This document shows positions 1 to 64,000 of a stretch of 64,000 nt of DNA, piece by piece (positions within the stretch are counted from its first letter, which is position 1; each line of letters starts with the position of its first letter). The position numbers and the translations under genes are program-made. The stretch comes from Candidatus Avidehalobacter gallistercoris. GTDB lineage: Bacteria; Bacillota; Dehalobacteriia; UBA4068; UBA4997. The DNA is taken from NCBI GenBank assembly GCA_018715045.1, contig DVMH01000027.1, forward strand, positions 6,306 through 70,305, given 5' to 3'. The notes under the pieces are model-generated. The model searched no databases. It saw only the letters and a program-made list of their open reading frames with translations, and was not told the DNA's origin.

Positions 1-330
1 ATCAGGAAAATCTTCCATACCCATTTCCATACCAAACTCTGCGTCAGCTTTGGGTGGCATATATATCATCAAATTGGCAAACTGACCTTTGGTACGTCTG
101 ATTTTTTGTATAGAATATTTTAAGGCTTGTCCTAACCAGGCTGCCGGATTTTCGCAATTCATAATGGTATCTATTTTCACACAGGCGTCTGCAAAAGCAT
201 TCTGCACCGCTTCTTCCGCATTGCTTTTTTCCAAAAACTGCATGGCATAATTAAGCAGCTTATCATAATGCGCCTTATATAAATCCGCAATAAACTGGCT
301 TTCTTTGGCATTTAATTCACGCATCACCAT
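1..330 (-). CDS. sigma-70 family (ECF-like) RNA polymerase sigma factor, N-terminal part only; the gene runs off the window start
   Basis: Not in the ORF track because there is no stop codon within the window. Manual minus-strand translation from the ATG at 330-328 gives MVMRELNAKESQFIADLYKAHYDKLLNYAMQFLEKSNAEEAVQNAFADACVKIDTIMNCENPAAWLGQALKYSIQKIRR... This resembles sigma-70 region 2. The local sequence is visibly AT-rich compared with the rest of the window. Confidence 0.5.
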   Translation of the reverse strand, partial: MVMRELNAKESQFIADLYKAHYDKLLNYAMQFLEKSNAEEAVQNAFADACVKIDTIMNCENPAAWLGQALKYSIQKIRRTKGQFANLMIYMPPKADAEFGMEMGMEDFPD

Positions 331-481
331 ACCACATCCCGCAACCTCACCTCATAATTTATTTTAGCATATTTTCATTATTTGCCAACTATTATAAAAC
401 ATCTTTTGCCAGTTTTTCTACAAATTTCGATTTTTCAGGCAGAGCTATATTGCCAATATAAGGAAAAAACCGGAAGCCGAA

Positions 482-523
482 TAAAAAAGAGGCATGAATG
501 TCTGTTTTGACATTCATGCCTCT
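482..523 (-). terminator. rho-independent terminator downstream of the giant SLH protein gene
   Basis: Inverted repeat agaggcatgaatgtc (488-502) pairs with gacattcatgcctct (509-523) across loop tgtttt. An A6 run sits on the plus strand at 483-488, which reads as a T-run after the hairpin on the minus strand. Confidence 0.6.
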
Positions 524-649
524 AAACGGGCTGCTTTTATTTCATTCTGTCCGCTTTGACGCAACAGGATATTACATTGGCAGCCTCATTCGCCGCCGTG
601 CTTATCACCGATATTTGATAAGCGCGGCATAAATTCATTTACTGAGAAA

Positions 650-3600
650 TCAGTCTGCCAAGTCAGTCCAGTTTTCTGCACTGCCAGACTTTTTGTATTC
701 GTGGCCGTTGGTGGCCTCGATGATGTTATAGTACGCCCAGTTGCTTACCGATACATCGGAGAAAGTGCGCAGACTGCCTGCATGAGCATCTACATAATCT
801 TCATCCGCCGCACGATCCAACAGACGGTTTGTGATGGTGGTCACTTCAGCACGGGTAATGGTATTGTTCGGGCGGAAAGAGCCGTCCTCATAGCCATTGA
901 TCCAGCCATACTGAATCGAGCCAACCACCTGATCATAGAACCAGTCGTCCTCATCTACATCAGTGAAGATGTTTTTGCCGCCGGTATCCAGTTCGGCAAA
1001 GCCCATGGCAATAACCGTAAACTCGGCGCGGGTAATGGCGCGATTCGGGTCGAAACGGTTATCGCCCACACCCTTAATAATTCCAAGAGACGCCAGAGTA
1101 TTCACAGGTTTGGCATACCATGCGTTATCCGCCACATCAACAAAATTCGCCGTTATGGCAACATTTTTATCCAGCAGCAGGTTATAGAACATCTGCGCCA
1201 CCTCGGCACGGGTCATAACACTGCCCGGAGCAAAAGCGCCATCAGCATAGCCGTTCAGGTAAGCGTTATGGTCTTTGGTGTTCAGCCAATCGGATACGTT
1301 GGTATCGTCAGGATCAGCCACACCGCTTTCCAGAGCAAAAATTGCCTCGATAGTGTGTCTTTCCCGCACTTTTTCAAAAGTGTACTTCTCCACTGCGCCG
1401 ACGCTCTCGCCGTCCACCAGCACGTCAGAGATCTCATAGCCTTCGTTGGCCGTGATGGTGAAAGTCCTTTCGCCATTGCGGATCACACTTACGCTGCCGT
1501 CAGGGCTGATCTTGCCGCCCTTGCCGGCGCTGGCGTTGATGATATAGCGGGTGGCGCCGCCGCCGGTATTCACGGCAAAGCTGGCGGTTATGGCCGCATT
1601 GGCAGTGATGTTTTCAATCTCATAACTGCTTACCGCGCCAACGCTTTGACCGTTGACGGTAACATCAGAGATGTGATAGCCTGAATTAGCGGCGATAGTG
1701 AAAGTCTGATTTTCGCCGCGCTTCACAAACACTGTGCCGCTCGGGCTGATTGTACCGTTAGCGCCAGCCTGCGCCGTAACGGTCAGATAGGTTGGCTCGT
1801 CGGGAATACCGTCACCGTCAGTATCCTCGCCAAAGTAGGCTACGACAGCGCTGTCCGCCTGCACATCTTCAAGGGTCCAGACGCTTTCAAACGGATTTTC
1901 GGCGTCATTGTTGGCATAGACCACATCATCGTTGACAGTGATGTAATCCAGAGCATAGTCCGCGTTCGCAGTGATGGTGAATTCAACATCATCGCCAGCC
2001 CTGACCACCTTAGTAGCAGGACTAATGGAGCCGTTGTTGGAACCGTCCACGCTGGCGGTTACGGTGTAGGTCTTGTATTTGTCAGGAATGCCATTGCTGT
2101 CAGCATCTTCGGCGAAAGTCACGACGATGCTATGGTCTGCCTGGACATCCGAGAAAGTATAGGTCTTGTTATCCTTATCATATCCTGCCAGGTCCTCTGT
2201 GCCATCGTTGCAGAACGGCGTTCTGTCAATGTAGATAAGATCCACTGCATATCCGGAAGCAGGGCTCAGCGTGAACGCCTTTTCGCCACCCTTCGTAACC
2301 GTAGTGGCCTTATCGGGATTAATGCTGCCATTCAGGCCGGCAAAAGGATAAATTACATAATCATTGCCAAGAACGTCCGCGCGGCCATCACCGTCCGCAT
2401 CGTAGCCCCAAACCGCATAAACGGTGATATTCGCCTTATCAAAGGTTACAGCAGGAACAATTGTAATCTTTGCAAAAGCTGCTTTATCATCATCGCTGTC
2501 GCTATAGATTTGATCGGTATCATTTGCAGACCAGCCAATGAATACTACTTTCTTTGCATCAGCTCCAGATTCCGTATAGGAAAGACTGCTGCCGTCAGCC
2601 AGCACCACAGTCTGTCCGGAAATATAATCGTTATCATCGGTTATACCGCCGGTAACAGTATCATTCTCCATAGCGTTCGTATCATAGGTCAAGGCGTACT
2701 TAGCCGCCTGCTCCACATCCGGAACGCCATCCCCGTCCTCATCATAAGCCCAGGCGGCGTAGAGCTGTGTGCCGGTTGCGGAAATCGTTACGCTGTACTG
2801 GAGCTTGCTCAAAACGCCTGTATCTTCAGCACCGTAAATTTTATTATCCTCTTTATCATTTTCTGTCAGCCAGCCGAGGAACAAGACGTCTTTTCCATCC
2901 ACCGCATCGTGCGTCGGGGCATCTACCTTAACGGCGGAATCCGTAAACCGATAACTCTTTTCTTCCAGATGCTGCTTGGTAATCGTTGCATTACCATCCG
3001 CGAACTCACCGCCGTTAGCGTTATAAGTCAACGTGCGGTTGTATTTATCGGGGATATTACCGTCGCCTGTAACTGCATCAAAAGTGATACTTATGGTATG
3101 ATTAGCCGCTACATTGTTGAAGCTGACCGCCTGGAAGCTGGTGGAAGTGTAGCCAGCACCGCTGGGAGAAGCCGCGCCATTAGTATTCTTGTACGGAACG
3201 TTGTCCACCGTAATGGTATCCACAGCATAACCGGAATCCGGGGTAATATTTACCGTCAGGTTTTGCCCCGCAACCACAGAGTAAGTGTTAGAGAGCGTTC
3301 TCGCCAAACTGTTCGCAGCAGGCTGATTAAAACTATAATCAACTGCGGCGGAGCCATTGTCGCCAGTTTCCACCGTGATAGTCCAGGTACCATCATTAAT
3401 ATCCGCAGTGCCATTGCCGTCAGCATCATAGCCCCAAACAGCATAAACCGTCGTATTTCCTGTGATATCCACAGAGGTAACTATATCAGTAGGCCGTGAA
3501 TCATTGACACTGTAAATATTTTCATGCTTAGTTTCAGACCAGCCCATGCACACAACCGCTACGGTCTTTTTATCCCAAGTGCCTTCAGCGTGGGTGGGAA

Positions 3601-6600
3601 GAGGCGCACCACTCAACAGCGTATAGCCTGTCTGCGCCACTACGTCAACAGTTTTTGTTGTCGCATTATCAGCAAATGCGCCGCCGTTAGCGTTATAAGT
3701 CAGAGTGTAGACATCCTCCGCCACATCAGCCGTACCATCGTTGTTGGTGTCGTAACCCCAAACCGCGTAAAGAGTCGTGTTAGTGTTCGGCATCGTATAC
3801 TGAGCGCTCGCTGCATATACGGTCAGAGCAGCAAATTCCTGCTTGTCTTCCAGGCTGTATATCTTATCCGTCTTAGTTTCCGTCCAGCCGATGAAAGCCA
3901 CTGCCTTGCCATCCACATTGCTGTGCGCCGGTTTATCCACCGACAGGGCAACAGTTGTGCCACCCTGTATACCGCCCTGCTGAGCAGGCACCCCTGTTAC
4001 CGTGCCCTCGATCGCATTGCCGTTATAAGTAAGCAGATATGTTGCCGTAGTAGCATCATATGCATTGGTGACGGTCACGCTCTTATCTAAGGTCACAGTA
4101 CCACTTTTGTCCGCATAATTGATGTAACCGCCCTGGCCGACCGCAGCAACTACATCTCCGGTAAACGCAGGTGTATAACCGTCAACATGAGTCTGCGTCA
4201 ACTGATATTGGGCGCCCACGGGCAGACCCTCAATCACTGCCGTATCCCCAGCTTTCAGGCTGAACGTACCGCCATTGCTTATTTTTGTGCCAGAATCAGT
4301 GTTGTTAATCTTAATCGCATATGCGCCGGAAAGAGCAGTCTGACCATTCAGGTTAGAGAGATTCAGGGTATAAGTAAACTCCTGATCTTGATTTGCACCA
4401 TCTCCAGTGGTAGCATCCACAGTCACGGTAAGGCTGCCGGTAAGCGCAGCCTCCGTCAGCAGGCCGTTGTTACCCAGACGCACGGTGACCTGCCCATTAG
4501 CAAACACGGGATAGTTATATGTCGATGCGGTATCGGTCACATTTGGAGATTTAACGAAATTCGCATCGGCTACGCGGGAGAGCTTATCGGTACCCGCTTT
4601 GATGTACAGAACGCTATCCACTATCATAGCGTTGTTTGATACACTAATACGGCTGCCGTCTTCCAGCATATGATAATCGGTCAGCTTATCGGCAGCATCG
4701 CCTATGCCAGTTGCCTGATAGTAAACATGCTCATAATAATAGGCAAGACCAGGCGTATAGCCTGTCGCCGGCTGAAGCCGGTAAGCAACGTCGTTAACAT
4801 TTACCACATTCTGACCCGGCAGAATAGTCGTTTGACCTGCCGCCGCGGCGGCTGCTTCGGTAAGGTAGGTTGTTGTGCCGCCTGCTGTATTTACCAGATT
4901 ATAGAGAACGGTATCCTCGGTGTACTTATAGAAAGCGTTGGATGATGCGGGCGTGAACACAGCAGTGGCAGTACCATACTGCTCGTCGCCCTGCGTGGCG
5001 CTATCATATTCCCCTGCATAGTAACTGGTTACACCGTTCAGGGAATTAGCCGTCAGATAATCGTTATCCGCAACGCCCCAGGTGTGCGTATCATCTTTGG
5101 CCACCGAGTAAAACAGGCGGATGGGATAGGCATTCTTACCCTCCTGAATAGCATAGGAGATTGTTCCGTTCGGGTCTACGGCAGCCGTGGCCGTGACTGT
5201 ACGCAGCGGCAGAAGATTAGCCGGAATCGTCCAGCTCAACATATTCAGATCATTGTCGCCTTTGGTAACGGTCAACTGGATTGTATTCAGATTGCCGCCG
5301 GGGTAAATATCATTGGCATCGATTTGTTGACTGGGGAAAGTATAGGTTGTCGTATCACCAATTGTATTCGAAGTTACAGCGTCATACTTATTGCCACCAA
5401 ACACGATAGACGGCATACCGGTCACATTCATATATGCCCCCAGCTTATCGGTAAAGGTCAGCACCTTACTATCGCCGCCAGTACCCGCCACGCCCTCAAT
5501 CTCGGTAGTCGGGAAAGAAGGATTGACGGTATTCACCTGATTTATTATTTGATCAAAAATGTTTTGCCAAGCGTCTCCTGTATCAAGATCCGTGGCAGCA
5601 AAGTAACCGTCATTGTACTTCAGGTCATCCAAAGTCAACTCAGTGTTGCTTCCGCGATAAATGGTCTGATATATGTGCCTATCTCTTATAGCAGCTTGTG
5701 CACGCATCAACTGAACAGAAGAATTATTAAATGATTCTAAAGCATCCTTTACAAGTACATTTTCTATACCTATTTGCAAAGCATCCGTCAGAGTTGCCTG
5801 TGGATTCAGCACCAGTTCAGCCATGGTTTTATCGGAATCATTTGTCAGATCGCCCAAACCCACGGTGTAGATATAAGGCTGCTTGCTGTTTCCGTTGTAG
5901 GTATAGTTTTCTTCTATGGCCTGCTTACCATAAGCCGCTGTCAGCAACGATAAAAAACTCTGAGCAATATAGTTCTGCGGGTTAAGATTTGCAATCTGTC
6001 CATCAATATTAAACGGATTTACATAACTAGACTCTTCCATTGCTTGCGGAGTGCCTACATAAAGCTCGTTTCCTCTTTCAGGGTTGCCGCTGGCCATGGA
6101 GATCACCACCGGAACGCGCAACACGGTTTCGGTTTGCCCGCTGGTATTTTTAACCTCAGCCGTTACGTCAGCCGCGCTGGAAAGATTATACATACCCTCG
6201 TTAATGCCCACCTGATAATTCCGATAGCAGGTGCTGTCAAAATCAAAGGCTATCGAGACCAACGGCTGGCCGGTCAAAATACCCCGCGAAGCAACACCGT
6301 CTTGAGTCCGAACCAGAAGTTGAGTGGTTGCGGTTCCATTATCATAGTTCTCATAATGATTCAGAGGCAGCAGGGTCAGTGAGGTGTTATCATAAGTAAC
6401 CACACTAACTCTGTTTTGCGGGTTGGAAACCAGAATCTCACGCAAAGCTGCATTTGCAGCCACAAGCATTTCATTCACATACTGCTCCATATCGGGCGAC
6501 ATATCCAGCACCAGAGAAACATCCATAGGAATCTGTGTCTGATCAATGATCGTGGCAGTCGAACCCAGGGCGGACAATACCACCTGGAAGTCTGCATCAG

Positions 6601-6865
6601 CTGCTTTGTCGATAGTCAGACCGCTGTCGCCCACATCACCCTGAAGCGTGATGCTTTCTTCGGATACGGTTTTATCCGTCCAGATACGGCCAATATCTTT
6701 GGTGGAAAGCGTATCCCCGCCAAAAACCTCACTCCATGTGGTTAAAGTGGAGGCGTCAGTTTGTACGCCCTCTACGTCGTCTGCCATCACCGGCACGCCC
6801 GGCGGAATAACCAATCCCACCAGCATAACCAATGACAGCGCCATTGCTATAAGCTTTCTTTTCAT
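650..6865 (-). CDS. giant secreted cell-surface protein, 2071 aa: signal peptide, N-terminal vWA-like domain, multiple Listeria-Bacteroides (List_Bact) repeats and Asp-rich Ca-binding-like repeats, three C-terminal SLH domains
   Basis: Sec signal peptide MKRKLIAMALSLVMLVGLVIPPGVPVMA. MIDAS-like LVLDMSPDM motif. Recurrent YTLTYNANGGxFADxxT and WGYDxDGxGxxD modules. C-terminus carries three copies of the xNGYxDGxFxPxxxITRAE SLH motif. Confidence 0.85.
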   Translation of the reverse strand: MKRKLIAMALSLVMLVGLVIPPGVPVMADDVEGVQTDASTLTTWSEVFGGDTLSTKDIGRIWTDKTVSEESITLQGDVGDSGLTIDKAADADFQVVLSALGSTATIIDQTQIPMDVSLVLDMSPDMEQYVNEMLVAANAALREILVSNPQNRVSVVTYDNTSLTLLPLNHYENYDNGTATTQLLVRTQDGVASRGILTGQPLVSIAFDFDSTCYRNYQVGINEGMYNLSSAADVTAEVKNTSGQTETVLRVPVVISMASGNPERGNELYVGTPQAMEESSYVNPFNIDGQIANLNPQNYIAQSFLSLLTAAYGKQAIEENYTYNGNSKQPYIYTVGLGDLTNDSDKTMAELVLNPQATLTDALQIGIENVLVKDALESFNNSSVQLMRAQAAIRDRHIYQTIYRGSNTELTLDDLKYNDGYFAATDLDTGDAWQNIFDQIINQVNTVNPSFPTTEIEGVAGTGGDSKVLTFTDKLGAYMNVTGMPSIVFGGNKYDAVTSNTIGDTTTYTFPSQQIDANDIYPGGNLNTIQLTVTKGDNDLNMLSWTIPANLLPLRTVTATAAVDPNGTISYAIQEGKNAYPIRLFYSVAKDDTHTWGVADNDYLTANSLNGVTSYYAGEYDSATQGDEQYGTATAVFTPASSNAFYKYTEDTVLYNLVNTAGGTTTYLTEAAAAAAGQTTILPGQNVVNVNDVAYRLQPATGYTPGLAYYYEHVYYQATGIGDAADKLTDYHMLEDGSRISVSNNAMIVDSVLYIKAGTDKLSRVADANFVKSPNVTDTASTYNYPVFANGQVTVRLGNNGLLTEAALTGSLTVTVDATTGDGANQDQEFTYTLNLSNLNGQTALSGAYAIKINNTDSGTKISNGGTFSLKAGDTAVIEGLPVGAQYQLTQTHVDGYTPAFTGDVVAAVGQGGYINYADKSGTVTLDKSVTVTNAYDATTATYLLTYNGNAIEGTVTGVPAQQGGIQGGTTVALSVDKPAHSNVDGKAVAFIGWTETKTDKIYSLEDKQEFAALTVYAASAQYTMPNTNTTLYAVWGYDTNNDGTADVAEDVYTLTYNANGGAFADNATTKTVDVVAQTGYTLLSGAPLPTHAEGTWDKKTVAVVCMGWSETKHENIYSVNDSRPTDIVTSVDITGNTTVYAVWGYDADGNGTADINDGTWTITVETGDNGSAAVDYSFNQPAANSLARTLSNTYSVVAGQNLTVNITPDSGYAVDTITVDNVPYKNTNGAASPSGAGYTSTSFQAVSFNNVAANHTISITFDAVTGDGNIPDKYNRTLTYNANGGEFADGNATITKQHLEEKSYRFTDSAVKVDAPTHDAVDGKDVLFLGWLTENDKEDNKIYGAEDTGVLSKLQYSVTISATGTQLYAAWAYDEDGDGVPDVEQAAKYALTYDTNAMENDTVTGGITDDNDYISGQTVVLADGSSLSYTESGADAKKVVFIGWSANDTDQIYSDSDDDKAAFAKITIVPAVTFDKANITVYAVWGYDADGDGRADVLGNDYVIYPFAGLNGSINPDKATTVTKGGEKAFTLSPASGYAVDLIYIDRTPFCNDGTEDLAGYDKDNKTYTFSDVQADHSIVVTFAEDADSNGIPDKYKTYTVTASVDGSNNGSISPATKVVRAGDDVEFTITANADYALDYITVNDDVVYANNDAENPFESVWTLEDVQADSAVVAYFGEDTDGDGIPDEPTYLTVTAQAGANGTISPSGTVFVKRGENQTFTIAANSGYHISDVTVNGQSVGAVSSYEIENITANAAITASFAVNTGGGATRYIINASAGKGGKISPDGSVSVIRNGERTFTITANEGYEISDVLVDGESVGAVEKYTFEKVRERHTIEAIFALESGVADPDDTNVSDWLNTKDHNAYLNGYADGAFAPGSVMTRAEVAQMFYNLLLDKNVAITANFVDVADNAWYAKPVNTLASLGIIKGVGDNRFDPNRAITRAEFTVIAMGFAELDTGGKNIFTDVDEDDWFYDQVVGSIQYGWINGYEDGSFRPNNTITRAEVTTITNRLLDRAADEDYVDAHAGSLRTFSDVSVSNWAYYNIIEATNGHEYKKSGSAENWTDLAD

Positions 6866-6975
6866 GCCATTGTTTCTCCTTTCCTGCTAATCCAGCTTTC
6901 AACGCTTGACTACATTGATCCTTTTCTGTGACAACCCTATACCCTGATAGCCACCTGGTAGAATAATCATACCAG

Positions 6976-6988
6976 AAAAAAAAAAAAA
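6976..6988 (-). repeat. A13 homopolymer tract in the upstream (promoter) region of the giant SLH protein gene
   Basis: Thirteen consecutive A at 6976-6988. This lies 111-123 nt upstream of the start codon at 6865, inside an AT-rich intergenic stretch. Confidence 0.9.
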
Positions 6989-7061
6989 TACAATAACCAA
7001 TTGTAAATAGACCATAAAAATCCGGCATTATTTCCGACAGATTTCCGCTTATTACGCATAA

Positions 7062-7099
7062 AAAAACGCCCCCGGCCAAATGGCCAGAGGCGTTTTTTT
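7062..7099 (-). terminator. rho-independent terminator downstream of hppA; the A/T flanks suggest it could work in both directions
   Basis: aaaaaaa-cgcccccggcc-aat-ggccagaggcg-ttttttt. Imperfect GC-rich stem flanked by A7 and T7. Confidence 0.6.
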
Positions 7100-7121
7100 A
7101 TGCATTTTGTTATCTATCTGT

Positions 7122-9164
7122 TTACAGGAACAGGGGCACGAAGACCAGCGCGATAATCGTCATCAGCTTGATCAGAATGTTGATGGACGGACCCGAAGTA
7201 TCCTTGAAAGGATCGCCCACAGTGTCGCCGTTAACAGCCGCCGCGTGCGCATCAGAGCCTTTGCCGCCAAAGTGGCCGCCCTCGATGTACTTCTTGGCGT
7301 TATCCCAGGCGCCGCCCGCGTTGCTCATCATCACAGCCAGCAGGAAACCGGTCACCAGAGAGCCGGCCAGCAGACCGCCCAGAGCCTCAGGCCCCAGCAC
7401 CAGGCCGACAAACAGCGGCGCAACCACAGCCAGCACAGCCGGCATAACCATCTCACGCAGAGCCGCCGTAGTAGAGATATCCACGCAGCGGGCATAATCC
7501 GGCTTGGCAGCGCCCTCCATCAGGCCGGGGATTTCACGGAACTGACGGCGCACCTCAGTAATCATATGCGAAGCCGAACGCCCCACAGCGCTCATTGTCA
7601 TCGCAGAGAACAGGAATGGCAGCATACCGCCGATAAACAGGCCGATAACCACCATCGGATTCATAATATCAATATTGGTAACTCCCGCTGCCTGCGTGTA
7701 GGCGGAAAACAGCGCCAAAGCAGTCAGCGCAGCAGAACCAATAGCAAAGCCCTTGCCGATGGCAGCGGTGGTGTTGCCAACCGCGTCCAGATTATCGGTG
7801 ATCTCACGCACATGGTGTTCCAGACCGGCCATCTCAGCAATGCCGCCAGCATTATCGGAAATCGGGCCATACGCGTCAACCGCCACCACAATGCCGGTGG
7901 TGGAAAGCATACCCACAGCCGCGATGGCAATGCCGTACAGACCGGCAAAGTAAAACGCAGCGCCGATACCGCAGCAGATAACGATGATCGGCAGCGCGGT
8001 GGAAGTCATCCCAGTGGCAATACCGGAAATGATGTTGGTCGCAGTGCCAGTCTCGCAGGAAGCGGCAATGTCCTTAACCGGCTTATAGTCAGCCGAAGTG
8101 TAATATTCGGTGATCTTACCAATCAATGTACCGGCCACCAGACCAGCCACACTGGCAATGAACACGCCGGTGTTGGTGTACATACCGTTCTGGAAAGTTT
8201 CCGGCAGAACAAACTTGCAGATAACGAACGTGCCCACGATAGAAAGCAGCGTTGCCACATATGTACCGGCGTCCAGAGCTTTCTGGGGGTTTTTGCCCTC
8301 GCCCGTGCGCACAAAGAAAGTGCCGATAATGCTGGAAACAATGCCCCAGGCCGCCAGCAGCAGCGGCACGATAACGCCCTCGCCGTTATCTCCGATAGCC
8401 AAAGACGCGCCCAGCGCAATGGCTGCAATAACAGAACCAACATAAGATTCAAACAAGTCGGAACCCATACCGGCCACGTCGCCGACGTTATCGCCCACGT
8501 TATCAGCAATAACCGCCGGGTTACGCGGATCATCTTCGGGAATACCGGCCTCAACCTTGCCAACCAGGTCAGCGCCCACGTCGGCAGCCTTGGTGTAGAT
8601 ACCGCCGCCCACACGGCCAAACAGAGCCACGGACGAAGCGCCCAGGCTGAATCCGTTAATAATGTCAGACTGACCGGGGAAAAGCAAAACCACAATACCC
8701 AGACCCAAAAGACCCAGGCCAACCACGCTCATGCCCATAACAGCGCCGCCGGAGAAAGCCACGCTCAAAGCCTTGTTCAGGCCGGAGGCCTGCGCAGCAT
8801 TGGCAGTTCTGGCATTGGCCTTGGTTGCAATACGCATACCGATATTGCCAGCCAGAATGGAGCAGACCGCGCCAATCAGGAAAGGAACGGCAGTCAGCGG
8901 ATTCAGGCCGCCCTCAGTGCCGCCGGTAATCATACCGGCCCCCACGATGACCAGCGCCATAACCACGACGAAAATAACCAGAGTTTTATACTGACGGCCC
9001 AAAAAAGCCATTGCGCCCTCATGGATAGAATTCATAATCTCCACCATGCGGTCATTGCCGGGCTCCACAGCCGTCACCCGCTTGGCCAGCACCACTGCGA
9101 ACAGCAATGCCAGCACGCCGGCCAACGCACCGATCACCGGAGCGTAATTCATAATGAAATCCAT
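7122..9164 (-). CDS. hppA: membrane-bound proton/sodium-translocating pyrophosphatase (V-type H+/Na+-PPase)
   Basis: 680-aa polytopic membrane protein. Conserved [18 protein letters not shown] block plus further conserved PPase motifs. Confidence 0.9.
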
Positions 9165-9218
9165 AGTTCTCTCAAAATCCTCCTAACTTTGCCTTAAAAC
9201 GATTGAATCCCTGCGGCA

Positions 9219-9440
9219 TTAAAGAGCCGCCAACAACAGCGTCAACGCCAGAAACAGCACCGCCGCCACTATAGAGAGCTTGGAAAACAGTTCATCCATA
9301 CCCTTCTTTTTGCCGAAGAACGTCTCCGCGCCGCCCGCGATGGAGCCGGAAAGCCCGGCGCTCTTGCTGGACTGCATCAGTACCGTCACAATCAGCGCAA
9401 TGGCGCACAGCATCTGCAAAATCATCAGCACAGTAGTCAT
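9219..9440 (-). CDS. secG: preprotein translocase subunit SecG
   Basis: 73 aa with two TM segments and a Gly-rich loop: LMQSSKSAGLSGSIAGGAETFFGKKKG. Confidence 0.75.
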   Translation of the reverse strand: MTTVLMILQMLCAIALIVTVLMQSSKSAGLSGSIAGGAETFFGKKKGMDELFSKLSIVAAVLFLALTLLLAAL

Positions 9441-9666
9441 TTTTTCACCTCCGCTATTGGCTATATATTATTCAAAAAATATTTACCTTAGATTAAAGCG
9501 CATTATATTATAGCACGGCCAAAGCCTTTTAGCAAGCGGTTTTCCCAAGTTATTGCATAATTTTCCCACAAAATTCCTTAATATAATGTAATTCCGGCGA
9601 CGGACGGCTTGCATTTTGCAACGGTTTAATTTATGATTAAGAGAGTATTTTTTTCAGGAGGCTCTT

Positions 9667-10707
9667 ATGCACATTCACGGCGGCGACATTTACACTTATC
9701 AGAATATGCTGGATTTTTCGGCCAACATCAACCCTCTTGGCATACCAGAGAGCGTTGTGCGGGCAGCAGCGGCGGGAGCGGCGGCCTCCGCATCCTATCC
9801 CGACCCAAAATGCCGCCGGCTGAAAGCGGCTATAGCGGCGCACGAACAGACGCCGGAGGAGTATGTCGTCTGCGGCAACGGCGCAGCGGATCTGATCTTC
9901 CAGCTGGCGTTGGCTGCAAAACCCAGGCGCGCCCTGCTGCTCGCCCCCGGTTTCCATGAATATGAACAGGCTCTCCGCACTGTAGACTGCCAGGTTGATT
10001 TCTTCTATCTTAAAGAGGAAGACGGCTTCCGGCTGGCCGACGCCTATCTGGAGGCACTCACTCCAGGTCTGGATATCGTGTTTTTGTGCAATCCTAACAA
10101 TCCCACCGGGCTGGCCGTGCCGCGCCCGGCGCTGCTCCGGATATTGGAGAAATGCCGCGACATCGGCGCCCGTCTGGTCATGGATGAGTGCTTCAACGAA
10201 TTCCTGGACGAGCCCGCCGCCTATAGCCTTAAGCCAGAGCTATCCGCTTATCCCAACCTGTTCATTCTGAAAGCGTTCACCAAGATATACGCCATGCCCG
10301 GTTTGCGTCTGGGCTATGGCCTATGCGCTGACCAGGCGCTGCTGGCGGCCCTCGCCGAAGCCGCTCAGCCATGGAGCGTATCTATCCCCGCACAGGAGGC
10401 AGGGCTGGCAGCGCTCACGGAAACCGAATACGTCGCCCGCGCCAAGGCGCTGGTCAAAGACGAGCGGGAACGCCTACAAGACGCCCTGGCAGCGCTGGGC
10501 TGCCGAACCTACGGTTCTATGGCCAACTATATATTCTTCCGCAGCGTGCCGGGATTGGCTGAGGCCTGCCGCGCGCATAACCTGCTGCTGCGGGATTGCA
10601 GCAACTATCAGGGGCTTTGCCCCGGCTATTTTCGTGCGGCAGTGAAGCTGCCGGAGCAAAACAACCAACTGCTGGCCGTTCTGACTGCGGTATTAGCCGA
10701 ATTTTGA
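9667..10707 (+). CDS. cobD: L-threonine-O-3-phosphate decarboxylase (class I/II aminotransferase fold), cobalamin biosynthesis
   Basis: N-terminal HGGDIY...DFSANINPLG signature and PLP-aminotransferase fold. RBS aggagg lies upstream. Confidence 0.8.
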   Translation: MHIHGGDIYTYQNMLDFSANINPLGIPESVVRAAAAGAAASASYPDPKCRRLKAAIAAHEQTPEEYVVCGNGAADLIFQLALAAKPRRALLLAPGFHEYEQALRTVDCQVDFFYLKEEDGFRLADAYLEALTPGLDIVFLCNPNNPTGLAVPRPALLRILEKCRDIGARLVMDECFNEFLDEPAAYSLKPELSAYPNLFILKAFTKIYAMPGLRLGYGLCADQALLAALAEAAQPWSVSIPAQEAGLAALTETEYVARAKALVKDERERLQDALAALGCRTYGSMANYIFFRSVPGLAEACRAHNLLLRDCSNYQGLCPGYFRAAVKLPEQNNQLLAVLTAVLAEF

Positions 10708-10731
10708 CGGCTGATTTGCAGCAAAAACCGA

Positions 10732-10761
10732 TTGACTTTCGCGGATTTTTTATGTTAAAAT
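10732..10761 (+). promoter_or_regulatory. sigma-70 type promoter for the MFS-CBS transporter leader
   Basis: -35 TTGACT at 10732-10737. An 18-nt spacer leads to an extended -10 TGtTAAAAT at 10753-10761. Confidence 0.55.
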
Positions 10762-10973
10762 AGCTCTTGTGCCAAAGGCACCAACAACTTTATAATTACA
10801 GAAAAACAAACGGTAACGACACATGTTTAGCCATGCTAGTAAATCTGATTACGGCACCGTAATACAGAGCATAGGCTGAAGCATGTGCCGTTTTTTGTTT
10901 ACCGGAAAACGAACGCCAGCGCCCAAGCGGCGTTATTTTTTTCTGTAATTAATATCAGAAAGGAGATCTTTTT
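10762..10973 (+). promoter_or_regulatory. long structured 5' leader carrying two intrinsic-terminator-like hairpins; candidate attenuator or riboswitch of unknown class
   Basis: Small hairpin gtgcc-aaa-ggcac at about 10769-10781. A 13-bp stem (10820-10832 pairing with 10874-10887) encloses the ttacggcaccgtaa hairpin and is followed by T6 at 10891-10896. A second hairpin cgcc-caagc-ggcg is followed by T7 at about 10917-10942. A perfect 13-nt long-range inverted repeat aattacagaaaaa (10794-10806) / tttttctgtaatt (10938-10950) brackets the element. RBS aggag precedes the GTG start at 10974. Confidence 0.45.
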
Positions 10974-12842
10974 GTGACTCAGACACAAAACTCGAACAAC
11001 GTATCATCCCGAATCCGCAGGCCAGAACTAATGATTTTCGTGGCCGCCTTTTCCGCCTTTTTGGCCACTTTCAATGAAACGTTCCTGAATGTAGCGTTCA
11101 CGCAGATCATGGACGATCTGAATGTCGGCGTGGCGACAGTGCAGTGGCTTTCCACCGCCTATATGCTGGGAGCGGCGGTTATGGTGCCGATCTCGGCCTT
11201 TTTATACCGCAGCATACCCACCAGGAAACTGTACCTTTTCACTGTCGCCCTGCTGGTAATCGGCAGCGCTGTCTGTGCCTCAGCAGGTAATTTTACTGTT
11301 TTGCTGGCTGGCCGCATTGTGCAGGCCTTCGGCACCGGCATGTTGATCCCGATCGGCATGAACATCACGCTGGAAGTTGCGCCTAAGCGCAAACTGGGAG
11401 CTTATATGGGCTTAATGGGCGCAATGACCACCCTCGGCCCCTCCTCCAGCGTGATTCTGGCAGGTCTGTTCCTGGCGCTGGCCGATTGGCACGCCATGAT
11501 CTGGTTTTTCTTTACGCTGACCGTACTTTGTTTTATCTGCGGCGCACTGATGCTGGACAATATTTCCAGGCTGACCTATCCCAAGCTGGACGCGCTCTCG
11601 GTAATTTACATCAGCATCGCCCTGATCGGCATACTTTACGGCATCTCCACCGTCTTTATGGGTAATCTGAAGCTGGCCGTCGCCGTTATACTGCTGGGCG
11701 CGGTGTTTCTGAGCGCTTTTATACGGCGGCAGAGCCGTCTGGAGCAACCGCTGATCAAGCTGACTCCTCTTGCTATCAAACCCTTTGCGCTGGGCGTATT
11801 GCTGAATATGCTGGCGCTGCTGGTGATTTTCGCCATGAATATCGTCACACCGATGTTTCTGCAGAGCGGTTGGGGAGTCTCTGCGCTGGCGGCCTCGCTG
11901 ACCCTGTTCCCGGCAATTTTGCTTTCCTGCTTTTTCTCGCCGCTGGCCGGGCGCATTTATGACAAACACGGGGCCGCAATCCTGCTGCCGCTGGGCTTCA
12001 TATTGATCGGTCTGGCGGCCGGCGCTATCGGCCTCACCCATTCCACCGGCAACATCTATCTGCTTTCGCTGCTTTATATCCCGGTGATCTGCGGCTCAGC
12101 CCTGATCATCGGCCCGGTGCAGAGTCTGGCATTATCGAATCTCTCGTTTGAGGAAAATCCCCACGGCGTCACCATTATGAGCACCGGCTTTCAGATTGCA
12201 GGCTGCCTCGGCGCGTCGCTGTTTTCCGGCCTTTATTCGCTTTATCCCACAGCGGGAGGCGGCTTCACCGCCAGCTGCCTGCTTGCAGCAGCCACAGGCG
12301 CGCTCGGCCTGCTGCTGGCCCTTCTGGAGAACAAATGGAGCAATCAGCAAGCCGCTTATCACCAGACTGACAGAATGACCGGTATCGCCGCCTTTATGAA
12401 CCGCACGCCTTACAGCGTGAGCAACAGAGCCACTGCCCTGGACGCGTTGCTTTGCATGGCGGAACATAAAACCAGCGGTCTGCCTATCGTCAATGATCAG
12501 ACACAGGTCTGCGGTTTTATCTCCGACGGCGATATTATCCGTTATATGGGCGGTCTGGAAATGGAACCAAACAATTTTTCCCTGCGCTATCCGCTATGGC
12601 AGAGCCTTGACAAGCTGGACGACCGTCTGGCCAAGCTCAGCAGCCTGAAAGTTATGGAATTGGCCACCAAAGAAGCGGTCTGTATTGAGCAAAACGCCAG
12701 CGAACAGGAACTTTTTCACATCTTCGCGGATAAGCGTATCAAAAAAGTGCCGGTTCTCAACCAAGGCCGGTTAAGCGGCATTGTCAGCCGTTCCGACCTG
12801 CTGCGGCAGCTAATAAATCAGGCTATGGCCAGGCAGCAATAA
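10974..12842 (+). CDS. MFS (DHA-type, about 12-14 TM) transporter fused to a C-terminal CBS-domain pair
   Basis: GTG start behind an aggag RBS. The N-terminal roughly 460 aa have an MFS topology. The C-terminal roughly 150 aa carry two CBS motifs: GLPIVNDQTQVCGFISDGDIIRY and VPVLNQGRLSGIVSRSDLLRQL. Confidence 0.8.
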   Translation: MTQTQNSNNVSSRIRRPELMIFVAAFSAFLATFNETFLNVAFTQIMDDLNVGVATVQWLSTAYMLGAAVMVPISAFLYRSIPTRKLYLFTVALLVIGSAVCASAGNFTVLLAGRIVQAFGTGMLIPIGMNITLEVAPKRKLGAYMGLMGAMTTLGPSSSVILAGLFLALADWHAMIWFFFTLTVLCFICGALMLDNISRLTYPKLDALSVIYISIALIGILYGISTVFMGNLKLAVAVILLGAVFLSAFIRRQSRLEQPLIKLTPLAIKPFALGVLLNMLALLVIFAMNIVTPMFLQSGWGVSALAASLTLFPAILLSCFFSPLAGRIYDKHGAAILLPLGFILIGLAAGAIGLTHSTGNIYLLSLLYIPVICGSALIIGPVQSLALSNLSFEENPHGVTIMSTGFQIAGCLGASLFSGLYSLYPTAGGGFTASCLLAAATGALGLLLALLENKWSNQQAAYHQTDRMTGIAAFMNRTPYSVSNRATALDALLCMAEHKTSGLPIVNDQTQVCGFISDGDIIRYMGGLEMEPNNFSLRYPLWQSLDKLDDRLAKLSSLKVMELATKEAVCIEQNASEQELFHIFADKRIKKVPVLNQGRLSGIVSRSDLLRQLINQAMARQQ

Positions 12843-12922
12843 ACACAGTAATCGCCTGCCAAACGCTTGCTCTTTGCACCGCAATCGAGTATAATCAGAA
12901 AAAAGCGAATTGGAGGCAAAAT

Positions 12923-13447
12923 ATGACTGGGCTTATTCACATCTATACCGGTGACGGCAAAGGCAAAACCACCGCAGCCGTAGGGCTGGCCGTGCGCTGC
13001 GCGGGCAGCGGCGCAAACGTCGTGTTCTGCCAGTTTTTGAAAAACAACCAATCATCTGAGCTGAATATCCTGCGGATGATACCGCAAATCACACTGGTGC
13101 AGACTGCGCCTACCCTTGGCTTCTATAAAAGTATGACGGCGGAGCAGCGGACTGAATCTAAGCATATCTGCATCGGCCTGCTGGAAAAGGCGATAACTGC
13201 CGCGCTTACCAACAACGCTCGTTTGCTGGTGTTGGATGAGGTCGTGGCTGCGTATAACCACCAAATGCTTGACCGGGAACGTTTGCTGGCATTTCTGAGA
13301 GAGAAACCGGCGGAACTTGAGATTGTTCTGACCGGGCGTAAGCCCGCGCCGGAGCTTATCGAGCTGGCCGATTATCTTTCGGAAGTAACAAAGCTGAAAC
13401 ATCCGTTTGACCGTGGTATCCCCGCCCGCCGGGGCATCGAAAAATAG
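12923..13447 (+). CDS. cobO: cob(I)yrinic acid a,c-diamide adenosyltransferase (ATP:corrinoid adenosyltransferase)
   Basis: IHIYTGDGKGKTTAAVGLAVR P-loop with BtuR/CobO-type downstream motifs. 174 aa. Confidence 0.85.
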   Translation: MTGLIHIYTGDGKGKTTAAVGLAVRCAGSGANVVFCQFLKNNQSSELNILRMIPQITLVQTAPTLGFYKSMTAEQRTESKHICIGLLEKAITAALTNNARLLVLDEVVAAYNHQMLDRERLLAFLREKPAELEIVLTGRKPAPELIELADYLSEVTKLKHPFDRGIPARRGIEK

Positions 13448-13464
13448 CCTGAAATAAATTTAAC

Positions 13465-13507
13465 AAGGGTTTGGCGCAATTTTTCACTGCCAAGCCCTTG
13501 TCTTTTT
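13465..13507 (+). terminator. rho-independent terminator after cobO
   Basis: 13-bp stem acaagggtttggc / gccaagcccttgt with one G-T wobble, followed by cttttta. Confidence 0.6.
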
Positions 13508-13547
13508 ACGCGAAATAAAGTATAATTTTCTATACTATATAATAAAA

Positions 13548-13820
13548 ACTCTGCGCGGTGCCGCAAGGCATAACAGGGAAACAGGTTCAAATCCTGTACT
13601 GTCCCAGCAACCGTGATACTGACGAACGGGCGCACAGCCACTATTCCGCAGGAATGGGAAGGAGCCCTATTAGGAAGAAGTTAAGTCGGTAGACCTACCG
13701 CAGGCAGTTACTTTCTGGGCAAAAGCATTATGGTCTTACTATGCCGTAATGAAACAGACTGGCAGCGCCGGCGGAAAGTGACCGCGTTCATTCCGTCCGG
13801 CGCTTTTATTTTTGCAATTT
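13548..13820 (+). promoter_or_regulatory. cobalamin (AdoCbl) riboswitch with terminator expression platform, leading the cbiP operon
   Basis: Conserved core gggaaacaggttcaaatcctgtactgtcccagcaaccgtga. B12-box-like gccact segment. Terminator gccggcgg...ccgtccggcgcttttattttt sits just upstream of cbiP. A candidate promoter (-35 TTGTCT 13497-13502, -10 TATAAT 13520-13525) lies upstream. Confidence 0.8.
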
Positions 13821-13834
13821 AACGAGGTGTAAGC

Positions 13835-15319
13835 ATGAAAGGCATTATGATACAGGGCTGCTCCAGCGACGCGGGCAAAAGCTATGTGGCGACAGCGCTG
13901 TGCCGTGTGTTAGCCGATATGGGGCGCAGGGTTTCGCCCTTTAAGAGTCAGAATATGTCCAATAATTCATACGTCACGTGGGACGGCGGTGAGATTGGCC
14001 GGGCGCAGGGCGTGCAGGCCGAGGCCGCGGGCGTTATACCGGAGACATACATGAACCCCATTCTGCTGAAGCCGCAGAAGAACAGCGGTTCGGAAATCGT
14101 GCTGTTCGGACAGGTATATAAGAGTATGCCGGGAAGCGAGTATCACGCGCATTTTACCATGAACGAAGGCATACAGGCCGTGCGAAAGGCGCTTGGCATT
14201 ATCGCAGCCAATTACGACACTATTGTTATCGAAGGCGCGGGCAGTCCCGCCGAGGTGAACCTGAACGCGCATGAGATCGTTAACATGCGCATTGCCAGAG
14301 AAGCCGACGTACCGGTGCTGTTGGTGGCTGACGTCAACCGGGGCGGCAGCTTCGCCTCCATCGTGGGCACTTTGGAGTTGCTGGGCGAGGACAGAAACCG
14401 CGTTAAGGGAATCATCTTCAACCAGTTTCGCGGCGACATCGCCCTGTTCACCGATGGCGCCAAATGGATAGAGGAATACACCGGCGTCAAAGTGGTGGGC
14501 GTTCTGCCTTATTTCACCGATATCAACATTGAGGGCGAGGATTCTTTAAGCATCAATTTTGAGCATACCTCCGGCGCGGCGCGCCCCATTCGTATCGGCG
14601 TGGTAAAGCTACCGTACATATCCAACCACACTGATATGGAAATTTTCCGCTATGAGCCGGACGTTGACGTGCGGCAGGTGGATGAATTCACGGAACTGAC
14701 AGATTTTGACGCCATAATTCTGCCCGGAACCAAAAGCACCATCGCCGATTTGGCATATCTGGAGCAAAGCGGCTTGGCCGATAAAATCCGGCGTTTTCCC
14801 GGTTTCATCTATGGTATCTGCGGTGGTTATCAGATAATGGGGCAGAAGATGCTTGACCCGGACGGCGTTGATTTTAAGCCCGGTTTTCAGGCGGCGGGGC
14901 TGGGGCTGCTCCCACTTGTCACCCGATTTCAGCCGCAGAAGCACGTGCAGCAGCAGCAGGCGCGTGGCCTGCATCCCATGCTGGGCGGTATGACGGCGCT
15001 TGGCTATGAGATACACCTTGGCGAAAGCGAGCTCGTCTCCGATACGGCTCTTCCCCTATGGCAAATAGAGCGGCATACTGACGGCGCGGCCACCCCGGAC
15101 TTGCGCGTGGCCGGGTCATACCTGCACAATGTATTCCATAACGACACATTCCGCAATATCTGGCTGAACCAAATCCGCAAAAGCATTGGTTTAAAGCCGT
15201 TGCCCCCGGTGGATACCGCCGCCATTAAAGAACAGCAATACGCCAAACTGGGCGAATATGCCAGAAAGTATCTGGACATCGACTATATCCTCCGCCTGAT
15301 TGACGGCAAAAATCAGTAA
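13835..15319 (+). CDS. cbiP: cobyric acid synthase
   Basis: 494 aa. N-terminal GCSSDAGKS nucleotide-binding motif and a C-terminal glutamine amidotransferase domain. Confidence 0.9.
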   Translation: MKGIMIQGCSSDAGKSYVATALCRVLADMGRRVSPFKSQNMSNNSYVTWDGGEIGRAQGVQAEAAGVIPETYMNPILLKPQKNSGSEIVLFGQVYKSMPGSEYHAHFTMNEGIQAVRKALGIIAANYDTIVIEGAGSPAEVNLNAHEIVNMRIAREADVPVLLVADVNRGGSFASIVGTLELLGEDRNRVKGIIFNQFRGDIALFTDGAKWIEEYTGVKVVGVLPYFTDINIEGEDSLSINFEHTSGAARPIRIGVVKLPYISNHTDMEIFRYEPDVDVRQVDEFTELTDFDAIILPGTKSTIADLAYLEQSGLADKIRRFPGFIYGICGGYQIMGQKMLDPDGVDFKPGFQAAGLGLLPLVTRFQPQKHVQQQQARGLHPMLGGMTALGYEIHLGESELVSDTALPLWQIERHTDGAATPDLRVAGSYLHNVFHNDTFRNIWLNQIRKSIGLKPLPPVDTAAIKEQQYAKLGEYARKYLDIDYILRLIDGKNQ

Positions 15320-15340
15320 ACAGAAAGGTCGCGCATTTTA

Positions 15341-16297
15341 ATGCCGGTTTATTTTGGCCTGCTTCTGGACGCCCTGCTGGGCGACCCCAAAGGCTTTCCC
15401 CACCCAATAATGCTGGTGGGCAAAATTATCTCCTCATATGAAAATCTGTTCTATAAGCGCACTGATAAACGTACCGGCGGCCTTATGTTTATGCTGGCTG
15501 TCCTTGTTACGGTAGCGGCGCTGGTGCTGGCGCCTTTCGCTCTGTTTGCACGCTGGCCATGGCTGCAAACTGTATTAGGCGTATATCTGCTTTATACGGC
15601 GCTGGCATGGAAAGACCTGAAAGTAGAACCAGGTCTGGCGGTAAAAGCGCTGCAAAAGGGTGATATCGCCCTGGCGCGGCAAAAGCTCTCGCTGGTGGTA
15701 GGACGGGATACGCAAAACCTCACTCCGCCGCAAATTATCAAAGCCGCGGTGGAAACGGTAGCTGAAAACACGATAGACGGCGTATTAGCCCCGTTTTTCT
15801 ATATGTGTCTGGGCTATATATTCTGGGGTCTGCCTGGGGCAGTGCTGCTGGCTTATCTTTATAAGGCCGCCAACACGATGGATTCCATGGTGGGCTATAA
15901 AAACGCCCGCTATTACGATTTCGGTTTCTTCCCGGCGCATTTAGACGACATAGCCAATTTTATCCCGGCGCGCTTGGGAGCGTTGCTTATGCTGCTGGCA
16001 GGGGGGCTTTTGGGCTATGATATAGCCGGCGGCTGGCGGACATGGCTGAAAGATCGGTATGCCCACCAAAGCCCTAACAGCGCCCAATCGGAAAGCGTGA
16101 TGGCTGGACTGCTGGGCATACAGTTGGGAGGACCCAATTATTACGGCGGACAATTGGTGGCCAAACCGTTTATCGGCCAGGCAAAAAAAGCCCCGGAATT
16201 TGATGATTACACAAAAGCCTGCCGCATATTGGATTGCAGCGTTTTGCTGGCGGCATTAATTTACGGATTCTTCTACTTGGGAACAGTGGTATTATAG
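15341..16297 (+). CDS. cbiB: adenosylcobinamide-phosphate synthase
   Basis: Membrane protein starting LLLDALLGDPKGFPHP, the CbiB/CobD family signature. Confidence 0.85.
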   Translation: MPVYFGLLLDALLGDPKGFPHPIMLVGKIISSYENLFYKRTDKRTGGLMFMLAVLVTVAALVLAPFALFARWPWLQTVLGVYLLYTALAWKDLKVEPGLAVKALQKGDIALARQKLSLVVGRDTQNLTPPQIIKAAVETVAENTIDGVLAPFFYMCLGYIFWGLPGAVLLAYLYKAANTMDSMVGYKNARYYDFGFFPAHLDDIANFIPARLGALLMLLAGGLLGYDIAGGWRTWLKDRYAHQSPNSAQSESVMAGLLGIQLGGPNYYGGQLVAKPFIGQAKKAPEFDDYTKACRILDCSVLLAALIYGFFYLGTVVL

Positions 16298-16488
16298 AGA
16301 TATCTTGCAGGGGAATAATAATTGTTCCAGCATAATTTAATGCAATGCAGCGAAACCCATGAAACCGGAACACCTATCAGTTCCTGCGTGGGCGATTAGC
16401 ATTGATAAAATCCCTGCTTTATGCATCAACTATGTGAAAAGTATTATCAACACCCGCCAAGTCGGATACAAGGAGGACGCAAGGATCA

Positions 16489-17117
16489 TGACGGAAATTA
16501 CCATTATTGAACCGGCCAGAATTGAGGCCAGAAGCTTTGAAATTATCACCGAAATTCTGGGTAACAAAACTTTCCCCGCTGAGCAGCAGGGCATTATCAA
16601 GCGTGTTATTCATACCAGCGCCGATTTTGATTATGCCGACAATCTGGTGTTTGGCCATAATGCGGTCAAATCCGGCGTGGCCGCCCTTAAAGCAGGATGC
16701 ACGGTGGTTACCGACACCCGCATGGCGTTTGCGGGGATTAATCAAAAGAATTTGTCCAAACTCGGTGCGGCAAAAGCTTGCTTTATCGACGACCCGCAGG
16801 TAATGGAACAGGCCAAAGCAGGCGGTGTGACACGCGCGGCTATGGCCATGGAGCTTGCCGCAAGAGACGCCAAAAACAGCATTTTCGCCATCGGCAACGC
16901 ACCTACGGCTCTTTTGATGCTGCGCGATTTGATCCTTGCAGGCAAGCTCTCCCCGGCTTTAGTGGTTGGCGTTCCGGTCGGTTTCGTCAACGTAGTGGAA
17001 GCCAAAGAGCTGTTCATGGAGTTGAACGTGCCGTATATTGTGGCCAAAGGACGCAAAGGCGGCAGCAATGTGGCTGCCGCTATCATCAACGCACTGATGT
17101 TGGAAGCTTTGAAATAA
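16489..17117 (+). CDS. cbiC: cobalt-precorrin-8 methylmutase
   Basis: CbiC/CobH family (HTSADFDY motif). Start taken at the internal ATG at 16489, which has a caaggagg RBS. The track ORF begins upstream at 16359. Confidence 0.8.
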
Positions 17118-17142
17118 AGCATTGAATAATTAAGGAAACGAA

Positions 17143-18297
17143 ATGACAGAAATCTTTGAGGAATACGTGGCTTTCGGCAACAAAATGCTGCGCAAAGGCT
17201 ATACCACCGGCACCTGCGCGGCGGCAGCAGCCCAAGCCGCAGCCTGCCTGCTGGTGACGGGTGAAAAACCCGCCCAGGTGGAGGTAGAATTGCCGCAGGG
17301 CAGACACATCACACTGCCGCTGGCGCGCTGCGAGTATACCGCAGAGGGGGCTATGGCTGCCGTTACCAAAGACGGCGGCGACGACCCGGATATCACCAGC
17401 GGCCTCAACATCTGCGCTGAGGTAAGGCTGACAGAGGGCGGCGAAATAACTATCACAGGCGGCTCTGGCGTGGGCAAGGTGACACTGGCGGGCTTAAAGG
17501 TGCCAGTTGGACAGGCTGCCATCAACCCTACCCCTCGCGCTATGATCACTCAGAACCTGCGCCGTGTGCTGCCGGCGGGGCAAGGTGCGACCGTCGTTAT
17601 CTCCGTTCCCGGCGGCACGGAAATTGCCAAGCGCACATTCAACCCACGGCTCGGCATCGTCGGCGGCATATCTATTCTGGGCAGCACCGGCATCGTGAAC
17701 CCAATGTCGGAAGAAGCTCTGAAGCAAAGCCTTAAAGTGGAGCTGAGCGTGCTGCTGCACCGCCTGCCGGAGGACATGCCCATCATTTTCGCTTTCGGCA
17801 ACTATGGTCTGGATTTTCTGGCGTCATGCGGCATAGCGGCAGAAAACGTTCTGAAAATCAGCAACTATCTCGGCTTTATGCTGGACACAGCCAGAGAAAT
17901 GAATGTTAAGCGCCTGCTGCTTTGCGGCCACCTCGGCAAGCTGGTTAAGGTGAGCGGCAGCATTTTCCACACCCACAGCCATGTGGCTGACGCGCGGCTG
18001 GAAATTCTGACGGCTTACGCAGCTCTTGCCGGTGGCGATGCGCAGCTTCTGCGCCGCATTTACGCTGCCAAAACAACCAGCGCAGCGGCAGCGGAAATTG
18101 ACGCGGCAGGGCTCGCCGGCGTTTACCGTATGGTGACGGAAAACGCCGCCCGGCGGTCGGAAACTTACACATACAACGAAATAACGGTGGGCGCCATGCT
18201 GTTCGGCGACGCGAACCGCCTGCTTTATATGGAAGAGAAAGCCAGGCAAATGCTTACCGAAATCAAGCAAAAAAGCAGAAAGGCGGATGATCTATGA
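17143..18297 (+). CDS. cbiD: cobalt-precorrin-5B C1-methyltransferase
   Basis: N-terminal LRKGYTTGTCAAAAAQAA is the CbiD signature. Confidence 0.85.
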   Translation: MTEIFEEYVAFGNKMLRKGYTTGTCAAAAAQAAACLLVTGEKPAQVEVELPQGRHITLPLARCEYTAEGAMAAVTKDGGDDPDITSGLNICAEVRLTEGGEITITGGSGVGKVTLAGLKVPVGQAAINPTPRAMITQNLRRVLPAGQGATVVISVPGGTEIAKRTFNPRLGIVGGISILGSTGIVNPMSEEALKQSLKVELSVLLHRLPEDMPIIFAFGNYGLDFLASCGIAAENVLKISNYLGFMLDTAREMNVKRLLLCGHLGKLVKVSGSIFHTHSHVADARLEILTAYAALAGGDAQLLRRIYAAKTTSAAAAEIDAAGLAGVYRMVTENAARRSETYTYNEITVGAMLFGDANRLLYMEEKARQMLTEIKQKSRKADDL

Positions 18298-19511
18298 ACG
18301 GGCAGATCCCTTACATTATCGGCGTGGGGCCGGGCAGCCCCGGCTTCTTATACCCCATTGCCAAGGATTTGATCGACCGCGCCGATATCGTTATCGGCGG
18401 GCGGCGGCAGCTGACGGAATTTGCACCGAACGCGCCGGAAACAGTGGTAATAGACAAGGGATTATCCTCCATTCTCGCCTTAATCGAGTCAAAATGGCGC
18501 GAAAAACGGCTGGTAGTGCTGGCCTCTGGCGACACCGGGCTGTTCAGTATCCGAGCCTATCTGCAAAACCGCCTGCCTGACGTGCCGTTTAAAGTGCTGC
18601 CGGGCATAAGCTCGCTGCAATGCCTGCTGGCGCACTGCAACGCCAATTTGAACGATTTGAAAATCATCACGCTGCACGGCGCGGCTGACGCCAATCTGCA
18701 AAACACAGTTATGATGAACCCGCTAACGGCCATTTTCTGCGGCGGCGAGAACACACCGCAAAGCATTGCGGCGAAACTTACACGGCTGAAATTTGCCAGC
18801 CTTTGGCTCACGGTTGGCGAAAACCTGACCTATCCGGAGGAGCGCGTATCCTGCGGCAGCCCGGCGGATATTGCCCAGGGAGATTTCAGTGAATTAAGCG
18901 TTATGCTTATCAAAAACAACGATCCCGCCAGCCGTCCCTGGCCGTATTTGCCCGCAGGTATTGCCGACGAGGCCTTCACCCGCGGCAATGTGCCGATGAC
19001 CAAAAGCGAGGTGCGGGCGGTCATCACCGCCAAGCTCCATCTGACGCCGCAAAGCCGCCTGCTGGAGATTGGCTCCGGAACCGGCTCAGTCACTATCGAA
19101 GCCGCTCTGGCGGCATATAACGGCAGCGTTATCTCTCTGGAAAAAAACCCAGCGGCAGTAGCGCTCTGCCGTGAGAATTTGGCTCGCTTCGGACTTGATA
19201 ACGTAAAGTTAATTGAGGGCGAGGCTCCGGCGGCAATTCCGGAGGACGCTATATTTGACCGCGTTTTCATCGGCGGCAGCGGCGGCAATCTGGCCGATAT
19301 TATAAAAAGCCTGGGCGAAAAACCGCTCCGCGCTGTCATCTCTGCCATCACGCTGGAATCCGCCGGCGAGGCGCTGACGGCACTGCAGGATTGCGGCTTC
19401 AGCGATATTGAAGCAGTGCAGATAACGGCAGCCCGGAGCCGCCCGGCAGGCTCAAAGCACTTAATGCTGGGGCTGAACCCCGTGACGATCATCAGCGGTG
19501 AGAGAAAATGA
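18294..19511 (+). CDS. cbiET: bifunctional cobalt-precorrin-6B C5,C15-methyltransferase/decarboxylase (CbiE-CbiT fusion)
   Basis: N-terminal tetrapyrrole methylase domain (GVGPGSPGFL). C-terminal SAM methyltransferase domain (LLEIGSGTGS). 405 aa. Confidence 0.8.
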   Translation: MNGQIPYIIGVGPGSPGFLYPIAKDLIDRADIVIGGRRQLTEFAPNAPETVVIDKGLSSILALIESKWREKRLVVLASGDTGLFSIRAYLQNRLPDVPFKVLPGISSLQCLLAHCNANLNDLKIITLHGAADANLQNTVMMNPLTAIFCGGENTPQSIAAKLTRLKFASLWLTVGENLTYPEERVSCGSPADIAQGDFSELSVMLIKNNDPASRPWPYLPAGIADEAFTRGNVPMTKSEVRAVITAKLHLTPQSRLLEIGSGTGSVTIEAALAAYNGSVISLEKNPAAVALCRENLARFGLDNVKLIEGEAPAAIPEDAIFDRVFIGGSGGNLADIIKSLGEKPLRAVISAITLESAGEALTALQDCGFSDIEAVQITAARSRPAGSKHLMLGLNPVTIISGERK

Positions 19512-20581
19512 GTAATCTGAGGGAAAATAACAAAATCGCCGTCATCGCCCTGACGCAGGGCGGCTGCCGCACGGCGCTCCGCCTACGTGAACTTCCTGCC
19601 GACGTTTATCTGAAAGCAAGGGCGGAGGCAAACGGCGATACGGCGGACACGCATATTTTTGACTGCCCGCTGGCCGAGCTTTTGGCAAAGATATTCCCCC
19701 GCTATGGCGCTTTCATCATGGTGATGGCGGCAGGCATCGCAGTGAGGCAGTTTGCGCCCTATGTGCGCCACAAAACCTATGACCCGGCGGTGCTGGTGAT
19801 AGACGAGCAGGCCAGTTTTGTCATCAGCCTGCTTTCCGGCCATCTGGGCGGAGGCAACGCTCTCTGCCGCCGCGTATCAGAACTGCTCGGCGCCACTTCG
19901 GTCATCACCACCGCCACCGACGTCACCGGTAAGCCAGCCTTTGATTTGTTGGCGCAGGCCAATCATTGCGCCATAGCTAACATCGCAGCATTGAAACATA
20001 TCAGCGGAGCGCTGGTGAACGGTGAACAAGTGGCGGTTTTAAGCGATATTCCCCTGGCCGAGCCGCTGCCGCCGGATATCTGCCGGGCAGAGGAAGCACA
20101 GAACGCGCGCAACCTGGTCTACATTGGATATCAGACGGCAACACCGGCGACACGTTTTAAACACGTTCTGCGGCTGATACCGCAGAATCTGGTGCTGGGC
20201 GTGGGCTGCAAACGCAATACCCCGGCCGAAGATCTGCGTCGGGCGCTGGACCAATTTCTTGCGGCACACGGCATTAACCCGCTGGCTATCAAAGCAATCG
20301 CGTCTATCGACCTGAAAAAGGACGAGCCAGCCTTGCTGGCACTGTCAGCGGAATATAAGCTGCGCTTCCGCACGTTCAGCGCAGCAGAGCTGGCAGGCGT
20401 ATCTGCCCAAATTACGGCGGACAGGAAATCGGCCTTTGTGACCAGTATCACCGGCGCCCCCAGCGTGGCGCAGGCAGCGGCGCTGCTGGCCGCCGGCGGC
20501 AAAACCTTAGTACCCAAGGAGATTTACCCCGGTATTACATTCAGCCTGGCGGCAACGCCAATGACTTTCCGCTGGCAATAA
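19508..20581 (+). CDS. cbiG: cobalt-precorrin-5A hydrolase
   Basis: CbiG family three-domain architecture. Translationally coupled to cbiET. Confidence 0.75.
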   Translation: MSNLRENNKIAVIALTQGGCRTALRLRELPADVYLKARAEANGDTADTHIFDCPLAELLAKIFPRYGAFIMVMAAGIAVRQFAPYVRHKTYDPAVLVIDEQASFVISLLSGHLGGGNALCRRVSELLGATSVITTATDVTGKPAFDLLAQANHCAIANIAALKHISGALVNGEQVAVLSDIPLAEPLPPDICRAEEAQNARNLVYIGYQTATPATRFKHVLRLIPQNLVLGVGCKRNTPAEDLRRALDQFLAAHGINPLAIKAIASIDLKKDEPALLALSAEYKLRFRTFSAAELAGVSAQITADRKSAFVTSITGAPSVAQAAALLAAGGKTLVPKEIYPGITFSLAATPMTFRWQ

Positions 20582-20598
20582 TAATAAGGAGAATGATT

Positions 20599-21342
20599 AT
20601 GCAGAAATTTTACGTTGTGGGCATCGGGCCCGGCAGCCCTGAACAAATGACGGAGCAGGCAAAAGCTGCTCTGGCCGAGGCCGACGTTATCGCCGGATAC
20701 GGCGCGTATATCAAGCTGGTACAGCCGCTTTACCCTGATAAGGAGTACCTGCAAAACGGCATGACAGGCGAAGTAAAGCGATGCGAGCTGGCGCTGGCGG
20801 AGGCATTACAGGGCAAGACCGTTGCAATGGTGAGCAGCGGCGATGCGGGCATTTACGGCATGGCTGGGCTGATACTGGAGCTAGCGCAGGACTTGCCGGT
20901 CAAGGTCGTCGTGGTGCCGGGTATTACGGCAGCAGCCAGCGGGGCGGCTCTGCTCGGCGCACCACTGATGCATGACTTTGCGGTAATCAGCCTGTCCGAC
21001 CGGCTGACCGAATGGCAGCTGATCGAAAAACGACTGGCAGCGGCATCTTCCGCGGATTTCAACATTGTAATTTATAACCCCAGAAGCCATGGACGGCCGG
21101 AACATTTGGCCAAGGCGCGGGAAATTATGCTGCAATACAAAAAGGCGACAACGCCTGTCGGTATCGTCAAAAACATCGGGCGCGAGGGCGAGCACACCAT
21201 AGTCACCACATTGGCCGGTCTGGACACTGAGCAGGTAGATATGTTCTCCACTGTGTTTGTCGGCAACAGCCAGACATACGTCTGGAACGACAAAATCATT
21301 ACTCCGCGCGGCTATCAGGGAAAGCGCGAGAACAATGACTAA
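20599..21342 (+). CDS. cbiH: cobalt-factor III (precorrin-3B) C17-methyltransferase
   Basis: Close match to CbiH, for example SSGDAGIYGMAGL and LLGAPLMHDFAVISLSD. ATG at 20599 follows aggag with 7-nt spacing. Confidence 0.85.
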   Translation: MQKFYVVGIGPGSPEQMTEQAKAALAEADVIAGYGAYIKLVQPLYPDKEYLQNGMTGEVKRCELALAEALQGKTVAMVSSGDAGIYGMAGLILELAQDLPVKVVVVPGITAAASGAALLGAPLMHDFAVISLSDRLTEWQLIEKRLAAASSADFNIVIYNPRSHGRPEHLAKAREIMLQYKKATTPVGIVKNIGREGEHTIVTTLAGLDTEQVDMFSTVFVGNSQTYVWNDKIITPRGYQGKRENND

Positions 21343-22090
21343 GCTGTTGGTGGTAGCTGGCACAGCAGACGGCGCCGCGTTCATTGCCGCCCAGCCGGAG
21401 GATACTCAGATAACCGCCACCACGTTCAGCCAGCTGGGCGCCGCCTGCCTCCCCCCCCGCCCCGGTCTGAAAACTGTTTCCGGCGCGCTGGACGAGGCAG
21501 GATTTGCCCGCCTTATCGCGGCGGAACAACCCAATTTTCTGGTCGATTTAAGCCACCCTTTCGCAGTGGAAGTGAGCGCCAACGCCAAGGCGGCGGCGCA
21601 AAGCCAAAATGTGCCATACCTCCGCTATGAACGGGAAACAGCGGAGGAAGCCGGGGCACATGTTATTCGCGCGGCTGATTTTTCCTCGGCGGTAGCTATC
21701 CTCCGTGATATGCCCGGCAGTATTCTGCTGACGGTGGGCAGCAAAACTCTACCCCAATTTATGGATCTGCCGGATTTTCACACCCGCGTATATATGAGGG
21801 TGCTGGCCGAAAGCCGCATACTCCGGGAGCTGGAGGAGCTAAATATCGACCCGGCTCACATCTTCGCTATGAAAGGTGTGGCGACGGCAGAGCTAAACAT
21901 AGCGCTGGCGCATTACTGCAATGCTTCCGTTATCGTCTCCAAGGATAGCGGCAAGGCTGGCGGGCTTGATGAAAAGCTGGCGGCGGCCAGGACTCTGGGG
22001 ATTCCGCTGCTGAAAATCGAACGCCCCAAGGCGGCAGGCAGAACATATGCCAGTTTTGCGGCGCTGAACCAGGTCATATATAACAGATGA
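21335..22090 (+). CDS. cbiJ: cobalt-precorrin-6A reductase
   Basis: CbiJ/CobK-like. ATG at 21335 overlaps the end of cbiH. Confidence 0.65.
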   Translation: MTKLLVVAGTADGAAFIAAQPEDTQITATTFSQLGAACLPPRPGLKTVSGALDEAGFARLIAAEQPNFLVDLSHPFAVEVSANAKAAAQSQNVPYLRYERETAEEAGAHVIRAADFSSAVAILRDMPGSILLTVGSKTLPQFMDLPDFHTRVYMRVLAESRILRELEELNIDPAHIFAMKGVATAELNIALAHYCNASVIVSKDSGKAGGLDEKLAAARTLGIPLLKIERPKAAGRTYASFAALNQVIYNR

Positions 22091-22117
22091 ATTTTTTAAG
22101 AAAGCGAGGAAAAAGCC

Positions 22118-23497
22118 ATGGCCAAAGCAGCCTTTATGCTGGCGGCGGCAGGAAGCGGCAGCGGCAAAACCACGTTCGCCTGCGGGTTGATGACGGCGCT
22201 ACGCCGGCAGGGATTTGCCGTACAGCCGTTTAAGGTGGGGCCGGATTATATCGACCCTATGTATCACACGGCGCTCTGCGGCCGCCCCTCCCGCAATTTG
22301 GACAGCGTTATGCTGCCGGAGGAAACATTGCGCCATCTTTTCAACAAAAACGCCGCCGATGCTGATATAGCGCTGATTGAAGGCGTGATGGGGCTGTTCG
22401 ACGGCTTATCGCCCAAGAGCATTTACGGCAGCTCTGCCGATATAGCCCGGATTTTGGACTTACCGGTGCTGCTGCTGGTGAACGCACGCGGCATGGCGCT
22501 TTCGGCAGCGGCGCTGGTAAACGGCTTCCGCGATTTTGCTCCCGGCGTCAAAATTGCCGGCGTACTGCTGAACAACGTTAAATCGGCCATGCTTTTCCGT
22601 TATCTTAAGGAAATTATTGAAGCAAACTGCCAGATCCCGGTGTTGGGCTGGCTGCCGCATGATCCGGCTTTCGCCCTCTCCGAACGGCATTTGGGGCTTT
22701 ATTGCAGCGGCGAGTATACCGACCTCACCGCCAAATTCGACAAGGTAGCCGGCTGTCTGCTGGAAAACTGCGACTGGCCTGCTCTGCTTGCCGCAGCGGC
22801 GTATACGCCAAAATACGCGCCGGAACCGCCTCTCCCCGCGCCGCTCGCCCAACCCGTGCGGCTGGGTATTGCGCAGGACGCGGCGTTTAACTTTTATTAT
22901 CAGGACAATATTGACTTGTTAGAGCAACTGGGAGCGGAAATTGTTCCATTCAGCCCGCTGAAAGACGCATCGCTTCCTCCAGTGGACGCGCTGTATCTCG
23001 GCGGCGGTTATCCGGAGCTTTTCGCGGCAGCACTGGAGGCCAACGCCGGGTTCCGTGCCGACATTGCCGCAAAACTCGCGGCTGGTCTTCCCTGCTACGC
23101 CGAGTGCGGCGGCTTTATCTACCTGGGACGCACGCTTACCTATCAAAATGCTACATATCAAATGACGGGGTTCTTCCCATTTAATTTCGCCATGACCGAC
23201 CGCTTGCAGCATTTTGGCTATATGCAGGCAGAAATAACAGCAGGCACGCCGCTTACCGGGAACGCGTCTGGAGCAATAACCGGACATGAGTTTCATTATA
23301 CCAAGCGAGTGGACAAGGCAGACTATCCACCGCGCTATCAGGTGAGCAAACCTGGCAAAAACCAATACTGGCAGGAGGGCTATCAGCGCGAAAACACGCT
23401 GGGCGGCTATCCGCACTTCAATTTCTGGGGAAATCCTCAAATGGCCAAAAATCTGCTGCTGGCTGCAGCGGCCTATCAACAAAGGAGGCGTCAGTAA
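22118..23497 (+). CDS. cbiA: cobyrinic acid a,c-diamide synthase
   Basis: N-terminal AAAGSGSGKTTFACGLM ATP-binding motif and a C-terminal GATase domain. 459 aa. Confidence 0.85.
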   Translation: MAKAAFMLAAAGSGSGKTTFACGLMTALRRQGFAVQPFKVGPDYIDPMYHTALCGRPSRNLDSVMLPEETLRHLFNKNAADADIALIEGVMGLFDGLSPKSIYGSSADIARILDLPVLLLVNARGMALSAAALVNGFRDFAPGVKIAGVLLNNVKSAMLFRYLKEIIEANCQIPVLGWLPHDPAFALSERHLGLYCSGEYTDLTAKFDKVAGCLLENCDWPALLAAAAYTPKYAPEPPLPAPLAQPVRLGIAQDAAFNFYYQDNIDLLEQLGAEIVPFSPLKDASLPPVDALYLGGGYPELFAAALEANAGFRADIAAKLAAGLPCYAECGGFIYLGRTLTYQNATYQMTGFFPFNFAMTDRLQHFGYMQAEITAGTPLTGNASGAITGHEFHYTKRVDKADYPPRYQVSKPGKNQYWQEGYQRENTLGGYPHFNFWGNPQMAKNLLLAAAAYQQRRRQ

Positions 23498-23498
23498 A

Positions 23499-24764
23499 GT
23501 GCAAATTTCCGTTTTGGGCATCGACCACCGCGCGGACGCGGCTATTCGTGAAAAAGCAGCGTTTTCGGAAAGCCACAGCCTGGAATTTTCTTCCAGACTT
23601 CTGGCAGGAGGCGCAGCAGAAACAGTTATACTCTCCACCTGCAACCGCAGCGAGATATATTACCTGCAAAACACCGACGATGAGCTGAAACTTTCACGTG
23701 TAAACCGGGATTTCCGCCGTCTGTATATCGATTATTTTAAACTGGCCGACCATCATAACATGGTCTACCAGCTATCCGGCGAGGCGGCTATACGCCACAT
23801 TTTCCGCGTAGCGGCAGGATTGGAATCAGCCGTGATCGGCGAGGACGAAATACTGCGTCAGGTCAAGGAAGCATACGAGTTCGCCCACAACTTCCACAAC
23901 ACCGACAAATATTTCAACCGCCTGTTTCAAGAGGCCATCAAGTGCGCCAAAGAAATCAAAACCAGCCTGAAAATTTCGGAGATCCCTGTCTCCACAGGCT
24001 ATATCGGCCTGAAATATCTGGAAAAGGAATCCGGTGGCTTTGAGGGCAAAACAATGCTGCTGCTGGGCTTTGGCGAGATCGGCAGGCTATTCCTGCAATA
24101 TGCCAAGGACAGGCCTCTTGCCAAAATTATAATCTGCAACCGCAGCGCTGCCGCTGCTCGAGCCGCCTGCCGGGAGCTTAACAATGTGGAATATCAGCCC
24201 AGCAACCGTGCGACGGAACTTGTAAGCGAGGCCGACCTGCTGGTGGCAGCCACCTCCTGCCCGCACGTGCTGCTGAAAAAACAGGATATGCCGGCCAGAG
24301 AAACACCCTGCTATATGCTGGATATGGCTATTCCCCGCAACATAGACGAAACAATTGCGGAACTGCCCAATTATCACGTCGCCAATATTGACGTTTTAAA
24401 GCAGCAGGCTGCGGCCGGTCTGGCCGAACGCGATGCACTTTCCGCCCGCGCCGAGGCAATGATCGAACAGTATCTGGCCGATTACAAGGCGTGGGTGGCA
24501 CATTCCGGACAGGACAACGTGATCCAGTCTCTGAACAACTCGGTGGATGAGATTGCCGAGGCGCATTTAGAATACCTGTTCCGCAAGATATCAGTCAGTG
24601 AACGCGAACAGAAAATCATCAGCCGCACGCTGCAATCAGCCCTCCGCAAAGCTGTACAGAACCCGATTTTAAGTCTGAAAGCAATGGACGACCCGCAAAA
24701 GCGCGAGCATTATTCGCAAGTTTTGCAGGAATTGTTTGAAAATGAACAACGGCAGGCGCGTTGA
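23499..24764 (+). CDS. hemA: glutamyl-tRNA reductase
   Basis: GTG start behind an aaaggagg RBS. Sequence ISVLGIDHRADAAIREK...TCNRSEIYY. Confidence 0.9.
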   Translation: MQISVLGIDHRADAAIREKAAFSESHSLEFSSRLLAGGAAETVILSTCNRSEIYYLQNTDDELKLSRVNRDFRRLYIDYFKLADHHNMVYQLSGEAAIRHIFRVAAGLESAVIGEDEILRQVKEAYEFAHNFHNTDKYFNRLFQEAIKCAKEIKTSLKISEIPVSTGYIGLKYLEKESGGFEGKTMLLLGFGEIGRLFLQYAKDRPLAKIIICNRSAAAARAACRELNNVEYQPSNRATELVSEADLLVAATSCPHVLLKKQDMPARETPCYMLDMAIPRNIDETIAELPNYHVANIDVLKQQAAAGLAERDALSARAEAMIEQYLADYKAWVAHSGQDNVIQSLNNSVDEIAEAHLEYLFRKISVSEREQKIISRTLQSALRKAVQNPILSLKAMDDPQKREHYSQVLQELFENEQRQAR

Positions 24765-24778
24765 CACGGGAGAATATC

Positions 24779-25435
24779 ATGCATACACCGTTATTTATCA
24801 ACATTTCCGGCTGGCCGGTTTTGATTATCGGCGGCGGCGCTATCGGCGCACGCAAGGCAGCGGAGCTTGCAGCAGGTGGAGCGGTGATAACGCTTCTGTC
24901 CCCCCGGTGTGACAAGGCCGCCTGGAGCCGCATTCCCCACACAAGGCGAGAAGAAGCTTTCGACCCTGCCCACCCGGAGATTTTACATGGGTTTCGGCTG
25001 GTCATCGCTGCAACAGACAACAGAGAACTGAACAGTGAAATTGCCCGGCTGGCGCGGGAGCAAAATCTGCTCTGCAATGTCGCCTCCGCCGCGAACGAGG
25101 GCAATGTAATACTGCCAGGCGTTATTAAAAGCGGCGGCATCACCTTGGCTATCTCTTCTGGCGGGCAAACGCCATTTTTGACCAGACACTTAAAGCAGGA
25201 AATCACACCGCTGCTTGCCGCTTATGACGAAACAACGGTGAAAAGGCTGGGAACAGTGCGCCGCCTGATTGTCACAAAATTGGCGGCGGACACGGACGCT
25301 AAACGGAGGCTTTTGACCAAGCTTACCAATACGCCAGCCGACCGATTTAACGCTATATGGAATGCAAAGAAAGGAAACTGCGATGAAATTATTGATTGGC
25401 TCCAGAGGGAGCAAGCTGGCGCTGACACAAACTGA
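24779..25435 (+). CDS. sirC: precorrin-2 dehydrogenase / sirohydrochlorin ferrochelatase (siroheme synthase N-domain type)
   Basis: Rossmann fold VLIIGGGAIGARKAAEL. Its 3' end overlaps the hemC start by about 50 nt. Confidence 0.7.
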   Translation: MHTPLFINISGWPVLIIGGGAIGARKAAELAAGGAVITLLSPRCDKAAWSRIPHTRREEAFDPAHPEILHGFRLVIAATDNRELNSEIARLAREQNLLCNVASAANEGNVILPGVIKSGGITLAISSGGQTPFLTRHLKQEITPLLAAYDETTVKRLGTVRRLIVTKLAADTDAKRRLLTKLTNTPADRFNAIWNAKKGNCDEIIDWLQREQAGADTN

Positions 25436-26279
25436 ACAGGTAGCTGCGTCCATCCGCGCCGCTAATCCCGGGCTTGCCACTGAAATTATCGTCATTAAGA
25501 CACAGGGCGATCTGATATTAGACAAGCCGCTGAACGAACTGGGCTCTAAGGGAGTATTCGTGCGGGAAATTGAGGAGGCGCTTCTTTCCGGCCAAATTGA
25601 CCTGGCAGTACACAGTCTGAAAGATCTGCCCGCCGAGCAGCCGCCGGGTTTGACATTAGCCGTAACGCCACGCCGGGAAGACCCCCGCGATTTTCTCGTC
25701 TGCTTCGGCGGTGAAAAGTGCCTGGCAGATCTTGCTCCAAATAGTGTTATCGCTACCGGGAGCCTGCGCCGTATCGGCCAGCTGCAAGCGCTTCGTCCGG
25801 ATATCACATGCGCCCCCATGCGCGGCAATGTGGAAACACGGCTGCGCAAGGCCAAAGAACAGGGATTGCAGGGCGTATTGCTGGCGGCAGCCGGGCTAAG
25901 CCGTTTGGGGCTGATTGACAAGATCGCCGGTTTTGCGTTGGAGCCGCAAGACATGCTGCCCGCCCCGGCGCAGGGTATTTTGGGACTGGAAACGCGGGCA
26001 GACGATACAGCAACGCAAAAGCTATTGCTGCCTCTGCATGACGAGGTAAGTCACCGTCAAATGCTGGCAGAACGCGCCTTTCTTAAGTTCACCGAGGGCG
26101 GCTGCCACGCGCCGATAGGCGCATATTGCGAAATTAGCAACGCAAGCTTTACGCTTTGCGGCTTCTTCCAGACTGACCGCGGCCTGCACAGGAAAACGAT
26201 CAGTGGACGGTACGGCGAGGAAGCAGCGGCAGGCGCCAAGCTGGCGCAAAATATCAAGGAGATGATTGCCAATGAATGA
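25383..26279 (+). CDS. hemC: porphobilinogen deaminase (hydroxymethylbilane synthase)
   Basis: MKLLIGSRGSKLALTQT... is the canonical HemC N-terminus. Confidence 0.9.
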   Translation: MKLLIGSRGSKLALTQTEQVAASIRAANPGLATEIIVIKTQGDLILDKPLNELGSKGVFVREIEEALLSGQIDLAVHSLKDLPAEQPPGLTLAVTPRREDPRDFLVCFGGEKCLADLAPNSVIATGSLRRIGQLQALRPDITCAPMRGNVETRLRKAKEQGLQGVLLAAAGLSRLGLIDKIAGFALEPQDMLPAPAQGILGLETRADDTATQKLLLPLHDEVSHRQMLAERAFLKFTEGGCHAPIGAYCEISNASFTLCGFFQTDRGLHRKTISGRYGEEAAAGAKLAQNIKEMIANE

Positions 26280-27780
26280 ACAGAAACCCGGTAAGGTTTA
26301 TCTGGTGGGCGCCGGCCCCGGTGATTTTGGCCTGATCACACTGAAAGGGCTTCAAGCCATAGAACAAGCCGAAGTGTTGGTGTATGACCGCCTAATCAAC
26401 GAAAATCTGATTTACCGTGCTCCCGAGACCGCCGAAAAAATTTACGTGGGCAAGCAGGCTGCCAACCACGCTCTGCCGCAGGACAAAATCAACGATCTGC
26501 TGTATCAAAAGGCTGCTGCGGGCAAAATTGTGGTGCGGCTTAAGGGTGGCGACCCTTACGTCTTTGGACGTGGCGGCGAAGAGGGCATATATCTCGCCGA
26601 GCGCGGTATTCCGTTTGAGGAGATTCCCGGCATCACCTCCTGCATTGCGGGGCCGGCTTACGCTGGTATTCCGGTGACTCACCGCGAATGTGCTTCCTCT
26701 TTCCATGTGTTCACTGGCAATTTCAAAGACGAACTGCGCGGACTGAACTTCCCTAATCTCGCCGCGCTTGAGGGCACTCTTATTTTCCTGATGGGCTTTG
26801 GCAACCTGCCCTACATCACGCAGGGTCTGATATACGCTGGCAAACCAGCCGCAACACCCGTGGCCGTCGTAAGTCATGCCACACGCAGCGACCAGCAGAC
26901 TGTCTGCGGCACCCTCGCCGATATTGAGCAAAAGGTTAAGGAAGCCGGGCTAACGCCGCCTGCCATCACCATCGTTGGTGATGTGGTAAATTGCCGTGGC
27001 CAGCTTAACTTCTTTGAGCAGAGACGATCACCCGGCGTGCTGGTTTTGCGAGACGCACGGCAGAGCAGTCCGTTTGCCAAAATGCTGCGCGGCGCTGGCT
27101 TTCGACCGGTCATCTGCCCGGTTATCCGTATTGAACCACTGGGTTTAACACCAAAGCTCCAGGACGCAATAACCAACATCTGCCGCTACACCTGGCTTGT
27201 CTTCACCTCGCCCAACGGAGTAACGCTGTTCTTTCGCCAATTCTTTGCAGCGGGCGGCGATCTGCGCCAGATGGCCGGGCTGAAGTTTGCCGCTATCGGC
27301 AAGGCTACGGCGGAAAATCTGCAAAAAAACGGTTTCCGGGCTGATTACGTACCAAACAGCCAAATCAGTGATTCGCTGGCGAAAGGGCTGACCGAAAAGC
27401 TGACAGCAAACGACTGCGTACTGCTCCCTCGGAGCGCAATTGCCAACAATAATATGGTGCCAATGCTTGCCGCCAAATGCCGGGTGGACGACGTGCCGCT
27501 TTATGATACCGTGGTGCAGACCAGCTGCCGGAATGAGCTTAAAACACTTATCACCTCCGGCGAGGTGCGCTACATTCCGTTTACCAGCGCATCCACTGTG
27601 GACGGCTTTTATCAGGCTATTGGCGGGGATCTGTCAATCCTCGCGGACGTTAAATGCGCCGCCATCGGCCCCGTCACGGCAAAGCGTATGCAGGAACTCG
27701 GCATAACTCCTGCTCTTACAGCGTCAGAACATAGTCTGGACGGAGTGCTGGCCGTATTAAAAGAGGACACACAAAATTAA
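26266..27780 (+). CDS. cobA-hemD: bifunctional uroporphyrinogen-III C-methyltransferase / uroporphyrinogen-III synthase
   Basis: N-terminal methylase VYLVGAGPGDFGLITLKG. C-terminal HemD fold. 504 aa. Start is TTG at 26266 or ATG at 26272. Confidence 0.85.
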   Translation: MPMNEQKPGKVYLVGAGPGDFGLITLKGLQAIEQAEVLVYDRLINENLIYRAPETAEKIYVGKQAANHALPQDKINDLLYQKAAAGKIVVRLKGGDPYVFGRGGEEGIYLAERGIPFEEIPGITSCIAGPAYAGIPVTHRECASSFHVFTGNFKDELRGLNFPNLAALEGTLIFLMGFGNLPYITQGLIYAGKPAATPVAVVSHATRSDQQTVCGTLADIEQKVKEAGLTPPAITIVGDVVNCRGQLNFFEQRRSPGVLVLRDARQSSPFAKMLRGAGFRPVICPVIRIEPLGLTPKLQDAITNICRYTWLVFTSPNGVTLFFRQFFAAGGDLRQMAGLKFAAIGKATAENLQKNGFRADYVPNSQISDSLAKGLTEKLTANDCVLLPRSAIANNNMVPMLAAKCRVDDVPLYDTVVQTSCRNELKTLITSGEVRYIPFTSASTVDGFYQAIGGDLSILADVKCAAIGPVTAKRMQELGITPALTASEHSLDGVLAVLKEDTQN

Positions 27781-27803
27781 TATAGAAAAGAGATTTTTCA
27801 GCC

Positions 27804-28778
27804 ATGATTATCAGACCAAGAAGACTTCGCATTAACGAAACCATGCGCGCGCTGGTGCGCGAGACTGCCATATCTGCCGACCAGCTTATCTACCCAATGT
27901 TCGTGGTGGAAGGCAAGGGCCTGAAAGAAGAAATTACCGCCATGCCCGGCCAATACCGCTATTCGGTGGATATGCTGCCCGCCGCCGTGAAAGATCTGGA
28001 ACAGGCCGGCGTCAAGCACATCATTCTGTTCGGCGTACCGGCGCCCGAAGCCCACGACGCCTACGGCACAGCAGCTTTTATCAAAGACGGCATCGTGCAG
28101 CGGGCGATCCATGAAATCAAAAGCCATAGCAATATTTTTATCACCACTGACGTATGCCTTTGCGAATACACTGACCACGGTCACTGCGGCATTTTAGACC
28201 CCGACGGCTACGTAAACAACGATAAAACGCTGGCTGTGCTGGCCAAAACCGCGCTGAGCCATGTGGAGGCAGGAGCCGATATGGTAGCCCCTTCGGATAT
28301 GATGGACGGGCGCGTCGCTGCTATCCGCCAGATCCTGGACGAAAACGGTTACATTAATACGCCGGTCATGTCCTACGCCGTAAAATACGCATCCACCTAT
28401 TACGGTCCTTTTCGGGAGGCGGCCAACTCTGCCCCGGGCAAGGGCAACCGCAAAGCATATCAGATGGATTATCACAACAGCCGCGAGGCTGAAAAGGAAG
28501 CCGCACTGGACGTGGACGAGGGCGCGGATATCATCATGGTGAAGCCCGCTTTGGCCTATTTGGATATCATCGCGAAACTCCGCCCGCAAATAAAGCTTCC
28601 ATTGGCCACATATTGTGTCAGCGGTGAGTATACCATGCTGAAAATGGCCGTTGACAGCGGCGCCGTACAACCAGAAATCATCTACGAAAGCCATATTGCC
28701 ATGCGGCGGGCGGGCGCGGATATTATCATCACCTACTTTGCCCCGGAACTGGCGCGTTTTTTGCAGGAGGCAAAATAA
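27804..28778 (+). CDS. hemB: porphobilinogen synthase (ALA dehydratase)
   Basis: RPRRLRxxxxxRxLVRE N-terminus and the HemB active-site region. Confidence 0.9.
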   Translation: MIIRPRRLRINETMRALVRETAISADQLIYPMFVVEGKGLKEEITAMPGQYRYSVDMLPAAVKDLEQAGVKHIILFGVPAPEAHDAYGTAAFIKDGIVQRAIHEIKSHSNIFITTDVCLCEYTDHGHCGILDPDGYVNNDKTLAVLAKTALSHVEAGADMVAPSDMMDGRVAAIRQILDENGYINTPVMSYAVKYASTYYGPFREAANSAPGKGNRKAYQMDYHNSREAEKEAALDVDEGADIIMVKPALAYLDIIAKLRPQIKLPLATYCVSGEYTMLKMAVDSGAVQPEIIYESHIAMRRAGADIIITYFAPELARFLQEAK

Positions 28779-30067
28779 TGTATAAAAACAATGATAAGCA
28801 GGAAATTCTGCGGCTGGCGAACGAGCTTATGCCAGGCGGTGTGAACAGCCCGGTGCGCGCTTTCCGTTCGGTTAACTGCCAGCCAGTTATTGTAGAGAGC
28901 GCCCAAGGCGCTCACGTCACCGATATTGAAGGCAAAACGTATATCGACTATGTCTGCTCCTACGGCCCCTTGATTTTCGGCCACACTCCAGATTGGCTGG
29001 TGGAGGAAATAACACAAGCTGCCGCCAAAGGAACAACTTATGGCTTTACTACGCCGCACGAGGTAGAACTGGCTGAAATTATCCGTGACGCCTACCCGGC
29101 CTGTGAGATGATGCGTATGGTAAACTCCGGCACCGAAGCCACCATGAGCGCCATTCGCGTGGCGCGCGCTTACACCGGGCGGGATAAAATTCTGAAGTTT
29201 GAAGGCTGTTATCACGGGCACAGTGACAGTCTGCTGGTGAAAAGCGGTAGTGGTCTTTTAACCCAGGGCGTACCCACCAGCCCCGGCGTTTTAGCCTCGC
29301 TGGTAGCGGAAACGCTGGTCTGCCCGTATAATGACGCGGCGGCGCTGGAAACCATGCTGGCCGCGCACCAGGGCGAAATCGCCTGCCTGATTATGGAGCC
29401 TGTGGCCGGGAATATGGGCGTGGTCGTACCGGCAGAGGGCTATTTGAAACGCGTCCGCGAGCTGTGTGATAAGTATGGTATAGTGCTGATATTCGACGAA
29501 GTAATAACCGGCTTCCGCGTGGACTATCACTCGGCAGCCGGCGTTTGGAACGTCACGCCCGATATGGTCTGCTTCGGTAAAATCATTGGCGGGGGGTTGC
29601 CCGTCGGCTGCTACGGCGGCCGGCGTGAGCTGATGGAGATGGTATCCCCTGTCGGCCCCGTCTATCAGGGCGGCACCCTTTCCGGCAATCCGCTGGCCAT
29701 GCGGGCAGGTATCGCGGCTCTTTCGCGTCTGCGTGATAACCCAGCCTATTACGAAACACTGCTGGCAAACACGTCATATCTGGACGAGGCGATAACCAAA
29801 CTCATCAAAAAACACAATATCCCCGCCGTCACATCGCGCTGCCGCACTATGTTCTGCCTGTTCTTCACACCGCAGCCCGTCACCTGCTATGCCGATGTAA
29901 TGACTTGCGATCTGGATATGTACCGGCGTTTCTTCGAGGGAATGCTCGCCTCAGGCGTGTTGCTGGCGCCCTCGCAGTTCGAGGCATGGTTCCCCTCGCT
30001 GGCGCATGACAAGGCCATTCTCGACGAGACTATTGCCGCGGTGGACAATGTTTTTGCCATGCTGTAG
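28778..30067 (+). CDS. hemL: glutamate-1-semialdehyde 2,1-aminomutase
   Basis: LMPGGVNSPVRAF signature. ATG overlaps the hemB stop (ATAATG). Confidence 0.9.
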   Translation: MYKNNDKQEILRLANELMPGGVNSPVRAFRSVNCQPVIVESAQGAHVTDIEGKTYIDYVCSYGPLIFGHTPDWLVEEITQAAAKGTTYGFTTPHEVELAEIIRDAYPACEMMRMVNSGTEATMSAIRVARAYTGRDKILKFEGCYHGHSDSLLVKSGSGLLTQGVPTSPGVLASLVAETLVCPYNDAAALETMLAAHQGEIACLIMEPVAGNMGVVVPAEGYLKRVRELCDKYGIVLIFDEVITGFRVDYHSAAGVWNVTPDMVCFGKIIGGGLPVGCYGGRRELMEMVSPVGPVYQGGTLSGNPLAMRAGIAALSRLRDNPAYYETLLANTSYLDEAITKLIKKHNIPAVTSRCRTMFCLFFTPQPVTCYADVMTCDLDMYRRFFEGMLASGVLLAPSQFEAWFPSLAHDKAILDETIAAVDNVFAML

Positions 30068-30089
30068 AAATAGAAAGGAGCATAAAAAA

Positions 30090-30866
30090 ATGACTGATTT
30101 GACTGCTAATCTGGTTAACATCGTAGGAGCAGGACCAGGCGACCCCGAGCTTATCACCGTGCGTGGTATGCATCTTTTGCAGGAAGCCGACGTAGTCATC
30201 TACGCCGGAAGCCTGGTAAACCCCAAACTGCTGGATTACTGCCACGCTGGCTGCGAGATTTTTGATTCTGCCGGCATGAATTTGGACGAAGTTATCGCCG
30301 TGATCAAAGACCGCCACGCTAAGGGCAAGCGCGTAGTGCGCCTGCACACTGGCGATCCCTCCATCTACGGCGCGATCCGCGAGCAAATTGATATTCTGGA
30401 GCAAGCCGCCATACCGTTTCGCGTCACACCGGGCGTAAGCTCGTTTTGTGCCGTAGCTGCCGCGCTGAAAAAGGAATACGTGCTACCGGAGGTCAGCCAA
30501 ACAGTGATCCTGACGCGCATGGAGGGGCGCACACCAGTGCCGGAGGCGGAAGATATCCGCAATCTCGCCAAAATTAACGCCACCATGATCATTTTCCTGA
30601 GCGTACATATGATCGATGAGCTGGTGAACCGCCTGCTCGAGGGTTACCCAGCCGACACACCCGCTGCTGTGGTATACAAAGCTTCCTGGCCGGAGGAAAA
30701 ACAGGTCGTAGGCACTTTAAGCGACATCGCACAGAAAGTGAAAGACGCCCAAATCGGCCGTACTGCGCTGGTCACCGTCGGGCGCTTTTTGGGCGACGAA
30801 TACGCACTTTCCAAGCTCTATGACAAAGGCTTCAGCCATGGCTATCGCAAGGCCAAGGTGGACTAA
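30090..30866 (+). CDS. cbiF: cobalt-precorrin-4 C11-methyltransferase
   Basis: VGAGPGDPELITVRG...HTGDPSIYGAI is CbiF-like. Start taken at the internal ATG at 30090. Confidence 0.85.
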   Translation: MTDLTANLVNIVGAGPGDPELITVRGMHLLQEADVVIYAGSLVNPKLLDYCHAGCEIFDSAGMNLDEVIAVIKDRHAKGKRVVRLHTGDPSIYGAIREQIDILEQAAIPFRVTPGVSSFCAVAAALKKEYVLPEVSQTVILTRMEGRTPVPEAEDIRNLAKINATMIIFLSVHMIDELVNRLLEGYPADTPAAVVYKASWPEEKQVVGTLSDIAQKVKDAQIGRTALVTVGRFLGDEYALSKLYDKGFSHGYRKAKVD

Positions 30867-30916
30867 CGCATTTGTCGGAAAAAGTGGTAAAAAAGGCTAA
30901 AAATTTTAATAAAACT

Positions 30917-30945
30917 GTTGACAAAACTCCCCGTATTGGATATAA
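30917..30945 (+). promoter_or_regulatory. perfect consensus sigma-70 promoter for the tRNA pair
   Basis: TTGACA (30917-30922), 17-nt spacer, TATAAT (30940-30945). Confidence 0.7.
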
Positions 30946-30984
30946 TAATTATTGCTTGTTGGGTATCACCGCAAGTGAGCATAT

Positions 30985-31059
30985 TCCTCGATAGCTCAAC
31001 GGTAGAGCACTCGGCTGTTAACCGAGGGGTTGTTGGTTCGAATCCAACTCGGGGAGCCA
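30985..31059 (+). tRNA. tRNA-Asn (anticodon GTT), CCA encoded
   Basis: Cloverleaf drawn by hand. Acceptor stem tcctcga/tcgggga with one G-U pair. D arm gctc...gagc. Anticodon stem ctcgg/ccgag with loop ctGTTaa. T arm gttggttcgaatccaac. Confidence 0.8.
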
Positions 31060-31107
31060 TATAGTTAAAGCAACTGCTCTTTCCGAACAGTTGCTTTAAT
31101 TATACCC

Positions 31108-31184
31108 GGGCCATTAGCTCAGTTGGTTAGAGCCACCGGCTCATAACCGGTCGGTCTCAGGTTCGAGTCCTGAATGGCCCACCA
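31108..31184 (+). tRNA. tRNA with CAT anticodon (elongator Met or Ile2-lysidine type), CCA encoded
   Basis: Acceptor stem gggccat/atggccc. D arm tagctcagttggttagagc. Anticodon stem accgg/ccggt with loop ctCATaa. T arm aggttcgagtcct. Confidence 0.8.
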
Positions 31185-31187
31185 TAA

Positions 31188-31218
31188 TAAAAGCCTCCGC
31201 TTTGCGGAGGCTTTTATT
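31188..31218. terminator. bidirectional rho-independent terminator between the tRNA pair and the vanZ-like gene
   Basis: aaagcctccgc-tttg-cggaggcttt with A-rich and T-rich flanks. Confidence 0.65.
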
Positions 31219-31264
31219 ATGGTGGCATTATTCAAAACCAGAACTGCGCCTGAATGGCTATACC

Positions 31265-31876
31265 CTATAACACCGCCTGCCAGAGCAGCCCCACCAGCGG
31301 CGGCTGCAAAAACATCATTACGGCCAGCACCAAACCCGCCAGCAGCCAAAGCTCCCGCAGCTGGCTGTCCGCCCGCCACGGCAACAGACGCGCCAAGCCA
31401 AAGCCGATGACCGCGCCCAGCGTATTGGTAATTAAATCGTTAATATCGCTGGCACGGAAGGTGAATATCTGCAAAATTTCAATTAAGCCGGAAAACGCCA
31501 GCGCCAGCAACGCCATATGCTTCAGACGGCGCAAATCCGGCCAAAGCAGCGGCGCCAGCAGCCCCAGCGGCACAAACAGCAGCACGTTCAATGCCGCGTT
31601 TTTCACGTCTGCCGCCATACCGGCAAACGGCAGTATATTTAAGTTCAGTTCCCAATGAAAATTGCCGATCCCTGGCAGCCCCACCAGCGCGCACACCGCC
31701 GCCAGATAACAGGCGAACATAAAATAGCCCGCCGTTTTACGCAAATCATGCCAATAAACTGCGTTAATAACCAGCAGCATCGGCAACAGAATAACCGCCG
31801 CAGCGCCCATTTCCAAGGCAGCCGCCCCAATTCTATACATATAAAAGCCCTCCACAAAACACATCACATCAAGCAA
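31265..31876 (-). CDS. VanZ-family membrane protein
   Basis: Multi-TM protein with VanZ-like LNILPF...NVLLFVPLG motifs. Start codon uncertain. Confidence 0.6.
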   Translation of the reverse strand: MLDVMCFVEGFYMYRIGAAALEMGAAAVILLPMLLVINAVYWHDLRKTAGYFMFACYLAAVCALVGLPGIGNFHWELNLNILPFAGMAADVKNAALNVLLFVPLGLLAPLLWPDLRRLKHMALLALAFSGLIEILQIFTFRASDINDLITNTLGAVIGFGLARLLPWRADSQLRELWLLAGLVLAVMMFLQPPLVGLLWQAVL

Positions 31877-31912
31877 AAAATGGTCTGCTCCACGGAACAG
31901 ACCATTCTCTAT

Positions 31913-33208
31913 TTAATCCAGATAATCTTTCAGCTTCTTGCTGCGGCTGGGGTGACGCAGCTTACGCAGAGCCTTTGCTTCGATTTGACGGATACGCTCG
32001 CGCGTTACACCAAAATAATTACCAACTTCCTCCAGAGTGCGGGCTCGTCCATCATTTAAGCCGAAACGCAGCTGCAAAACCTTTTTCTCACGCGGGGTCA
32101 GAGTGTCCAGCACATCGTCTAGCTGTTCACGCAACAGGAAGAATGAAGCTGCCTCTGCCGGAGCCAACGCTTCTTCGTCCTCAATGAAGTCACCAAGATG
32201 GCTGTCCTCCTCCTCACCGATCGGTGTTTCCAGCGAAACCGGCTCCTGCGATATTTTGGAAATCTCGCGTACCCTATCCACGCTGACGCCCATACGCTTG
32301 GCGATCTCCTCTGGCAAAGGATCCCGCCCCAACTCCTGAATCAACTGCCGCTGCACGCGATTCAGCTTGTTGATCGTCTCTACCATATGAACGGGAATAC
32401 GGATCGTACGCGCCTGGTCAGCGATAGCGCGGGTGATAGCCTGGCGGATCCACCATGTCGCGTACGTGGAAAATTTGTAACCTTTGCGGTAGTCAAATTT
32501 CTCCACCGCTTTGATCAGCCCCAGATTGCCCTCCTGAATTAAATCAAGAAACAGCATACCACGCCCCACATAGCGTTTAGCAATGCTGACCACCAACCGC
32601 AGGTTAGACTCAATCAGGCGGCGCTTGGCCACCTCGTCGCCGTCCTCCATCGCCTGAGCCAGATTGACCTCCTCCTGCGCGGAAAGCAGATGAACGCGTC
32701 CGATTTCTTTCAAATACATACGCACCGGGTCATCAATAGCCACGCCGTCAGGCACAGAAAAGTCAACGTCCTCCAGCACGTCGTCCTGCTCAAGCTTCTT
32801 AAGCTCCGCCTCATCCGGCTCCTCTTCCTCGACAGCTTCATTCACCAGCTCCACACCATGCTGTGCCAGAATATCGTAGATATCCTCCATATCCTGCACA
32901 GAGAGCTCGTAATCGCCGAAAACCTCCAGCACTCCGCCGACAGTCACCTCGGTATGATTTTTCAAAACATCGTCCAGCCGTGCAGCCAGCTCTTTTTTGC
33001 TTAGCGTGGCGGCAATAGGCGCGTCAATATTCTCCGGCAAGTCGGCCAAATCAGACTCCGCTGTGAAATCCACCTCGTCCACACCCTCCGCCGAAATGGC
33101 AGCCAGTTCCTCATCGGTCGGAGCCAGTTCCTCCACATCTGCCGTCAAAATCTCGGCCAACGGTTCAGCCACAGTATTGGTTGGCTTTTTCTTATTCGTT
33201 GCAGTCAA
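31913..33208 (-). CDS. rpoD: RNA polymerase sigma factor RpoD/SigA
   Basis: Regions 1.2 through 4 are conserved ([55 protein letters not shown]). Confidence 0.95.
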
Positions 33209-33283
33209 TGAACAAACCTCTTTCCATAAAAACGCTTTGGCAGCCCAAAGCCTTCCCCAAACAACCTGCTTCCATATTAAATG

Positions 33284-35062
33284 CTAAAAGCTTCTGAGCT
33301 CTCTGATTTGGCGCTCCAGCCCGGCAATCTCCCGCAGCAGCCCTGCCGTCTGGTGAGGATCCGCCGCAGTCAGCCCACTTCTCAGCTTACCCAGCTGCTG
33401 CTGCAAACGCTCGATTTTAATCGCGCGAATACAACCATCGGCCAGCTCCGGCATTTTGGCAGGATCCACATCGGCCTGCACCATGCGCAGCAAAAGCTGA
33501 TATGCCGCCCCCTCGTTCAGATAACTGAACAGACTGGCTGGACGCCAATCGTATTTTTCTTTTATATTCTGTACCAAATGCAATAATTCCTGCAAAGCCG
33601 GGCTTTCTGCAAAATTTTCTCCCAATTCCGACAGTGTTCGCTCAAAAATATCGCGATTACACAGCATAAAGAACAGCAAATTCGCTTGTGTGCGCGAAAC
33701 CTCTGCCGGGGCTTCGCGCATATCGCCATAGGAAGGCTTGGATACCGGACGCGGTTTCTCCTGATATTTTTTCGGACGCAGCTCGGTATAAATTGTTTCC
33801 GGCGAAACGCTCACCGCCCGCGCCAACAGGTTAACGACGCTTTCGACCTCCACCGCGTCAGTACATTCGTTCAGATAGGGCTTAAGCGCCTGCACCGCCG
33901 CCACCTTGCCGGGAACGCCACTCACATCATGTTCTGCCAGCGCCTTGTTCAATTTGTGCTGCCAGAAATCTACTGTTTGGTTATCCGCCAGCTTGTCCCA
34001 CTCAATTTTGCCGTATTTATGCAGAAACTCGTCAGGATCAAGATTATCCGGCAACGTCAACAACCGCACGTCAAATCCTGCCAAGTGCAGCATATCCATA
34101 GCCCTGTCCGCAGCGTTCACTCCGGCGCTGTCGCCGTCATAGACCAACAGCACGCGCGTGGTATACCGCCGCAGCAGCCTGATATGATCTTCAGTGAACG
34201 CTGTTCCAAGAGACGCAATAGCGTTGGTCACGCCGAACTGGTGCGCCGCCAGCACGTCCATATACCCCTCCATCAGCACCACCCTGTCCTCCTTGCGGAT
34301 AGCGGAAGCCGCCTGAAACAAGCCGTACAAATTCTGTGATTTATGAAAATAATACGTCTCCGGCGAGTTCAGGTATTTCGGCTGGCCGTCGCCCATCATC
34401 CGTCCGCCGAACGCCACCACTTGACCGCGGTAATCATAGATTGGGAAGATCAGGCGATGATGAAACTTATCAAAAAAGCCAGCGCTGGCCTCGCGGCGGC
34501 TTATTAGCCCGGCCGCCTCCAACTCAGCAAACTCAAAGCCCTGAGCCAGCAACGCTTTGGCCGCGCCGTCCCAGCCGTCCGAAAGTCCCAGTCCAAAACG
34601 CTGCGCCACTTCCGGGGCAAGCGCACGTTCCACAAGATACTCCCGCGCCGCGCGTCCGGCCTCACTCCACATTGTACGGTAATAGTGCGTGGCCGCCGCT
34701 TTCATTAAATTAAAATAGCGCCGCCTTTTCTGCATGGCTGCCGTTTCCTCCGGCGTCGCCTGCTCGCGCGGCATTTCCAACCCCACCATGCCAGCAGCTT
34801 TCTCCACCGCCTCAGGGAAGCTCAAACCCTCAATCTCCATCAGAAACTTCAGCGCATTGCCGCCCTTGTGGCAGCCGAAGCAATAGAATATCTGCTTCTG
34901 CGGCGAGACGCTGAATGACGGAGTTTTCTCATTATGAAACGGGCAGAGACCGACCAGATTGCGCCCCTGTTTCTTCAGCGAGACGTAATTGGATACGACG
35001 TCCGCCACGTCCAAGCGCGCGTTGACCTCCGCCACAAATTCTTCCGGAATCATTCTTGCCAC
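33284..35062 (-). CDS. dnaG: DNA primase
   Basis: Zinc ribbon CPFHNEKTPSFSVSPQKQIFYCFGC, TOPRIM domain and a C-terminal helicase-binding region. Confidence 0.95.
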   Translation of the reverse strand: MARMIPEEFVAEVNARLDVADVVSNYVSLKKQGRNLVGLCPFHNEKTPSFSVSPQKQIFYCFGCHKGGNALKFLMEIEGLSFPEAVEKAAGMVGLEMPREQATPEETAAMQKRRRYFNLMKAAATHYYRTMWSEAGRAAREYLVERALAPEVAQRFGLGLSDGWDGAAKALLAQGFEFAELEAAGLISRREASAGFFDKFHHRLIFPIYDYRGQVVAFGGRMMGDGQPKYLNSPETYYFHKSQNLYGLFQAASAIRKEDRVVLMEGYMDVLAAHQFGVTNAIASLGTAFTEDHIRLLRRYTTRVLLVYDGDSAGVNAADRAMDMLHLAGFDVRLLTLPDNLDPDEFLHKYGKIEWDKLADNQTVDFWQHKLNKALAEHDVSGVPGKVAAVQALKPYLNECTDAVEVESVVNLLARAVSVSPETIYTELRPKKYQEKPRPVSKPSYGDMREAPAEVSRTQANLLFFMLCNRDIFERTLSELGENFAESPALQELLHLVQNIKEKYDWRPASLFSYLNEGAAYQLLLRMVQADVDPAKMPELADGCIRAIKIERLQQQLGKLRSGLTAADPHQTAGLLREIAGLERQIRELRSF

Positions 35063-35241
35063 CAGCTACTCTCCCCGCCGTTACTATCTGCCCAAAGCGC
35101 TTTTGTTTATCGCCCAAAAGTATTCGCCGCGCGGTGGGCATTATCCTTTTTTCCGCACGACAGTCAAGGCGCAGGCAGCCTGTTCGTCGGTATATGTTGC
35201 CCAAACCGCCGCCAAAATATACCAATTATACCAGCCGCCTG

Positions 35242-36207
35242 CTATATGCCTAAGCCTGCAAATAATTTCATCGCATAGGAATCCGACATACCCGCAATAT
35301 AATCGCAGGCAGCACGGCGTACATCGCCAAGACGCAACAGCTCCGGCGGCAGCAGCTCCGGCCGGCTCACAAAATGGTCGAAAGCATAATTCAGCTTCTC
35401 TTTCAGAATCTCCTCCTGTCGAATGGCCTGCGGCGTGCGGTATACCCGTTCAAACAGGAAGTTCCGCAGCTCGTCCATTGCCTGCGCCTCACGCTGGTTC
35501 ATGCGAATACCGCATAGATCCTGCGACGCTTCAATAACGGAAAGTACCATCGCGTTAATACGCTTGCTGTTGGTGGCTCCCAGCACCGCCACCGCATTCT
35601 GCGGCAGCTCGCCAGCGCGGATCAGCCCCGCTCGCATCGCATCGTCGGTGTCGTGGTTCACATAGGCCATGCGGTCAGCCAGCTGAACCAATTCACCCTC
35701 CAGAGTCAGGTTTTTCAACCCGCCAGAATGATGCAATATGCCGTCGCGCACCTCAAACGTCAGGTTCAGACCCTGACCTTCCTTTTCCAGCACGTCCACA
35801 ACACGCAGACTTTGCTCGTTATGGCGAAAGCTGCCGTATATCTCGTTCAGCGCCCTCTCGCCGGCATGGCCGAAAGGAGTATGCCCCAAATCGTGCCCGA
35901 GAGCGATGGCCTCAGTCAAGTCCTCGTTCAGGCATAAAGCGCGGGCAATCGTGCGCGCAATCTGCATAACCTCCAGCGTATGCGTAAGACGCGTGCGGTA
36001 ATGATCACCGTCCGGCGCGATGAACACTTGCGTTTTCATCTTCAGCCGCCGAAAACTTTTGCAGTGGATAATACGGTCGCGGTCACGCTGAAAACAGGTA
36101 CGCACAGGCGATTCCGTCTCCTGCTGGCGCCGCCCCCGGCTGTTTGCAGCATGCGTGGCCTCCGGCGCCAGCAGCACCGCCTCTCTCTCAAAAGCGTCTT
36201 TCAGCAT
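35242..36207 (-). CDS. dgt: dGTP triphosphohydrolase-like HD-domain protein
   Basis: HD motif RLTHTLEVMQIARTIA...GHDLGHTPFGH. Start at the ATG at 36207, preceded by ggggaggg. Confidence 0.8.
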   Translation of the reverse strand: MLKDAFEREAVLLAPEATHAANSRGRRQQETESPVRTCFQRDRDRIIHCKSFRRLKMKTQVFIAPDGDHYRTRLTHTLEVMQIARTIARALCLNEDLTEAIALGHDLGHTPFGHAGERALNEIYGSFRHNEQSLRVVDVLEKEGQGLNLTFEVRDGILHHSGGLKNLTLEGELVQLADRMAYVNHDTDDAMRAGLIRAGELPQNAVAVLGATNSKRINAMVLSVIEASQDLCGIRMNQREAQAMDELRNFLFERVYRTPQAIRQEEILKEKLNYAFDHFVSRPELLPPELLRLGDVRRAACDYIAGMSDSYAMKLFAGLGI

Positions 36208-36301
36208 GATAAACCCTCCCCGGCGCAACTGCGCCCACTGTTTTATCGAGAGTTTTCGCCAAAGAAGCAGCTATTTCCTGCCACACCGACTAAATCTGGC
36301 G

Positions 36302-36709
36302 CTAGCGTTTGTCAGGCAGGCGTTTGCCCGCCATAAAAGCCTGAAAATCCGCCTCGCTGATCACATATTTGCGCCCAACGCGGCTACTCTTAAGCTCGCC
36401 GCTTTTCACCAGCTCGCTGATATAGGCATAGCTTAGAGATAGCTTTGCCATCAGCTGGCGTATGGTGTAACCGTCCTCACCCCCGCCCGCAGCCCGGCGC
36501 TGGCAAAACTCCTCCGCCTGCCCGCGTTCGATAAAAAACCGTCTGCCAATGCGATAGGCGCTGATTTCACCCAAATCAATCGCCCGCTTCACAGTACCAT
36601 AGCTAACGCCAGCAGCTTTCGCCACCTCCGCCGGGGATAGATAGTCACGCAGCGTATCATTGCCGCACTGATTTTTTTTGTCAATTTCTGTCATTGTTAA
36701 ACCCTCCAA
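36302..36709 (-). CDS. tandem helix-turn-helix (excisionase/MerR-like HTH_17 x2) DNA-binding protein
   Basis: Two repeats of the xxEVAKxxGVSxxTVxRxIxxGEIxAYRIGRR-like HTH motif. RBS ggaggg lies 6 nt before the ATG. Confidence 0.6.
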   Translation of the reverse strand: MEGLTMTEIDKKNQCGNDTLRDYLSPAEVAKAAGVSYGTVKRAIDLGEISAYRIGRRFFIERGQAEEFCQRRAAGGGEDGYTIRQLMAKLSLSYAYISELVKSGELKSSRVGRKYVISEADFQAFMAGKRLPDKR

Positions 36710-36850
36710 GCTGTGCTTTTCTGCTTACAATTTATGAGCAGAGCATTGTATTTAGACTGGCATATTTGCATTTTCAGCGCATTTATGCTAGAATATATCT
36801 GTTCTGGCCGTCACAGGCCACCATCATTCAGCTGAAAGGAGGCGTTTATT

Positions 36851-37396
36851 TTGACGCCGATTAAAGCCACGGCCTCGCATAAGAATCTGGCTAGCGAGGA
36901 TACTCATCTGGTGCGGGAATACCGCACTCTGGTAGACGATTTGCTTGCTGCTCCGGAATTTGCCCAACTGGCCGATTGCCGCCATCATAAAATGAACCGC
37001 CGCCAGCACGCGCTGAACGTATCATGGTATGCCTTTCTGCTCGCCCGCCGTTGCCGAATGGATGTGGCAGCCTGTGCGCGCAGCGGCCTGCTGCATGATT
37101 TATACTATTATAACTTCCGCGACGAGGACTGCGGTAAAAGCGAACATATCAAAAACCACCCGCGGCTGGCGTTGGAAAATGCCAGGGCGCTGACCAACCT
37201 TTCCAGCCGTGAGGAGGATATTATTTTAAACCATATGTGGCCGATGAGTGTAGAGCGCCGACTTCACTTCAAGGAAACATATCTGGTGGCCTGCATCGAC
37301 AAAATGTGTTGTCTGTTGGAGCTTTTCGCCGTGGCATGGCAGGGCAGCAAACGCGGCGCCCGGCGTGTCTGGCAGAATCTGCGCGGCCAAAACTAA
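36851..37396 (+). CDS. HD-domain phosphohydrolase
   Basis: H...RRQHALNVSW and GLLHDL metal-binding motifs. TTG start with a ggagg RBS. Confidence 0.6.
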   Translation: MTPIKATASHKNLASEDTHLVREYRTLVDDLLAAPEFAQLADCRHHKMNRRQHALNVSWYAFLLARRCRMDVAACARSGLLHDLYYYNFRDEDCGKSEHIKNHPRLALENARALTNLSSREEDIILNHMWPMSVERRLHFKETYLVACIDKMCCLLELFAVAWQGSKRGARRVWQNLRGQN

Positions 37397-37402
37397 GCCT
37401 TA

Positions 37403-37431
37403 CCCCCGCGCCTCGCGGGGCATTTTTTTTT
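37403..37431 (+). terminator. rho-independent terminator after the HD-domain gene
   Basis: ccccgcg-cctc-gcgggg followed by ca plus T9. Confidence 0.7.
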
Positions 37432-37444
37432 GAGGAGGCACGCC

Positions 37445-38296
37445 ATGTCCCCCAAGATAGACGCCACCCGGCAGAATTTTGCCGCCATGCGAACGGTTCT
37501 GCTCTGTCCAGTCTGCAATAAGCGCTTAAATCTTTCTGGAAACAGCTTTCGCTGCCCGTCCGGGCATTGCTTTGATCTTTCAGCCAAAAATTATCTTAAC
37601 CTGGCGCCGCATTTGAAACCCCCCGCACTCTACGACGAGCGGCTTTTTGCCGCCCGCCGCGCCGTATTTGCCGCCGGATTTTACGCGCCGTTAGCCGAAG
37701 CGCTGATTGAGCAGGCGCTGGCGTTTCAACAAAAGGTTGGCCGTTCCATAACTGTGCTGGATGCTGGCTGCGGCGAGGGCTATTTTGCCGCGGCAATGCT
37801 TAACGCGTTGGGCAGTGATAAATGTGAAATGCTGGCGCTGGATCTGGCAAAACCCGGCCTGCTGCTGGCCGCCCGCCTCTGCCGAGAGCTGAAGTGCCTG
37901 TTGGCCGATTTGGCACGGCTGCCCGTTCCTGACAACTCGCTTGATATCATCTTGAACGTGCTTTCTCCCGCTAACTATCAGGAATTTCGGCGGGTACTGC
38001 ATCCCGGCGGTTTGCTGTTGAAAATCGCCCCCGGTGCGGACTATCTACAGGAGGTGCGTCAGGCGTTTAATCTGCCGCCCGGTGAAAAAAGCGAAGCGGA
38101 AAAACTGCTCGCCGCCGCCGCCAGCACTTACAGTGCGGCTGATCTACGCTATACAAAACACGTCACCAGCGAACAGAGGAAGGCTTTACTGGCTATGAGC
38201 CCTCTCGCCGGTCATCATACCGCACCCAAAGCAGATTTCACTGAGGTGACGATTGATTTGCAGATTTTAATCGCACAGTTTGGCGCGGATTATTGA
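37445..38296 (+). CDS. rlmA: 23S rRNA (guanine745-N1)-methyltransferase
   Basis: N-terminal Zn ribbon LCPVC...RCPSGHCFD followed by a SAM-methyltransferase motif VLDAGCGEGYF. RBS gaggagg. Confidence 0.8.
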   Translation: MSPKIDATRQNFAAMRTVLLCPVCNKRLNLSGNSFRCPSGHCFDLSAKNYLNLAPHLKPPALYDERLFAARRAVFAAGFYAPLAEALIEQALAFQQKVGRSITVLDAGCGEGYFAAAMLNALGSDKCEMLALDLAKPGLLLAARLCRELKCLLADLARLPVPDNSLDIILNVLSPANYQEFRRVLHPGGLLLKIAPGADYLQEVRQAFNLPPGEKSEAEKLLAAAASTYSAADLRYTKHVTSEQRKALLAMSPLAGHHTAPKADFTEVTIDLQILIAQFGADY

Positions 38297-38423
38297 GGTT
38301 CTGATAGAGCTTTCCATTTTATTATGATCTGAGTAATTTTGCGTGAAAAAGTATTATCCGAGCCGCCGAAGTAAGCAGCCCAGGACAGAGTATTTGCCTT
38401 ATCTATTGGCACAAAACCGCATG

Positions 38424-38466
38424 AGAAAAGCGGCCTGATTGCTATCAGGCCGCTTCTTTTTCTTTT
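38424..38466. terminator. bidirectional rho-independent terminator. Serves trxA on the minus strand and possibly rlmA on the plus strand
   Basis: aaaagcggcctgat-tgct-atcaggccgctt-ctttttctttt. Confidence 0.65.
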
Positions 38467-38473
38467 GAACAGT

Positions 38474-38794
38474 TTATTTCAAAAGTTCCTCCACCGCGTC
38501 ACGCGATTTAAAGCCAATGGTGGAATTAACCTGCTTGCCGTTGCGATAAACAATCAGCGTGGGAATCGTATCCACACCGAAACGCCGTGCCAGATCTTCC
38601 TCCTCGTCGATATTGATCTTGCCAACGGTAAGTTCCTTGCCGTCCGCCTCCCAGGCCGCATCCACCTGCTGCAATACAGGCTCAATCATGCGGCAGTAAC
38701 CGCACCACGGCGCCCAAAAATCAAGCAGCACCGTGCCCGGAGCCTGCTCCACCTCCGCCGCGAAGTTTTCGGCAGTAATCATTACTTCTGCCAT
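38474..38794 (-). CDS. trxA: thioredoxin with the atypical active site WCGYC
   Basis: 106-aa thioredoxin fold. FWAPWCGYCRMIEPVL in place of the canonical WCGPCK. Confidence 0.85.
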   Translation of the reverse strand: MAEVMITAENFAAEVEQAPGTVLLDFWAPWCGYCRMIEPVLQQVDAAWEADGKELTVGKINIDEEEDLARRFGVDTIPTLIVYRNGKQVNSTIGFKSRDAVEELLK

Positions 38795-38851
38795 AAAAAT
38801 CAGCTCCTTTCAGCTTTTCTGCAATATTTAATATAGCCGCCGCGCCGTCAA

Positions 38852-40680
38852 TTATTCGACGGTAACGGATTTGGCCAAATTCTTCGGCTGGTCGATACTG
38901 CACCCTTTCTGGCTCGCCACATAATAGGCAAAAAGCTGCAACGGAATCACCGTCAGCGAGGGCTGCAACAACGGCAGCGTTTTCGGCACGCTGAACACCA
39001 CGTCGGAAACTGCGGCCATTTGCTTGTCGCCCGCCACCGCCACCGAGACCAGATAAGCGCCGCGTGCCCGCACCTCCTCGGCATTGCTCTTGATTTTCTC
39101 AACCAACGGCTGATACGTCGCCAATGTAAACACCAAAGTACCCTGCTCAATCAGCGAGATAGTACCATGCTTCAGCTCGCCCCCGGCATATGCCTCGGAA
39201 TGGATATACGAAATCTCTTTCAGCTTGAGGCTTCCCTCCATCGCTACGGCGTAATCCAGATTGCGCCCAATGAAGAAAATACTGTGCTTGTTGTATAACT
39301 GCGACGCCCAATATTGGATCTTTTCCTTATCCGCCAGCACGTCTTCAACCTGAGCCGGCAGGTTCGCCAGCGCTTCGCAGTAAGCGGCCAATTCTTCTTC
39401 CGGCATGGTTCCCAGCAGCTCGGCAAATTTCAACGCCAACAGGTCGATAACCACCAGCTGAGTGCTGTACGCCTTGGTGGTGGCAACGGCAATTTCCGGC
39501 CCCGCCCAGGTATAAAGCACGTCGTCTGCCTCACGGGCAATGGTGCTGCCCAGCACATTCACAATGGCCAGCACCCGCGCCCCTTGCGCCTTGCCCTCAC
39601 GCATGGCGGCAATGGTGTCGGCTGTTTCGCCGGATTGGGATATGACGATCATCAGTGTGCGTTCGTCAATGATTGGCTGACGATAGCGGAACTCCGATGC
39701 GATATCCACCTCCACCGGGATACGGGTAGTACTTTCCAGCACATATTTGCCCACAACGCCCACATGATAGGACGATCCGCAGGCCACGATATAGATTTTA
39801 GACGTGTTTTGCAGCATTTCCCGCGTGATGTGGAAGTCGTCAAGCACGATGCCGCCGTCTTTTAAGCGTGGGCTGACGGTCTTTTGCAGGCTTTGCGGCT
39901 GCTCCATGATTTCCTTAAACATGAAATGCTCATAGCCGCCCTTTTCTGCCGCCGAAACGTCCCAGTCGATATGCGTGGAGCGCACCGGCTTTTCATCACC
40001 ATTGGTATCGAATATCCTGACCCTATCCGACGCAATAATGACGATTTCCCGGTCTTCCAGATAGCAGACCTCCTGCGTGTGCGCCAAAAGAGAGGGCACG
40101 TCGCTGGCGATCAGGTTCTCGCCCTGGCCTAAGCCCACCACCAGAGGACTGTCTTTCCGTACAGCATAGAAGCGCTCCGGCTCGTCCGCCGAGAGCACCC
40201 CCAGCGAATAAGACCCCTCCAGCACGTTCAGCAGATGGATCATCGTATCCAACATATCACCCTGATAGAAATACTCCACCAACTGGGCAATAACCTCAGT
40301 ATCAGTCTGCGAAATGAAGCTGAAACCTTTTTTTTGCAACATTTCTTTCAGCTGCTGATAGTTTTCGATAATTCCGTTATGTACCACCGCAAAGCGCCCG
40401 GAATTGCTCAGGTGCGGGTGCGCGTTAACATCGGACGGCTCGCCGTGAGTCGCCCAGCGCGTGTGCCCGATACCGACATGGCCTGGCACCTTTTCACCGT
40501 TTGCCGTCAAATCTTTCAGTACCTGCAGCTTGCCCGCCGCCTTGGCGATATCAATTTTATCTCCCTGAATCACCGCAATGCCCGCTGAATCATAGCCGCG
40601 GTATTCCAGCTTTTCCAGCCCTTTCAGCAGCACCGGAGCCGCCTCAAGCGATCCAGCATAGCCAACTATGCCGCACATAT
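38852..40680 (-). CDS. glmS: glutamine--fructose-6-phosphate aminotransferase
   Basis: Starts MCGIVGY (Cys2 nucleophile) and ends ...SVTVE. Start taken at the ATG at 40680, not the upstream track start. Confidence 0.95.
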
Positions 40681-40727
40681 TAATCCCCCTTTTTCCCGAA
40701 CAATTAACAACTATATACTTAATAGCA

Positions 40728-40756
40728 ATTATATTATACCGGCTGCCTTTTTGCAA
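40728..40756 (-). promoter_or_regulatory. candidate sigma-70 promoter for glmS
   Basis: On the minus strand: TTGCAA, 17-nt spacer, TATAAT. This leaves a 5' UTR of only about 45 nt. Confidence 0.4.
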
Positions 40757-40914
40757 GTTTTAATTCTTAGCCGGCTAAGACATTGATTTTGTCCGCATTA
40801 TGATTGTATTTTTGCGGCGAATGTAGTATACTGTTAAATGGTGTTTTGTTTATATTTTCCAACCCGGCCTTATGGCCAAGGGGTTGGTTTAATGATGAAA
40901 GTAAGGAGGGCAAA

Positions 40915-41439
40915 ATGCGTTATAAAGTTTGCGGCAAACAGTACCGCAACGATAAATGCCTGGTCTGCGGCTTTGACAATCCACTGAGCCTTGGCATGGA
41001 TTTCTGGCAACTGGAAAACGGGGAGCTGGCAGCTTACTGCATATGCAGAGAATACCACCAAAGCTACCCGGGGCGCACCCACGGCGGCGTCATCAGCGCC
41101 CTGCTGGACGAGGTCATCGGCCGGGCTATTTGCATCACCGAGCCTACTTGCTGGGGTGTAACGGTTGAACTTAATGTTAAATTCAAGCAACCGGTTCCGC
41201 TGGAAGAGAAGCTGCTGATCGTGGGGCGTATCACCCGCAACCGCAGCCGTATGTTCGAGGGCAGCGGCGAGATATACGACGGCAACGGCAATGTGCTTGC
41301 CACCGCCAGCGGCAATTATATGAAGCTGCCGGCAGATAAGATAGTTCATACCGATGACCCGGAAGGGCCGGTCAACGCGATGAACTGGCGGCTGGTAGAC
41401 GAAACGCCCGCGCCAGAGTATATTGAGCTGCCTTATTGA
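40915..41439 (+). CDS. hotdog-fold (PaaI/4HBT-type) thioesterase with an N-terminal CxxC-x-CxxC zinc ribbon
   Basis: CGKQYRNDKCLVCG followed by HGGVISALLDEVIGRAI. RBS aaggagg. Confidence 0.65.
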   Translation: MRYKVCGKQYRNDKCLVCGFDNPLSLGMDFWQLENGELAAYCICREYHQSYPGRTHGGVISALLDEVIGRAICITEPTCWGVTVELNVKFKQPVPLEEKLLIVGRITRNRSRMFEGSGEIYDGNGNVLATASGNYMKLPADKIVHTDDPEGPVNAMNWRLVDETPAPEYIELPY

Positions 41440-41463
41440 TTTTAAGCATATGTGGAGGATTTT

Positions 41464-44124
<2,661 letters not shown>

Positions 44125-44141
44125 TCCGGAGGTTGATATCA

Positions 44142-45239
44142 ATGTTGACAGACTGGAAACCGCAAATTGAGCGAGCCGAGGAAAAACTGCACGAGCTGGA
44201 AAAAGCTCTCGACATGACCTGAAGGGAGGATGAGGCCGCGCGGCTGGAAGAACAATCCGCCGCCCCCGGCTTCTGGGATGATCAAGAGGCGGCGCAGAGC
44301 CTGCTGCAAAAGCTGACCCAACTGAAATCCGTCATCAACAACTATAATGATTTAAGCAGCCGTCTTTCCGACGTGCAAACATTGCTGGAATTGGCGCTGG
44401 AGGAAAATGACGAGGCCCTGGAAAAGGAAATCGAACATGATTTCCACGCGCTATCCCGCGATTTGGATAAGCTGGAGATCGAAGTGCTGTTCAGCGGCCC
44501 CTATGACGACCACAACTGCATTTTAACGCTGCACGCGGGTGCGGGCGGCACTGAAGCGCAGGACTGGGCGGATATGCTATACCGCATGTATACCCGCTTT
44601 TGCGAGAAGAATGGCTTCAAATGCGAGGTCCTGGATTATCTGGACGGTGAAGAAGCCGGCTTAAAAAGCGTTACCTTGGGCATTGAGGGCGCACATGCTT
44701 ATGGTCATTTCCGCTCGGAAAAAGGGGTTCATCGGCTGGTGCGTATCTCGCCGTTTGACGCTTCGGCCAGACGTCACACCTCGTTCGCTTCGGTAGATAT
44801 TATGCCGCAGGTACAGGAAGATAATGAAATCATTATCCACCCGGAGGAGTTAAAAATAGACACCTATCGCAGCGGCGGTGCGGGCGGCCAGCACGTCAAC
44901 AAGACTGACTCTGCCGTGCGTATCACTCACCTGCCCACTGGCATTGTAGTGCAGTGCCAGGATGAACGCTCGCAGTATAACAACAAGGATCGTGCGATGA
45001 ATCTGCTAAAAGCAAGGCTGCTGGAAGAAAAAGTGCGCGAGCGCGAAAAAGAGCTGGCCGAAATCCGCGGCGAACACACCGAAATCGGCTGGGGCAACCA
45101 GATACGTTCTTACGTGTTTCAGCCATACCGCATGGTAAAAGACCACCGCACAAATGAAGAATCCGGCAACGTTGACGCAGTAATGGACGGTGAGCTGCTG
45201 CCCTTTATGAGCGCTTATCTGAAAAAGTTTAAGGGTTGA
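44142..45239 (+). CDS. prfB: peptide chain release factor 2, interrupted by an in-frame TGA at codon 27 (44220-44222). The same frame continues with RF2 homology and no +1 frameshift
   Basis: ATG at 44142 behind ggagg. Frame 0 reads [54 protein letters not shown]...SPGA... The GGQ motif is conserved in the downstream portion ([11 protein letters not shown]). The +1 frame after the TGA dies within 33 codons. Confidence 0.8.
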
Positions 45240-45411
45240 TAAACTAAAACTTTTGGCAGAGTTTTGATAAAAATTTTCGCTTCATCAATAAATTACACGG
45301 AAAGCATCGGTAAAACCTGCGTGTTCAGAGTACAGCGCAAGGCGGACAAAAAGAATGCATTAGTTAACTTTTATTAATATAAAATTTTGCAAGGATTTGG
45401 GGGTTATATTT

Positions 45412-46221
45412 GTGGATATTGTGGCATTAGAGGCCAAGGCCAAAGAAATGCGGCGGGAGATCGTCAAAATGATCGCCACCGCGGCCAGCGGTCACCCCGG
45501 CGGCTCGCTTTCCGCCGCGGATATTCTGACAGTGCTCTACTTTGATAAAATGAACCTGCGGCCTGAAGAGCCGCATTGGGAGGAACGCGACTATTTCGTT
45601 CTCTCCAAGGGGCACGCCGCCCCTGCCTTATACACGGCTTTGGCTCTCAGGGGATTCTTCCCGCTGGAACAGCTGCCAACGCTGAGACAACTGCATAGCC
45701 CGTTGCAGGGGCACCCGGTCAGCAGCAAGGTACCGGGCGTTGACGTCAGTACCGGATCGTTGGGTCAGGGTATCAGCGTGGCCTGCGGCATTGCCAAGGG
45801 ACTGAAAATTGACGGCAAACCCAACCGTGTCTACGCTCTTTTGGGCGACGGCGAATGTCAGGAGGGCGAAGTTTGGGAGGCTTTAATGTTTGCCTCTCAT
45901 TACAAGCTGAACAATCTGACTGTAATCATCGACAATAACCGCCTGCAGATTGACGGCCCGGTGGACGAGGTGATGTCCACGGCGCCACTGGATAAGAAGC
46001 TGGATGCTTTCGGCTTCAACGTGCTGCTGGTGAACGGCCACAATCTGGAAAGCATCGGCCAGGCTATTGATCGCGCGCAGCAAGAATCGAGCCGCCCCAC
46101 CGCCATAATCGCCAACACAGTAAAGGGACGTGGTGTTTCGTTCATGGAAAATAAGGTAGGCTGGCACGGCACGGCGCCCAAGCCGGAAGAAGCTGCTCAA
46201 GCCCTGCAGGAATTGGCATAA
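45412..46221 (+). CDS. tktA_N: transketolase, N-terminal (TPP-binding) subunit
   Basis: AASGHPGGSLSAADIL...GHAAPALY. Start uncertain: GTG at 45412, TTG at 45397 or ATG at 45451. Confidence 0.85.
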   Translation: MDIVALEAKAKEMRREIVKMIATAASGHPGGSLSAADILTVLYFDKMNLRPEEPHWEERDYFVLSKGHAAPALYTALALRGFFPLEQLPTLRQLHSPLQGHPVSSKVPGVDVSTGSLGQGISVACGIAKGLKIDGKPNRVYALLGDGECQEGEVWEALMFASHYKLNNLTVIIDNNRLQIDGPVDEVMSTAPLDKKLDAFGFNVLLVNGHNLESIGQAIDRAQQESSRPTAIIANTVKGRGVSFMENKVGWHGTAPKPEEAAQALQELA

Positions 46222-46239
46222 GCAAGGGAGGAAAATCAA

Positions 46240-47178
46240 ATGACAGAAAAAATTGCAACTCGCGACGCTTACGGCCAAACGCTGGCGGAGCTGGCAGCCA
46301 CTGACGAAAAGTTGGTGGTTTTGGACGCTGACCTTGCCAAATCTACCAAAACTGCCGAGTTTGCCAAAGCAGCCCCGGAACGTTTTGTGGAAATGGGCAT
46401 CGCGGAACAGAATATGATTGGCGTGGCGGCTGGTCTGGCCACACTGGGCAAACATGTTTTTTGTAGCTCTTTCGCTATTTTTGCGGTGGGGCGCGCCTTC
46501 GAGCAGGTGCGTAACGCCTTGGCCTATCCGGGGCTCCCGGTAACGGTGGCGGCTACCCATGCCGGAATCACCGTGGGGGAGGACGGTGCAACGCATCAGG
46601 CAATAGAAGATATCGCGCTGATGCGTGCAGTGCCAAACATGACGGTGATCGTGCCCACCGATGCACGGGAAACAGCGCAGGCGGTGAAAGCCCTGGCGGA
46701 ATATGATAAACCCGCCTATCTGCGTCTGGGCCGTCTGGCCGTGGAAACCGTGATGCCAGCGGACTACCAGTTTACAATCGGCAAGGGATACGTTCTGCGC
46801 GAGGGCAGCGACGCGGTCATCTTCGCCTGCGGTTTGATGGTACAGGAGGCTATGTATGCAGCAGAACAGCTTGCCGCCGAGGGAATCAATATTACGGTGG
46901 CGAATATGGCAACCGTTAAACCGTTGGACACTGAGCTGGTTATCCATCTGGCCGAAAAGTGCAAAGCGGTGGTAACAGCAGAAGAGCACAACATTATCGG
47001 CGGCTTGGGAAGTGCGGTAGCCGAGGTCTTGAGCGAAAACTGCCCTACACCACTGCTCCGAGTTGGCGTGGCCGACAGCTTCGGTCAATCAGGCAAACCA
47101 GCCGAGCTGATGGCAGAATATAATCTCACGGCGGCAGCTATCGCGGCTAAGGTGCGCGAGGTCATCAAGCGCAAATAG
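46240..47178 (+). CDS. tktA_C: transketolase, C-terminal (pyrimidine-binding/C-domain) subunit
   Basis: EMGIAEQNMIGVAAGLA and the remainder of the transketolase C-half. Confidence 0.85.
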   Translation: MTEKIATRDAYGQTLAELAATDEKLVVLDADLAKSTKTAEFAKAAPERFVEMGIAEQNMIGVAAGLATLGKHVFCSSFAIFAVGRAFEQVRNALAYPGLPVTVAATHAGITVGEDGATHQAIEDIALMRAVPNMTVIVPTDARETAQAVKALAEYDKPAYLRLGRLAVETVMPADYQFTIGKGYVLREGSDAVIFACGLMVQEAMYAAEQLAAEGINITVANMATVKPLDTELVIHLAEKCKAVVTAEEHNIIGGLGSAVAEVLSENCPTPLLRVGVADSFGQSGKPAELMAEYNLTAAAIAAKVREVIKRK

Positions 47179-47188
47179 AAACAACCCC

Positions 47189-47226
47189 AAAAAACCTCTT
47201 CGTCATGAAGGCGAAGAGGTTTTTTA
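47189..47226. terminator. bidirectional rho-independent terminator between tkt (plus) and asnB (minus)
   Basis: aaaaaa-cctcttcg-tcatgaagg-cgaagagg-tttttt. Confidence 0.7.
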
Positions 47227-47270
47227 TCAGACAATCTTAACAGCAGGAGGGAACCAAAGGTTCCCTCTTT

Positions 47271-49112
47271 TTATGCATCTACGTATTCGATATGATAATG
47301 CTTCAACCAATGATTCACCTGCAAAAAATAAGCTATCGTCTGCGGCGTCAACATCAGCTGGCCGTACCATGGCGTCTGTACGTCGCTATCAAGCAACTGT
47401 TCCAGCGCCTCCCTACGGCAAAAATCCAACAACGGCGCATTTCTGTCCGCCAGCACCTGCCGCAGCATTTCACTGACCACTGCCAAATAAACCGGGTTAT
47501 GCGTTTTGGGATATGGGCTTTTCTTGCGCCACAGCACCTCGTCCGGCAGCCACCCGCGCATGGCCTCGCGCAGCAACCCTTTTTCGTGTTCCTGCCAGTC
47601 CTTGAATGCCCAGGGCACGGTGTAAAGATACTCTGCAATGCGCCAGTCACAAAACGGTACCCGCACCTCCAGGCCGCTCCACATACTCATGCGGTCTTTG
47701 CGATCCAACAGCGTCTGCATAAACCAAGTCAGGTTAAGCGCCATCATTTCTTTAACACGGCGGTTATCGCCCGCACATTCCGTCAAAATATCCGCTTCGG
47801 CCAGTGTTTTTTCATATGCAGCATTGATATAGGCTTCACCATCAATCTGCTCCGCCAGCTCCGAGCGCAGAAATTCGCTCCGCCAGGCCGTTGACTGTGC
47901 CCAGGGGAAGCCATATTTAGCACGAATTTCCGGATCACGATACCACGGGTAACCGCCGAATATCTCATCCGCACACTCGCCGGAAAGCGCCACCGTTACT
48001 TCCTTTTTGATTTCGCGGCAAAACAGCAGCAGCGAGCTGTCCACATCGGCCATGCCCGGCAGATCGCGCGCCTCCACCGCTTCAAACAGAGCCGGCGCCA
48101 GAGCCTCGCTCTCCAGTACCACCAAATGATTTTCGGCGTTCAGATATTTGTTCATACGCCGGATAAATTCTTCATCGCTGTTCGGCTGGAATTTGCTGCG
48201 CTTGAAATAGCGTTCATTATCACGGTAGGTAACAGAAAACGTCTTGAGCCTGCGCCCGCTTGCAGTGTAATATTTATCAGCCACGGCAGCAATCAGACTG
48301 GAATCCAGCCCCCCAGATAAAAAGCAACCCAGCAGCACATCGCTGACCAGCTGTCGCTTGATCGCGTCCTCCACCAAATGCCGTACCTTGGCTGCTGCTT
48401 CAGCAAAACTATCATGACAGGGCGCATCATGCAAACGCCAATACGTCTGCTCCCGCCAGCCTGCTGCATCATAAACCGCCATACAAGCCGCCGGCAACTC
48501 CCGTACTCCAAGGAACACACCGCAGCCCGGCGTGCGCCCCGGCCCCATATATAACACCTCCGTCAGCCCACGGCGGTCGATCTGAGGTTTTACCTGCGGG
48601 TGTGCCAGCAGCGTCTTGATTTCTGAAGCAAACAGCAAAGTATCCCCCCGCATGGCATAAAACAGTGGCTTTACGCCAAAACGGTCGCGTGCCAGAAAAA
48701 GCCGCCCCACCGCCGGTTCCCACACCGCAAACGCAAAAATGCCGTTCAGACGCAACAGCAGATCCTCGCCCCACTCCGCAAAGCCGTGCAACAGCACCTC
48801 AGTATCGGAATGACCACGGAAATCATGACCCACAGCCAGAAGCTCTTGTCTAAGCTCCTCAGTATTATATATTTCGCCATTATACACCAGAACCAAATGC
48901 CGCCCCTGCCAGTCCAAATGCATCGGCTGACGTCCCTTGGCCACGTCAACCACCGCCAGCCGCGCGTGAATCAGCGCCGCGTGGCCGTCCCAGAAAAGGC
49001 CCTCCTGATCAGGCCCGCGCCGCTTAAGCGTCGCCTGCATCGCCCACCAAGTTGGCAGCTTTGCCTCAGCAAAATTCTCCTGCAAATTTATTTCCCCGGC
49101 AATTCCGCACAT
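47271..49112 (-). CDS. asnB: asparagine synthetase (glutamine-hydrolysing)
   Basis: MCGIAGE N-terminus (Ntn GATase) and synthetase-domain SGGLDSS motif. Confidence 0.9.
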   Translation of the reverse strand: MCGIAGEINLQENFAEAKLPTWWAMQATLKRRGPDQEGLFWDGHAALIHARLAVVDVAKGRQPMHLDWQGRHLVLVYNGEIYNTEELRQELLAVGHDFRGHSDTEVLLHGFAEWGEDLLLRLNGIFAFAVWEPAVGRLFLARDRFGVKPLFYAMRGDTLLFASEIKTLLAHPQVKPQIDRRGLTEVLYMGPGRTPGCGVFLGVRELPAACMAVYDAAGWREQTYWRLHDAPCHDSFAEAAAKVRHLVEDAIKRQLVSDVLLGCFLSGGLDSSLIAAVADKYYTASGRRLKTFSVTYRDNERYFKRSKFQPNSDEEFIRRMNKYLNAENHLVVLESEALAPALFEAVEARDLPGMADVDSSLLLFCREIKKEVTVALSGECADEIFGGYPWYRDPEIRAKYGFPWAQSTAWRSEFLRSELAEQIDGEAYINAAYEKTLAEADILTECAGDNRRVKEMMALNLTWFMQTLLDRKDRMSMWSGLEVRVPFCDWRIAEYLYTVPWAFKDWQEHEKGLLREAMRGWLPDEVLWRKKSPYPKTHNPVYLAVVSEMLRQVLADRNAPLLDFCRREALEQLLDSDVQTPWYGQLMLTPQTIAYFLQVNHWLKHYHIEYVDA

Positions 49113-49183
49113 TCCGCAACACTCCTCGCCCTATTCTCCCTCTCAATATATGCGGCGAGCGGCTGGTTTTGCCTGTTCATTGC

Positions 49184-49216
49184 AAAAAAAAACGGCCTGC
49201 ACATAAGCGCAGGCCG
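49184..49216 (-). terminator. rho-independent terminator downstream of the HD-GYP-like gene
   Basis: A9 on the plus strand, then cggcctgc-acataa-gcgcaggccg. Read on the minus strand this is a hairpin followed by T9. Confidence 0.6.
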
Positions 49217-49235
49217 CAGTAAGCAATATTAAGTT

Positions 49236-50252
49236 CTAACCGATCTGGCGCAGCTGACCGTTTTCCGGAAACAAATCACTTGCCAGCGAGTGCTGCCGGA
49301 ACATTCCCGTAAACACCGCCACCAACTCAGGGTCAAGCGCTGTTCCAGCGTACATTTGCAGCATATCCAGCGCGTCTTCAGTTGACAAACGCCACGCGCC
49401 GTACGGCTTGGTGAACGCGTTATACACCCATGCCAGCGCAAATATACGGCTACCCAGCGGGATATCCAGCCCTGAAAGACCAAGCAAACCGCTGCCGTCC
49501 CACTTTTCGTGGTGAGTCAGAACCAGCTCTGCCGCCATAGCAAGCTCGGGAATATCAGCCACAATATCAGCACCCAGCTTAGTGTGCGTTTCATATGTTG
49601 CGCCGTCCACCGAACGGCCAATGTCATAGGCATAGCAAAGCGTACGAATGATCGCCAGCTCGTTAACATCAAGTTTCAAAGCGCTGCCGATTTTACCGCA
49701 ATACTGCCACAGCAGCTGGGAATCGTTCTTCTGAATGGCAGCGAAACGCTCCGTTCGCAAATCTTCCGCTTTGCGCTTGGCTTTGGCGCACTTCACGACA
49801 TTGGAACGACGCGAGGGCTGGTTGAAAGTGCGTTTGATATGTTCGCTAAAATATATAGGGCGGTTCGCCACATCAATGTTGGGATTCTTGTTCACGCTCT
49901 CCACATAGCTGAAACCGCGCAGGGTATCATCACCGCTGAAACCCGCGTCATGCGAAGCGGCCAGATAATCCGTATCCGTAAAGAGCTCGTCCGCCTGAAA
50001 TCCTGCGAGAGGCTCGGTATGAGACCTAACACTGCGATAACCCCAATACACACCAACAAGCAGGCAACACAAAAACACCAGCAAACGCACTGACAATCGC
50101 AAAACAGAAACTTCAGTAAACAATGCGCCGCTGATGGAGACACTGGGCTGACCAAGCGCGAAAATGATGCTGTCCACCACCCATATAACACTGCCGGTGA
50201 GTGCGCTGGTCACGATTGGCGAAGAGTATCGACCCAATTCCTGCACCTCCAA
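49236..50252 (-). CDS. membrane protein with a degenerate C-terminal HD-GYP domain
   Basis: N-terminal TM segments. HD-GYP core HHEKWDGSG is present. The HDIG metal ligand is replaced (AYDIGR) and GYP is replaced by LLG. Start uncertain, possibly the TTG at 50237 behind ggagg. Confidence 0.65.
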   Translation of the reverse strand: MEVQELGRYSSPIVTSALTGSVIWVVDSIIFALGQPSVSISGALFTEVSVLRLSVRLLVFLCCLLVGVYWGYRSVRSHTEPLAGFQADELFTDTDYLAASHDAGFSGDDTLRGFSYVESVNKNPNIDVANRPIYFSEHIKRTFNQPSRRSNVVKCAKAKRKAEDLRTERFAAIQKNDSQLLWQYCGKIGSALKLDVNELAIIRTLCYAYDIGRSVDGATYETHTKLGADIVADIPELAMAAELVLTHHEKWDGSGLLGLSGLDIPLGSRIFALAWVYNAFTKPYGAWRLSTEDALDMLQMYAGTALDPELVAVFTGMFRQHSLASDLFPENGQLRQIG

Positions 50253-50457
50253 CTATATGCTATGTCGATTTTAACATATTTTTCTGCTATTTTCAATAAT
50301 ATTTCAATATTTAGTGAATTTTTTTTCGTCAAACCACTACAAAAAGTAGTTCAAACCGAGTTTTTTCCCATATTTGCCGAATATTTCCCCAAAATTCCAC
50401 ATGGCTTGCCACCCGCCGCCCAAAGCAGCGCAACAATCCGGCAATACTTCCCACCAC

Positions 50458-50494
50458 AAAAAAACCAGCCGTAGCCAAAAGGCTGCGGCTGGTT
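50458..50494 (-). terminator. rho-independent terminator downstream of the yabE-like gene
   Basis: aaaaaa-ccagccgtagcc-aaaa-ggctgcggctgg-ttt. Confidence 0.6.
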
Positions 50495-50514
50495 TAAACC
50501 TGACAGTTTAATTT

Positions 50515-51549
50515 TTACTTCAGCACATATACACGAACGGTACGGACGCCCCAGTTCAGGCACTCCTGTTCACTGTTGAAGAACAGATCTATACGATTAC
50601 CAGTGATAGCGCCGCCGGTGTCCTCCGCCTTTGCATAGCCATAGCCGTCCACATATAGCATTGAGCCCAACGGAATAACCGAAGGATCAACGGCCACGGT
50701 ATAACCCGCCTTGGGCTTGGTGCCACTGGCGGTGTTATTGCCGGTGTGCGTGTAGGCGCTGGCTTTCATAGCCAACATATCGGTGTATTCGTACGTCTTA
50801 TTGCCGCGGCTGATCACCCGGCGCGTTCCCACCGCCATCACCTTTTCGACCGGCTCGGTGGTCACCGCACGGGAAAGTTCCTGCTTGGCGATCGGCACAC
50901 CATCCTTATACGTCACCAAACTGGTGATGGTCTTTTCGCCCGCCTTGCCCTCCTGTATGATCTTGCTCTGCCCCACGTTCATACTCGCGTCCTCGCGTCG
51001 CACCGTCTGAGGAACAATGGCCTCTTTCACCTGCGTCTGACGATAGGTTATGCGGTTAACAACCACATTCTCGCCCTTAGCCAGCACGTGATCCAGCGCG
51101 GGGCTCACCCAGTCATGCTCACCCAATGTTACATTGTTGGCAGCAAGAAAATCGCGCACCGTCTGCGGCTGGGTAAGATAACTTTTCGTCTGGAAATCTG
51201 CCGTGACCGCCACATCAAAGGCGCGGCGGATAACCACCTGTGCCTCGTCCTCCAGTCCGGCGTCCTCGGCCGGTTCCACCACGTCCAGCTCGCCCAACAT
51301 AATATCCTGCTGACGTAGAAAATCACCCACGGTGTTGGCACGGGTGGCCACGGTACGGACGATACCGTCATCAATCAGTTCCACCTTTTTTTCCGTCATG
51401 GCATAAGCAAAGGCGGCGATACCAAACAGCATGACCAGCAACAGGACAAACACCGTCAGATTCAGCTTGCAAAGCCGGCGGCGCGGTCTGGCGGCTCTTA
51501 AGCGATCGAACTGCCAAAACGCCTGCTCGTTATTCTGTTTTTGTACCAA
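50515..51549 (-). CDS. yabE: YabE-like cell-wall protein (TM anchor, DUF348-like repeats, G5 domain, C-terminal 3D domain)
   Basis: C-terminal 3D-domain motifs (VAVDPSVIPLGSMLYVDGYGYAKAEDTGGAITGNRIDLFF). TTG start at 51549 with an aaggaggg RBS. Sits directly downstream of tatD, as yabD-yabE do in B. subtilis. Confidence 0.7.
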   Translation of the reverse strand: MVQKQNNEQAFWQFDRLRAARPRRRLCKLNLTVFVLLLVMLFGIAAFAYAMTEKKVELIDDGIVRTVATRANTVGDFLRQQDIMLGELDVVEPAEDAGLEDEAQVVIRRAFDVAVTADFQTKSYLTQPQTVRDFLAANNVTLGEHDWVSPALDHVLAKGENVVVNRITYRQTQVKEAIVPQTVRREDASMNVGQSKIIQEGKAGEKTITSLVTYKDGVPIAKQELSRAVTTEPVEKVMAVGTRRVISRGNKTYEYTDMLAMKASAYTHTGNNTASGTKPKAGYTVAVDPSVIPLGSMLYVDGYGYAKAEDTGGAITGNRIDLFFNSEQECLNWGVRTVRVYVLK

Positions 51550-51683
51550 AAAGTCGCCCTCCTTTTTCCGTGTTTTCAGGTTTTGCGGCCAGCTCCACAC
51601 GCGCCCCACATTTTATTATTTTGGGCGGCAAAAAGCCGCACTTTGCGCCACGCGACTGCCATTTTGGCCGGCCTTTTTCATAT

Positions 51684-51712
51684 ATTTTAACCTAAAAACG
51701 CTGTTTTGTCAA
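51684..51712 (-). promoter_or_regulatory. strong sigma-70 promoter for the yabE-like gene
   Basis: On the minus strand: TTGACA, 17-nt spacer, TAAAAT. Confidence 0.5.
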
Positions 51713-51879
51713 ATTGGCCGGGGGTTAGGCCTATATTCCCCACGCCTTATTCTGATTATATGCTGTCGTCCGGTTTTTATACCCAGGAATTTTCATCTAA
51801 AGCAACAAGCGCGTTACAGCAGGGCTTAAGCCCGCCAAACGCGCTTGGTTCACAGCAATCATTAACATATTGTCTGCCA

Positions 51880-52656
51880 TTATATACCGTATAGCCGGCA
51901 GGCATTTTCATAAGTGGCTTCGGCCACCTCTTCCACGCTGATACCGCGAATAGCCGCAATTTTTTCCGCCACAAAATAGACGTTGGAAGGTTCATTGGTG
52001 GTGCCGCGGTGCGGTTCCGGCGCAAGATACGGACTGTCCGTTTCGATCAACAGCCTGTCCAGTGGGCAGTTTTTGGCCACCTCCGGCAGCTGACGCGAAT
52101 TTTTGAACGTCACAGGACCTGCCAGCGAAATATAGAAGTTGCGGCGCAGCGCCTCCTTGGCCAGCTCCCAGCTGCCGGAAAAGCAATGCATAACGCCGCC
52201 GTATTCGCCCGCGTTCTCCTCCCGAATGATGTTAAAGACGTCGCCGTGCGCCTCCCGGTCATGGATAGCAATTGGTTTGTGCAAGTCCTTCGCCAGATGT
52301 ATCTGTTCAATGAACCAGTACCGCTGTACATCATGCGAGGGCTCCGGCCAATAATAATCCAGACCGATCTCGCCCACCGCTTTCACCTGCGGTAACGCGG
52401 CCAGCTCCGCCAGTTCAGCCAGCACTTTTTCATTCAGACCAGCGCTATCCGATGGGTGAAACCCCACCAGTGCGATCAACTGCGGATATTTTTCCGCCAA
52501 ATGCACGGCATAAAGAGAACTGCGCCAATCGCAGCCCACCACCGCCATCTTACGGACGCCGGCGGCTTCCGCACGCTCCAGAGTTCCAGCAATATCCCGC
52601 GCCAGCTTCGCATCGTTTAAATGGCAATGGGTATCAAAAAGCCGTAATTTATCCAT
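51880..52656 (-). CDS. tatD: TatD-family metal-dependent DNase/hydrolase
   Basis: MDKLRLFDTHCHLND N-terminus. Start at the ATG at 52656. Confidence 0.85.
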   Translation of the reverse strand: MDKLRLFDTHCHLNDAKLARDIAGTLERAEAAGVRKMAVVGCDWRSSLYAVHLAEKYPQLIALVGFHPSDSAGLNEKVLAELAELAALPQVKAVGEIGLDYYWPEPSHDVQRYWFIEQIHLAKDLHKPIAIHDREAHGDVFNIIREENAGEYGGVMHCFSGSWELAKEALRRNFYISLAGPVTFKNSRQLPEVAKNCPLDRLLIETDSPYLAPEPHRGTTNEPSNVYFVAEKIAAIRGISVEEVAEATYENACRLYGI

Positions 52657-52684
52657 TTTATAATGAACTCCTAATATCAAATCC

Positions 52685-54244
52685 TTATTCAGCGCCCAGA
52701 GCCTTTGCCGTATCAATACGAGGGAATATCGGCTCGCCGCGCGAAATCTTGGCGCCCGCGGGGAAGCCGCCCCATTCAAGCGCCGTCCAGTCGCTGCCAG
52801 CCTGCTCCGAAGAAAGCCCCAGCTGAGCCCAGACCTTTTCGGCCACGTGCGGCATAACGGGAGTGATAAGGATGGTCACCTGCCGCAAAACCTCGGCCAG
52901 ATTATACATCACAGTTTTAAGCTTCTCTGTCTCGCCGTTCTTATTAAGCGCCCAAGGCGCGGTGTCATCCACGTACTTATTGGCCTTGGCCACCAGTTTC
53001 CACACCTCAGCCACTGCATTGGCAATATCTACCTTGTCCATATACTGCGCCATGTTAGCGGGAGTAGCAGCAGCCAGCTCTTTCAGCTCCACATCAAACT
53101 CAGTGCCCTCGGCGCCTGGCTCCACCACGCCGCCCAAGAATTTGGTGATCATCGCAGTGGTGCGGGAAAGCAAATTGCCATAATCATTGGCAAGGTCGGT
53201 GTTAATGCAGTTGATAAGCGCCTCCTCGCTGTAATTGGCGTCCATGCCATAGGCCATCTCGCGCAGCAGGAAGAAGCGGATTGCATCCACGCCGTATTTT
53301 TCCACCAGCACCACCGGGTCAACAACGTTGCCTTTGCTTTTACTCATCTTGCCATCCTGCATCAGCAACCAGCCATGTGCAACAACTTTCTTCGGCAGCT
53401 CCACACCCGCCGCCATCAGGATTATTGGCCAGATAATAGAATGGAAGCGGATAATATCTTTCGCCATCAAATGCACATCGGCAGGCCAGTATTTCTGGAA
53501 TTTCGCATCGTCGCCAGAGCCGAAACCCAGCGCGGAGATATAGTTGACCAGCGCGTCAAACCACACGTAAACCACGTGCTTTTCATCAAACGGCACCTTA
53601 ATGCCCCAGTCAAACGTGGTGCGGGAAACGCACAGATCCTCCAGCCCCTGCTTCACAAAGCTGATCATCTCGTTGCGGCGCGTCTCCGGCTGGATAAAAT
53701 CGGGATTCTCCTCGATGAACTTAAGCCAACGATCGGCGTATTTGCTCATCTGGAAGAAATAGCTTTCCTCATGCGCCATTTCCACCGGGCGGCCGCAATC
53801 CGGGCAGGTATGCCCCTCCGCCAGCTGACGCTCCGTAAAGAATGTCTCGCACGGCGTGCAGTACCAGCCGGAATACTCGGCCTTATAAATATCACCCTGG
53901 TCGTAGATCTTCTGAAACAGCTTCTGCACCACCTGCTCATGCCGCGCGTCGGTAGTACGGATAAAATCGTCATAGTCGATGTCCAGCAGCCGCCAAAGGC
54001 TCTTGATGCCGTCCACAATACCATCCACAAACTCTTTCGGCGTCTGTCCCGCGGCCTCAGCGCGCTGTTGAATTTTCAGGCCGTGCTCATCAGTGCCGGT
54101 CAAAAAATACGCATCATAACCACGCTGCTTTTTATAGCGCTTCATCGCGTCGGCAGCCACGGTTGTATAAGCATGGCCGATATGCAGCTTGTCGCTGGGG
54201 TAGTAGATCGGCGTAGTGATATAAAAGGTCGGTTTCTCTGTCAT
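52685..54244 (-). CDS. metG: methionyl-tRNA synthetase (short form, no C-terminal tRNA-binding domain)
   Basis: HIGH motif (PIYYPSDKLHIGHAYTT), zinc knuckle CPDCG and KMSKS. Confidence 0.9.
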   Translation of the reverse strand: MTEKPTFYITTPIYYPSDKLHIGHAYTTVAADAMKRYKKQRGYDAYFLTGTDEHGLKIQQRAEAAGQTPKEFVDGIVDGIKSLWRLLDIDYDDFIRTTDARHEQVVQKLFQKIYDQGDIYKAEYSGWYCTPCETFFTERQLAEGHTCPDCGRPVEMAHEESYFFQMSKYADRWLKFIEENPDFIQPETRRNEMISFVKQGLEDLCVSRTTFDWGIKVPFDEKHVVYVWFDALVNYISALGFGSGDDAKFQKYWPADVHLMAKDIIRFHSIIWPIILMAAGVELPKKVVAHGWLLMQDGKMSKSKGNVVDPVVLVEKYGVDAIRFFLLREMAYGMDANYSEEALINCINTDLANDYGNLLSRTTAMITKFLGGVVEPGAEGTEFDVELKELAAATPANMAQYMDKVDIANAVAEVWKLVAKANKYVDDTAPWALNKNGETEKLKTVMYNLAEVLRQVTILITPVMPHVAEKVWAQLGLSSEQAGSDWTALEWGGFPAGAKISRGEPIFPRIDTAKALGAE

Positions 54245-54330
54245 CATCAAACCCTCCAAAACAAAATCATTAACTTTTATTTATTCTGGCTTTTGCCGCC
54301 ATTTCCTTTTTTTGGCGGCAAAATACCACT

Positions 54331-55194
54331 TTATTCCCGTTTTAATACCAGGCCCAGCGCGTAAACCCTGCTTACAGGGAGACTGTAGCGCGCCGCTATC
54401 TCGCGGGCTGCGGCTTTGTGCTTCATACCCCCGTCCAGCAGACGTTTAAGCTCCGCTTTCAGTTGCTCCTCACCAACCTCCGGCCTGTGACAAGCCTCAT
54501 CGCAGCCTTCCAACACCAGCACGTATTCGCCCCTGGGCTCACGCTCCTGCCAAACTGCGGCAAGCTCTGCTACCGTGCCGCGCTGCACTTCCTGAAACTT
54601 CTTGGTCAATTCCCGACAGACGGCCATTCTACGTCCGCCGCCAAATACTTCTTCCAGCATTTGCATGGTTTCCCGCAGACGGTGCGGCGCTTCATAGAAA
54701 ACAAGCGTCCTCTCCTCAGCCGCCAGTTTTTGCAAAAATTCCAGCTTCACTTTACCGCGTGGCAGAAAACCCTCAAAAGCGAACCGCTCAGTAGGAAGGC
54801 CGGAAAGCACCAGCGCCTGAATGGCTGCACAGGGACCAGGAATCGCATCCACCTCAAATCCCGCCTGCGCCGCCGCCAATAGTATTGACGATCCCGGGTC
54901 ACAGATACCAGGCGTACCCGCGTCACTGATCAAGGCGATATTCTCACCCGCCGCCAGCTTCGCCAGCAATTCCTCCTCGCGCCCGGCCTCGTTATGTTTA
55001 TAGTAGCTCAAAAGCGGCTTCTTAAGCCCTAAATGAGCCAGCAGCAAACCGCTGTGCCGGGTATCCTCCGCCGCCACCAGATCGGCTGCGGCCAAAGTAT
55101 CACGCTGCCGCTCCGATAGGTCGGCGAGATTACCAATCGGCGTCGCCACCAGTGACAATTTGCCGCGTTTCTGCTTTATCTTAGGCTCTTCCAT
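54331..55194 (-). CDS. rsmI: 16S rRNA (cytidine1402-2'-O)-methyltransferase
   Basis: YVVATPIGNLxDxSxR-like N-terminus (LVATPIGNLADLSERQR) and tetrapyrrole-methylase fold. Confidence 0.85.
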   Translation of the reverse strand: MEEPKIKQKRGKLSLVATPIGNLADLSERQRDTLAAADLVAAEDTRHSGLLLAHLGLKKPLLSYYKHNEAGREEELLAKLAAGENIALISDAGTPGICDPGSSILLAAAQAGFEVDAIPGPCAAIQALVLSGLPTERFAFEGFLPRGKVKLEFLQKLAAEERTLVFYEAPHRLRETMQMLEEVFGGGRRMAVCRELTKKFQEVQRGTVAELAAVWQEREPRGEYVLVLEGCDEACHRPEVGEEQLKAELKRLLDGGMKHKAAAREIAARYSLPVSRVYALGLVLKRE

Positions 55195-55207
55195 TTTTTC
55201 ACCGCCT

Positions 55208-55873
55208 TTATTCCACTTTGGCCGCAGCAAACAACACCCGCCGCTGCCAATGCTCAATCTGCGTAATAACCAAACCCGTCGCCGTCAGTTTTGCCGCCGC
55301 CTCGTTCTGACGCTCTTCCGGCAGCAGCAGACAAAACCGTCCGCCAGGAGCAAGAATATAGGCAGCCGCTTGTATAAGCGACTTCAAACCGCCAAAGCAC
55401 TCAATCCGCGCCGCCCGCCTCTCCAGACAGGGACTAAGCCGGCTTGCTTCAGCCCGCCAGAACGGAGGATTGCTGACAACCAAATCGCACCCGGCGGCGG
55501 GAAAATATTGTGATATCTGACGCCAATCACCGCAAACAAAGCGTATCTGCCGCAACAGTTCCGGCACGTTATGATTCAATTCGATACTGCGCTGCGCCAG
55601 GCTCACATTGGCAGACATGATTTCCAGACCAGTGCAACTGGCCTCATTGAGCTTCGCCCATAAATAAAACGTCAGCCCACCGTTGCCGCTGCCCAACTCG
55701 ATAACTCGCCGCGCTTCCGGCAAGGCGTCCGCCGCAAAATCCGCCAGCCGCACCGCCTCACCGGAAAAACAAAAAAACCGAGGATCTTGCAGCAGCCTCA
55801 ATCCTCGCTCTCGCAAATCAATTATGACTTCGCCGGGGCGGCAAAGCAACGCCCCGGACTTGTTAGCTGCCAT
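55208..55873 (-). CDS. yabB: SAM-dependent N6-adenine methyltransferase (YabB/TrmN6-like)
   Basis: VIELGSGNGG motif I and NPPF motif IV. Confidence 0.7.
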   Translation of the reverse strand: MAANKSGALLCRPGEVIIDLRERGLRLLQDPRFFCFSGEAVRLADFAADALPEARRVIELGSGNGGLTFYLWAKLNEASCTGLEIMSANVSLAQRSIELNHNVPELLRQIRFVCGDWRQISQYFPAAGCDLVVSNPPFWRAEASRLSPCLERRAARIECFGGLKSLIQAAAYILAPGGRFCLLLPEERQNEAAAKLTATGLVITQIEHWQRRVLFAAAKVE

Positions 55874-55876
55874 AAA

Positions 55877-56149
55877 TCAAGCGTTCTCCTTCAAAAAGCT
55901 CTGGCAGAACAGACACTCCTCGCCATGACGGTTCTGCGCAAAATAGGTGGCGCAAATGTGATAGCCCTCGTCATAAAGCTTGGTTAGCTCCTCCACTCCC
56001 TCGCTCTTGATGTTTTCCTCACTCAGGCGCTCCAGCAGGCGAGCGTTCTGCACCTCCAGCGAGTCCACTTTCAGCCGCAGCTCCTGCAAACGATCCTGCA
56101 ACGCCGCCAGAGCCTCTTCAATCTCCCAAATTTCATTCCGCAGCGCCAT
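55877..56149 (-). CDS. yabA: DNA replication initiation-control protein YabA
   Basis: Coiled-coil N-terminus and C-terminal Zn-binding HICATYF...ECLFCQS. 90 aa from the ATG at 56149. Confidence 0.7.
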   Translation of the reverse strand: MALRNEIWEIEEALAALQDRLQELRLKVDSLEVQNARLLERLSEENIKSEGVEELTKLYDEGYHICATYFAQNRHGEECLFCQSFLKENA

Positions 56150-57116
56150 GTTGCTCACTCTCCCTCTGCCTGTCCTGCTTCGGTTGATTGGGGCGGTGCG
56201 CCCCGCCGCCGCGCCGGTTGCCCGGTCTTCTGGAATTGCGCCGCAGTGTGCCGCCGCCCTTTTGTTCTGACTTATCGGAACGCTTATCAGGCAAGTTTTC
56301 ACCTGGCATATCATCGGATACCGCCGCCAGCTCCGCCGACGCCAGATCAGGCACATCGTCAACAGAAAGCGCCGCCAGCCGCTCACGCACGCCACAGGTT
56401 TTGGCTGTGCAGTCGCTGCAATTTTTATCGCAGGCGGCAAGAGCCGGCTTCGGTTCGTCCTGCCCGGCAAGTTCTGGCGAGTTCTCGTCATATTCGTAGT
56501 ATAAGCAGCACATCAACCTGCCGCACACACCGGAAATTTTGGCCGGATTCAACGCCAGATTTTGCTTCTTCGCCATTTTGATGGAAACGGGATGAAATCC
56601 ATCCAGAAAAGAGGCGCAGCAAAGCTCGCGCCCGCAGGTGGAATATCCCCCCACCAGGCGCGCCTCATCCCGCACGCCAACCTGACGCAGCTCAATGCGC
56701 GTGTGAAAATGCCCGGCCAGAACTTTCACCAGCTCACGGAAATCCACTCGATTGTCCGACGTGAAATAAAACACGATTTTGCTGCCGTCAAACGTATAGC
56801 TGGCTTTGATCAGCTTCATCGGCAGTTTGGCCGCGATGATCTGCTGCTGGCAGAATTCAAAAGCCGCCGGTTCCTTGGCCTTATTCTCCTGATAGCTTTG
56901 CTCGTCATCGTCGGTTGCCAGACGGATAAGCGGCTTCAGCGGCTGAGATAGACTTTGCTCATCCACTTCCTGCGCAGGCGTGGCCACCGTGCCATAATCC
57001 AGGCCGCGGCTGCTCTCCACGATAACGTGGTCGCCGAAAACAGCATCCACCCCATTAAGCTTAAAATAATATATTTTCCCGGCGCGCTCAAAACGCACGC
57101 CCACCACTTGTACCAT
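56133..57116 (-). CDS. ricT: PSP1-domain protein RicT/YaaT
   Basis: VVGVRFERAGKIYYF N-terminus typical of YaaT. Basic low-complexity C-terminal tail. Start at the second ATG (57116), behind a gaggac RBS. Confidence 0.75.
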   Translation of the reverse strand: MVQVVGVRFERAGKIYYFKLNGVDAVFGDHVIVESSRGLDYGTVATPAQEVDEQSLSQPLKPLIRLATDDDEQSYQENKAKEPAAFEFCQQQIIAAKLPMKLIKASYTFDGSKIVFYFTSDNRVDFRELVKVLAGHFHTRIELRQVGVRDEARLVGGYSTCGRELCCASFLDGFHPVSIKMAKKQNLALNPAKISGVCGRLMCCLYYEYDENSPELAGQDEPKPALAACDKNCSDCTAKTCGVRERLAALSVDDVPDLASAELAAVSDDMPGENLPDKRSDKSEQKGGGTLRRNSRRPGNRRGGGAHRPNQPKQDRQRESEQHGAAE

Positions 57117-57257
57117 AGATAAGTCCTCACTTTGCTCTTTCATCCATATATTTATGCCCAGTTTAGGCCGCCTTTAAGCGCCCGCGTCAAGCTATAAATA
57201 CCCTATCTTTTAGCGTAACACAAAACGTCGCAAAGTGCAAGGTAGAGCCGTCAAAAT

Positions 57258-58169
57258 TTATTGCTTCCTTAAATTATAAATGCGCAGAAACAGCACAGAA
57301 AGCGTCAACGTGCCGTTAATATTACCTGCGATATCGCGCGCCGCATCTTCGGTAAGCAGACCTGCTGCCAACGCCTCCTGCCCGTCAAACAGCAGGCGGG
57401 AAGCATACGCCAGCTTAAAATCCTCGCCCGCCGCATGCTTGATAGCCCCGGCAGCCTGTTCATTCAGCGCCGCCAACAACTCTGCCAAAAAAACCGCCTG
57501 CGAGCGTTTGACGCCTGCGGCTAGCTTTTCGTCGCGGAAACTTTTAGCCAGCACCAGCAACGCCGCGCCGCTGTCCGCCGCCGAAAGCAGTTCAAACAAA
57601 CGCCGGCATTTTTCCCGCATAGCGCAGATAAGCTCCTGCTCCTGCGCCATTTCCGGCAATAAAGCAGAATAATACACGTCATCCCCACAGCCCGGCAAAT
57701 CGTCCGGCAGACGCAGCCACACCACACGGGAGAGTATCGTTTCCAGCAGGCTGTCGCCCAGCGGCGCAGTCAGGATAAAAAACAGCCCCTCCTGCGGCTC
57801 TTCCAGAATTTTCAGCAGACTATTAGCCGCAGCCGGCGGCATGGTATGCGCCTGATGAATAATCACCACACGCCGTCCGCCTTCATATGCCTCCAGATTC
57901 GCCATATACTGCATGGCGCGAGTCTGCTCGATTTTGACGCTGGCGCCGCGCGGCAGCACCAGCTGCAAATCCGGGTGATTGCCTGCCGCCAGTTTTTTGC
58001 AGCTGGCGCATTTGCCGCAGGGTTGCCCGTCCTCGCCCAGGTGATGGCATAACAGTGCCTGCGCCAACTGCACCGCCTGTTCCAGCGCTTGCTCCGGCCG
58101 CCCCGTCAACAGCCAGGCATGACTGATTTTGCCAGAGGCAACAATGCCCGCCAGCTTATCGTACAACAT
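57258..58169 (-). CDS. holB: DNA polymerase III subunit delta'
   Basis: SHAWLLTGRPEQ plus a zinc module CGKCASCKK. Confidence 0.85.
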   Translation of the reverse strand: MLYDKLAGIVASGKISHAWLLTGRPEQALEQAVQLAQALLCHHLGEDGQPCGKCASCKKLAAGNHPDLQLVLPRGASVKIEQTRAMQYMANLEAYEGGRRVVIIHQAHTMPPAAANSLLKILEEPQEGLFFILTAPLGDSLLETILSRVVWLRLPDDLPGCGDDVYYSALLPEMAQEQELICAMREKCRRLFELLSAADSGAALLVLAKSFRDEKLAAGVKRSQAVFLAELLAALNEQAAGAIKHAAGEDFKLAYASRLLFDGQEALAAGLLTEDAARDIAGNINGTLTLSVLFLRIYNLRKQ

Positions 58170-58809
58170 CACGCACCAGCCCTCTCTCATAAAGCAGCGG
58201 CAGCAGAACCTTCCGCATATCCGCCTGCACCAGCGTCTCTTCCTGCGCTGCGTTGATCTGTCTAATACGCTGCGGGAAAGCCTCCGCCAACTTTTGATAA
58301 CCGTCGCTCAAACGCCGGTGAAAATCCAGCTGCTCCTGTTCCATACGGTCGCTCGCACCGCGCTTGGCCGCCCGTTTAAGCCCCTCATCAGGCGGCAGTT
58401 CCAGCAAAAGTGTAATATCCGGGATAAGGCCGCCCGCCGCCGCTTCGTTCAGCGAGATAAGTTCCGCCATATTCAGACCCCGGCCATAGCCCTGATACGC
58501 GAAAAACGAGTCCGCATAACGATCACAAACGATGATCTTACCCGCCGCCAGAGCAGGGCGCAACGTTTCAGCCACATGCTGGGCGCGATCCGCCGCCAGC
58601 AGCAGCGCCTCGGTCATCGGGGCAAGTTCGGTGTTCGCCGGGTTAAGCAATACCTGCCTGATTTGCGCGCCAATCAACCCCGCGCCCGGCTCCCGCGTTG
58701 CCAGCACAGGAAGCCCCAGCCCGGATAACCACTCCGCCAGCTGCTTGGCCTGCGTTGTTTTGCCAGCGCCCTCAACGCCTTCTAACGTGATAAACAAACC
58801 ATCAGACAT
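58156..58809 (-). CDS. tmk: thymidylate kinase
   Basis: FITLEGVEGAGKTTQ P-loop and DRY motif. Confidence 0.95.
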   Translation of the reverse strand: MSDGLFITLEGVEGAGKTTQAKQLAEWLSGLGLPVLATREPGAGLIGAQIRQVLLNPANTELAPMTEALLLAADRAQHVAETLRPALAAGKIIVCDRYADSFFAYQGYGRGLNMAELISLNEAAAGGLIPDITLLLELPPDEGLKRAAKRGASDRMEQEQLDFHRRLSDGYQKLAEAFPQRIRQINAAQEETLVQADMRKVLLPLLYERGLVRDVVR

Positions 58810-58930
58810 ATATTAAAGCTCCCAGTATATATTAAAAGATGCACGTTTTTTTCTAATTTATATAATATGGCAATTTACGCCCAAGGTCAAGGCGCAAATT
58901 GCCTGTCACAACAAGCCCGAATACAACATG

Positions 58931-60340
58931 CTATTGTTGTTTCTGGCATATAACCGTGACATTGCCTTTGGCAACGCCCTGCACTTTACCGCCTGACGCC
59001 ATAAGCTCTTGCAGCTTTTCCACCATTTCGGCCTCAATCACCTCGCCCATGCCAACGGCAGGTATGCCCGGCGGATACGGGGTCAATAAGCCCGCGGATA
59101 TGCAGCCAGCCGCAGCAGCAAGAGGTATATCTTTTGTATCAGCGTGTGCAGCGTAAAACGGCGTTATAGCCTGTTCCGGCAACGGCAGCGCCGCCGGGTC
59201 AGGCGCACCCTCCGGGTTAACTGCCGTAAGTTTTGCGTCTGCCGCCGCTAATGACGCCGCCAGGCTATCCGGCGCCGTGTCGGCATAAGTCAGCAGCAGC
59301 AAGGCAAAGCGGCCCGCGGCAAACTCCGGTTCCAAGCCGCATTCGCGCAGTTTTCCGGCAATCTGACCGCCGCTATGCCCCACAGCACTGTATAGCAGGG
59401 CTTTCGTATCGTCATAAGCGAACCCTGCGGGCAAATCAGCCCCGTCAATCAAGCGCAGATTCGCCGCCCCGGCGAGTGCGTTCTCCAGTAAACGGCGTTC
59501 CTGACGCAACTGCCCCGCCCATGCCACCGCCTGCTCCTGCCATTCCGCCCGCGCCGCGTCCAGTGACGCCAACAGAGGATAAGAAGGACTGCTGGTTTGC
59601 AGCAGCGTCAGCCAATGCTCCGGATGCAAATCAGGACGGTTGCAGCCCAGCACAGCCGTCTGACCAAGGCTGCCCATGCTTTTATGCCAGCTATCAATCA
59701 CCAGATCCGCTCCCAGCCGCGCCGCCGCCAAGTCCGGCGCTATAAACGGCAGGGGCGCGCCATGCGCCTCGTCTACGATAGTGGTAACGCCATGCCGGCG
59801 CGCCGCCGCCAGGCAGCCTGCTAAATCGCCGCAAACACCGTAAAAGCTGGGATAGACGAAAAATGCCGCTTTTACCTCCGGGTGGGCAGATAGCGCCTGC
59901 TCGACCTGTTCCGGCATCACGGCCAGCGGTAACCCCGCCGCCGTTTGAGGCACTTCCAGCCACAGCGGACGAATATCCCCCAACGCCATAGCCGTCCAGG
60001 CCGCACGATGCGCATTCCGAGGCAACAGCAACATCTCCCCCGGCTTTACCGCCGCAAGAATGGCCGCTTGTATTCCCGCCGTTGCCCCGTTCACCAGAAA
60101 ATACGCCTTGAGCGCGCCCACAGCCAGCGCCATCAAATGCTCCGCGCAGAGGATCGCCCCCTCCGGCGCGTGCAGATCATCCAGCCCATCAGCCTCAGTA
60201 ACATCCCAAGCCGCAAGCTCGCCAAAACTCGAGAGCAAGCCCCTGGCCTGCCCCTTATGCCCCGGCATATGACCGCGCTGCCGCCCCTTGGCAATATATG
60301 CCGCAATCGCGTCCACCAGCGGCGTTTCGTTGTTATGCAT
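58931..60340 (-). CDS. PLP-dependent Orn/Lys/Arg decarboxylase family protein (YaaO-like)
   Basis: GHMPGHKG N-terminal motif of the OKR_DC_1 fold. Same position relative to tmk as B. subtilis yaaO. Confidence 0.75.
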   Translation of the reverse strand: MHNNETPLVDAIAAYIAKGRQRGHMPGHKGQARGLLSSFGELAAWDVTEADGLDDLHAPEGAILCAEHLMALAVGALKAYFLVNGATAGIQAAILAAVKPGEMLLLPRNAHRAAWTAMALGDIRPLWLEVPQTAAGLPLAVMPEQVEQALSAHPEVKAAFFVYPSFYGVCGDLAGCLAAARRHGVTTIVDEAHGAPLPFIAPDLAAARLGADLVIDSWHKSMGSLGQTAVLGCNRPDLHPEHWLTLLQTSSPSYPLLASLDAARAEWQEQAVAWAGQLRQERRLLENALAGAANLRLIDGADLPAGFAYDDTKALLYSAVGHSGGQIAGKLRECGLEPEFAAGRFALLLLTYADTAPDSLAASLAAADAKLTAVNPEGAPDPAALPLPEQAITPFYAAHADTKDIPLAAAAGCISAGLLTPYPPGIPAVGMGEVIEAEMVEKLQELMASGGKVQGVAKGNVTVICQKQQ

Positions 60341-60346
60341 GTCCTT

Positions 60347-61609
60347 TTACTCCGTCTTTAACCCCGGATAATCCAGCGTCGCAAACAAATCGGCCATCGT
60401 TTCTGACCGGCGAATCCGCCGCAGCGTGCCATTCTCCTGCAGCAAAAGCTCCTGGCAGCGCAGTTTGCCATTGTAATTGAAGCCCATCGTCAGCCCATGC
60501 GCTCCCGTATCGTGAATAGCCAGCAGATCCCCCACCTGGATTTCCGGCAACGACCGGTTCACGGCAAATTTGTCGTTGTTCTCGCACAGCGACCCCACCA
60601 CGTCATACACATGATCCGCGGGCTGGGTCTGCTTGCCCAGCACCGTGATATGATGATACGCGCCGTAGATCGCCGGACGCATCAGATGCGCCATGCACGC
60701 GTCCACGCCGATATAATGGCGATAGATATTCTTTGTATGCACCGCCCTGGTCACCAAAATGCCGTGCGGTCCGGTCATCAAACGCCCGCTTTCCATCGCC
60801 AGTGTCACTCCGCCAAGACCGGCAGGCGCCAACAGCCGTTCATATTCGCGGCGTATGCCCTTGCCAACGGCAGCTATATCCAGATCCGGTTCGTCCGGGC
60901 GATATGCCAGCCCCAAACCGCCGCCAAGATTGATGAATTCCACGGCCACGCCCAGCTTATCTTTGATTTCCACCGCCAGCTCAAACATCATGGTAGCAGT
61001 ACCAATGATATAATCCGCTGCCAGCTCATTAGAGACGATCATGGTGTGCAGACCGAAACGCTGCACTCCTTTGGCACGGCAGACTTCCACCGCCCTCAGC
61101 AGCTGCTCGTGCGTCATACCATATTTTGCCTCCTCCGGCCGGCCGATAATCGCATTACCGCCGCCCCGCGCCGCGCCAGGATTATAGCGGAACGAAAGCA
61201 ACTCCGGCAGGCCGCAGTTTTGCTCTAAAAACGCAATATGCGAAAAATCGTCCAGATTAACGGTAGCGCCCAGAGCCAGCGCCTTGGCGAATTCTTCCGC
61301 CGGGGTGTTGTTGGAGGTAAAACAGATTTCCGCCCCGCGCATACCCACGGCCTCAGCCATCAGCAACTCGGCATAGGAGCTGCAATCCGCCCCCAGCCCC
61401 TCTTCGCGCAGAATTTCCAGTATGTAAGGATTCGGCAGCGCTTTCACGGCATAATGCTCACGAAAGCCTGGCGCCCAGGCAAACGCAGCAAGCAGCTCCC
61501 GCGCCTGCCGCCGGATACCCCTCTCGTCATATAAATGAAATGGCGTACCAAATTGCTCCGCCGCCTCTCTGATTTTTTCCTCCGGACAAAAAAGCCGTTT
61601 TTCGGCCAT
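60347..61609 (-). CDS. lysA: diaminopimelate decarboxylase (Orn/DAP/Arg decarboxylase family 2)
   Basis: Alanine-racemase-like TIM barrel plus a C-terminal beta domain (FGTPFHLYDE, ESGRLMTGPHG, IHDTGAHG). Start at the ATG at 61609 behind gggag. Confidence 0.6.
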   Translation of the reverse strand: MAEKRLFCPEEKIREAAEQFGTPFHLYDERGIRRQARELLAAFAWAPGFREHYAVKALPNPYILEILREEGLGADCSSYAELLMAEAVGMRGAEICFTSNNTPAEEFAKALALGATVNLDDFSHIAFLEQNCGLPELLSFRYNPGAARGGGNAIIGRPEEAKYGMTHEQLLRAVEVCRAKGVQRFGLHTMIVSNELAADYIIGTATMMFELAVEIKDKLGVAVEFINLGGGLGLAYRPDEPDLDIAAVGKGIRREYERLLAPAGLGGVTLAMESGRLMTGPHGILVTRAVHTKNIYRHYIGVDACMAHLMRPAIYGAYHHITVLGKQTQPADHVYDVVGSLCENNDKFAVNRSLPEIQVGDLLAIHDTGAHGLTMGFNYNGKLRCQELLLQENGTLRRIRRSETMADLFATLDYPGLKTE

Positions 61610-61707
61610 ACGTCTCACTCCCTAACTCGCAAGATGATTATATTAAACCATTCGCCCCCTCTAAAAGTCAAGAGGCCAAGCGTATGTATACATTACAATT
61701 CCCGTCT

Positions 61708-61741
61708 AAAAATGCACCCTGCCGAAGCGGGGTGCATTTAA
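61708..61741 (-). terminator. rho-independent terminator downstream of the PhzF-family gene
   Basis: aaatgcaccc-tgccgaag-cggggtgcattt. On the minus strand the hairpin is followed by ttttag. Confidence 0.6.
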
Positions 61742-61789
61742 ATCCACTGTTATTGCATGTTCAGACTGTTTTGGCGCTATATGACAGTT

Positions 61790-62566
61790 TCACAACATGA
61801 TTTCTGAAACGGCAAACAACACCGCCTGGCCGGCTAAAAACACCTTGCCGCCCTCCAGGCGGCAATAAAGAGTTCCGCCGCGCTTAGACGCCTGATACGC
61901 CACAATATCCTGCTTGCCCAGCATAGCCGCCCAATACGGCACTATATGACAATGACCGGAGCCGCATACCGGGTCTTCGCCAACATTCAGCTTAGGCGCA
62001 AAGCTCCGCGAAACGCAATCAGTTTGCGTACCCCTGGCCGTCACTTGCAGCAGCAAACCGTCCAGTTGTTTGACCTTGGCCATATTAGGTTGCAGATTTC
62101 TCAGCGTAGCCTCATCCTGCATAATACAAAGCAGATCCCGCCCCATATACGCCGCCAGCGGGGAAGCGCCAAGAGCTTCCGTCATTGCCTGCGTTACCGG
62201 CACCTGCTTCAGACGATACGCCGGGAATTCCATTTCCAGCAGTTTGCCCAGCCTGTTCACAATTAATTCACCGCTAAGCGTGGTAAAAACAACCCGATTT
62301 GCGTCCGGAATATAGTAATTCAGCAGCACATATCCGCATGCCAGCGTCGCATGGCCGCACAAGTCGATCTCGCCGCCGGGCGTGAACCAGCGCAGATGAT
62401 ACTTTTCCCCTTCTTTAACCGCAAAAGCCGTCTCTGAAAGATTATTCTCCTGCGTAATATTCATCATGGTTTCTTCCGGCAACCAATCGTCAAGCACACA
62501 AATGGCCGCCGGATTGCCATGAAAAACACTGTCCGTAAAAGCATCGACAACATACTGTTTAAGCAT
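61790..62566 (-). CDS. PhzF-family (diaminopimelate-epimerase-fold) isomerase
   Basis: YVVDAFTDSVFHGNPAAICVLD...LSETAF is the PhzF family signature. Start at the ATG at 62566. Confidence 0.8.
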   Translation of the reverse strand: MLKQYVVDAFTDSVFHGNPAAICVLDDWLPEETMMNITQENNLSETAFAVKEGEKYHLRWFTPGGEIDLCGHATLACGYVLLNYYIPDANRVVFTTLSGELIVNRLGKLLEMEFPAYRLKQVPVTQAMTEALGASPLAAYMGRDLLCIMQDEATLRNLQPNMAKVKQLDGLLLQVTARGTQTDCVSRSFAPKLNVGEDPVCGSGHCHIVPYWAAMLGKQDIVAYQASKRGGTLYCRLEGGKVFLAGQAVLFAVSEIML

Positions 62567-62676
62567 AATCAACTCCCGCTTTATCGTTCTCATTATAGCC
62601 CGCGCGTAAACATCAAACAAAATAACGCTGCTTAAAAGCCTCTGTCATGTTAGCTCAGCCGGCAAATTCAAACCTG

Positions 62677-63210
62677 CTACACATAAAACACACGGTTTTC
62701 TTTCCGAGGCGCTGCAAGCGGAAGTTCACCGTCCACATAACCCAGTGCGCAGTGGCCGATCCCTTCGAACTCGCCCGCCATGCCTAAGCTGGCCAGCAGG
62801 GATTTATACCCCTCCATCTCAAACTCTTCTTTGGCGCGGTGAATCCAGCAACTACCCAAGCCAAGCGCATGAGCCGCCAGCATTAGATTCCCCATCACCA
62901 GGCTGCCATCATATATCCGGTTAGGCCAATCTTTTTCCGCCAGCACAATTAGAATTACCGGCGCGCCATAAAACGGATCAAAGCCGTCTTCCCAGCCGCC
63001 TATCTTCCGATTATCCTCCACGATCTTATTCCGCAGCTCTTTGTTAGTCACGGCAATAATGCGCGTTGCCTGCTGCCCTCTGGCGCTGGCAGCGTAAAGA
63101 CCGGCCTCGATAATTTGATCGATCAGTTCCCGCTCAATCATGTCCGGTTTGAATCTTCGAATACTCCGCCTTTCCAGCATATCTTTGATGGTTTGATTCA
63201 TATTAGCCAC
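62677..63210 (-). CDS. nitroreductase-family protein
   Basis: LERRSIRRFKPDMI FMN-binding N-terminus. 177 aa. Confidence 0.8.
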   Translation of the reverse strand: MANMNQTIKDMLERRSIRRFKPDMIERELIDQIIEAGLYAASARGQQATRIIAVTNKELRNKIVEDNRKIGGWEDGFDPFYGAPVILIVLAEKDWPNRIYDGSLVMGNLMLAAHALGLGSCWIHRAKEEFEMEGYKSLLASLGMAGEFEGIGHCALGYVDGELPLAAPRKENRVFYV

Positions 63211-63447
63211 ACCCTTTCTTTAATTCTCACAGTCATGCCCTAACCCGCCAAAGAGAAGCTTTCTTTTTATATTAGCATTAAAATACCCTGCGCGCAAGCA
63301 TAAAAATTTTCTCTAAACAAACCAGAATTACAGTTTAGAGTTCCACACTGTTTTTATAATGAATCCGTTTGCAATTAATCGAGACAGCGACATTGTTGAA
63401 GTAAAAAAGAACGATTACTTAGGCGTGAAAATAGTCGCCTGAATTTA

Positions 63448-64000
63448 TTATTCTGAAATGGTGATTTTTATTGGCGTCGCTTTGCCGCCATTAAATCCCA
63501 TCAAAACAAACGGGCAGGCTGAAACGGCTACTAATGCATCAGTTAGAAACTTTAACATGATGTAATCGCCGGCACATGAGTGTTTCAGTTCACTGCCCTG
63601 TCCGCCCGCCGCAATCGCGTTCATATCCGGCGTGTTTTGAAATAAATTCCATGGATCTGGAATGCGCCATTCTTCTATACCATATGGTGCAAGGTTTTCC
63701 TTAAAGTTCTGCTGACAGGTGCGCTCATCAATCGTTCCGCCATACCGCAGATGTTCTGCGGTATCACAGGCGGCATAGGTAGAATCGTGAATTCCAAAAG
63801 TATCCTCAACAACCGCAAGCATCGGATTATTGAAATTCGTCACCAAAGTATCGCCTACCGTAAAATTGTTTCTGCGCATACCAAGGCGGCAACGGGACAT
63901 GGATAGAAACTCTTTGGCATCAGGCTGGCAGAACGCCATAAAATCTACGACCTGTTCCCCCTCCAAATCAGTAACCGTAACGTACTGATTTGCTTTAACA
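63448..64000 (-). CDS. hypothetical protein; the ORF continues past the window end, so its N-terminus is not in view
   Basis: Open minus-strand frame to position 64000 with no upstream stop. I found no recognisable family motif. Confidence 0.4.
   Translation of the reverse strand, partial: VKANQYVTVTDLEGEQVVDFMAFCQPDAKEFLSMSRCRLGMRRNNFTVGDTLVTNFNNPMLAVVEDTFGIHDSTYAACDTAEHLRYGGTIDERTCQQNFKENLAPYGIEEWRIPDPWNLFQNTPDMNAIAAGGQGSELKHSCAGDYIMLKFLTDALVAVSACPFVLMGFNGGKATPIKITISE

Follow-up and report, generated by a model that had tools for sequence, protein, structure and literature searches.

The window analysed here is a 64,000-nt stretch of Candidatus Avidehalobacter gallistercoris DNA (DVMH01000027.1, positions 6,306–70,305 of the forward strand), and all coordinates below are window positions. 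Its plus strand carries, at 10974–12842, a gene whose 622-aa product is an MFS transporter of the DHA2/EmrB/LmrB type and bears a CBS pair at the C-terminus (Pfam MFS_1 and CBS), hereafter MFS-CBS. When compared with NCBIfam, the protein scored 191.6 bits against TIGR00711 (cut-off 230.2) and 222.9 against LmrB (cut-off 800), and its closest solved structures were EmrB, EfpA and QacA. These comparisons suggest a protein related to the DHA2 family, which scores below the curated cut-offs and bears the CBS pair as an extra C-terminal part. The gene is followed by cobA/btuR (12923–13447), which is probably co-transcribed with it.

Upstream of the MFS-CBS gene, a consensus scan detected a sigma-70-type promoter on the plus strand (10732–10761), composed of the -35 hexamer TTGACT (10732–10737), an 18-nt spacer and the extended -10 element TGtTAAAAT (10753–10761; TG at 10753–10754, TAAAAT at 10756–10761). 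A sequence-only reading made earlier on this stretch had already placed a near-consensus promoter there, and this was borne out: 10 of the 12 consensus positions are matched in addition to the TG, and both hexamers (TTGACT and TG.TAAAAT) are kept in every orthologous leader. The short-form leaders described below have equivalent promoters too, at a distance of some tens of nucleotides 5' of the motif. Transcription is predicted to start near 10768, next to a small hairpin, GUGCC-AAA-GGCAC (10769–10781, plus strand), which the same reading had recognised as GTGCC-AAA-GGCAC and which both sequence and fold confirm. This hairpin takes the form GUGC/GCAC in locus L029 and GCGC-AAA-GCGC in L006 and is missing from the other orthologous leaders; it is a lineage-specific feature that may stabilise the 5' end of the RNA.

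Two intrinsic terminators follow on the plus strand. The first (T1) had been described as a three-way-junction terminator; the long hairpin ending in T6 (10891–10896) is indeed present, but in the minimum-energy fold it takes the shape of a single extended hairpin, interrupted by internal loops, and not of a junction. The second (T2; AACGCC...GGCGUU, A, U7; 10912–10942), found by both terminator scan and folding, agrees with the small hairpin and T7 noted earlier: AACGCC (10912–10917) pairs with GGCGTT (10929–10934) in a GC-rich stem, and the T-run occupies 10936–10942. Both combine a stable stem with a U-run, of at least 11 bp and U6 in T1 and of 6 bp and U7 in T2. A second hairpin with a T-run, though of unrelated sequence, is found in every long-form leader, and no sign that T2 is regulated was seen in the window. 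The leader ends with the AGGAG ribosome-binding site (RBS; 10961–10965) and the GTG start codon (10974–10976), correctly identified before (10961–10976 in all, plus strand), and both align across the orthologues. The 212-nt leader as a whole has a minimum free energy of -73.7 kcal/mol, as against -43.4 +/- 4.0 for shuffled sequences (z = -7.5), and none of 200 shuffles was as stable.

A repeat search also recovered the inverted repeat that brackets the two terminators, with its 5' arm (UAAUUACAGAAAAA) at 10793–10806 and its 3' arm, which overlaps the T2 U-run, at 10938–10951 (both plus strand). The repeat is perfect, as had been claimed, but spans 14 nt, not 13, and is flanked by TA. For the 13-mer at no more than one mismatch, 0.09 chance occurrences are expected in the window, and one further match to an arm, with one mismatch, was seen at 46239. 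The repeat is restricted to the lineage of the window, L029 and L006, in which L006 retains 11 bp. It shows no covariation, because the arms carry no substitutions in these three sequences. Confined in this way to one lineage, the repeat does not bear out the idea that it forms a long-range helix competing with the terminators, and we assign switching to P0, P2 and the joining strands described below.

Distribution and gene association of the leader element

Within the leader, covariance model R1 delimits a conserved RNA element, a candidate aptamer, at 10804–10866 of the plus strand (69.4 bits, E ~4e-18); no second copy was found in the 64 kb. Members of the family score 49–79 bits. The element lies upstream of orthologous genes for MFS-CBS (DHA2-type efflux) proteins, once per genome, and the more than 30 distinct sequences collected belong to Clostridia or to Gordonibacter-like (Eggerthellaceae) loci, each with its own sigma-70 promoter and in unrelated gene neighbourhoods. 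Orthologous MFS-CBS genes at 50–90% protein identity all retain the element behind their own promoter. Other genes found downstream also appear exporter-like, namely a DUF2798 membrane protein at three loci and an SMR gene at one.

When 185,579 species genomes were scanned with an exact pattern, 19 loci came back with one match each. The motif was present in 18 of them, all Clostridia/Bacillota; the nineteenth, L023, looks like a chance match. A second pattern, in which GUAAAUCUGAUYACGG was left unspecified, retrieved 12 metagenome loci, and this stretch was unchanged in 11 of the 12. At four loci the element is followed or preceded in tandem by another, diverged copy of itself (24 bits, E ~4e-4, in L037). 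The motif was absent from L046, an orthologue labelled as archaeal, and searches of viral and plasmid sequences gave no copies. The element, or one closely related to it, is present in Caproicibacter fermentans, Gordonibacter urolithinfaciens and Clostridium tanneri; the short leader of C. fermentans lies at about 3,029,900–3,030,020 of CP060286.1. The short-form element measures only ~70 nt.

We failed to assign the element to any known family, in agreement with the sequence-only reading, which had recognised no riboswitch class in the leader. At gathering thresholds, Rfam 15, with all the curated riboswitch, leader, T-box and sRNA families of that release, detected in the window only a cobalamin riboswitch (13539–13716) and two tRNAs, with nothing at the leader, and scans of 18 loci at the same thresholds gave no match at the motif. 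A permissive search (E <= 10) of 10650–11050 and of a tandem short form yielded only noise below 20 bits. The cobalamin riboswitch was rejected as the identity of the element, as RF00174 matches 13539–13716 and not the leader. The element appeared undescribed in the literature that we searched, including two genome surveys of the Breaker laboratory, a coverage that is incomplete and leaves room for an earlier publication.

The distribution also bears on what the RNA might sense. The idea of a corrinoid or adenosyl ligand rests on a gene context particular to one lineage, and a corrinoid or cobamide precursor was considered as well. We dropped this candidate, since the window, L029 and L006 are the sole cases in which cob genes adjoin the element, and the other loci lie in unrelated contexts. 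The DHA2 exporter type of the regulated protein instead argues for an ON switch that senses the exported compound, and against an OFF switch for cofactor uptake.

An independent small RNA gene, or a MITE with the 14-nt inverted repeat as its ends, having no role in regulating the transporter, would account for the element having its own promoter and terminators, for the perfect terminal repeat flanked by TA in the window, and for the varied contexts, once near conjugation genes, in which gene and leader occur together. We regard this possibility as highly improbable. There is one copy per genome, and one in the window, with none in viruses or plasmids; the inverted repeat is confined to a single lineage; and the element keeps a constant orientation directly 5' of the same gene family, with no evident promoter between U-run and RBS in the short forms. 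A mobile element was thus rejected, as dispersed copies are lacking and the terminal repeat is not conserved together with the element.

The conserved core and its helices

The near-invariant core of the element reads AACGACACAYGU, hairpin P2, GUAAAUCUGAUYACGG. In the window, the 5' strand of helix P0, ACGGU (10810–10814), is followed by the joining strand AACGACACAUGUU (10815–10827), which doubles as the 5' strand of T1 and consists of invariant or near-invariant columns across 30–34 sequences. P2, UAGC-CAU-GCUA (10828–10838), comes next, and then the joining strand GUAAAUCUGAUUACGG with a following C (10839–10855), an invariant strand that stayed the same in 11 of the 12 metagenome matches. 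The 3' strand of P0, ACCGU (10856–10860), completes the series; all these parts lie on the plus strand. In the minimum-energy fold of the unconstrained nascent RNA the two P0 strands pair with each other, and in the terminator fold the 3' strand enters the CUGAUUACGG/CCGUAAUACAG helix instead.

P2 is 99% paired, is recovered independently by RNAalifold and covaries at two of its four pairs. Its outer pair is G-C in 21 sequences, A-U in six, U-A in four and G-U in one, and the second pair changes from A-U to U-A in the Gordonibacter-like loci L047 and L049. P0 likewise changes its pairs among sequences (CGG/CCG, AUG/CAU, AUGUA/UACAU, UUG(U)/(A)CAA). It is 58% paired, against 19–37% in slid controls, and its covariation score of 0.29 (at most 0.16 in slid controls) was reached by none of 500 shuffles; pairing with a sequence's own flank exceeded that with the flanks of other sequences at p ~1e-4. 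The helix is short, being limited to 3 bp in many of the short forms; a few clades (CGG/CCG, AUG/CAU and UUG/CAA) supply most of its covariation; it is poor or register-shifted in L014, L017, L027 and L037; and minimum-energy folding of nascent RNAs recovered it in 12 of 32 cases. Pairings inside the core are beyond the reach of covariation, because most core positions never vary. A structured aptamer of the kind expected in a riboswitch is thus supported by comparative sequence data, with covariation in P2, moderate support for P0 and a core that stays near-invariant across two phyla. The orphan riboswitch or attenuator proposed in the sequence-only reading, which had been tied to conservation and covariation of the stems at homologous loci, is upheld by very high sequence conservation together with covariation.

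Two explanations that need no ligand-binding RNA have to be weighed at this point. Firstly, an RNA-binding protein encoded in trans may hold P2 and its flanks (GACACAYGU) and so block the terminator, by analogy with BglG/SacY, PyrR and TRAP. RAT sites of the BglG/SacY type are conserved RNA elements that overlap with a terminator in its 5' half and, once stabilised, prevent termination. The conserved nucleotides here overlap the 5' half of T1 in the same manner, the extreme conservation with few testable pairs would suit a protein-recognition site equally well, and P0 is weak in many members. However, no regulator gene, of the PRD type or otherwise, is linked to the element or conserved beside it, in neighbourhoods that differ wholly among loci, and the core is identical in two phyla. 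The tandem diverged copies and the covarying closing helix are both typical of aptamers and set the element apart from RAT sites, from which it also differs in consensus and size, and the Rfam models of protein-binding leaders gave no match. We consider protein-mediated antitermination unlikely, while giving it more weight than any other alternative.

Secondly, a ribosome stalled by an antibiotic on GACACAYGU while translating a leader peptide (e.g. MKTTHVEHSS in several short forms) could attenuate transcription, as in erm, bmrCD and vmlR. Many short forms do have an ATG 4–6 nt before ACGAC, whose reading frame ends at the invariant UAA within GUAAAU, and the regulated genes resemble drug-efflux genes. 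This arrangement breaks down elsewhere: the window and all other long forms lack the start codon, and the frame reaches TAG after five codons; ATG-TAA occurs in L022 and L034, other frames in L014 and L021, and no start codon in L017, L027 and L045. The short-form ATGs are not preceded by a Shine-Dalgarno sequence, the ATG and a CAT downstream of it covary in the manner of an RNA helix, and a peptide leaves the invariant AAUCUGAUYACGG beyond the stop codon unexplained. With start codons and frames so inconsistent and no Shine-Dalgarno sequence, we rejected a leader-peptide attenuator as the general mechanism, and consider it very improbable altogether.

Proposed switching between the aptamer and terminator folds

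The conserved GACACAYGU is complementary to a downstream ACRUGUGU, and the resulting stem (P1), followed by a U-run, constitutes an intrinsic terminator. In the full-length fold of the window RNA, AACGACACAUGUU pairs with 10882–10892. By folding, the putative expression platform extends over 10861–10896 (plus strand) and comprises a variable segment, AGCAUAGGCU, predicted to invade P2, the T1 3' strand CAUGUGCCG (10882–10890) and the U-run (10891–10896). P1 followed by a U-run formed in all of the 32 representatives folded, in terminator folds of -18 to -38 kcal/mol. Its Y:R pair covaries, being C-G in 19 sequences, U-A in 10, U-G in five and C-A in none, and the U-run follows in 34 of 34. The inner pairings of the terminator fold vary by lineage and consume either P2 or CUGAU, which is expected of an expression platform and not of an aptamer helix. 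Specific complementarity of each P2 loop to the 3' segment of its own sequence, which would point to selection for the helix that extends the terminator, was marginal (p = 0.04) and is given little weight here.

For the nascent RNA (10806–10862), the unconstrained minimum-energy fold is exactly P0 plus P2 (-9.9 kcal/mol), and for the full RNA the long terminator hairpin reaches -34.2 kcal/mol, versus -16.4 with P0 and P2 enforced. The aptamer and terminator folds are, in these computations, mutually exclusive, as expected where an aptamer controls an expression platform. In the short forms the RBS comes directly after the U-run, and the gap is short with no promoter consensus evident; the gene would thus be expressed solely by read-through. 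Two further routes were considered. Sequestration of the RBS region by pairing of UCUGAU with AUCAGA (10954–10959) was rejected, its conservation being limited to close relatives. As to a relay between T1 and T2, L024 shows clear complementarity of the T1 3' strand with the 5' strand of T2, but the other leaders are inconsistent in this respect.

On balance, the evidence tips modestly in favour of a new orphan riboswitch class, in which an aptamer of ~55 nt embedded in a terminator would switch an exporter gene ON. Transcription would start at the conserved promoter, and the nascent RNA would fold first into the aptamer form, made up of P0 (10810–10814/10856–10860), P2 (10828–10838) and the joining strands AACGACACAYGUW and GUAAAUCUGAUYACGG; these two near-invariant strands presumably make up the binding pocket. 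With ligand bound, GACACAYGU would be locked in the aptamer and unavailable to the downstream ACRUGUGU, so that the polymerase passes the U-run at 10891–10896 and the exporter gene is expressed. If no ligand is present, the downstream strand would displace the aptamer, the adjoining variable segment would pair with P2 or CUGAU, and transcription would end once the long terminator hairpin has been built. We infer the ON direction, direct binding of the ligand, and that this ligand is among the compounds which the DHA2-type MFS-CBS pump exports. If such a mechanism is genuinely at work, ligand-dependent protection is expected in AACGACACAUGU and GUAAAUCUGAUUACGG, and read-through at T1 would depend on P0, P2 and GUAAAUCUGAU.

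The same RNA class could in principle work as an OFF switch, with the ligand stabilising a pseudoknot that unites P0, P2 and P1 and promotes termination. P0 and P1 share no nucleotides, so that an H-type pseudoknot is possible, and P1 is found in every minimum-energy fold. Nevertheless, such a switch would stay permanently off, because the terminator is already strongly favoured without ligand (by the energies of -18 to -38 kcal/mol given above) and no antiterminator is visible. Moreover, the P1 5' strand is conserved in sequence beyond its pairing ability, which suggests a role in the aptamer core; the P0-P1 linker has 1–3 nt, which is little for bridging a stem of 9 bp; and the regulated genes are exporter-like. 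An OFF switch is therefore quite improbable in our view.

Related systems and implications

The closest architectural parallel to the ON switch preferred here is the HMP-PP (thiS motif) riboswitch, a terminator-embedded ON aptamer that was identified through the kind of argument followed here (Atilho et al., eLife 2019, PMC6478431). There, too, the predominant fold is an intrinsic terminator with an abnormally conserved loop, a resemblance of architecture only, and the terminator faces competition from another consensus fold, which has stems and possibly a pseudoknot (PMC6478431). Occurrence in two phyla, exclusive gene association, tandem arrangements and ON logic are likewise shared (PMC6478431). 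In contrast, the window element has no similarity to the HMP-PP riboswitch in sequence or model and no match in Rfam 15, part of its closing helix falls outside the terminator, on the 5' flank, and the genes downstream encode exporter-type proteins (MFS-CBS, DUF2798, SMR) and not thiamin functions; membership of the HMP-PP/thiS class was thus rejected.

In guanidine-IV (mepA) riboswitches and their variant Gd4v, a loop-loop pseudoknot links two hairpins (PMC7736828; PMC9788692). As in our element, conserved nucleotides lie in and around the pseudoknot and the RNAs are tied to efflux proteins, and Gd4v is also an orphan candidate enriched in gut metagenomes (PMC7736828; PMC9788692). The element described here differs from both in having one closing helix, one hairpin and two long conserved strands, in its lack of an Rfam match, and in its genes, which are DHA2 MFS-CBS and DUF2798 instead of SugE, MATE, GNAT and transaminase.

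The regulatory logic proposed here is familiar from the ON riboswitches of exporter genes (fluoride/crcB, guanidine-I to -III, Li+/Na+ and yjdF), in which antitermination lets a toxic solute turn on the gene for its exporter; their sequences and structures are unrelated to the present element, and their Rfam models gave no match here. Time and again, the study of exporter-controlling orphan riboswitches has uncovered metabolites or toxic agents that nobody had suspected, as for fluoride, guanidine and Li+/Na+. It is attractive to speculate, with slightly less than even confidence, that the window element is the founding member of a new riboswitch class which senses a toxic or signalling molecule in gut anaerobes and induces the MFS-CBS exporter and, in some species, the DUF2798 protein. 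If this is the case, a first function would be assigned to the MFS-CBS and DUF2798 protein families, and the ligand would reveal what these widespread proteins of gut Clostridia and Eggerthellaceae export.

If confirmed, the class would also have a rare architecture, with the whole sensor lying inside a terminator, which to our knowledge has so far been seen essentially in HMP-PP riboswitches. The tandem diverged copies could, if the above reading is true, be a variant of altered specificity and form a natural two-input gate. The cultivable hosts C. fermentans, G. urolithinfaciens and C. tanneri make the question directly testable, and the short forms of ~70 nt offer an attractive compact genetic part.

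Occurrence and gene association of the leader element

We compared the DNA around orthologues (50-90% identity) of the MFS-CBS transporter, for which many homologues were found. Their neighbourhoods were unrelated (GntR with an MBL-fold protein, spoIIIA, ETF, Crp, gcvP with crcB, T4SS genes, an aldo-keto reductase with flavodoxin, HSP90 or rhodanese), and every bacterial orthologue compared was preceded by a gap of ~160-300 nt carrying a sigma-70 promoter and a common core sequence. An exact-pattern scan of one genome per species (185,579 species) returned 19 loci with a single match in each, and 18 of them, all from Clostridia/Bacillota, carry the motif (Peptococcaceae, Oscillospiraceae, Peptostreptococcaceae, Eubacterium, Lentihominibacter, Zhenpiania and Clostridium tanneri). 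The remaining locus (L023) looks like a chance match within coding DNA. A second pattern, which left the strand GUAAAUCUGAUYACGG unspecified, detected 12 metagenome loci, 11 of which keep this strand intact. The covariance model built on 30 distinct sequences placed a single copy in the window (10804-10866; 69.4 bits, E ~4e-18) and recovered Gordonibacter-like (Eggerthellaceae) members, namely L047/L048 (52.7 bits) and L049 (59.2 bits); the source name of the L047 protein is Gordonibacter urolithinfaciens. Copies searched for in viruses and plasmids were not found. A mobile element and an independent sRNA were also considered and rejected, because of the copy number and orientation of the element and because no separate promoter is present. 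Upstream of a Methanocorpusculum-labelled orthologue (L046) the motif was searched for and is absent; a direct repeat of ~45 nt (cctcctatcagttaacttctaatagggtggaaagatatattctgt) occurs there in two copies (3836-3880 and 3935-3979).

The MFS-CBS transporter is the downstream gene in nearly all motif loci. Among NCBIfam models the transporter is matched best by LmrB and DHA2, both under the curated cut-offs, and among solved structures it is closest to EmrB, EfpA and QacA. Three loci (L019, L027 and L045) carry instead a gene for a membrane protein of ~180-200 aa (+83 to +622 from the motif in L019), assigned to DUF2798 by a weak to moderate match in a Pfam scan covering two of the three; this association may be the first functional clue for the family. 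In C. tanneri (NZ_JARUJP010000003.1), an RBS but no clear ORF comes after the motif (5413-5475), with an EmrE-like SMR gene (PF00893) 340 nt downstream and then MarR and TetR regulators; this may represent a remodelled locus. At L030 (980-1100) the motif precedes a truncated MFS gene with ~18 first codons before a stop, and this looks like a deletion remnant in which the leader was retained.

Conserved anatomy and competing folds

From 5' to 3', the consensus consists of the 5' strand of a short closing helix, P0 (3-6 nt), a linker of 1-3 nt, the joining strand AACGACACAYGUW, the internal hairpin P2 (N-AGC, a 3-6-nt loop, GCU-N'), the joining strand GUAAAUCUGAUYACGG followed by N(A), the 3' strand of P0 (3-6 nt), a variable segment of 6-93 nt, and the terminator 3' strand ACRUGUGU followed by a U-run. 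P2, which RNAalifold predicted independently, is paired in 99%, its outer pair being G-C in 21 cases, A-U in 6, U-A in 4 and G-U in 1, and its otherwise invariant A-U pair is changed to U-A in L047 and L049. P0 is CGG(U)/(A)CCG in the long-form leaders, and AUG/CAU, AUGU/ACAU, AUGUA/UACAU, UGU/ACA or UUG(U)/(A)CAA in other lineages. In the gap-free alignment, where the window's own group is off register by one column, P0 is 58% paired, compared with 19-35% for a slid partner. Its covariation score (0.29 vs <=0.16 for the slid partner) was reached by 0 of 500 shuffles, and permuting own flanks against those of other sequences gave p ~1e-4. A second count of P0 pairing and covariation yielded comparable values. 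These comparisons support P0 moderately, the signal stemming from few clades, with several members pairing poorly or in a different register. The strands GACACAYGU and ACRUGUGU form the terminator stem P1, whose Y:R pair is C-G in 19 sequences, U-A in 10, U-G in 5 and C-A in none; all 34 sequences have a U-run after the stem.

When the complete element is folded, all 32 representatives give the P1 terminator as the minimum free energy structure. Its inner pairings vary by lineage, the variable 3' segment pairing either with CUGAU or with P2 and its loop (e.g., AGCAU/AUGCU, or AGCCAUGCU/AGCAUAGGCU in the window), with marginal specificity for the own P2 loop (p = 0.04). The nascent window RNA (10806-10862), folded without constraints, forms exactly P0 and P2 at -9.9 kcal/mol. 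With the 3' strand added, the terminator fold has -34.2 kcal/mol, compared with -16.4 kcal/mol when P0 and P2 are enforced. P0 was recovered in 12 of 32 nascent folds, and prediction missed it in the short forms because 3 bp are too weak. GACACAYGU is conserved as a sequence, beyond mere pairing ability, and is also the 5' half of the terminator that forms by default.

Proposed switch logic and relation to known systems

The sequence-only reading had proposed an orphan riboswitch or attenuator. Conservation and covariation in homologous loci bear out this core idea, and the original interpretation as a whole is supported in part. We are highly confident that the element is a conserved RNA acting in cis by transcription attenuation, and we modestly favour the reading that it is a ligand-binding ON riboswitch. 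The aptamer would be the first fold of the transcript. A bound ligand would hold GACACAYGU in it and block the first terminator, so that the polymerase could read on into the exporter gene; with no ligand bound, strand displacement would build this terminator and transcription would stop at 10891-10896. We infer direct ligand binding by the element, the ON direction and the nature of the ligand. The ON logic is suggested because the terminator is stable by default with no visible antiterminator alternative, the RBS of short forms comes directly after the U-run, the regulated proteins are exporter-like, and in four loci there is a diverged second copy that has a terminator of its own. An OFF-switch version of the same RNA is unlikely because the terminator forms unaided. 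The main alternative to an ON riboswitch is antitermination by a trans-encoded protein, to which we give a rather low probability; no regulator gene is linked to the element. A leader peptide was rejected on several grounds: no start codon is present in the long forms, which reach TAG after five codons, reading frames do not agree between members, a Shine-Dalgarno sequence is absent, and invariant nucleotides continue past the stop codon.

No Rfam 15 family matches the element, in line with the sequence-only reading, and no description was found in a literature search of incomplete coverage that included genome-wide discovery surveys and the guanidine-IV/Gd4v work. The closest architecture is that of the HMP-PP/thiS terminator-embedded ON riboswitch, recognised through a conserved strand within the default terminator (PMC6478431), a pattern common to both; the closest logic is that of exporter-inducing ON riboswitches (guanidine, fluoride and Li+/Na+). 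By sequence model and gene association the element falls outside all these families, which is why we regard it as a new class inside a known kind of system.

The second copies (L016, L022, L034 and L037) lie in tandem with the first motif, ~60-100 nt downstream of it, have terminators of the form AACGGCACACGU...GUAUUUUGAUUAUGG or GUAAUUCUGACUACGG...GUGUGUCGUUU, and are altered at positions invariant elsewhere. Only that of L037 (2283-2344) has a meaningful model score (24 bits). They could be specificity variants or parts of a cooperative tandem switch. In the Gordonibacter-like leaders L047 (3895-3915) and L048 (540-560), the conserved strand is partly duplicated directly 3' of the motif, as AUCUGAUGACGG after AUCUGAUCACGG.

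The leader in the window and its lineage-specific features

The promoter, hairpins and leader first noted by eye were confirmed on the sequence and by a consensus scan, which placed TTGACT at 10732-10737 and, after an 18-nt spacer, TAAAAT at 10756-10761 preceded by TG (+ strand, 10/12 matches), and marked a terminator-like hairpin at 10918-10934 (+) with a T-run in the bases after it. The 212-nt leader folds at -73.7 kcal/mol, compared with -43.4 +/- 4.0 kcal/mol in dinucleotide shuffles (z = -7.5), and neither strand of 10764-10973 has an ORF of at least 50 aa.

Genes for a H+-pyrophosphatase (7122-9164, -), secG (9219-9440, -) and a CobD-type aminotransferase (9667-10707, +) precede the transporter gene (10974-12842, +), and cobA/btuR (12923-13447, +), cobQ (13835-15319, +), cbiB and further genes follow it. 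Upstream of cobQ, at 13539-13716 (+), lies a canonical cobalamin riboswitch (95.4 bits, RF00174), and the cob cluster is thus under B12 control of its own, distinct from the MFS-CBS leader. The corrinoid link suggested earlier is limited to the window's lineage: L029, a Peptococcaceae MAG whose protein is 90% identical, shares the cob context, and its cobalamin riboswitch is placed as in the window. Elsewhere in the window, two tRNA genes were detected (30985-31056 and 31108-31181, +; 70.5 and 69.1 bits). A 705-aa ORF at 7080-9197 (+) without a Pfam match was dismissed as the shadow of the H+-pyrophosphatase gene, PF03030 being found in the identical locus L001.

The window shares the 5' hairpin (10769-10781) and the outer inverted repeat with L029 and L006 only. 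In the hairpin, pairing is maintained despite changes (GCGC/GCGC in L006); the repeat arms are free of substitutions in the three loci, the 5' arm of L006 diverging past 11 bp. The repeat is perfect, as first described, and measures 14 nt rather than 13 (10793-10806 and 10938-10951); for its 13-mer, with one mismatch allowed, 0.09 chance occurrences would be expected in the window. The proposal that it forms a helix competing with the terminators is not supported: because the 3' arm overlaps the U-run of the second terminator (10912-10942), the helix would be confined to read-through transcripts and could not serve as an antiterminator.

A second hairpin with a T-run is present in all long-form leaders, its sequence unrelated between them. 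In L024 (~5620-5660) the sequence of the P1 stem recurs in it (GACACACG...CGUGUGU), enclosing a plain GC hairpin. The 5' strand of this second terminator shows perfect complementarity to the first terminator's 3' strand; this suggests a relay from one terminator to the other, but not a general one. Just 5' of the RBS in the window, AUCAGA (10954-10959) is complementary to the invariant UCUGAU (10845-10850); this complementarity persists in L029, is weaker in L006 and is missing from the other leaders, so the pairing is probably fortuitous.

Follow-up and report, generated by a model that had tools for sequence, protein, structure and literature searches.

A stop codon inside the gene for RF2

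Release factor 2 (RF2) ends translation at UGA, and in the 64,000-nucleotide stretch of DNA analyzed here (the window) the gene that encodes it, prfB, is itself interrupted by an early UGA. Frame 0 opens with the ATG at 44142, meets a TGA at codon 27 and runs onward in the same frame to 45239. Is this stop codon real, and how could the full-length factor be obtained from such a gene? An earlier note, made from the sequence alone, had described a good ribosome-binding site ahead of the ATG as well as the interruption at 44220-44222; the GGAGG 9 nt upstream bears out the former and translation confirmed the latter. The terminal stop is a TGA (45237-45239) with a TAA directly after it. Sites of the GAGGTG or GGAG type are the counterparts of the prfB Shine-Dalgarno sequence at the same place in relatives, and the gene order secA-prfB-transketolase is kept in most relatives with enough flanking sequence. 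The features of the locus are as follows.

41452-44124, plus strand: secA, directly upstream of prfB (NCBIfam SecA, 1220 bits)
44128-44132, plus strand: Shine-Dalgarno sequence GGAGG, 5′ of the prfB ATG (visible in the sequence itself)
44142-44219, plus strand: prfB codons 1-26, helix alpha-1 of RF2 domain 1 (translation; homology to the N terminus of uninterrupted 365-residue RF2)
44202-44219, plus strand: KALDMT, codons 21-26, the last six residues ahead of the UGA, a candidate 5′ or nascent-peptide recoding context
44220-44222, plus strand: in-frame UGA, codon 27, where RF2 would be sensed and readthrough would occur (TGA invariant in 10/10 lineages)
44223-44226, plus strand: A-R-G-G 3′ context, positions +4 to +7 (conserved in all 10 TGA lineages)
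44223-45239, plus strand: prfB codons 28-365 and the true stop, the rest of domain 1 onward (translation, profile match, PDB alignment)
44231-44274, plus strand: doubtful candidate hairpin that begins 8 nt 3′ of the UGA (pairing, compensatory changes)
44244-44246, plus strand: Leu35 codon CTG, a rival internal start, taken as the start in some public annotations (331-residue product)

Whichever residue is placed at position 27, the 365-residue product scored 527 bits against the NCBIfam prfB profile TIGR00020 (cut-off of 370), and the match formed one colinear stretch across codon 27, from residues 10-361 to profile positions 2-353 of 353. The product carries the SPF tripeptide for stop codon recognition at residue 203 (44748-44756) and the catalytic GGQ motif at residue 248 (44883-44891), in agreement with the earlier claim that RF2 stays recognizable through GGQ to the stop at 45239. 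It aligned without gaps to Bacillus subtilis RF2 (PDB 9fy1 and 6szs), with L23 opposite the Leu of the B. subtilis frameshift site and codon 27 opposite Ser28. The placement of the UGA four codons after the conserved Leu and the spacing to the FW motif, given in the earlier note as the same as in B. subtilis, were thus both correct. An AF2 model of the 85%-identical protein P0001 contains a helix at residues 2-22, a turn at 23-24 and a helix at 25-39; as modeled, codon 27 falls within the opening turn of a domain 1 helix at the surface and is not a redox site. The SecA encoded next to it is 100% identical to that of Candidatus Avidehalobacter gallistercoris, an uncultured member of the gut Dehalobacteriia (order UBA4068). 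We take the interrupted gene to be the functional prfB of this bacterium.

The TGA is invariant and lies within a selected reading frame

A sense codon in relatives would, according to the earlier note, have pointed to a strain-specific mutation or an assembly error. TGA was found at codon 27 in all ten distinct lineages examined (the window, L081, L083, L087, L089, L090, L092, L096, L115 and L114), with DNA drawn from independent NCBI, ENA, Logan and JGI assemblies. The L083 lineage is indexed in 1098 collection blocks, and its TGA was seen in four separate assemblies. A search of metagenome contigs with AARGCTCTNGAYATGACNNNNARGG gave 17 matches, one of which was prfB (L083 lineage, TGA) and the others chance, and added no diversity. 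The stop was always TGA, with TAA or TAG in 0/10 lineages. TAA is one transition away from TGA.

Pooled pS among nine TGA lineages was about 0.6, which places synonymous sites near saturation. Eight of the nine single-base changes of TGA create a sense codon, yet the codon is invariant at this divergence, and therefore the stop itself is under purifying selection. Values of pN/pS were 0.35 for codons 1-26, upstream of the UGA, 0.36 for codons 28-77 (domain 1) and 0.14 for codons 78-365; codons 28-34, which precede every candidate internal start, gave a pN/pS of 0.26 at a pS of 0.57. Purifying selection at the protein level hence acts on one frame, both before and after the UGA, and, together with the invariance of the TGA, this constraint supports programmed decoding through it. 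The eight lineages analyzed over all 365 codons contain no further stop or indel, and L115 and L114 have one terminal stop each and 369 residues as extracted, the L114 contig being cut at its 5′ end. Since ten lineages keep the TGA, with a pS of about 0.6 among nine of them and selection on both sides, the second reading offered in the earlier note, a nonsense mutation confined to this strain or a sequencing error, is ruled out.

Close relatives with a sense codon at position 27 carry CAG or GGC; several sense relatives have Gly there, and homologues have Gly, Gln or Ser, never Cys. The earlier note had matched the site to Ser, and B. subtilis Ser28 does align with it; going by the GGC and CAG codons of the sense relatives, the ancestor had Gly or Gln here, not Ser.

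The frameshift route is closed

None of the TGA lineages has a CTTT (CUU_U) slippery site at the stop, and an SD-like element of the GGGGG or AGGAGG type about 3 nt upstream of the shift codon is absent from the upstream sequence. Neither the +1 nor the +2 frame across the site resembles RF2, and both are closed, the +1 frame by a stop about 30 codons beyond the UGA, in line with the earlier statement that no +1 frameshift operates here. Frameshifting by +1 or −1 was rejected on these grounds. Hopping or bypassing was set aside for want of a matching landing codon, and transcriptional slippage for want of a conserved homopolymer run. The canonical +1 frameshift is used by more remote relatives: a search of genome contigs with the RF2 protein gave a distant outgroup (at most 61% identity among the matches listed), and among 80 distant Firmicutes loci from those matches, 50 had CTTTGAC and 12 had CTTTAAC.

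In the window, TGA ends about 13 of 49 open reading frames (about a quarter), including ATGA stop/start overlaps, and no other gene has a coding-like piece ahead of an in-frame TGA. The earlier judgment that UGA is not globally reassigned is borne out by these counts, and reassignment (tables 4 and 25) was rejected because TGA is an ordinary stop, prfB alone is interrupted, and RF2 is present and conserved. The frames at 55877-56491 and 55208-55873, which share a frame and have a TGA between them, were considered as a second case of readthrough and proved to be ordinary YabA and methyltransferase genes.

The UGA has a constrained context

Upstream of the UGA, the nucleotides read AAR GCT CTS GAY ATG ACN, codon 26 being ACN (Thr) in all TGA lineages except L114, which has GCT. 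Pairwise comparison of KALDMT among the nine DMT lineages gave 63 synonymous and 0 nonsynonymous differences. The relatives with a sense codon vary at the same place (ALKIA, ALDIT and ALDIG) and have Ile at codon 25. Downstream, codon 28 is AGG in all three lineages with Arg, although AGG makes up only 7% of the Arg codons of the window, and AAG in all seven lineages with Lys, where AAG makes up 45% of the Lys codons of the window. Codon 29 begins with G in all ten TGA lineages. Codon 28 of the sense relatives is AAA, AAA and CGA, and the difference in context between TGA and sense lineages holds within a clade of 100% bootstrap support that contains both states. As read from these alignments, the flanks are constrained only where the TGA is present, with KALDMT on the 5′ side and A-R-G-G on the 3′ side.

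The SD-like AAGGGAGGA that the earlier note had placed directly 3′ of the UGA is indeed present in the window, but it is not conserved among relatives (L081 has AAGGGTCGAGGAA in its place), and only TGA-A-R-G-G is invariant; AAGGGAGGA was therefore rejected as a functional element. The ATG at 44230 just past it was also discarded, as it lies in the +1 frame, has no spacer and is absent in relatives. Of the window's genuine TGA stops, about 14 in number, 6 are likewise followed by A, so an A at +4 alone does not make a stop leaky.

A proposed feedback by readthrough

The invariant TGA and the selection on both sides of it support the reading of RF2 autoregulation by readthrough put forward in the earlier note; from them we infer the readthrough itself and its dependence on RF2. 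Judging by the sequence, we consider it quite probable that full-length RF2 requires in-frame readthrough at codon 27 and that RF2-sensitive readthrough of this UGA acts as a negative feedback. Ribosomes that initiate at the strong ribosome-binding site would make 26 residues, the last of them the conserved KALDMT of the nascent chain, and the UGA would then enter the A site within its A-R-G-G 3′ context. There, RF2 would compete with a near-cognate aminoacyl-tRNA, which by analogy with Escherichia coli and B. subtilis would most likely be tRNA-Trp and possibly that for Cys or Arg. With RF2 abundant, most ribosomes would terminate and release a 26-residue peptide; with RF2 scarce, an amino acid would be inserted more often and translation would continue in the same frame to the 365-residue factor. 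The logic of such feedback would be that of the CUU-UGA-C +1 frameshift, without the change of frame.

As for its origin, the ancestors would have used the frameshift, which would have been lost first, with the Leu-Asp junction fused in frame; the UGA would have been gained next, four codons downstream of the fused junction. In the tree, TGA and sense lineages interleave, even within a clade of 100% support, and the state of the codon has changed, from UGA to sense or the reverse, on at least three or so occasions. Such a device would be dispensable, given its several reversions to a sense codon. A second prfB may lie elsewhere in the genome, beyond the 64 kb analyzed, although this copy is clearly under selection. 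Ordinary near-cognate readthrough of UGA usually amounts to a few percent, and therefore an essential, abundant RF2 would need either very high initiation or an unusually efficient signal. It seems to us reasonably likely that in-frame UGA readthrough as a natural means of RF2 autoregulation is met here for the first time, having arisen after frameshift loss in gut Dehalobacteriia at a site four codons away and with a new KALDMT/UGA-ARGG signal.

Alternative explanations

Codon 27 might instead be served by dedicated decoding, that is, by Sec through SelB and a SECIS or by a suppressor with a UCA anticodon (tRNA-Gly or tRNA-Trp) encoded elsewhere. The occurrence of Gly at position 27 in several sense relatives would suit such a tRNA. 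The product of fdhF is often a selenoprotein. As fdhF is reported in most Dehalobacteriia (PMC10327494), Sec machinery may exist, and the candidate hairpin can be drawn 8 nt past the UGA, with 91% of cells paired (87.5% in shuffles) and two compensatory pairs. However, this hairpin is not the MFE fold in 6/10 lineages, where its z-score is near 0, and the sense relatives retain 9-12 of its 14 pairs. For the region 3′ of the UGA, RNAalifold gave no covariation support (+0.22) and no Rfam match was found even at an E value of ≤10; neither a robust stimulatory RNA structure nor a consistent SECIS was found there in the lineages folded. The lack of Cys among the homologues and the modeled position on a surface helix of domain 1, away from any redox site, argue against Sec, and the 64-kb window encodes no suppressor tRNA, its only tRNAs being tRNA-Asn and tRNA-Met. 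About one gene in four in the window, moreover, ends at UGA. We therefore consider dedicated decoding improbable.

Codons 1-26 could also be a leader peptide (an upstream open reading frame), with a truncated RF2 started at Leu35 (CTG or TTG), perhaps by termination-reinitiation. In 5/10 lineages, codon 35 is preceded at a distance of 8 nt by AGGAGG, and in L087, L096 and L114 it is TTG; every lineage has purine-rich SD-like sequence 3′ of the UGA, and 331-residue products have been annotated by gene callers and NCBI. Yet 7/10 lineages have CTG at codon 35, and CTG makes a very poor start; a well-spaced SD sequence is missing in L092 and L081, and in the window the first in-frame ATG, GTG or TTG past the UGA is codon 78 (44373). 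The products called also vary by lineage (288, 295, 299, 311, 312, 331 and 335 residues). Selection speaks against this model on both sides of the UGA: codons 28-34, which it leaves untranslated, show the pN/pS of 0.26 at a pS of 0.57, and codons 1-26 retain homology to RF2 helix alpha-1 with a pN/pS equal to that of the downstream codons of domain 1. An internal start is accordingly quite unlikely.

The third possibility is a leaky nonsense codon that was fixed by drift and is tolerated, with basal readthrough and a compensatory context sufficing and any feedback being incidental. The organisms are host-associated and uncultured, the state is labile, as shown by the interleaving of sense and TGA even in the clade of 100% support, and constrained in-frame stops have been reported to be widespread in bacteria (PMC7918605). 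Drift fits poorly with a codon that 8/9 point mutations would abolish and that is nonetheless invariant in ten lineages near synonymous saturation. It fits poorly, too, with the constant use of the RF2-specific TGA, never TAA, a single transition away, and with the position of the TGA, no more than four codons from the regulatory UGA of the ancestors. Competition by RF2 at this codon would in any case give feedback, selected trait or not, and we regard the tolerated codon as an unlikely explanation.

Although a lone in-frame stop in MAG sequence is what an error usually looks like and pipelines treat the gene as truncated, an artifact or dead gene (an error of sequencing or assembly, a nonsense mutation confined to one strain, a pseudogene or genome-wide reassignment of UGA) is exceedingly improbable, given the same TGA in independent NCBI, ENA, Logan and JGI assemblies of ten lineages, strong purifying selection with no further lesions and with SPF and GGQ kept, and TGA as the end of about 13 of 49 open reading frames of a window in which no other gene is interrupted.

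Implications

If autoregulation by readthrough is true, both solutions to RF2 autoregulation are evolutionarily reachable, and a regulatory stop was reinvented after the frameshift had been lost. The locus would further offer a compact candidate readthrough cassette of about 18 nt upstream and 4 nt downstream, and the supply of an essential factor through a stop codon may point to unusually efficient UGA decoding in this lineage. It also exposes systematic misannotation, as public pipelines call truncated RF2s of 288-335 residues in these genomes.

Comparison with known systems

Autoregulation of RF2 is the textbook case of bacterial programmed recoding, and the +1 frameshift is its only known solution. 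This frameshift is present in prfB of 64% of 12,753 genomes (PMC12421855), so the earlier wording that it operates in most bacteria was roughly right. The canonical system and the locus described here share the gene and an early RF2-specific UGA (codon 27 here, codon 26 in E. coli), which here lies four codons from the homologous Leu; in both, the stop is always TGA and never TAG, RF2 competes with an alternative decoding event, and the arrangement has been lost repeatedly in evolution. They differ in that the canonical prfB has CUU_U and an SD-like element 3 nt upstream, both lacking here, and in the base after the stop, which is C in the canonical gene and A in the window. The rest of the open reading frame is in the +1 frame in the former and in frame 0 in the latter, and where the canonical event is a tRNA slip, the sequence here would require insertion of an amino acid at the UGA.

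Readthrough of UGA by tRNA-Trp, at a UGA followed by A, yields the A1 protein of phage Q-beta. Trp is the main reading of TGA in E. coli, with context-dependent rates of up to 80% (PMC11126739). For B. subtilis, passages of PMC7918605 that cite Karow 1998 give UGA readthrough of 6% in the wild type and 19-54% in prfB mutants; as portrayed there, catA86-TGA (6%) likewise has near-cognate decoding in competition with RF2, which rises when RF2 is impaired. Both in A1 and in catA86-TGA, proteins other than RF2 are extended or rescued, and RF2 itself is not regulated.

Among release factors, plant eRF1-1 is the closest in logic: in the relevant passages of PMC5397192, its output depends on readthrough of its own stop in a negative feedback. 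As described there, that system is eukaryotic and coupled to NMD, and the proteins are not usefully homologous, whereas here the stop lies at codon 27 inside the coding sequence. A giant-virus release-factor gene, as cited in PMC5009743, also has an interrupting stop that must be read through; in that citation the gene is viral, a separate frameshift is needed in addition, and autoregulation is not shown. Autoregulation of RF2 by readthrough had itself been considered before the gene was sequenced, as recounted by Atkins et al. in 2016, who note that no RF2 gene has it (PMC5009743). In that hypothetical scheme, as in the one proposed here, low RF2 would favor near-cognate readthrough; the arrangement is present in uncultured gut Dehalobacteriia, a group that the surveyed reference sets lack.

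The prfB reading frame is interrupted by an in-frame UGA

An earlier note on this stretch had described prfB, the gene for release factor 2 (RF2), as interrupted by an in-frame UGA, and this account proved accurate: reading frames, profile match and alignment to Bacillus subtilis RF2 all agree. The locus comprises the following features.

41452-44124, + strand: secA, ending 17 nt before the prfB ORF
44142 (ATG) to 45237-45239 (TGA), + strand: prfB ORF, with GGAGG 9 nt upstream of the ATG

The TGA at 44220-44222 (codon 27; TGA27) ends 26 frame-0 codons, after which frame 0 resumes through SPF and GGQ to 45237-45239, where the terminal stop is tandem (TGA and at once TAA, 45237-45242). Across the UGA site, the +1 and +2 frames are closed and neither resembles RF2. 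Once position 27 was filled with a placeholder, the 365-amino-acid (aa) product gave a single colinear match (residues 10-361) to the NCBIfam prfB profile TIGR00020, scoring 527 bits against a cut-off of 370. Its alignment to the RF2 structures of B. subtilis is also gap-free; there, the frameshift-site Leu corresponds to L23 and Ser28 to codon 27 of the window gene. The product belongs to the RF2 family.

The internal stop is conserved, and both of its sides appear to be translated

A protein search returned many close RF2 relatives (70-96% identity), some uninterrupted at 365 aa and most called at 288-335 aa. DNA was examined for twelve relative clusters; nine carried the stop and, together with the window, represent ten distinct lineages. 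In all ten (the window, L081, L083, L087, L089, L090, L092, L096, L115 and the more divergent L114), the TGA lies exactly at codon 27. The lineages come from independent assemblies from NCBI, ENA, Logan and JGI; for L083, with 1098 collection blocks indexed, the TGA was present in four separate assemblies. Pooled pS among the TGA lineages is ~0.6, so that synonymous divergence is near saturation. Eight of the nine single-base changes to TGA yield a sense codon and the ninth yields TAA, yet codon 27 is invariant and always the RF2-specific TGA. The terminal stops of these lineages are TGA, TAA or TAG.

Selection along prfB (pN/pS by codon range)
Codons 1-26: 0.35
Codons 28-77: 0.36
Codons 78-365: 0.14
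Codons 28-34: 0.26 (pS 0.57)

Some annotations assume internal initiation at Leu35. However, seven lineages have CTG as codon 35, the first in-frame ATG, GTG or TTG in the window comes no earlier than codon 78, and selection acts on codons 28-34 although they lie upstream of Leu35. Since these codons are located between the UGA and any candidate internal start, their pN/pS argues that they are translated in frame 0. Residues 1-26 correspond by homology to the RF2 N-terminal helix of the uninterrupted relatives, and, judged by these substitution patterns, both sides of the UGA are translated as a single protein. In the AlphaFold model of P0001, an 85%-identical relative (domain-1 pLDDT ~90), residue 27 lies just past the alpha-1/alpha-2 turn, in the opening turn of helix alpha-2. 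Relatives carry Gly, Gln or Ser there, which suggests that the position tolerates several amino acids.

Sequence context of the stop

The six codons preceding the stop (KALDMT) in the nine TGA lineages that have DMT directly before it show 63 synonymous versus 0 nonsynonymous pairwise differences. Close relatives with a sense codon at position 27 are, in contrast, variable over the same positions (ALKIA-Q, ALDIT-G, ALDIG-G), and their codon 25 encodes Ile instead of Met. Downstream, A-R-G-G occupies +4 to +7 in 10/10 TGA lineages: at codon 28, the three Arg lineages all have AGG and the seven Lys lineages all have AAG (7% of Arg and 45% of Lys codons in the window, respectively), versus AAA, AAA and CGA in the sense relatives. 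This contrast persists within one clade of 100% bootstrap support that holds both states. The upstream peptide of L114 is ALNIA, yet its TGA-AAGG is unchanged, which makes the 3′ context the more general of the two. The SD-like AAGGGAGGA that the earlier note placed 3′ of the UGA is not conserved as such among relatives. The A after the internal TGA is invariant, whereas the terminal TGA of the four lineages ending so is followed by T, T, T or G. Readthrough by tRNA-Trp is reportedly favoured at UGA-A (Engelberg-Kulka 1981; Kopelowitz 1992).

Frameshift decoding was rejected, because both the CUU_U slippery site and the upstream SD-like element are absent at the UGA site of the window and its relatives. 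Of 80 more distant Firmicutes loci among the matches listed, in contrast, 50 have CTTTGAC and 12 have CTTTAAC, and a same-frame stop shortly upstream occurs in none of the nine loci without the motif. Relatives at ~62% identity read 'LFD', typical of CTCTTTGAC.

A SECIS or other stimulatory structure was not supported. Starting 8 nt past the UGA, the sequence can be folded into a hairpin (91% of cells paired, two compensatory pairs), but this hairpin is inconsistent across lineages: in six it is not the minimum free energy fold and z is near 0, and most of its pairs are also possible in the sense relatives. RNAalifold gave no covariation support downstream of the UGA and Rfam no match.

Sequencing error or a pseudogene was rejected, given the conservation of TGA27 across independent assemblies and the lack of other lesions: eight lineages compared over all 365 codons have no further stop and no indel, and L115 and L114 are each open to one terminal stop (the 5′ end of L114 is cut by a contig edge). 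UGA reassignment was likewise rejected, since TGA ends about 13 of 49 window ORFs (ATGA stop/start overlaps included) and no coding-like segment ahead of an in-frame TGA was found in other window genes; this organism therefore uses UGA as a normal stop. A suppressor tRNA encoded in the window was rejected because its sole tRNA genes are tRNA-Asn (GTT) and tRNA-Met (CAT) at 30985-31184 (+), with no UGA-reading tRNA nearby.

Organism and evolution of the TGA27 state

At 100% identity, the window SecA matches that of Candidatus Avidehalobacter gallistercoris, a chicken-gut MAG species of GTDB order UBA4068, family UBA5755 (PMC8035907); this order is one of three in class Dehalobacteriia (PMC10327494). 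The RF2 of Dehalobacterium formicoaceticum, the sole cultured relative among the matches listed, reads ...LRVSL-DILQK..., which, from the protein alone, is consistent with a canonical frameshift. An in-frame fusion of the Leu-Asp junction (GCT CTS GAY) in the TGA27 family indicates that the frameshift was lost; the new UGA is located four codons further downstream.

Bootstrapped NJ trees placed L114 outside a 100%-supported group containing an all-sense clade and a mixed clade, in which the sense lineages P0001 (Gly) and P0002, P0003 and P0005 (Gln) are nested among TGA lineages. This topology implies at least about three UGA/sense state changes, a lability resembling the repeated loss of the canonical prfB frameshift.

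The neighbourhood of prfB differs in some relatives. In L096, secA is absent upstream and PIN-domain genes take its place (470-889); a DUF6485 gene lies upstream in L092; a GGDEF-domain gene replaces transketolase downstream in L115; and in L083 the transketolase genes are followed by a ParE-toxin gene (6172-6432).

Other features of the window

13539-13716, + strand: cobalamin riboswitch (Rfam RF00174, 95 bits)
650-6865, - strand: ORF of 2071 aa carrying a DUF7601 domain and C-terminal S-layer homology domains

Downstream of the riboswitch, a long same-strand ORF run with several ATGA stop/start overlaps extends from 13835 to about 30866 (+); three ORFs sampled from it encode a CobB/CobQ-like amidotransferase, CobD/CbiB and CbiD, all of cobalamin biosynthesis. 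The 2071-aa ORF, without a Pfam match over most of its length, probably encodes a giant cell-surface protein. A 705-aa ORF at 7080-9197 (+) has no Pfam match at E<=1e-5 and is overlapped by a 680-aa ORF on the opposite strand (7122-9164, -). At 55208-56491 (-), YabA-like and methyltransferase genes share a frame, and only a TGA and one further codon precede the next ATG; a second readthrough site was rejected there, as the pair looks like two ordinary adjacent genes.

A model of RF2-sensitive readthrough

The best-supported model, on comparative grounds, is RF2-sensitive readthrough of UGA27. A near-cognate tRNA and RF2 would compete at the codon: abundant RF2 would terminate translation after 26 residues, while scarce RF2 would leave a larger share of full-length product. 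According to the summary in PMC7918605 of Karow et al. 1998, prfB mutants of B. subtilis show 19-54% UGA readthrough, against 6% for the wild type. In Escherichia coli, TGA is decoded mostly as Trp, with Cys next; its readthrough is strongly context-dependent, reaches up to 80% under stress, is favoured by G-rich, T-poor flanks and is influenced by the last nascent-peptide residues (PMC11126739). The main difficulty is quantitative: making an essential factor through a stop codon would require very high initiation on prfB mRNA or an unusually efficient signal.

The in-frame TGA has led to systematic mis-annotation. Public calls for this prfB (window 44373-45239; P0004, P0006-P0047) are N-terminally truncated because of it, to 288, 295, 311, 312, 331 or 335 aa, with starts that differ arbitrarily from lineage to lineage; MBQ3180657.1 (NCBI), a 331-aa product, starts at a CTG codon.

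Comparison with known systems

As Atkins et al. 2016 (PMC5009743) relate, this exact RF2 arrangement had been contemplated before any RF2 gene was sequenced; according to the same paper, it occurs in none of the RF2 genes sequenced. A 2025 survey of 12,753 RefSeq genomes nowhere mentions readthrough (PMC12421855), and a search by title and abstract of 40 of 47 post-2016 papers with both 'prfB' and 'readthrough', its scope leaving out many subscription journals, found no description of RF2 readthrough autoregulation; the variant is apparently undescribed. The gene displays the features used as comparative criteria for programmed readthrough and, on this strong comparative evidence, is a real, conserved variant of a textbook regulatory device. 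Of the five features that define the canonical frameshift cassette, it lacks four. Its closest analogues are plant eRF1-1, where readthrough is combined with NMD (PMC5397192), and a giant-virus release-factor gene.
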